Virus record (IMG/VR): IMGVR_UViG_3300045988_018413
Location: 1-6,466 of that record
Source: a virus
DNA length: 6,466 nucleotides
Direction: 5' to 3' (one strand)
Part shown: positions 1 to 6,466 of the stretch, one piece after another
Layout: every line of letters starts with the position of its first letter
Position numbering within the stretch: position 1 is the first letter of the stretch
Made by a program: the position numbers and the translations under genes
Notes under the pieces: model-generated
What the model saw: the letters and a program-made list of their open reading frames with translations, nothing else
Database searches by the model: none
What the model was told of the DNA's origin: nothing

Positions 1-55
1 CTACGAAGATCCAGAGAAGGAGAAAGGCCGATACTGGATGATTTTGTCACAGTAG
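1..55. repeat. Terminal direct repeat, copy 1 (assembly overlap of a circular genome)
   Basis: Bases 1-55 (ctacgaagatccagagaaggagaaaggccgatactggatgattttgtcacagtag) are identical to 6412-6466. The repeat lies inside one continuous reading frame, the capsid gene. A 55-nt overlap matches a common de Bruijn assembler k-mer size. Confidence 0.95.
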
Positions 56-560
56 CATTAGACGGAAGAAAATTACCATATCGAAGATACATTAATAACT
101 TTGCCGACTGAGTTAATGAATTGAATCCAAGAAAATTAGAAAAATCCTTGGCACTATCGTAATAAAGGGCATTAATACCATTCAAACTTGAATAGCCGGT
201 ACCACTAATGGTAGTCCAAGGAATGTCTGTAGTCACGACCTTGTTTGAAGACAGTCCGGTAGCCTGAACAGGATTGTCCTGCATTTGCATCAAGGCGGTG
301 GGTAAATTCTTGTTAATCAGACGAAGGGGCACAAAATAGAAATCCAAGTATTCACGAATACGAGTATAAGCAGCCGTGTTCAATGGCTGAGTACGAGTAA
401 AAAGCTGAGTTTTAATTTTAAAAGAATCACCAGGGTAAACAATATCCCAGAACACAGGGAGTAGCTCACCAGCCTTACTGGTGAAACATACCCTATTAGA
501 TAAGTCGAAACCGGAACGTCTGGGATGATTTTTCACGGCCGACATGTTAAATAAGCTCAT
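1..560 (-). CDS. VP1: Major capsid protein VP1 (phiX174 F-like), N-terminal part; continues across the circular junction into 6411->5121
   Basis: Not in the ORF track because it runs off the window edge. Manual translation from the ATG at 560..558 gives MSLFNMSAVKNHPRRSGFDLSNRVCFTSKAGELLPVFWDIVYPGDSFKIKTQLFTRTQPLNTAAYTRIREYLDFYFVPLRL... with no stop down to base 1. It is in frame with the 5121..6461 ORF: the GTG at 6461 equals base 50, and 560-50=510, a multiple of 3. This N-terminal pattern is characteristic of Microviridae major capsid proteins. The joined gene is 1851 nt, or 616 aa. Confidence 0.93.
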   Translation of the reverse strand, partial: MSLFNMSAVKNHPRRSGFDLSNRVCFTSKAGELLPVFWDIVYPGDSFKIKTQLFTRTQPLNTAAYTRIREYLDFYFVPLRLINKNLPTALMQMQDNPVQATGLSSNKVVTTDIPWTTISGTGYSSLNGINALYYDSAKDFSNFLGFNSLTQSAKLLMYLRYGNFLPSNATVTKSSSIGLSPSLDLR

Positions 561-814
561 TAAAACGGAATTTTAAATTGTTTTGGTTTATCGCTGCATG
601 GCAAATCATTCATTCGGAAGATATCTCCAAAAAAGCAATCAGTATAATACAAAGGATCAAAAGCATAATCAAAAATTTTGTTTAATATATTCATTTTTTT
701 AGTCAGATCGACAATATCGCGCGCTTCAACAAAAGTTGTAGCTACCAAAAAATACTGATCCTCAATAAAGGTATCAGAATTATGTTGATAAATGTATACT
801 TTATATTTCGCCAT
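560..814 (-). CDS. Hypothetical 84-aa protein between VP4 and VP1
   Basis: ATG-initiated ORF on the gene strand. Its start overlaps the VP4 3' end by 14 nt (801-814). Its TAA stop shares one base with the VP1 ATG (TAATG at 562->558), the arrangement expected for translational coupling. I recognise no motif; it is slightly acidic and not J-like. Confidence 0.6.
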   Translation of the reverse strand: MAKYKVYIYQHNSDTFIEDQYFLVATTFVEARDIVDLTKKMNILNKIFDYAFDPLYYTDCFFGDIFRMNDLPCSDKPKQFKIPF

Positions 815-2399
815 GATTTCTATAAGATTGTTTAGTAAATATGCCTACAGCATCATTAATTTCTCTGTGTTTTATACGTTTACGAATCTCACTGTGAAGT
901 TTATCACGACAAAGACTTCCGTAATCCGAATCTACGAATCGTTTGATTTTTTCTTGTCTTCGATCCCAAAAAATATCCGACCAATCGCTCTCAAAAGCTT
1001 CAGAATCATGGAATAAATCTTGGAGACTTTTTCGTTCTCTTTCATTGTAAAAATTAATTGAATTTTCGAGTGATTTTTTAATTAATGAATATTCTACTCG
1101 TGTTGACAACAATGTGTAACCAATTCCATTAAGAAACAGTTCAGACTGTCGAAGAAACATATACAACCGAGAATGAAAGCTCCGCACCTCGGAAGGTTCT
1201 CCCTGAATTATTTTCGTATAATCGAGCTTAAGAAAAGAGAGAATACGGTGCAAAGGATAGTCAGATTCTATAAACTTAGCCGCAGCAGAGGGACCTAAGT
1301 CCTGTAAGTATGCATACATTATTCCGGGAGACTGGAACAAGGTCGCCTTCTGGAACGCGGGTCTTTGTTTAAAGTTTCTAGCATATCGTAATATCTCTGT
1401 AAGTTCATGAATATCGCTATGTCTACGTAAAGCGGGTCTGTAAAAGCAGGTATCGATAACCGTGCGCCATGGGAATATAGTGGTATCAAAGCCATTGTAC
1501 GGCAGGCTCTTTCCATTAAGGATTTCATCGAAGTCACCCGATTGAGCTTTCTTAATCGAAGACTCGAAAAAAGAGTATCCGAACTTATTTGAAAATCTTG
1601 CGAAAGGCCGAATAGCACGAATTTCTTGGATATGTAAGGGAATAGAACTAAAGCTGTTAAGATACGAGCTAACGTAGTCTTCAGCGTTGCCTCTCGAGGC
1701 AGAACAATCGACACGTCCAAATCTCCAACACGAACCTGCAATTCTGACAATATTCTGGGCGAGTTCGTCGGAGTCAAAGAATAATAAGAGATGGAAATGC
1801 GGGCGGAAAGAGACTGGTCCGTACTCTCCCACAATATATGCGTGAACTGTTTCATTTATTCCTAATTTAGATATATATTTCCTCACGCGCTTCATGTAAA
1901 GGGCTACATCATCATGTAAAAGGTAAGGAATACGGCCTGAAAGTTCGGGATATTTACCATTGTACGAAAGATTAGCCTTCCGTACATAAGAAGTCCAATA
2001 ATCACGGTTTACTGAAAAGGAAAATGTCTCTATCTTGGGTGATGCAAGGCCGCGAATCTTTAACTTATGCTTGGCACCACGATACGTACAAGTACTATAC
2101 ATAGGGTTACGATTACGACAATAAGCAGTAATCGCAAGAAAATCAGCATCCAAAGCTTCGATTTCGTATTCATAGTACGGAATATACCTCTGGGCATAAG
2201 TAAGAGTGACAAAATATATGTGACGAGAAACCAAAGATTGCGCATGAACTTTATTCTGAGAAAGAATCGACTTATTAAAACGACAAGCAGGACATGTTCC
2301 GCAAGGAACCATAATCAATTCACCAGTATACGGATTTTTAGTCTGCACCTGATGCTGACACATTGAGAAGACTTTTTGTATGAATTCCTGTTGGTTCAT
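801..2399 (-). CDS. VP4: Replication initiation protein VP4 (HUH rolling-circle endonuclease, phiX174 gpA-like)
   Basis: 532-aa ORF. It has an N-terminal Cys cluster (PCGTCPACR), motif 1 FVTLTY, an HUH motif in RPHFHLLLF (HFH encoded at 1799..1791), and a downstream tyrosine motif EDYVSSYLNS. Order and spacing fit Microviridae Rep proteins. Confidence 0.9.
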   Translation of the reverse strand: MNQQEFIQKVFSMCQHQVQTKNPYTGELIMVPCGTCPACRFNKSILSQNKVHAQSLVSRHIYFVTLTYAQRYIPYYEYEIEALDADFLAITAYCRNRNPMYSTCTYRGAKHKLKIRGLASPKIETFSFSVNRDYWTSYVRKANLSYNGKYPELSGRIPYLLHDDVALYMKRVRKYISKLGINETVHAYIVGEYGPVSFRPHFHLLLFFDSDELAQNIVRIAGSCWRFGRVDCSASRGNAEDYVSSYLNSFSSIPLHIQEIRAIRPFARFSNKFGYSFFESSIKKAQSGDFDEILNGKSLPYNGFDTTIFPWRTVIDTCFYRPALRRHSDIHELTEILRYARNFKQRPAFQKATLFQSPGIMYAYLQDLGPSAAAKFIESDYPLHRILSFLKLDYTKIIQGEPSEVRSFHSRLYMFLRQSELFLNGIGYTLLSTRVEYSLIKKSLENSINFYNERERKSLQDLFHDSEAFESDWSDIFWDRRQEKIKRFVDSDYGSLCRDKLHSEIRKRIKHREINDAVGIFTKQSYRNHGEI

Positions 2400-2411
2400 G
2401 TCCTGTAAAAT

Positions 2412-2636
2412 TTAATCCTTATCGTTACTTAGTAAATAGAGGTTTTCTTCCGGAAAAACGTCAAAAAGCAAAACAGAATTACTATTAGGTCTTGCGTTCT
2501 CATGCAGGAAGTGTAACAATTCTGCTTCCTCTACTACATAAATTTCAGGGTCCATCGGGTGTTGAGGATCCTGTGTCTTCGGGTGTTTAAGTACTTTAAA
2601 TAACATATCTGTTTGTTTTAAAATTGTGATATGCAA
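2412..2636 (-). CDS. Hypothetical small acidic protein upstream of VP4 (start uncertain: TTG at 2636 or ATG at 2606, 74 or 64 aa)
   Basis: First ORF after the AT-rich putative promoter on the gene strand, ending 12 nt before the VP4 ATG. The track start is TTG. The first ATG is at 2606..2604 (MLFKVLKHPKTQ...). I recognise no motif. Confidence 0.45.
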   Translation of the reverse strand: MHITILKQTDMLFKVLKHPKTQDPQHPMDPEIYVVEEAELLHFLHENARPNSNSVLLFDVFPEENLYLLSNDKD

Positions 2637-2665
2637 ATATTCAAAAATTTTTCTGAAACATCAAA
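2634..2665 (-). promoter_or_regulatory. Candidate Bacteroidota-type promoter for the gene strand (-33 TTTG / -7 AATATTTG)
   Basis: The minus strand reads GATTTTG (TTTG at 2665->2662), then 20 nt, then AATATTTG (2641->2634). This resembles the Bacteroides -33 TTTG / -7 TAnnTTTG consensus, matching 5 of the 6 defined -7 positions. It lies in a 20% GC stretch just upstream of the first gene. It depends on an assumed Bacteroidota host. Confidence 0.25.
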
Positions 2666-3030
2666 ATCTTTTCATATTTTTCTTCACAATTTTTTTAACC
2701 GGTATCTCAGTGTCACTTTTGCATATTTAGGATAAAGGGGTTGAATCAGGGAATGGAGAAACCTGATTCCCATTCGGGCAAAAGTGTAGGCTACGCTAAA
2801 TTCTCCATGTACGCGGCTTCGCCAAACGACGTTTAAAGGACAACAAATCCTTCGGACCGGAACAGTAAAGAAATTCTTAACGGCTTCTAAGGAAGCCTAA
2901 ATTCCTTTCCTATTCCTTTTGTTTTTTGTTATCCGACCTGTGGTCGGCGCTCCGCTTGTAGACCTTCGGTCTGTTCCGGGCGCAGCATCGCGCCCTACAC
3001 GGAACCTAACGTGAATGAACATGACGTAAT

Positions 3031-3041
3031 GGATGTTTACG
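3031..3041. repeat. 11-nt direct repeat GGATGTTTACG, copy 1
   Basis: Exact match to 3129-3139. It abuts the hairpin at 3043-3057. Confidence 0.8.
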
Positions 3042-3128
3042 GGTCAACTCCGTTGACGGCGTGGACCGTGGTTAACATAATGCAAAGGAAGAGTGCCGCA
3101 AGAGTAAGAGATATACTTAAGGGCGCTG

Positions 3129-3139
3129 GGATGTTTACG
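3129..3139. repeat. 11-nt direct repeat GGATGTTTACG, copy 2
   Basis: Exact match to 3031-3041, 98 nt away. It overlaps the start of the hairpin at 3138-3149. Confidence 0.8.
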
Positions 3140-3385
3140 CGATTCCGCGACACGGACTTCGTCCGGCGCTCTCACTGCGTTAATGGTGTCCTTCGGACAG
3201 TGTCAAAGGGCTGTAAAAACAGCCCTAAAAGAACAAAATGCAATTATCATAAACCAGATGGTAAGGAAGGGGTACAGATTGATAAGGGAAAGAAGACTTA
3301 CAATAAAAAGTAACCTTACTATCAGGATAATACTTGCGGAGACTATTTAAAGATAAATAACATTTAAAAATGTCAATCGAGTCAG

Positions 3386-3421
3386 AACGCAAAAATCCCT
3401 TCCAGCATAAACCGGAAGGGA
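3386..3421 (-). terminator. Rho-independent terminator after VP2
   Basis: The minus strand reads T-CCCTTCC-GGTTTATGCT-GGAAGGG-A-TTTTTGCG. This is an 8-bp stem (3396-3403 / 3414-3421) followed by a T-run (3395->3391). It starts 9 nt after the VP2 TAG stop. On the plus strand the stem is not followed by a T-run. Confidence 0.55.
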
Positions 3422-3430
3422 AATTAATAA

Positions 3431-4657
3431 CTAGAGACCGGCAGCTTTGCCGACCTTTTTAAATGATCCTACTTTACTACCTAAATAAAGCGGACCAGCA
3501 ATGCTACCTACACTTCCAAGGATACCTTTAAGAAATTCCTCTATATTGTAATATATAGGATTGTTCTTCCAAGATGATTTTTCACGATCTTTAAAGATTT
3601 CAGACATATATGCAGCAATACGGGCGGCATTGGATTCATACCGAGCCTGAGTAGCTTTAGACATACCAGCCTGCCAAGCGTCATTGTAAAAGCCATTGTA
3701 ATAAGCAGCATTAGCACGGTACTCGGCAGCCATAGCTTTAAACTGATAATCAGCCAATCTTTCAGCCAGTCTGTTATTAAGCTTCTGACCAGCAGCCTGA
3801 GCCTCAAGGAGAGCCTGCTGTTTAATCTGGGTCTTTACCTGAGCTTCTGAAAGCTTACCAGCCTTATACTGAGCAAAGGCATTAGCGGTTTTCAGGAAAA
3901 ATTCAGCCTGCTGTTGAGCGGGCATAAATTTATTAACTATTCTCTGACCTTCAGCTTGAAGTCCAAGAAGAGCACCTTGAGCAAGAGCTACTTTAATATT
4001 CGTCTCAGTTGAGAGATTTTCCAGACGCTTTTTACGCAAATCGATTCCAAGCAAGTTGGGTGCTTCGTTCTGACGACCTAACTTATACACATCGGTAAGC
4101 CATTCAGAATTACCTCCAATTTTCGACATAATGTCAGCTTTCATCAAATCATCTCCATAAGCACTTGTCAGTCTGGCATCAATGCCACTAGCAACAGCGC
4201 TACCTATCTGTGCTATACCAGAAGCTACATTCTGAAAATCAGCAGCATATCCAGTATAAGCCGGAAGACTAGGCGTATGAGAAGCAGTGGCCGGAGAACC
4301 AGAACCAGGAGACGACTGGGCGCCAGACGTAGAACCAGATCCGGGATCTATATTCATATTATAGGGATTAAAGCCGGCAGCTTCCATACGGGCACGTTGT
4401 GCAGACGGATCATTATATGCGTTTTCACGGTTCCATTGGTCCAAATTCCATTGTTGCGAGGCTTCACGTTCAGAGGTCTGAAAATCACGATTTTTTAACG
4501 CTTCCGAAGCATTAAATTCATTATTGATTTGATTGATCTCTTTAGCGGCTTTAATGGAACGCTTTACAGACTTATTGGACATTCCGGAACCGAGAAAACC
4601 AGTCAGAGCAGAAAGGCCACCAGTAGCAAGGGTGGCCGTTCCAGGATCAACTGGCAT
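3431..4657 (-). CDS. VP2: Minor capsid / DNA pilot protein VP2 (phiX174 H analogue)
   Basis: 408-aa ORF. It begins with a Gly-rich hydrophobic N-terminus (ATLATGGLSALTGFLGSGM). It carries the block typical of Microviridae VP2 proteins: NNEFNASEALKNRDFQTSEREASQQWNLDQWNRENAYNDPSAQRARMEAAGFNPY. A G/S-rich linker follows, then a long Ala/Gln-rich probable helical region. Confidence 0.85.
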   Translation of the reverse strand: MPVDPGTATLATGGLSALTGFLGSGMSNKSVKRSIKAAKEINQINNEFNASEALKNRDFQTSEREASQQWNLDQWNRENAYNDPSAQRARMEAAGFNPYNMNIDPGSGSTSGAQSSPGSGSPATASHTPSLPAYTGYAADFQNVASGIAQIGSAVASGIDARLTSAYGDDLMKADIMSKIGGNSEWLTDVYKLGRQNEAPNLLGIDLRKKRLENLSTETNIKVALAQGALLGLQAEGQRIVNKFMPAQQQAEFFLKTANAFAQYKAGKLSEAQVKTQIKQQALLEAQAAGQKLNNRLAERLADYQFKAMAAEYRANAAYYNGFYNDAWQAGMSKATQARYESNAARIAAYMSEIFKDREKSSWKNNPIYYNIEEFLKGILGSVGSIAGPLYLGSKVGSFKKVGKAAGL

Positions 4658-5109
4658 TATTCAGCAGCTTTTCCAGAATCACCAGTCGCCTCAGACTGCT
4701 GATTGGTTTGTATTGATTCCGTGAGTGCATCAAGCTCAGAGCGGATAGAGTCTCCTGCTGATCCAAGGGATTCAATCCAAGCAAGGACTTCGGAAGGAGT
4801 TTGTATAAACCGAGATTTAATTGCTGTAAACAATTGTTCGTCTGTATATTTATTATCATACGGAGATTTTTTAGGCTGTATTCCACGAATAAGATTCAGG
4901 TACGATTCTTCACCAATCTGGTTACGAAGACGTTCGGCATTCATAAGGAGGTTAACATCTGAAACATAATGAATTACTCCATCATCATCTTTTATATAAC
5001 GAAGTCTTTCGACAGGACCAACCTGACAGTAAATCGCAGATTTTAAAACCCTAACAGAATCCAGCACAGGGGTTTCAATTATCTTATCTTTTTTTTCTTC
5101 TTTTTCCAT
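4657..5109 (-). CDS. 150-aa acidic protein between VP1 and VP2; possible internal scaffolding (VP3-like) protein
   Basis: ATG-initiated ORF 11 nt after the VP1 stop. Its TAA stop shares one base with the VP2 ATG (TAATG at 4659->4655). The ends are acidic and charged (MEKEEKKDK..., ...QQSEATGDSGKAAE), and the size is typical of Microviridae scaffolding proteins. The function is inferred from size, position and composition only. Confidence 0.7.
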   Translation of the reverse strand: MEKEEKKDKIIETPVLDSVRVLKSAIYCQVGPVERLRYIKDDDGVIHYVSDVNLLMNAERLRNQIGEESYLNLIRGIQPKKSPYDNKYTDEQLFTAIKSRFIQTPSEVLAWIESLGSAGDSIRSELDALTESIQTNQQSEATGDSGKAAE

Positions 5110-5120
5110 AGTGACAAAAA

Positions 5121-6466
5121 TTAATAAGGCATTCCATCGTAATCGAAGTTACGGACAGCCTTAATATCCATATACAAAGCGGTTAAGAACTGATCGGTAT
5201 CGATTGCATCATCACACTTAACATTAAAAATACTATCCAAAACACGGGGATTTACTTTAAAGAAACCATAGTTCAGATTTAAAGACAACTTTCCAGTAGA
5301 AGTTACAGAAGTATATAACCATTTAGACAAATCAGCAGGGTTCAACGGAGCGACCCAATTCTTAAGAGTCGAACGGAAAGCACCAAGAACCTCGTCGTAA
5401 CGGGTCTTTACATCGAAAAAGCGGGGAAGATATCCCATAGTCTGGGTACGATAATCTATGCCGGAAGTCCATCCAACATTTCTACTATTCACAAAACGAC
5501 CAAACTGGATAGTTTGCATACCAATACTATCAAATTCCGGAAAAGGAAGATCCGCAGTATTTGTATAAAGAAGATTCTGGGGTTGTCCGGTAATCACATA
5601 ATCCAAGAGAGGTACATTATGATAAATACCAATAATAATACCATACTCATCGAATTGACCAGAAAAACTACCTTGACCGGTACCAACACCTTTACCAGCA
5701 ATTTCGGCAACATTATCACCGGTAATATTAGTATTGACTACTTCCGAAAGATCGATATTAGAACTAGAGCCTCCAAGATACATACACTTATCTGAAAGAA
5801 CAGGGCTTAAAGATACACCAAAATGCGCCATAATCTGACCACGTGCATCCTGATCAGCAAACTGAGATACTTCACGGTACTTTTGTACAGCCTCTGCCAT
5901 ACGAAGCTGAAGTATAGAGAAAGAAGAGCCTAATCCAGCAACCTGTTGTGCATAAACACCATATTTAGTAGAAGCAGAAAGAATACTTGTAGTATGCATT
6001 TCCACAGGAGAATCAGCAGAAGGAGCAGAACCAGAGACAGCAGTCAATCCGGCACGTATTTTACCGTCAGTCAAATCAAACAATCCAACAGGGAAAGTTC
6101 CTTCGGATCCAGAGGTATCAACAATACTTACATCACCAAGCTGAGAATCAGGCATTACTCCCATAAACATATCCTTCGGCCAGTTGGCGTAACGAAGAGT
6201 AAAAAGGTTATCATCGGAATAATACTTCTCTGCAAGAGCTGTAGTAGTTAAAGATGCAAGAACATTTCCTCCAGAATACCAATCAAAATTGTAAGTGTAA
6301 GGCTGGTTTTTTTCCCACTGAGTAAAACGAAAAAAGTCAGCGTAAGCTTTTTGATAAGCAGCAAGGGGGAGAATGTGAACTGAAGTCCAACCGTTAGAAG
6401 AAGTATCTGAACTACGAAGATCCAGAGAAGGAGAAAGGCCGATACTGGATGATTTTGTCACAGTAG
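5121..6466 (-). CDS. VP1: Major capsid protein VP1, C-terminal part (unique sequence 5121..6411; 6412-6466 repeats 1-55)
   Basis: 446-aa ORF in the track. Its apparent M start is an in-frame GTG (Val) created by window truncation. It contains the conserved Microviridae capsid block SILQLRMAEAVQKYREVSQFADQDARGQIMAHFGVSL...MYLGGSS. Stop TAA is at 5123..5121. Confidence 0.93.
   Translation of the reverse strand, partial: TVTKSSSIGLSPSLDLRSSDTSSNGWTSVHILPLAAYQKAYADFFRFTQWEKNQPYTYNFDWYSGGNVLASLTTTALAEKYYSDDNLFTLRYANWPKDMFMGVMPDSQLGDVSIVDTSGSEGTFPVGLFDLTDGKIRAGLTAVSGSAPSADSPVEMHTTSILSASTKYGVYAQQVAGLGSSFSILQLRMAEAVQKYREVSQFADQDARGQIMAHFGVSLSPVLSDKCMYLGGSSSNIDLSEVVNTNITGDNVAEIAGKGVGTGQGSFSGQFDEYGIIIGIYHNVPLLDYVITGQPQNLLYTNTADLPFPEFDSIGMQTIQFGRFVNSRNVGWTSGIDYRTQTMGYLPRFFDVKTRYDEVLGAFRSTLKNWVAPLNPADLSKWLYTSVTSTGKLSLNLNYGFFKVNPRVLDSIFNVKCDDAIDTDQFLTALYMDIKAVRNFDYDGMPY
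6412..6466. repeat. Terminal direct repeat, copy 2 (duplicate of 1-55)
   Basis: Exact 55/55 identity with 1-55. Removing one copy gives a 6411-nt circle. Confidence 0.95.

Follow-up and report, generated by a model that had tools for sequence, protein, structure and literature searches.

The complementary-strand origins of phages G4, St-1 and alpha3 are formed by three hairpins in roughly 140 nt, and in origins of this DnaG-dependent type the primer starts at a primase recognition triplet located 3' of hairpin I. The phiX174-type site (PriA n' site) is a biochemically defined hairpin that activates the PriA ATPase and primosome assembly; to our knowledge, the family of these sites has no sequence consensus. 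The intergenic region of the Ff phages (M13/f1) combines the (-) and (+) origins. According to a 2026 review of mini-hairpin DNA, very stable DNA mini-hairpins arise from GNA triloops only (Tm 70-76°C), the DNA form being a poor SSB binder and the RNA counterparts far weaker (PMC13037366). The primase site of the complementary-strand origins of G4, St-1 and alpha3 carries mini-hairpin sequences, which are also present in RSF1010 ssiA (CCGAAGG) and in the hairpin promoters of N4 (PMC13037366). Every microvirus is expected to need a complementary-strand signal, and smaller covarying hairpins of other microviruses have been read in this way (PMC9865509).

The 6,466-nt stretch of DNA analysed here (the window) holds a microvirus genome with a hairpin-rich island at 2737-3226, for which the initial annotation had proposed three roles: a complementary-strand origin or primosome assembly site in the packaged ssDNA, a folded ssDNA attP, or a large structured ncRNA. 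Sequence comparison shows that the island is a single copy of a folded non-coding element which is strongly conserved, is supported by covariation and is common to a large group of gut ssDNA phages.

The element resembles the G4, St-1 and alpha3 origins in being a non-coding region of the putative packaged strand with several stable hairpins capped by GNA/GNNA mini-hairpin sequences, which bind SSB poorly (PMC13037366). It differs from them in its architecture, with at least 11 helices and a three-way junction in ~290-500 nt, and in sequence: a blastn search (word size 11) of 50,697 phage records detected no similarity to the G4/St-1/alpha3 origins or to phiX174. The CCGAAGG mini-hairpin that supports primase recognition in RSF1010 ssiA/ssiB is the same heptamer that caps P1 and two insert hairpins of the element (see below); however, ssiA is 40 nt long and is read by the plasmid-encoded primase RepB', whereas the window encodes no primase. 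With the Ff intergenic region and the ssoA-type single-strand origins of plasmids the element shares the layout of a long, orientation-dependent, hairpin-rich non-coding region reaching from a terminator to a replication gene, but those regions are folded promoters read by the host RNA polymerase, whereas the element has no conserved promoter-like hexamers. Origins of the ssoA/Ff type are marked by a folded promoter (-35/-10 in a stem) and, in the case of ssoA, by a conserved CS-6 and RSB. The element showed no conserved promoter-like site, and the CS-6 string TAGCGT, present at 2797-2792 in the window, is TAGTGA or TATGAA in relatives, so it is not conserved. As regards HUH-Rep origins, the covarying helices have a conserved unpaired linker and GTGACA(C) beside them, and the linker differs in about half of the family. 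As regards an attP of the Xer/dif type, such as the folded attP of CTX or the dif site of gokushoviruses, a junction with a dif-like site was not found inside the element. Reekeekee- and roodoodooviruses also have conserved intergenic hairpins with compensatory substitutions, for which a role in negative-strand initiation has been proposed; those are single hairpins of 13-64 nt (PMC9865509), whereas the present element is multi-domain and the most conserved part of the genome.

Genome organization and upstream boundary of the element

The microvirus genome is circular, of ~6411 nt (bases 1-55 are a repeat of 6412-6466), and the minus strand carries every gene of the window. In the Microviridae, the strand that is packaged is the mRNA-sense one, and from this family knowledge the packaged strand of the window virus would be the minus strand. 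Coordinates below are those of the window, and sequences are written in gene sense, i.e. as the window minus strand.

5121 onward, minus strand: capsid gene
4657-5109, minus strand: 150-aa ORF, no PHROG match; relatives annotate the gene at the same position as internal scaffolding protein
3431-4657, minus strand: pilot gene, with a match to a phage family
3396..3421, minus strand: intrinsic terminator, TCCCTTCCGG..CTGGAAGGGA then TTTTT, directly 3' of the pilot gene (terminator scan)
3225..3392, minus strand: 3' remnant of a small gene, 42 conserved codons without ATG
3207..3226, minus strand: hairpin P0, AGGGCTG(T)..(A)CAGCCCT then TTT, overlapping the stop codon of the small gene
2637..2707, minus strand: AT-rich spacer (20% GC) between the element and the 74-codon ORF and Rep, presumed to be the promoter region and outside the conserved fold
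2412-2636, minus strand: 74-codon ORF (orf74)
801-2399, minus strand: Rep gene, 532 aa, with a match to a phage family
560-814, minus strand: 84-codon ORF

The interval between the pilot gene and orf74, initially described as gene-free, is less empty than it appeared, and ~490 nt of it is one non-coding element. The stretch at 3392-3225 is the remnant of a ~91-aa gene that is intact in most relatives (at 3709-3984 in L001) and whose 5' half is deleted in the window genome. Within the element itself the absence of a conserved ORF held: no reading frame is shared across the copies, in which the longest open frames vary from 43 to 127 codons, the 100-codon ORF of the plus strand at 3011-3313 has no PHROG match, and no tRNA or tmRNA was found in the window.

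As proposed, the island lies downstream of a terminator, which the terminator scan places at 3421-3396. The element is also preceded by P0, which looks like a terminator, although the formal scan called 3421-3396 only and not P0 (3226-3207). The hairpin of P0 is kept in relatives while its sequence is free (AGCCTGG/CCAGGCT, ACGTCTTC/GAAGACGT, CCTGAA/TTCAGG), and the T run that follows it is TTT in the window and TTTTTT in bajarodmic viruses, and is missing from genomes of the L038 type. The remaining hairpins of the element have no T run.

Hairpin content and folding of the island

In agreement with the initial annotation, 2737-3226 contains five distinct perfect hairpins whose stems have at least 6 bp and whose loops have 3-6 nt (2882-2897, 2933-2947, 2978-2995, 3043-3057 and 3207-3226), together with a sixth that has an 11-nt loop (2743-2769). 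The program count for the class with 3-6 nt loops is six, since 3207-3226 is enumerated twice, and 0/2000 dinucleotide-preserving shuffles of 2737-3226 reach this number (mean 0.57 hairpins, maximum 5); the earlier estimate of ~0.5 hairpins expected at random was roughly right. The jump in GC content, from 0.200 in 2641-2700 to 0.657 in 2931-3000, was also reproduced, as was the presence of two perfect long-range complements (2857-2865 with 2971-2979 and 2784-2790 with 2994-3000). The island is therefore real, but its extent had been set too short, as the conserved element reaches further, to ~2710.

Folding with RNA and DNA parameters revealed that both strands beat the shuffled controls, with z-scores of -3.7 (plus strand) and -5.1 (minus strand) for RNA, and of -3.2 and -4.4, respectively, for DNA. 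The strands are not told apart by these nearest-neighbour folding energies, which counts against the origin reading. The sole Rfam match in the window was PrrB/RsmZ (E=0.47, 18.8 bits against a gathering score of 44), and the Rfam covariance models yielded zero matches at E up to 1 in eight relatives.

A conserved element of gut microviruses

A blastn search (word size 11) with 2637-3430 against 50,697 phage records matched four GenBank microviruses, all of them Dulem or bajarodmic viruses, and the records of three annotated relatives have a gap at the same place. Exact-pattern scans of IMG/VR and metagenome contigs enlarged the family to ~77 loci with 60 distinct sequences. All true matches come from gut samples and from microvirus genomes of 6.2-6.9 kb, in which the element always lies between the pilot gene and a small ORF plus Rep, in gene-sense orientation; the other exact-pattern matches were due to chance. 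The pattern TCCTNNNNNNGCNNAAGTGACAC returned known members and chance matches from IMG/VR, and nothing further. The same type of scan over 185,579 species genomes produced chance matches only and revealed the element in no bacterial chromosome. The scenario in which the island would be host DNA in a chimeric contig is refuted by the ~60 syntenic copies. As a separate observation, two contigs (L017 and L107) each consist of two different genomes joined at the element.

The core of the element is 79-93% identical to that of the window, compared to 44-50% for Rep, 33-38% for the pilot protein and 51-61% for the capsid. No other part of these genomes is as conserved, the nearest being the adjoining 74-codon ORF (68-77%). 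When the helices were tested in the collected relatives, both conservation and covariation were found and, with no conserved ORF, they support the view that a genuine structured element, non-coding and under selection, is present in this region.

One 12.8-kb metagenome contig (L071) contains a deleted microvirus between a TPR gene and an IS4-type transposase gene, in the order orf74, Rep residues 1-46 fused to pilot residues 36-385, and then an intact element; genes for DUF3078, NA37 and YceG proteins lie beyond the transposase. This context suggests a Bacteroidota host, and the host of these phages is probably Bacteroidota. The microvirus is flanked by a 16-nt direct repeat, ACATA[A/G]TATAAATTAT (749-764 and 2927-2942), that looks dif-like. 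As the element of L071 ends at 2833, recombination took place ~95 nt outside it. Each of the free genomes L002, L003 and L079 has one copy of the dif-like motif, and the window has none.

Architecture of the element

The structured element proper spans 3199-2710 and consists of a 5' domain (P1-P8), an optional 212-nt insert and a 3' three-way junction (P9-P11).

3187..3199, minus strand: P1, mini-hairpin TGTCC-GAA-GGACA; the middle loop base varies (GAA, GCA, GTA, GGA)
3186-3179, minus strand: unpaired CC[A/G]TTAAC, nearly invariant, directly after P1
3137..3180, minus strand: P2-P4 unit, in which P2 (ACGC/GCGT) encloses an internal loop, P3 (GCG/CGC) and P4 (CGGAC-GAA-GTCCG)
3129..3138, minus strand: first copy of the unpaired motif GTAAACATCC, directly 3' of P2
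3092..3127, minus strand: P5/P6 imperfect hairpin, AGCGCC..AAGTA-loop-TACTC..GGCACT, followed by a variable spacer
3043..3057, minus strand: P7, mini-hairpin GTCAAC-GGA-GTTGAC, with a GNA loop across the family
3025..3041, minus strand: P8, CGTAA-ACATCCA-TTACG
3040-3031, minus strand: second copy of GTAAACATCC, partly within P8
2800..3011, minus strand: optional GC-rich insert of 212 nt, missing from most family members
2708..2792, minus strand: 3' domain, three-way junction (match to covariance model R1, and covariation)
2786-2779 with 2721-2714, minus strand: P9, CACTTTTG with CAAAAGTG
2778-2769, minus strand: P10, CCC-GAAT-GGG (CCC-GAA(T)-GGG across the family)
2768-2762 with 2750-2744, minus strand: P11, AATCAGG with CCTGATT
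2742-2722, minus strand: unpaired pyrimidine-rich linker of ~20 nt, following P11
2716-2710, minus strand: GTGACAC, after the linker

In a MAFFT alignment of 58 sequences, 94.3% of the cells of the 5' domain pair, and 0/500 shuffles match the observed pairing or covariation score. RNAalifold missed most helices on a MAFFT alignment due to register shifts, and was replaced by covariance-model alignment and manual structures. Compensatory changes are found in four helices: GC/CG swaps at two adjacent pairs of P2 (37 versus 21 sequences), C-G to A-U in P3 (41 versus 17 sequences), A-U to G-C in P4, and A-U to G-C in 12 sequences in P7. The internal loop inside P2, AGTGAGA opposite GGAATC, is invariant and leads to P3 and P4; its reading as a K-turn or sarcin-ricin motif was considered by eye only and did not fit cleanly. 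P5/P6 is weakly supported, being 83-90% paired with a C.A mismatch in 35/58 sequences. P8 is a proposed helix that is not proven: 11 sequences have G.T in place of G-C, and no other change is seen. The variants gave no support to a pairing between ATTATGTTAAC and either GTAAACATCC or CCATTAAC, also judged by eye. In distant relatives, similarities to the 5' domain were judged by eye only. A 5' sub-module (GGAATCAGAGTGAG..CGAGC-GCA-GCGAG) of a 6.1-kb genome shows 88% identity to its counterpart in 4.8-kb microviruses of different gene order, in which it again lies on the gene strand within a non-coding gap of 500-590 nt.

The 3' domain pairs in 97.5% of cells across 55 distinct sequences, with compensatory changes at 17/19 pairs and none of 500 shuffles equalling it. 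A covariance model of this domain (R1), built from ten sequences, recovers all family members and finds the junction, with E values between 1e-9 and 0.015, in 11 of 12 sampled GenBank microviruses that are more distant; these come from lemur, rodent, tortoise and dog and have Rep proteins only 24-34% identical; every one of these matches falls in the stretch after the pilot gene. Among 16 diverse genomes, 97.0% of the 3'-domain cells are paired compared to 64.5% in shuffles, changes on both sides are seen at 18/19 pairs, and the covariation score is 0.81, whereas shuffles score 0.20 and slid partners no more than 0.09. As the R1 alignments are fitted to the model, pairing is somewhat inflated in them, but the compensatory pairs are plain in the raw sequences too. 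Several of the distant genomes still have C-GAA-G or C-GTA-G at P10. A -7 box of the Bacteroides type (TAnnTTTG) was looked for in P9 and rejected, as it is exact in few variants only and is lost in distant relatives.

The insert is carried by at least 16 genomes dispersed across both protein clades, and in addition L004 has part of it and L002 a different but related insert. Its hairpins are GGGCGC/GCGCCC, AGACC-GAA-GGTCT, CCGACC-ACA-GGTCGG, GGCTTC/GAAGCC, TCC-GAA-GGA and GGC-GAA-GCC, of which CCGACC/GGTCGG covaries (A-T to G-C in five sequences and C-G to T-A in one). The GC peak and both long-range helices of the nested model put forward initially fall within the insert. The 9-bp helix (2857-2865/2971-2979) is near-invariant, with one variant that has a C.A mismatch, and variation favours a competing pairing of GGAATAG (2916-2910) with CTGTTCC (2865-2859), which absorbs four independent changes, one of them a G-C to A-T double change. 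The sequence of the proposed 7-bp helix (2784-2790/2994-3000) is invariant, and the helix is possible only in insert-bearing genomes.

Strand and nature of the folded molecule

Six hairpins capped by C-GNA-G are present on the gene-sense strand of the element versus none on the opposite strand, compared to 0.16 in shuffles, and the other 5.9 kb of the genome have one and two. Across the family the middle base of these triloops drifts (GAA, GCA, GTA, GGA) while G and A are kept, and the element has none of the GNRA and UNCG tetraloops that RNAs usually have. Wobble pairs point to the same strand in P7-P11, where G.T exceeds A.C by 18 to 1 when the gene-sense strand is read. In P5/P6, A.C is found on this strand in 55 cells (35 of them at one pair) versus 19 cells with G.T, an excess that would suit the opposite strand and counts against the origin reading. 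The element is placed after a terminator and the terminator-like P0, and the scan revealed no recognisable promoter and no 3' terminator in it. Together with the lack of an Rfam match, the GNA caps, the wobble bias and this transcriptional context favour folded ssDNA over RNA, but do not prove it, and we infer that the folded molecule is DNA rather than RNA.

Function of the element and alternative explanations

Our leading interpretation, tentative and falling somewhat short of probable, is that the element is a cis-acting replication region folding in the packaged ssDNA, chiefly a complementary-strand (ssDNA to RF) origin, with priming as its inferred function. Among the three roles proposed initially, this one best fits the strand-specific structure and the C-GNA-G DNA mini-hairpins, which are known from ssDNA priming sites (PMC13037366). 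In such a mechanism, host SSB would coat the circle after entry, and the C-GNA-G mini-hairpins and covarying helices would resist melting, so that a defined scaffold stays. This scaffold would expose CC[A/G]TTAAC, the two copies of GTAAACATCC, the AGTGAGA/GGAATC internal loop and the pyrimidine-rich linker, and might be recognised by host primase, primosome or RNA polymerase, leading to a primer for the complementary strand; the 212-nt insert may act as an extra, optional hairpin module. Conservation of the element across diverged phage proteins fits recognition by conserved host machinery. Against an origin, an element of ~290-500 nt is larger and more complex than known phage complementary-strand origins, and conserved internal loops with an optional expansion domain are likewise typical of large RNAs.

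The viral-strand (+) origin could reside in the 3' junction, with an HUH Rep that nicks the linker (consensus CTTGTCCTA) or the adjacent GTGACAC; extrusion of hairpins, either in displaced ssDNA or in supercoiled RF, would expose the nick site. A complementary-strand origin in the 5' domain could be present beside it, an arrangement seen in the Ff intergenic region. Conserved nick motifs typify other HUH-Rep replicons, and the unpaired linker and GTGACA(C), which are conserved amid freely covarying helices, resemble them; moreover the junction is on the Rep-nicked (+) strand, adjoins the Rep operon and keeps its place in genomes whose Rep is only 24-34% identical. We nevertheless regard this location as unlikely, because the linker is CCCCTTTATCC and not CTTGTCC in the window and about half of the family, leaving no invariant nick motif, and because an element ~90% identical while Rep is 44-50% identical suits a host factor over a co-evolving phage protein. 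The (+) origin of phiX174, within gene A, also counts against it.

A large structured gene-sense RNA of ~290-500 nt, undescribed so far, is likewise an improbable identity for the element. Such an RNA could be a free ncRNA, or could form a structured leader of the orf74-Rep transcript; read-through or a promoter that has escaped recognition would produce it, and its role would be to act on a phage or host factor or to control Rep expression. The multi-helix architecture, strong covariation, invariant internal loops and expansion domain of a GC-rich island in an AT-rich genome would be expected of such an RNA, its fold z-score is -5.1, and the gene-sense G.U-type wobbles fit RNA equally. These points are set against the missing Rfam matches in the window and eight relatives, the position after a terminator and a terminator-like hairpin with no recognisable promoter or 3'-end terminator, and the use of GNA triloop caps, which stabilise DNA and are weak in RNA, in place of GNRA or UNCG tetraloops.

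That the element, or at least P5/P6, is an antisense RNA from the window plus strand seems very improbable. The A.C mismatches of P5/P6 would read as G.U on that strand, and a sigma-70-like TTGACG-17-CATAAT is found on it at 3053-3081, but this site is not conserved in divergent members, a plus-strand terminator is missing, and the six GNA caps and the wobble bias of P7-P11 indicate the gene-sense strand. Finally, an attP formed by folded ssDNA and used for integration of the Xer type, as CTX phage does, is hardly credible and appears largely refuted, since, although relatives can integrate (L071 being a decayed prophage in a Bacteroidota-like contig) and half-site-like strings such as TTATGTTAAC occur in the element, the repeats of L071 lie ~95 nt beyond an intact element, the dif-like motif is found once in L002, L003 and L079 and nowhere in the window, TTATGTTAAC is not conserved and was rejected as a dif half-site, and no bacterial chromosome among the species genomes scanned carries a copy.

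Implications for gut microviruses

A literature search found no description of the element, which is also absent from Rfam, and the gut microviruses that bear it are abundant and uncultured. Returning to the complementary-strand origin, the element provides a concrete, clonable candidate for it, and perhaps also for a Rep nick site, in probable Bacteroidota phages, and it lends itself as a natural test case for the idea that GNA DNA mini-hairpins in clusters act as SSB-resistant priming platforms. A covariance-model marker for finding and orienting such genomes is possible, and the element offers an explanation for chimeric assemblies joined there. If it is an RNA, it would represent a new large ncRNA class and the first structured ncRNA class in ssDNA phages, one in which the three-way junction is conserved and an expansion domain is optional. 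Should it be an origin, it would be several times larger than known origins, modular, and common to a broad clade of uncultured gut phages.

Genes adjoining the conserved folded region

The folded non-coding element is bordered in the window by two small genes, of which the upstream one has a full-length copy in L001, a related genome:
Window 2412-2636, minus strand: 74-codon ORF adjoining the element
Window 3225-3392, minus strand: 3' remnant of a conserved gene of about 91 aa (last 42 codons, without an ATG)
L001 3709-3984: full-length copy of the gene of about 91 aa

The 74-codon ORF, for which no family match was found, is co-conserved with the element and retains 68-77% identity where Rep shows 44-50% and the pilot protein 33-38%; it may act jointly with the element. 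The gene of about 91 aa (product MKTNKLFRV...PVYDFSGNN.RSSLNSLRKYYPD...CILFF) is intact in most relatives, whereas only the 42 C-terminal codons are left in the window, and shortened versions were also detected in three other genomes. Its product had no matches in Pfam or PHROG, and the copy in Dulem virus 265 is labeled 'replication initiator protein' in GenBank.

Variable features in and around the element

Two further features were located within the element or at its 3' end:
Window 3053-3081, plus strand (antisense): sigma-70-like site TTGACG-17-CATAAT (10/12 matches), inside the element
L001, about 4275-4310: TGGATTC-GAA-GAATCCA hairpin, directly 3' of the element, just past GTGACAC

Part of the sigma-70-like site is supplied by an arm of the P7 mini-hairpin, and the site is not conserved in divergent members. 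This additional GAA-capped hairpin is present at that position in many or most relatives and is missing from the window.

Related gaps, composite contigs and a decayed prophage

Non-coding gaps of 500-590 nt were observed in two 4.8-kb microviruses whose gene order is unlike that of the window:
L157 1964-2555 and L158 1964-2467, gene strand: non-coding gap

These gaps share motifs with the element, including GTAAACAC and a GTGACAC hairpin, and have a sub-module in common with the L132 sequence (88% identity over about 90 nt). A search of both genomes with R1, the covariance model of the element's 3' domain, gave no match.

Contigs L017 and L107 each join two different microvirus genomes, with Rep identities to the window of 95% and 48%, at the shared element, reflecting either misassembly across near-identical copies or true recombination there. 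In L056 (2400-13620), a microvirus fragment comprising the element, the small ORF and Rep residues 1-391 runs into 65%-GC DNA coding for a beta-ketoacyl synthase; this contig is probably a chimeric assembly.

One contig, Bacteroidota-like, carries an integrated relative:
L071 700-3100: decayed microvirus prophage

Through an internal deletion, Rep (residues 1-46) has become fused to the pilot protein (residues 36-385), and an IS4-type transposase adjoins the prophage, which 16-nt dif-like direct repeats flank (749-764 and 2927-2942). Xer-type integration is thereby suggested for this subclade, and the prophage provides a clue to the host.

What the first reader, a model, noticed from the sequence alone, without database searches (positions are those of the whole stretch)
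2815..3199. Five hairpins share one triloop that reads C-GAA-G on the gene-sense (presumably packaged) strand, including an exact GCGAAGC
The plus-strand hairpins are ggc-ttc-gcc (2815-2823), tcc-ttc-gga (2848-2856), agacc-ttc-ggtct (2960-2972), cggac-ttc-gtccg (3153-3165) and tgtcc-ttc-ggaca (3187-3199). On the minus strand all are stems closed by C:G around a GAA triloop, and 2822->2816 reads exactly GCGAAGC. A sixth, 3043-3057, reads GTCAAC-GGA-GTTGAC, again C-GNA-G. Random expectation for at least 3 bp around one fixed triloop in 480 nt is about 0.1. d(GCGAAGC) and related C-GNA-G mini-hairpins are known as unusually stable DNA structures. As I recall, the phiX174 viral strand has CCCC-GAA-GGGG just 3' of its gpA origin. 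Microviridae package the mRNA-sense strand, so these would form in virion ssDNA. Stem complementarity is perfect only in the 3-nt-loop register, which argues for DNA hairpins over RNA C(UUCG)G tetraloops on the opposite strand.
Basis: partly seen in the sequence, partly recalled or inferred. Interest (0 to 1): 0.7.

Follow-up and report, generated by a model that had tools for sequence, protein, structure and literature searches.

The report
DNA mini-hairpin array near replication genes
The non-coding stretch of this small single-stranded-DNA gut phage holds a conserved set of unusually stable G-N-A-looped DNA hairpins on the packaged strand, which most likely mark where the host starts copying the incoming strand, as in the classic phages G4, St-1 and alpha3.

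Summary
All five C-TTC-G hairpins and the sixth (TCC loop) lie at the stated coordinates. Five of the six such hairpins in the 6410-nt genome fall within 385 nt; shuffles give about 0.05.

The window is a complete circular microvirus with every gene on the minus strand, so the loops read C-GNA-G on the gene-sense strand, which is by general knowledge the packaged one.

The hairpins belong to a conserved, modular non-coding element: block 1 (2709-2789), an optional insert (about 2799-3015) and block 2 (3016-3210). It lies between the late-gene terminator and the replication-gene operon.

In relatives the stems covary. The loops keep G and A while the middle base takes all four values, and some become GNNA (GTTA, GATA, GAAA). 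That is the published rule for DNA mini-hairpins, not for RNA GNRA or UNCG loops.

Across 69 related genomes, non-coding C:G-closed triloop hairpins carry GNA on the sense strand 37 times and on the antisense strand once.

The phiX174 comparison is correct (CCCCGAAGGGG at 4331-4341).

The function is inferred, not shown. The best reading is a single-strand origin for complementary-strand priming, with block 1 possibly the Rep origin. The finding is real and a new variant of a known kind.

The parts
2709..2789 (-). Block 1, the most widely conserved module. On the sense strand it reads P1 5' arm CACTTTTG (2786-2779), P2 mini-hairpin, P3 hairpin, about 22 nt of pyrimidine-rich single strand, then P1 3' arm CAAAAGTG (2721-2714) followed by ACAC.
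   Evidence: It is present on the sense strand in every relative examined with Rep identity of about 37-100%, and in further genomes down to about 25-29%. P1 covaries: ACTTTTA/TAAAAGT in L153 and ACTTTCG/CGAAAGT in L164. P3 covaries many times: AATCAGG, AATCGATG, AAGCGAAG, TTTCGAAG, AAACGATG.
2769..2778 (-). P2 of block 1. It reads CCC-GAAT-GGG on the sense strand here and is the orthologue of CCC-GAA-GGG in relatives.
   Evidence: Loops at this one position across lineages are GAA, GTA, GGA, GCA, GAAA, GGTA, GTTA, GATA, GAAT and GTAT. The stem varies among CCC/GGG, TCC/GGA and TGC/GCA.
2744..2768 (-). P3 hairpin of block 1 (AATCAGG / CCTGATT).
   Evidence: It shows compensatory changes in most lineages.
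2799..3015 (-). Optional insert module of GC-rich hairpins. It is absent from many relatives.
   Evidence: The distance from block 1 to block 2 is 19-33 nt in 13 relatives, 86 in L008, 166 in L002 and 244-245 in the window and five others. The insert is 99.5% identical to that of L014, whose Rep is only 48% identical in amino acids.
2815..2823 (-). Mini-hairpin GGC-GAA-GCC, which contains the exact heptamer GCGAAGC.
2848..2856 (-). Mini-hairpin TCC-GAA-GGA. In L016 the loop is GTA.
2882..2897 (-). Hairpin GGCTTC-CTTA-GAAGCC. It does not have a GNA loop.
2933..2947 (-). Hairpin CCGACC-ACA-GGTCGG.
   Evidence: The stem becomes CCGGCC/GGCCGG in L016.
2960..2972 (-). Mini-hairpin AGACC-GAA-GGTCT. 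In L008 and L016 the loop is GAAT.
2978..2995 (-). Hairpin GGGCGC-GATGCT-GCGCCC.
3016..3210 (-). Block 2, a conserved multi-hairpin module.
   Evidence: On alignment A5 of 24 distinct sequences, 95.5% of cells pair, against 24-41% when the partners are slid. Ten pairs change on both sides, and 0 of 500 shuffles reach the observed values. About 70 nt are identical in L145/L146, where Rep is 50% identical.
3025..3041 (-). Hairpin Ha: CGTAA / TTACG with ACATCCA in the loop.
   Evidence: In four sequences one pair is a G.T wobble on the sense strand.
3031..3041 (-). Copy of the direct repeat GGATGTTTACG, which reads CGTAAACATCC on the sense strand.
   Evidence: Exact 11-nt repeat D8. Both copies are conserved in block-2 relatives, with one-base variants in L028, L032, L131 and L150.
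3043..3057 (-). Mini-hairpin Hb: GTCAAC-GGA-GTTGAC.
   Evidence: The loop is GAA in most relatives. The stem becomes GTCAGC/GCTGAC in three and GTCAATC/GATTGAC in L150.
3129..3139 (-). Second copy of the direct repeat GGATGTTTACG.
3137..3180 (-). Branched domain. Helix Hd (3137-3140 with 3177-3180) encloses helix He (3147-3149 with 3167-3169) and mini-hairpin Hf.
   Evidence: Hd shows two adjacent pairs swapped between GC and CG in 7 of 24 sequences. He shows CG changed to AU in 5 of 24.
3153..3165 (-). Mini-hairpin Hf: CGGAC-GAA-GTCCG.
   Evidence: The loop is GTA in L150, GGA in L131 and AAA in L009. The hairpin shrinks to the 2-bp forms AC-GAA-GT and GC-GTA-GC in L016, L021, L148 and L025.
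3187..3199 (-). Mini-hairpin Hg: TGTCC-GAA-GGACA.
   Evidence: The loops seen are GAA, GCA and GTA. A base pair is deleted on both sides (TGCC/GGCA) in L016, L025, L148 and L150. The stem is TGTGC/GCACA in L131.
3207..3226 (-). Hairpin Hh at the upstream (sense) border of the element: AGGGCTGT-TTTT-ACAGCCCT.
   Evidence: It is fully compensated in the bajarodmic viruses and L151 (AGCCTGGT.../...ACCAGGCT), where a T run follows it, giving the form of a terminator.
3396..3421 (-). Intrinsic-terminator-like hairpin with a T run after the pilot-protein gene. It marks the upstream limit of the non-coding region.

Best explanation
The hairpins are DNA, not RNA, structures. They are C-GNA-G mini-hairpins that form in the gene-sense strand, which by general knowledge is the packaged single strand of this microvirus. 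Together with other covarying helices they make up a modular, cis-acting replication region. It consists of block 2 with an optional insert, followed by block 1, and lies between the late-operon terminator and the Rep operon.

Proposed mechanism. When the single strand enters the cell, the G(N)NA loops nucleate hairpins that fold fast and are very stable. These hairpins stay free of single-strand-binding protein and so leave a fixed folded landmark with short conserved single-stranded segments, for example the twice-repeated AAACATCC. A host priming enzyme, either primase or RNA polymerase, recognises this landmark and lays down the primer for complementary-strand synthesis. This is the same logic as at the G4, St-1 and alpha3 origins, RSF1010 ssiA, and the single-strand origins of rolling-circle plasmids. 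Block 1 travels with the Rep family and exposes a pyrimidine-rich single strand, so it may instead or also be the site where Rep nicks.

What is shown: the hairpins exist, they are conserved, their stems covary, the loop rule is G(N)NA, and the bias to the sense strand is strong. What is inferred: that the sense strand is the packaged one, that the structures form in DNA, and every step involving SSB, priming or Rep.
For: Enrichment: five hairpins against about 0.05 expected. As single-stranded DNA the sense strand of 2700-3260 folds with z = -5.9. Two coding controls of the same length give +0.45 and -0.15.

Covariation: on the 24-sequence block-2 alignment 95.5% of cells pair, ten pairs change on both sides, and 0 of 500 shuffles match. 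The P1 and P3 helices of block 1 also covary.

Loop rule: G and A stay fixed while N varies at six independent hairpins. GNA interchanges with GNNA at single orthologous positions. P2 shows GAA, GTA, GGA, GCA, GAAA, GGTA, GTTA and GATA. A hairpin in distant relatives, AGCC-loop-GGCT, shows GAA, GTA, GTTA, GTAA, GTCA and GCCA. The mini-hairpin review reports that only GNA among the 64 triloops forms the DNA mini-hairpin, that GCGNNAGC does so too, that such hairpins bind SSB poorly, and that they occur at the G4 (GCGAAAGC) and St-1/alpha3 (GCGTTAGC) primer sites, in RSF1010 ssiA and in N4 promoters (PMC13037366).

Two-base-pair forms, GC-GTA-GC and AC-GAA-GT, are kept at the Hf position. They are plausible only as DNA mini-hairpins.

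Strand bias: in 69 non-redundant genomes of this Rep family, 37 of 72 non-coding C:G-closed triloop hairpins carry GNA on the sense strand and 1 carries it on the antisense strand. In the distant subset the counts are GNA 16 to 0 and GNNA 20 to 2.

Position: the element lies downstream of a terminator. In the L145 prophage it sits at the opposite end from Rep, so it is not an obligatory Rep 5' leader.

Cassette behaviour like plasmid single-strand origins: block 2 and the insert are present or absent among relatives and have been exchanged between phages whose genes are only about 72-77% identical in nucleotides.

Control: the G4 record annotates its primer template over CGGC-GAAA-GCCG.
Against: No experiment or read-level data show which strand is packaged, that the hairpins form, or where priming starts.

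The stems are Watson-Crick on both strands, and wobble counts do not settle the strand: 15 G.T on the sense strand against 8 that would be G.T on the antisense strand. One position, 3096 paired with 3061 or with the GCGCC arm, is G.U on the antisense strand in most sequences.

There is no CTG within 10 nt 3' of any GNA hairpin in the window, unlike G4 (read from the sequence).

Some loops are GAAT or GTAT, which lie outside the published GNA/GNNA rule. One relative has AAA.

Three of the five flagged hairpins lie in a dispensable insert.

The ViennaRNA DNA parameter set carries no triloop bonus, so the claimed extra stability comes only from the literature.
Confidence: 0.5

Rival explanations
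1. The element, above all block 1, is the viral-strand origin. The helices, formed in single strands or extruded as a cruciform from supercoiled duplex DNA, present the pyrimidine-rich linker of block 1 as single-stranded DNA for nicking and re-joining by the Rep protein. The GNA hairpins then act as stable clamps, like CCCC-GAA-GGGG beside the phiX174 origin.
For: Block 1 follows this Rep family down to about 25-29% identity, always on the sense strand, upstream of Rep in every case where its position was checked, while block 2 is patchy. That pattern matches plasmids, where the double-strand origin stays with its Rep and single-strand origins are swapped. The asymmetric linker of about 22 nt carries a semi-conserved motif of the type CTCTTGTCC or CTCTCGTCC. 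phiX174 has a C-GAA-G hairpin 25 nt 3' of its nick.
Against: The nick site of this Rep family is unknown and no similarity to the phiX174 30-nt origin was established. The linker differs in the window itself (CCCCTTTATCC). This reading accounts for block 1, not for the five flagged hairpins in block 2 and the insert. Block 2 is nearly identical between phages with 48-50% identical Reps, which suggests a host factor rather than Rep.
Confidence: 0.15
2. The region encodes a structured RNA: either a leader or trailer of the sense-strand mRNAs, or an antisense non-coding RNA read from the plus strand.
For: Both strands fold better than shuffles as RNA, with z = -3.5 for plus and -5.0 for minus. 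Covariation cannot by itself distinguish RNA from DNA. One pair behaves like G.U, G-C or A-U on the plus strand. Terminators in small phages often leak.
Against: No Rfam family reaches its threshold; the best match is 18.8 bits against a gathering score of 44. There are no tRNA or tmRNA genes. On the plus strand the loops would be UNC and UNNC, which are not known stable RNA loops. The C(UUCG)G register breaks the stems, and closings such as CUUCGU and CUUCGA occur. On the sense strand most 4-nt variants (GUUA, GAUA, GUCA, GCCA) are not GNRA. Hairpins with 2-bp stems would not be stable as RNA. The element lies between a terminator and the Rep-operon promoter region, and in the L145 prophage it is separated from Rep. 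The plus-strand hairpin at 3207-3226 is not followed by a U run.
Confidence: 0.12
3. The hairpin modules are selfish or neutral recombining cassettes, or serve genome condensation, packaging, or protection from nucleases and defence systems, with no role in starting replication.
For: The insert is optional, and it is 99.5% identical between genomes whose genes are only about 72-77% identical in nucleotides, which indicates recent transfer. Mini-hairpins resist nucleases (PMC13037366).
Against: No terminal inverted repeats or clean insertion boundaries were seen. Block 1 and block 2 are kept over deep divergence, with compensatory changes and a fixed position and orientation. A simple protective role would not need conserved single-stranded motifs such as the repeated AAACATCC.
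Confidence: 0.1
4. The folded single strand is an attachment site or accessory for integration by the host XerC/XerD recombinases at dif, as in phage CTXphi.
For: The clade includes a prophage, L145, flanked by a 19-bp direct repeat inside dif-like sequence and located in the same non-coding region. Dif-type integration is reported for Bacteroidetes microviruses (PMC3091885). Window 3069-3082 resembles a XerD arm.
Against: In L145, L146, L150 and L151 the att core TATAAATTATAGGACA lies downstream of block 1, about 100-145 nt where measured, and outside the hairpin modules. The window has block 1 and block 2 but no such core. The XerD-like stretch is in a variable loop and is not conserved.
Confidence: 0.03
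5. The hairpins are a chance or compositional artefact.
For: The region is locally GC-rich, about 0.5 against about 0.4 elsewhere.
Against: None of 5000 dinucleotide-preserving shuffles reached the observed count. The hairpins are conserved, covary and show strand bias in dozens of genomes.
Confidence: 0.01

Closest known systems
Complementary-strand origins of phages G4, St-1 and alpha3 (Microviridae, Bullavirinae), which depend on primase
   Same: Both are non-coding hairpins on the viral strand of a microvirus. The key hairpin is capped by a G(N)NA loop closed by C:G: G4 has CGGC-GAAA-GCCG inside the annotated primer template, and St-1 and alpha3 have GCGTTAGC (PMC13037366). The loop GTTA also occurs at block-1 P2 in L146 and at a hairpin in distant relatives.
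   Different: No sequence homology was seen. The window carries six GNA-looped hairpins, plus GAAT-looped relatives, spread over about 430 nt, rather than three hairpins in about 140 nt. No CTG start triplet lies next to them in the window. The host is probably in Bacteroidota, whose primase preference is unknown. The element lies next to the Rep operon, not between the coat and spike genes. Priming has not been shown.
DNA mini-hairpin motif d(GCGNAGC) / d(GCGNNAGC) (Hirao, Yoshizawa and colleagues)
   Same: The window holds the exact heptamer GCGAAGC at 2822->2816. The loops are G-N-A with all four N, closed by C:G, and interchange with GNNA. Two-base-pair forms GCGTAGC and ACGAAGT occur in relatives.
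   Different: Stability was not measured here. The loops GAAT, GTAT and one AAA fall outside the rule.
Single-strand origins (ssoA, ssoU and others) of rolling-circle plasmids, and the RSF1010 ssiA signal
   Same: All are strand-specific, highly structured non-coding cassettes of 150-500 nt placed next to a rolling-circle Rep gene and exchanged between replicons with different Reps. ssiA contains a CCGAAGG mini-hairpin (PMC13037366).
   Different: There was no match to 72,556 plasmids. The ssoA motif TAGCGT occurs once, at 2797-2802, but is not conserved in relatives. The priming enzyme is unknown.
phiX174 viral-strand origin region
   Same: CCCC-GAA-GGGG lies on the viral strand 25 nt 3' of the gpA nick. 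Block-1 P2 is CCC-GAA-GGG in most relatives.
   Different: In phiX174 the origin lies inside gene A and no role is established for that hairpin. Here the element is non-coding and no nick site is known.
Conserved hairpins upstream of Rep in roodoodoo- and reekeekeeviruses (PMC9865509)
   Same: They are uncultured microviruses with conserved, compensated hairpins next to Rep, proposed but unproven as complementary-strand origins.
   Different: They belong to different clades and carry one or two hairpins. No G(N)NA loop rule or strand-bias analysis is mentioned in the passages I read.

Membership tests
DNA mini-hairpin d(C-GNA-G) / d(C-GNNA-G) | Three-nucleotide loop G-N-A with any N, or four-nucleotide loop G-N-N-A | tested here: met
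   The window has GAA five times and GGA once. Orthologues show GAA, GCA, GTA and GGA, and also GTTA, GATA, GAAA and GGTA. Exceptions are GAAT, GTAT and one AAA.
DNA mini-hairpin d(C-GNA-G) / d(C-GNNA-G) | Closing pair with C on the 5' side and G on the 3' side | tested here: met
   All six in the window have it. Among sense-strand non-coding GNA triloops in 69 genomes the closings are C-G 37, A-T 5, T-A 4 and G-C 0.
DNA mini-hairpin d(C-GNA-G) / d(C-GNNA-G) | Extraordinary thermal stability and nuclease resistance of the DNA oligonucleotide, with a sheared G.A pair | not testable with these tools
   This needs melting, exonuclease or NMR experiments. The ViennaRNA DNA parameters hold no triloop bonus.
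G4-type primase-dependent complementary-strand origin | Non-coding hairpins on the packaged strand | tested here: inconclusive
   The hairpins are non-coding, conserved and on the gene-sense strand. That this strand is the packaged one rests on general knowledge of Microviridae.
G4-type primase-dependent complementary-strand origin | CTG primase start triplet just 3' of the key hairpin | tested here: not met
   G4 has ...GCCGCCGTCCCTA-CTG-C at the annotated start. No CTG lies within 10 nt 3' of any GNA hairpin in the window (read). Distant relatives do have AGCC-G(N)NA-GGCT-ATAGTA-CTG-C.
G4-type primase-dependent complementary-strand origin | Primer RNA made by primase on SSB-coated single-stranded DNA | not testable with these tools
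   This needs biochemistry.
Rolling-circle plasmid ssoA | Conserved RSB and CS-6 (TAGCGT) motifs | tested here: not met
   TAGCGT occurs once on the sense strand, at 2797-2802, and is replaced by TTAGTGAAG or TATGAAATC in relatives. There was no plasmid match. RSB was not searched.
RNA C(UNCG)G tetraloop hairpins on the plus strand | Four-nucleotide loop UNCG closed by C-G, with the stem continuing in that register | tested here: not met
   In the 4-nt register the next pair is C:U or C:A in every case. Orthologues read CUUCGU and CUUCGA.
Any Rfam RNA family | Score at or above the family's gathering threshold | tested here: not met
   The only hit is PrrB_RsmZ at 18.8 bits against 44, E = 0.47.
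CTXphi-type folded single-stranded attP / dif site | Dif-like XerC/XerD sites within the folded element | tested here: not met
   The att core of L145/L146 lies downstream of block 1, and the window has none.
Phage N4 virion-RNA-polymerase promoter hairpins | A virion RNA polymerase that reads GGA- or GAA-looped DNA hairpins | tested here: not met
   Only Rep, pilot and capsid proteins matched PHROGs; the 150-aa scaffold-position ORF and three small ORFs matched nothing. No ORF is long enough for such a polymerase.

The most novel reading that the evidence does not exclude
G(N)NA-capped DNA mini-hairpins on the packaged strand are a general, selectable DNA-level code in a large clade of uncultured gut microviruses that infect Bacteroidota. 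They mark interchangeable single-strand-origin cassettes (block 2, the insert and their analogues) placed beside a Rep-linked origin module (block 1). If so, the packaged strand and both replication origins of metagenomic single-stranded-DNA phages could be predicted from sequence alone, and an uncharacterised priming pathway in Bacteroidota would become accessible.
Probability: 0.35. Interest if true: 0.7.

Novelty: new variant of a known kind. Interest (0 to 1): 0.62.

Why it matters
Where and how complementary-strand synthesis begins is known only for a few coliphages (phiX174, G4, St-1, alpha3). For the gokusho- and alpa-like microviruses that dominate gut viromes it is unknown.

This element offers a concrete candidate with exact coordinates, a simple sequence rule (C-G(N)NA-G on the sense strand, in non-coding DNA) and natural variants. 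Several things follow.
- The question becomes directly testable with oligonucleotides and cloned fragments.
- The rule gives a sequence-only way to call the packaged strand and the replication region in metagenomic genomes.
- It is a rare case where comparative data point to selection on a DNA fold rather than an RNA fold.
- Replication modules appear to be swapped between otherwise divergent phages.

Tried and rejected
- An Rfam scan at E <= 1 and a tRNA/tmRNA scan found nothing usable.
- The sigma-70 promoter and terminator scan gave only the terminator at 3396-3421. Its promoter count was no higher than in shuffles.
- The UNCG tetraloop reading was rejected because of the register.
- The plus-strand ORF 3011-3313 (100 aa) had no PHROG hit, and close relatives differ by 1-nt indels inside it, so it was rejected as coding.
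- Deciding the strand from G.T against A.C counts in supported helices was inconclusive, 15 against 8.
- RNAalifold proposed a long-range plus-strand stem (AGGGCGCU with GGUGUCCU). I rejected it because it competes with hairpin 3187-3199, which is supported by the deletion of a base pair on both sides.
- ViennaRNA DNA parameters have no GNA bonus, so they cannot score the motif.
- The pattern CACTTTTGC...CAAAAGTG was too loose for the viral collection and gave mostly chance hits.
- The 16-mer TATGCAAAAGTGACAC in genome contigs gave 80 hits, none with the rest of block 1, so no host was identified this way.
- The plasmid search found no match.
- The dif-like stretch at 3069-3082 and the single ssoA-like TAGCGT are not conserved.
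- The MAFFT alignment of block 1 misaligned P2 and P3, so I built no covariance model and examined block-1 sequences with patterns and single-sequence folds instead.
- I ran no further search on naming the host genus of the L145 prophage.
Full report
**What the window is.** The 6466 bases are a complete circular microvirus genome of 6410 nt with 56 nt repeated at the ends; 1-56 equals 6411-6466.
- All recognisable genes lie on the minus strand. They are the major capsid protein (5121-6410, continuing past the junction), a 150-aa ORF at the position of the scaffold gene (4657-5109; no PHROG match), the pilot protein (3431-4657), a 532-aa replication initiator (801-2399) and small ORFs.
- A terminator-like hairpin with a T run follows the pilot gene at 3421->3396.
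- From there to the small ORF ahead of Rep (2636) lie about 790 nt without convincing coding capacity.
- The middle of this stretch is GC-rich, about 0.5 against about 0.4 elsewhere.

**Check of the observation.**
- Of the six C-TTC-G hairpins (at least 3 bp) in the genome, five lie in 2815-3199.
- Dinucleotide-preserving shuffles of that segment give a mean of 0.05 and never reached five in 5000 trials.
- The C-TNC-G count is 6 against 0.14, and the count for stems of at least 5 bp is 3 against 0.004.
- CTTCG occurs five times and CGAAG never in the non-coding region. In the coding remainder the counts are 7 and 12.
- Folded as single-stranded DNA, the sense strand of 2700-3260 has z = -5.9. 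Two coding segments of equal length give +0.45 and -0.15.

**Relatives and anatomy.** GenBank holds related faecal microviruses, Dulem virus 265/266 and bajarodmic viruses 273/502. Pattern and protein searches added about 20 close and about 70 more distant genomes. The non-coding region resolves into three modules.
- Block 1 (window 2709-2789). On the sense strand it is an 8-bp helix P1 (CACTTTTG/CAAAAGTG) that encloses a mini-hairpin P2, a hairpin P3 and about 22 nt of pyrimidine-rich single strand, and it ends in GTGACAC.
- Block 2 (3016-3210). It holds hairpins Ha, Hb and Hg, a branched domain Hd/He/Hf, and two copies of GGATGTTTACG (CGTAAACATCC on the sense strand) 98 nt apart.
- The insert. 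The distance from block 1 to block 2 is 19-33 nt in 13 relatives, 86 in L008, 166 in L002 and 244-245 in the window and five others. The insert of about 217 nt, which carries three of the five flagged hairpins, is therefore optional.

**Structure is under selection.** On an alignment of 24 distinct block-2 sequences, a structure of 42 pairs has 95.5% of cells paired, against 24-41% when the partners are slid. Ten pairs change on both sides, and no shuffle of 500 reaches the observed values. Examples:
- GTCAAC/GTTGAC becomes GTCAGC/GCTGAC or GTCAATC/GATTGAC.
- TGTCC/GGACA loses one pair on both sides (TGCC/GGCA) or becomes TGTGC/GCACA.
- Two adjacent pairs of Hd swap between GC and CG in seven sequences.
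- He changes from GCG/CGC to GAG/CTC.
- In block 1, P1 changes to ACTTTTA/TAAAAGT (L153) and ACTTTCG/CGAAAGT (L164). P3 takes at least seven complementary forms.

**The loop rule.** While the stems change, the loops read on the gene-sense strand keep G and A and vary only in the middle.
- Hg: GAA, GCA, GTA.
- Hb: GGA, GAA.
- Hf: GAA, GTA, GGA (and once AAA).
- Hairpin 2848-2856: GAA, GTA.
- Block-1 P2: GAA, GTA, GGA, GCA, also GAAA, GGTA, GTTA, GATA, and GAAT and GTAT.
- At the Hf position some relatives keep only a 2-bp hairpin, AC-GAA-GT or GC-GTA-GC, with an A-T to G-C compensation.
- In relatives whose Rep is 27-35% identical and whose non-coding DNA is otherwise unrelated, one orthologous hairpin AGCC-loop-GGCT shows GAA, GTA, GTTA, GTAA, GTCA and GCCA. 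Other groups show CGGC-GGA/GAA-GCCG, GCAC-GGA-GTGC and TGCGC-GGA-GCGCA.

This matches what the mini-hairpin review describes for DNA. Of the 64 possible triloops in GCNNNGC only GNA forms the mini-hairpin, for every N, and GCGNNAGC forms it as well (PMC13037366). It does not match RNA. Most of the 4-nt variants are not GNRA. The plus-strand reading gives UNC and UNNC loops. The C(UUCG)G register breaks the stems.

**Strand bias.** I took 69 non-redundant genomes of this Rep family, oriented them by Rep, and masked coding sequence crudely.
- Non-coding triloop hairpins (at least 4 bp) closed by 5'C and 3'G number 72.
- Of these, 37 have GNA on the sense strand and one has it on the antisense strand.
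- Other closing pairs are rare for sense-strand GNA: A-T 5, T-A 4, G-C 0 (the labels of the antisense rows in that output are mirrored).
- In the distant subset alone (37 kb non-coding), GNA is 16 to 0 and GNNA is 20 to 2. The pentamer background predicts 43% sense (P about 2e-6). In 322 kb of coding sequence the bias is weak for GNA (17 to 8) and runs the other way for GNNA (8 to 24).
- These counts include orthologous hairpins, so they are not all independent events. They do come from several unrelated sequence groups.

**Strand and molecule.**
- Watson-Crick stems fit both strands, and wobble counts do not decide: 15 G.T on the sense strand against 8 on the antisense.
- One pair behaves as G.U, G-C or A-U on the plus strand.
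- The case for sense-strand DNA therefore rests on four things: the loop rule, the strand bias, the 2-bp hairpins, and the general fact, not tested here, that microviruses package the mRNA-sense strand.
- Position adds to this. The element lies after a terminator. In the bajarodmic viruses and L151 the border hairpin Hh is itself followed by a T run.

**Prophage relative L145.**
- L145 sits in a 43-kb contig whose flanking genes include a TonB-dependent receptor, DUF3078 and gyrA. This points to Bacteroidota but does not prove it.
- The same Rep protein also occurs on a 6386-nt phage-length contig, L146, which matches L145 end to end.
- Integration is at a 19-bp repeat, TATAAATTATAGGACAAAT, inside dif-like sequence. 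Here it lies about 100 nt downstream of block 1, between block 1 and the Rep operon.
- The element therefore ends up at the far end of the prophage from Rep.
- This fits the Xer/dif route proposed for Bacteroidetes microviruses (PMC3091885).
- It shows that the hairpin modules are neither the attachment site nor an obligatory Rep leader.
- The window has no such att core.

**Module exchange.**
- L012, L014, L015 and L016 have Reps only 48-49% identical to the window's.
- Against L014, all genes reach only about 72-77% nucleotide identity over partial matches. Yet the insert is 99.5% identical and block 2 is 95% identical.
- L145/L146, with Rep 50% identical, share about 70 nt of block 2 exactly.
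- Block 2 is absent from L142 (Rep 60%) and L152 (38%). Block 1 persists down to about 25-29% Rep identity.
- The result is a Rep-linked module beside interchangeable structured cassettes. This is the pattern known from rolling-circle plasmids, where the double-strand origin stays with its Rep and single-strand origins are swapped. That comparison rests on my own knowledge of the plasmid literature.

**Comparison with the known cases.**
- The phiX174 record has CCCCGAAGGGG at 4331-4341, 25 nt 3' of the annotated origin of viral-strand synthesis, and no C-GNA-G hairpin of at least 3 bp on the complementary strand.
- The G4 record annotates the primer template at 3970-3997, which contains CGGC-GAAA-GCCG followed by CCGTCCCTA-CTG.
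- According to the review, St-1 and alpha3 have GCGTTAGC at the same place, RSF1010 ssiA has CCGAAGG, N4 early promoters have GGA or GAA hairpins, and mini-hairpins bind SSB poorly.
- The window's hairpins share the loop, the closing pair, the strand and the non-coding setting. They lack an adjacent CTG and share no sequence with G4.
- A hairpin in the distant relatives is followed by ATAGTACTGC, which resembles G4's TACTGC.
- Conserved compensated hairpins upstream of Rep have been suggested, without proof, as complementary-strand origins in other uncultured microviruses (PMC9865509).

**Verdict.** The finding is real, far beyond chance, and conserved.
- The most likely function is a cis-acting replication region. 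I take block 2 and the insert to be a single-strand origin for complementary-strand priming, and block 1 to be possibly the Rep origin.
- That function is inferred by analogy. My confidence is about 0.5 for the priming role. The remainder is spread over a Rep-origin role, an RNA role and non-replicative roles.
- I class it as a new variant of a known kind: the mini-hairpin principle of the G4-type origins, here as a multi-hairpin, modular, exchangeable element in a different microvirus lineage and probably a different host phylum.

Noticed in passing
window 1-56 and 6411-6466: The window is a complete circular genome of 6410 nt with a 56-nt terminal redundancy from assembly. The capsid gene runs across the junction.
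   Followed up: partly
L145 9725-16096 (attL core 9736-9754, attR core 16069-16087); L146: A relative with 50% Rep identity is integrated in a 43-kb bacterial contig between a TPR-protein gene and a short-chain dehydrogenase gene. It is flanked by the 19-bp repeat TATAAATTATAGGACAAAT within dif-like sequence (TTAACATAA-TATAAA-TTATAGGACAA). The same Rep protein also occurs on the 6386-nt contig L146, which matches the prophage end to end. The window itself lacks this att core.
   Followed up: partly
L146 about 6280-6330 (sense strand, between block 1 and the att core): TTTG-N19-TAGTTTTG matches the Bacteroides promoter consensus TTTG...TAnnTTTG, which I recall from memory. Integration at the att core would cut this promoter off from the Rep operon, which could be a simple switch for lysogeny. 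I did not find an equally good match in the window.
   Followed up: no
window 2799-3210 compared with L014, L012, L015, L016: The non-coding insert and block 2 are 95-99.5% identical between genomes whose genes are only about 72-77% identical in nucleotides (Rep 48% in amino acids). This implies recent recombination that moved the non-coding module, or the genes around it.
   Followed up: partly
window 3031-3041 and 3129-3139: The exact 11-nt direct repeat GGATGTTTACG (CGTAAACATCC on the sense strand) is conserved in both copies in block-2 relatives, with one-base variants in a few. One copy is in a hairpin loop and the other in a predicted single-stranded joint. L153, which lacks the rest of block 2, keeps one TAAACATCCATT. 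L152 has CCGTAAAAAA repeats instead. The repeat could be a binding or priming site.
   Followed up: partly
L172, L176, L180, L182 and others, e.g. L172 2076-2097: In relatives with about 33% Rep identity a conserved non-coding hairpin AGCC-G(N)NA-GGCT is followed by ATAGTACTGC. G4 has CCCTACTGC at its annotated primer start, so this could be a primase start site.
   Followed up: no
window 3225-3392 (minus strand); L002 2656-2823; L001 2565-2840: A small sense-strand ORF lies between the pilot gene and the hairpin element: 55 aa with a TTG start in the window, and 55 aa annotated in the bajarodmic viruses. In Dulem virus 265 a 91-aa ORF at this position is annotated as 'replication initiator protein', which looks doubtful. 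In the window the ORF begins after the terminator-like hairpin.
   Followed up: no
L026 about 33-330 (sense strand): One relative carries a tandem duplication of about 100 nt covering the first repeat copy and hairpin Hb.
   Followed up: no
window 3069-3082: GGTTAACATAATGC resembles the XerD arm of dif (TTATGTTAA). It lies in a variable loop and is not conserved in relatives, so it is probably chance.
   Followed up: yes
L001, L008-L011, L016, L018 and others, about 10-20 nt 3' of block 1 (sense strand): Many relatives have one more mini-hairpin there, GGATTC-GAA-GAATCC (GGA in L008). The window lacks it.
   Followed up: partly
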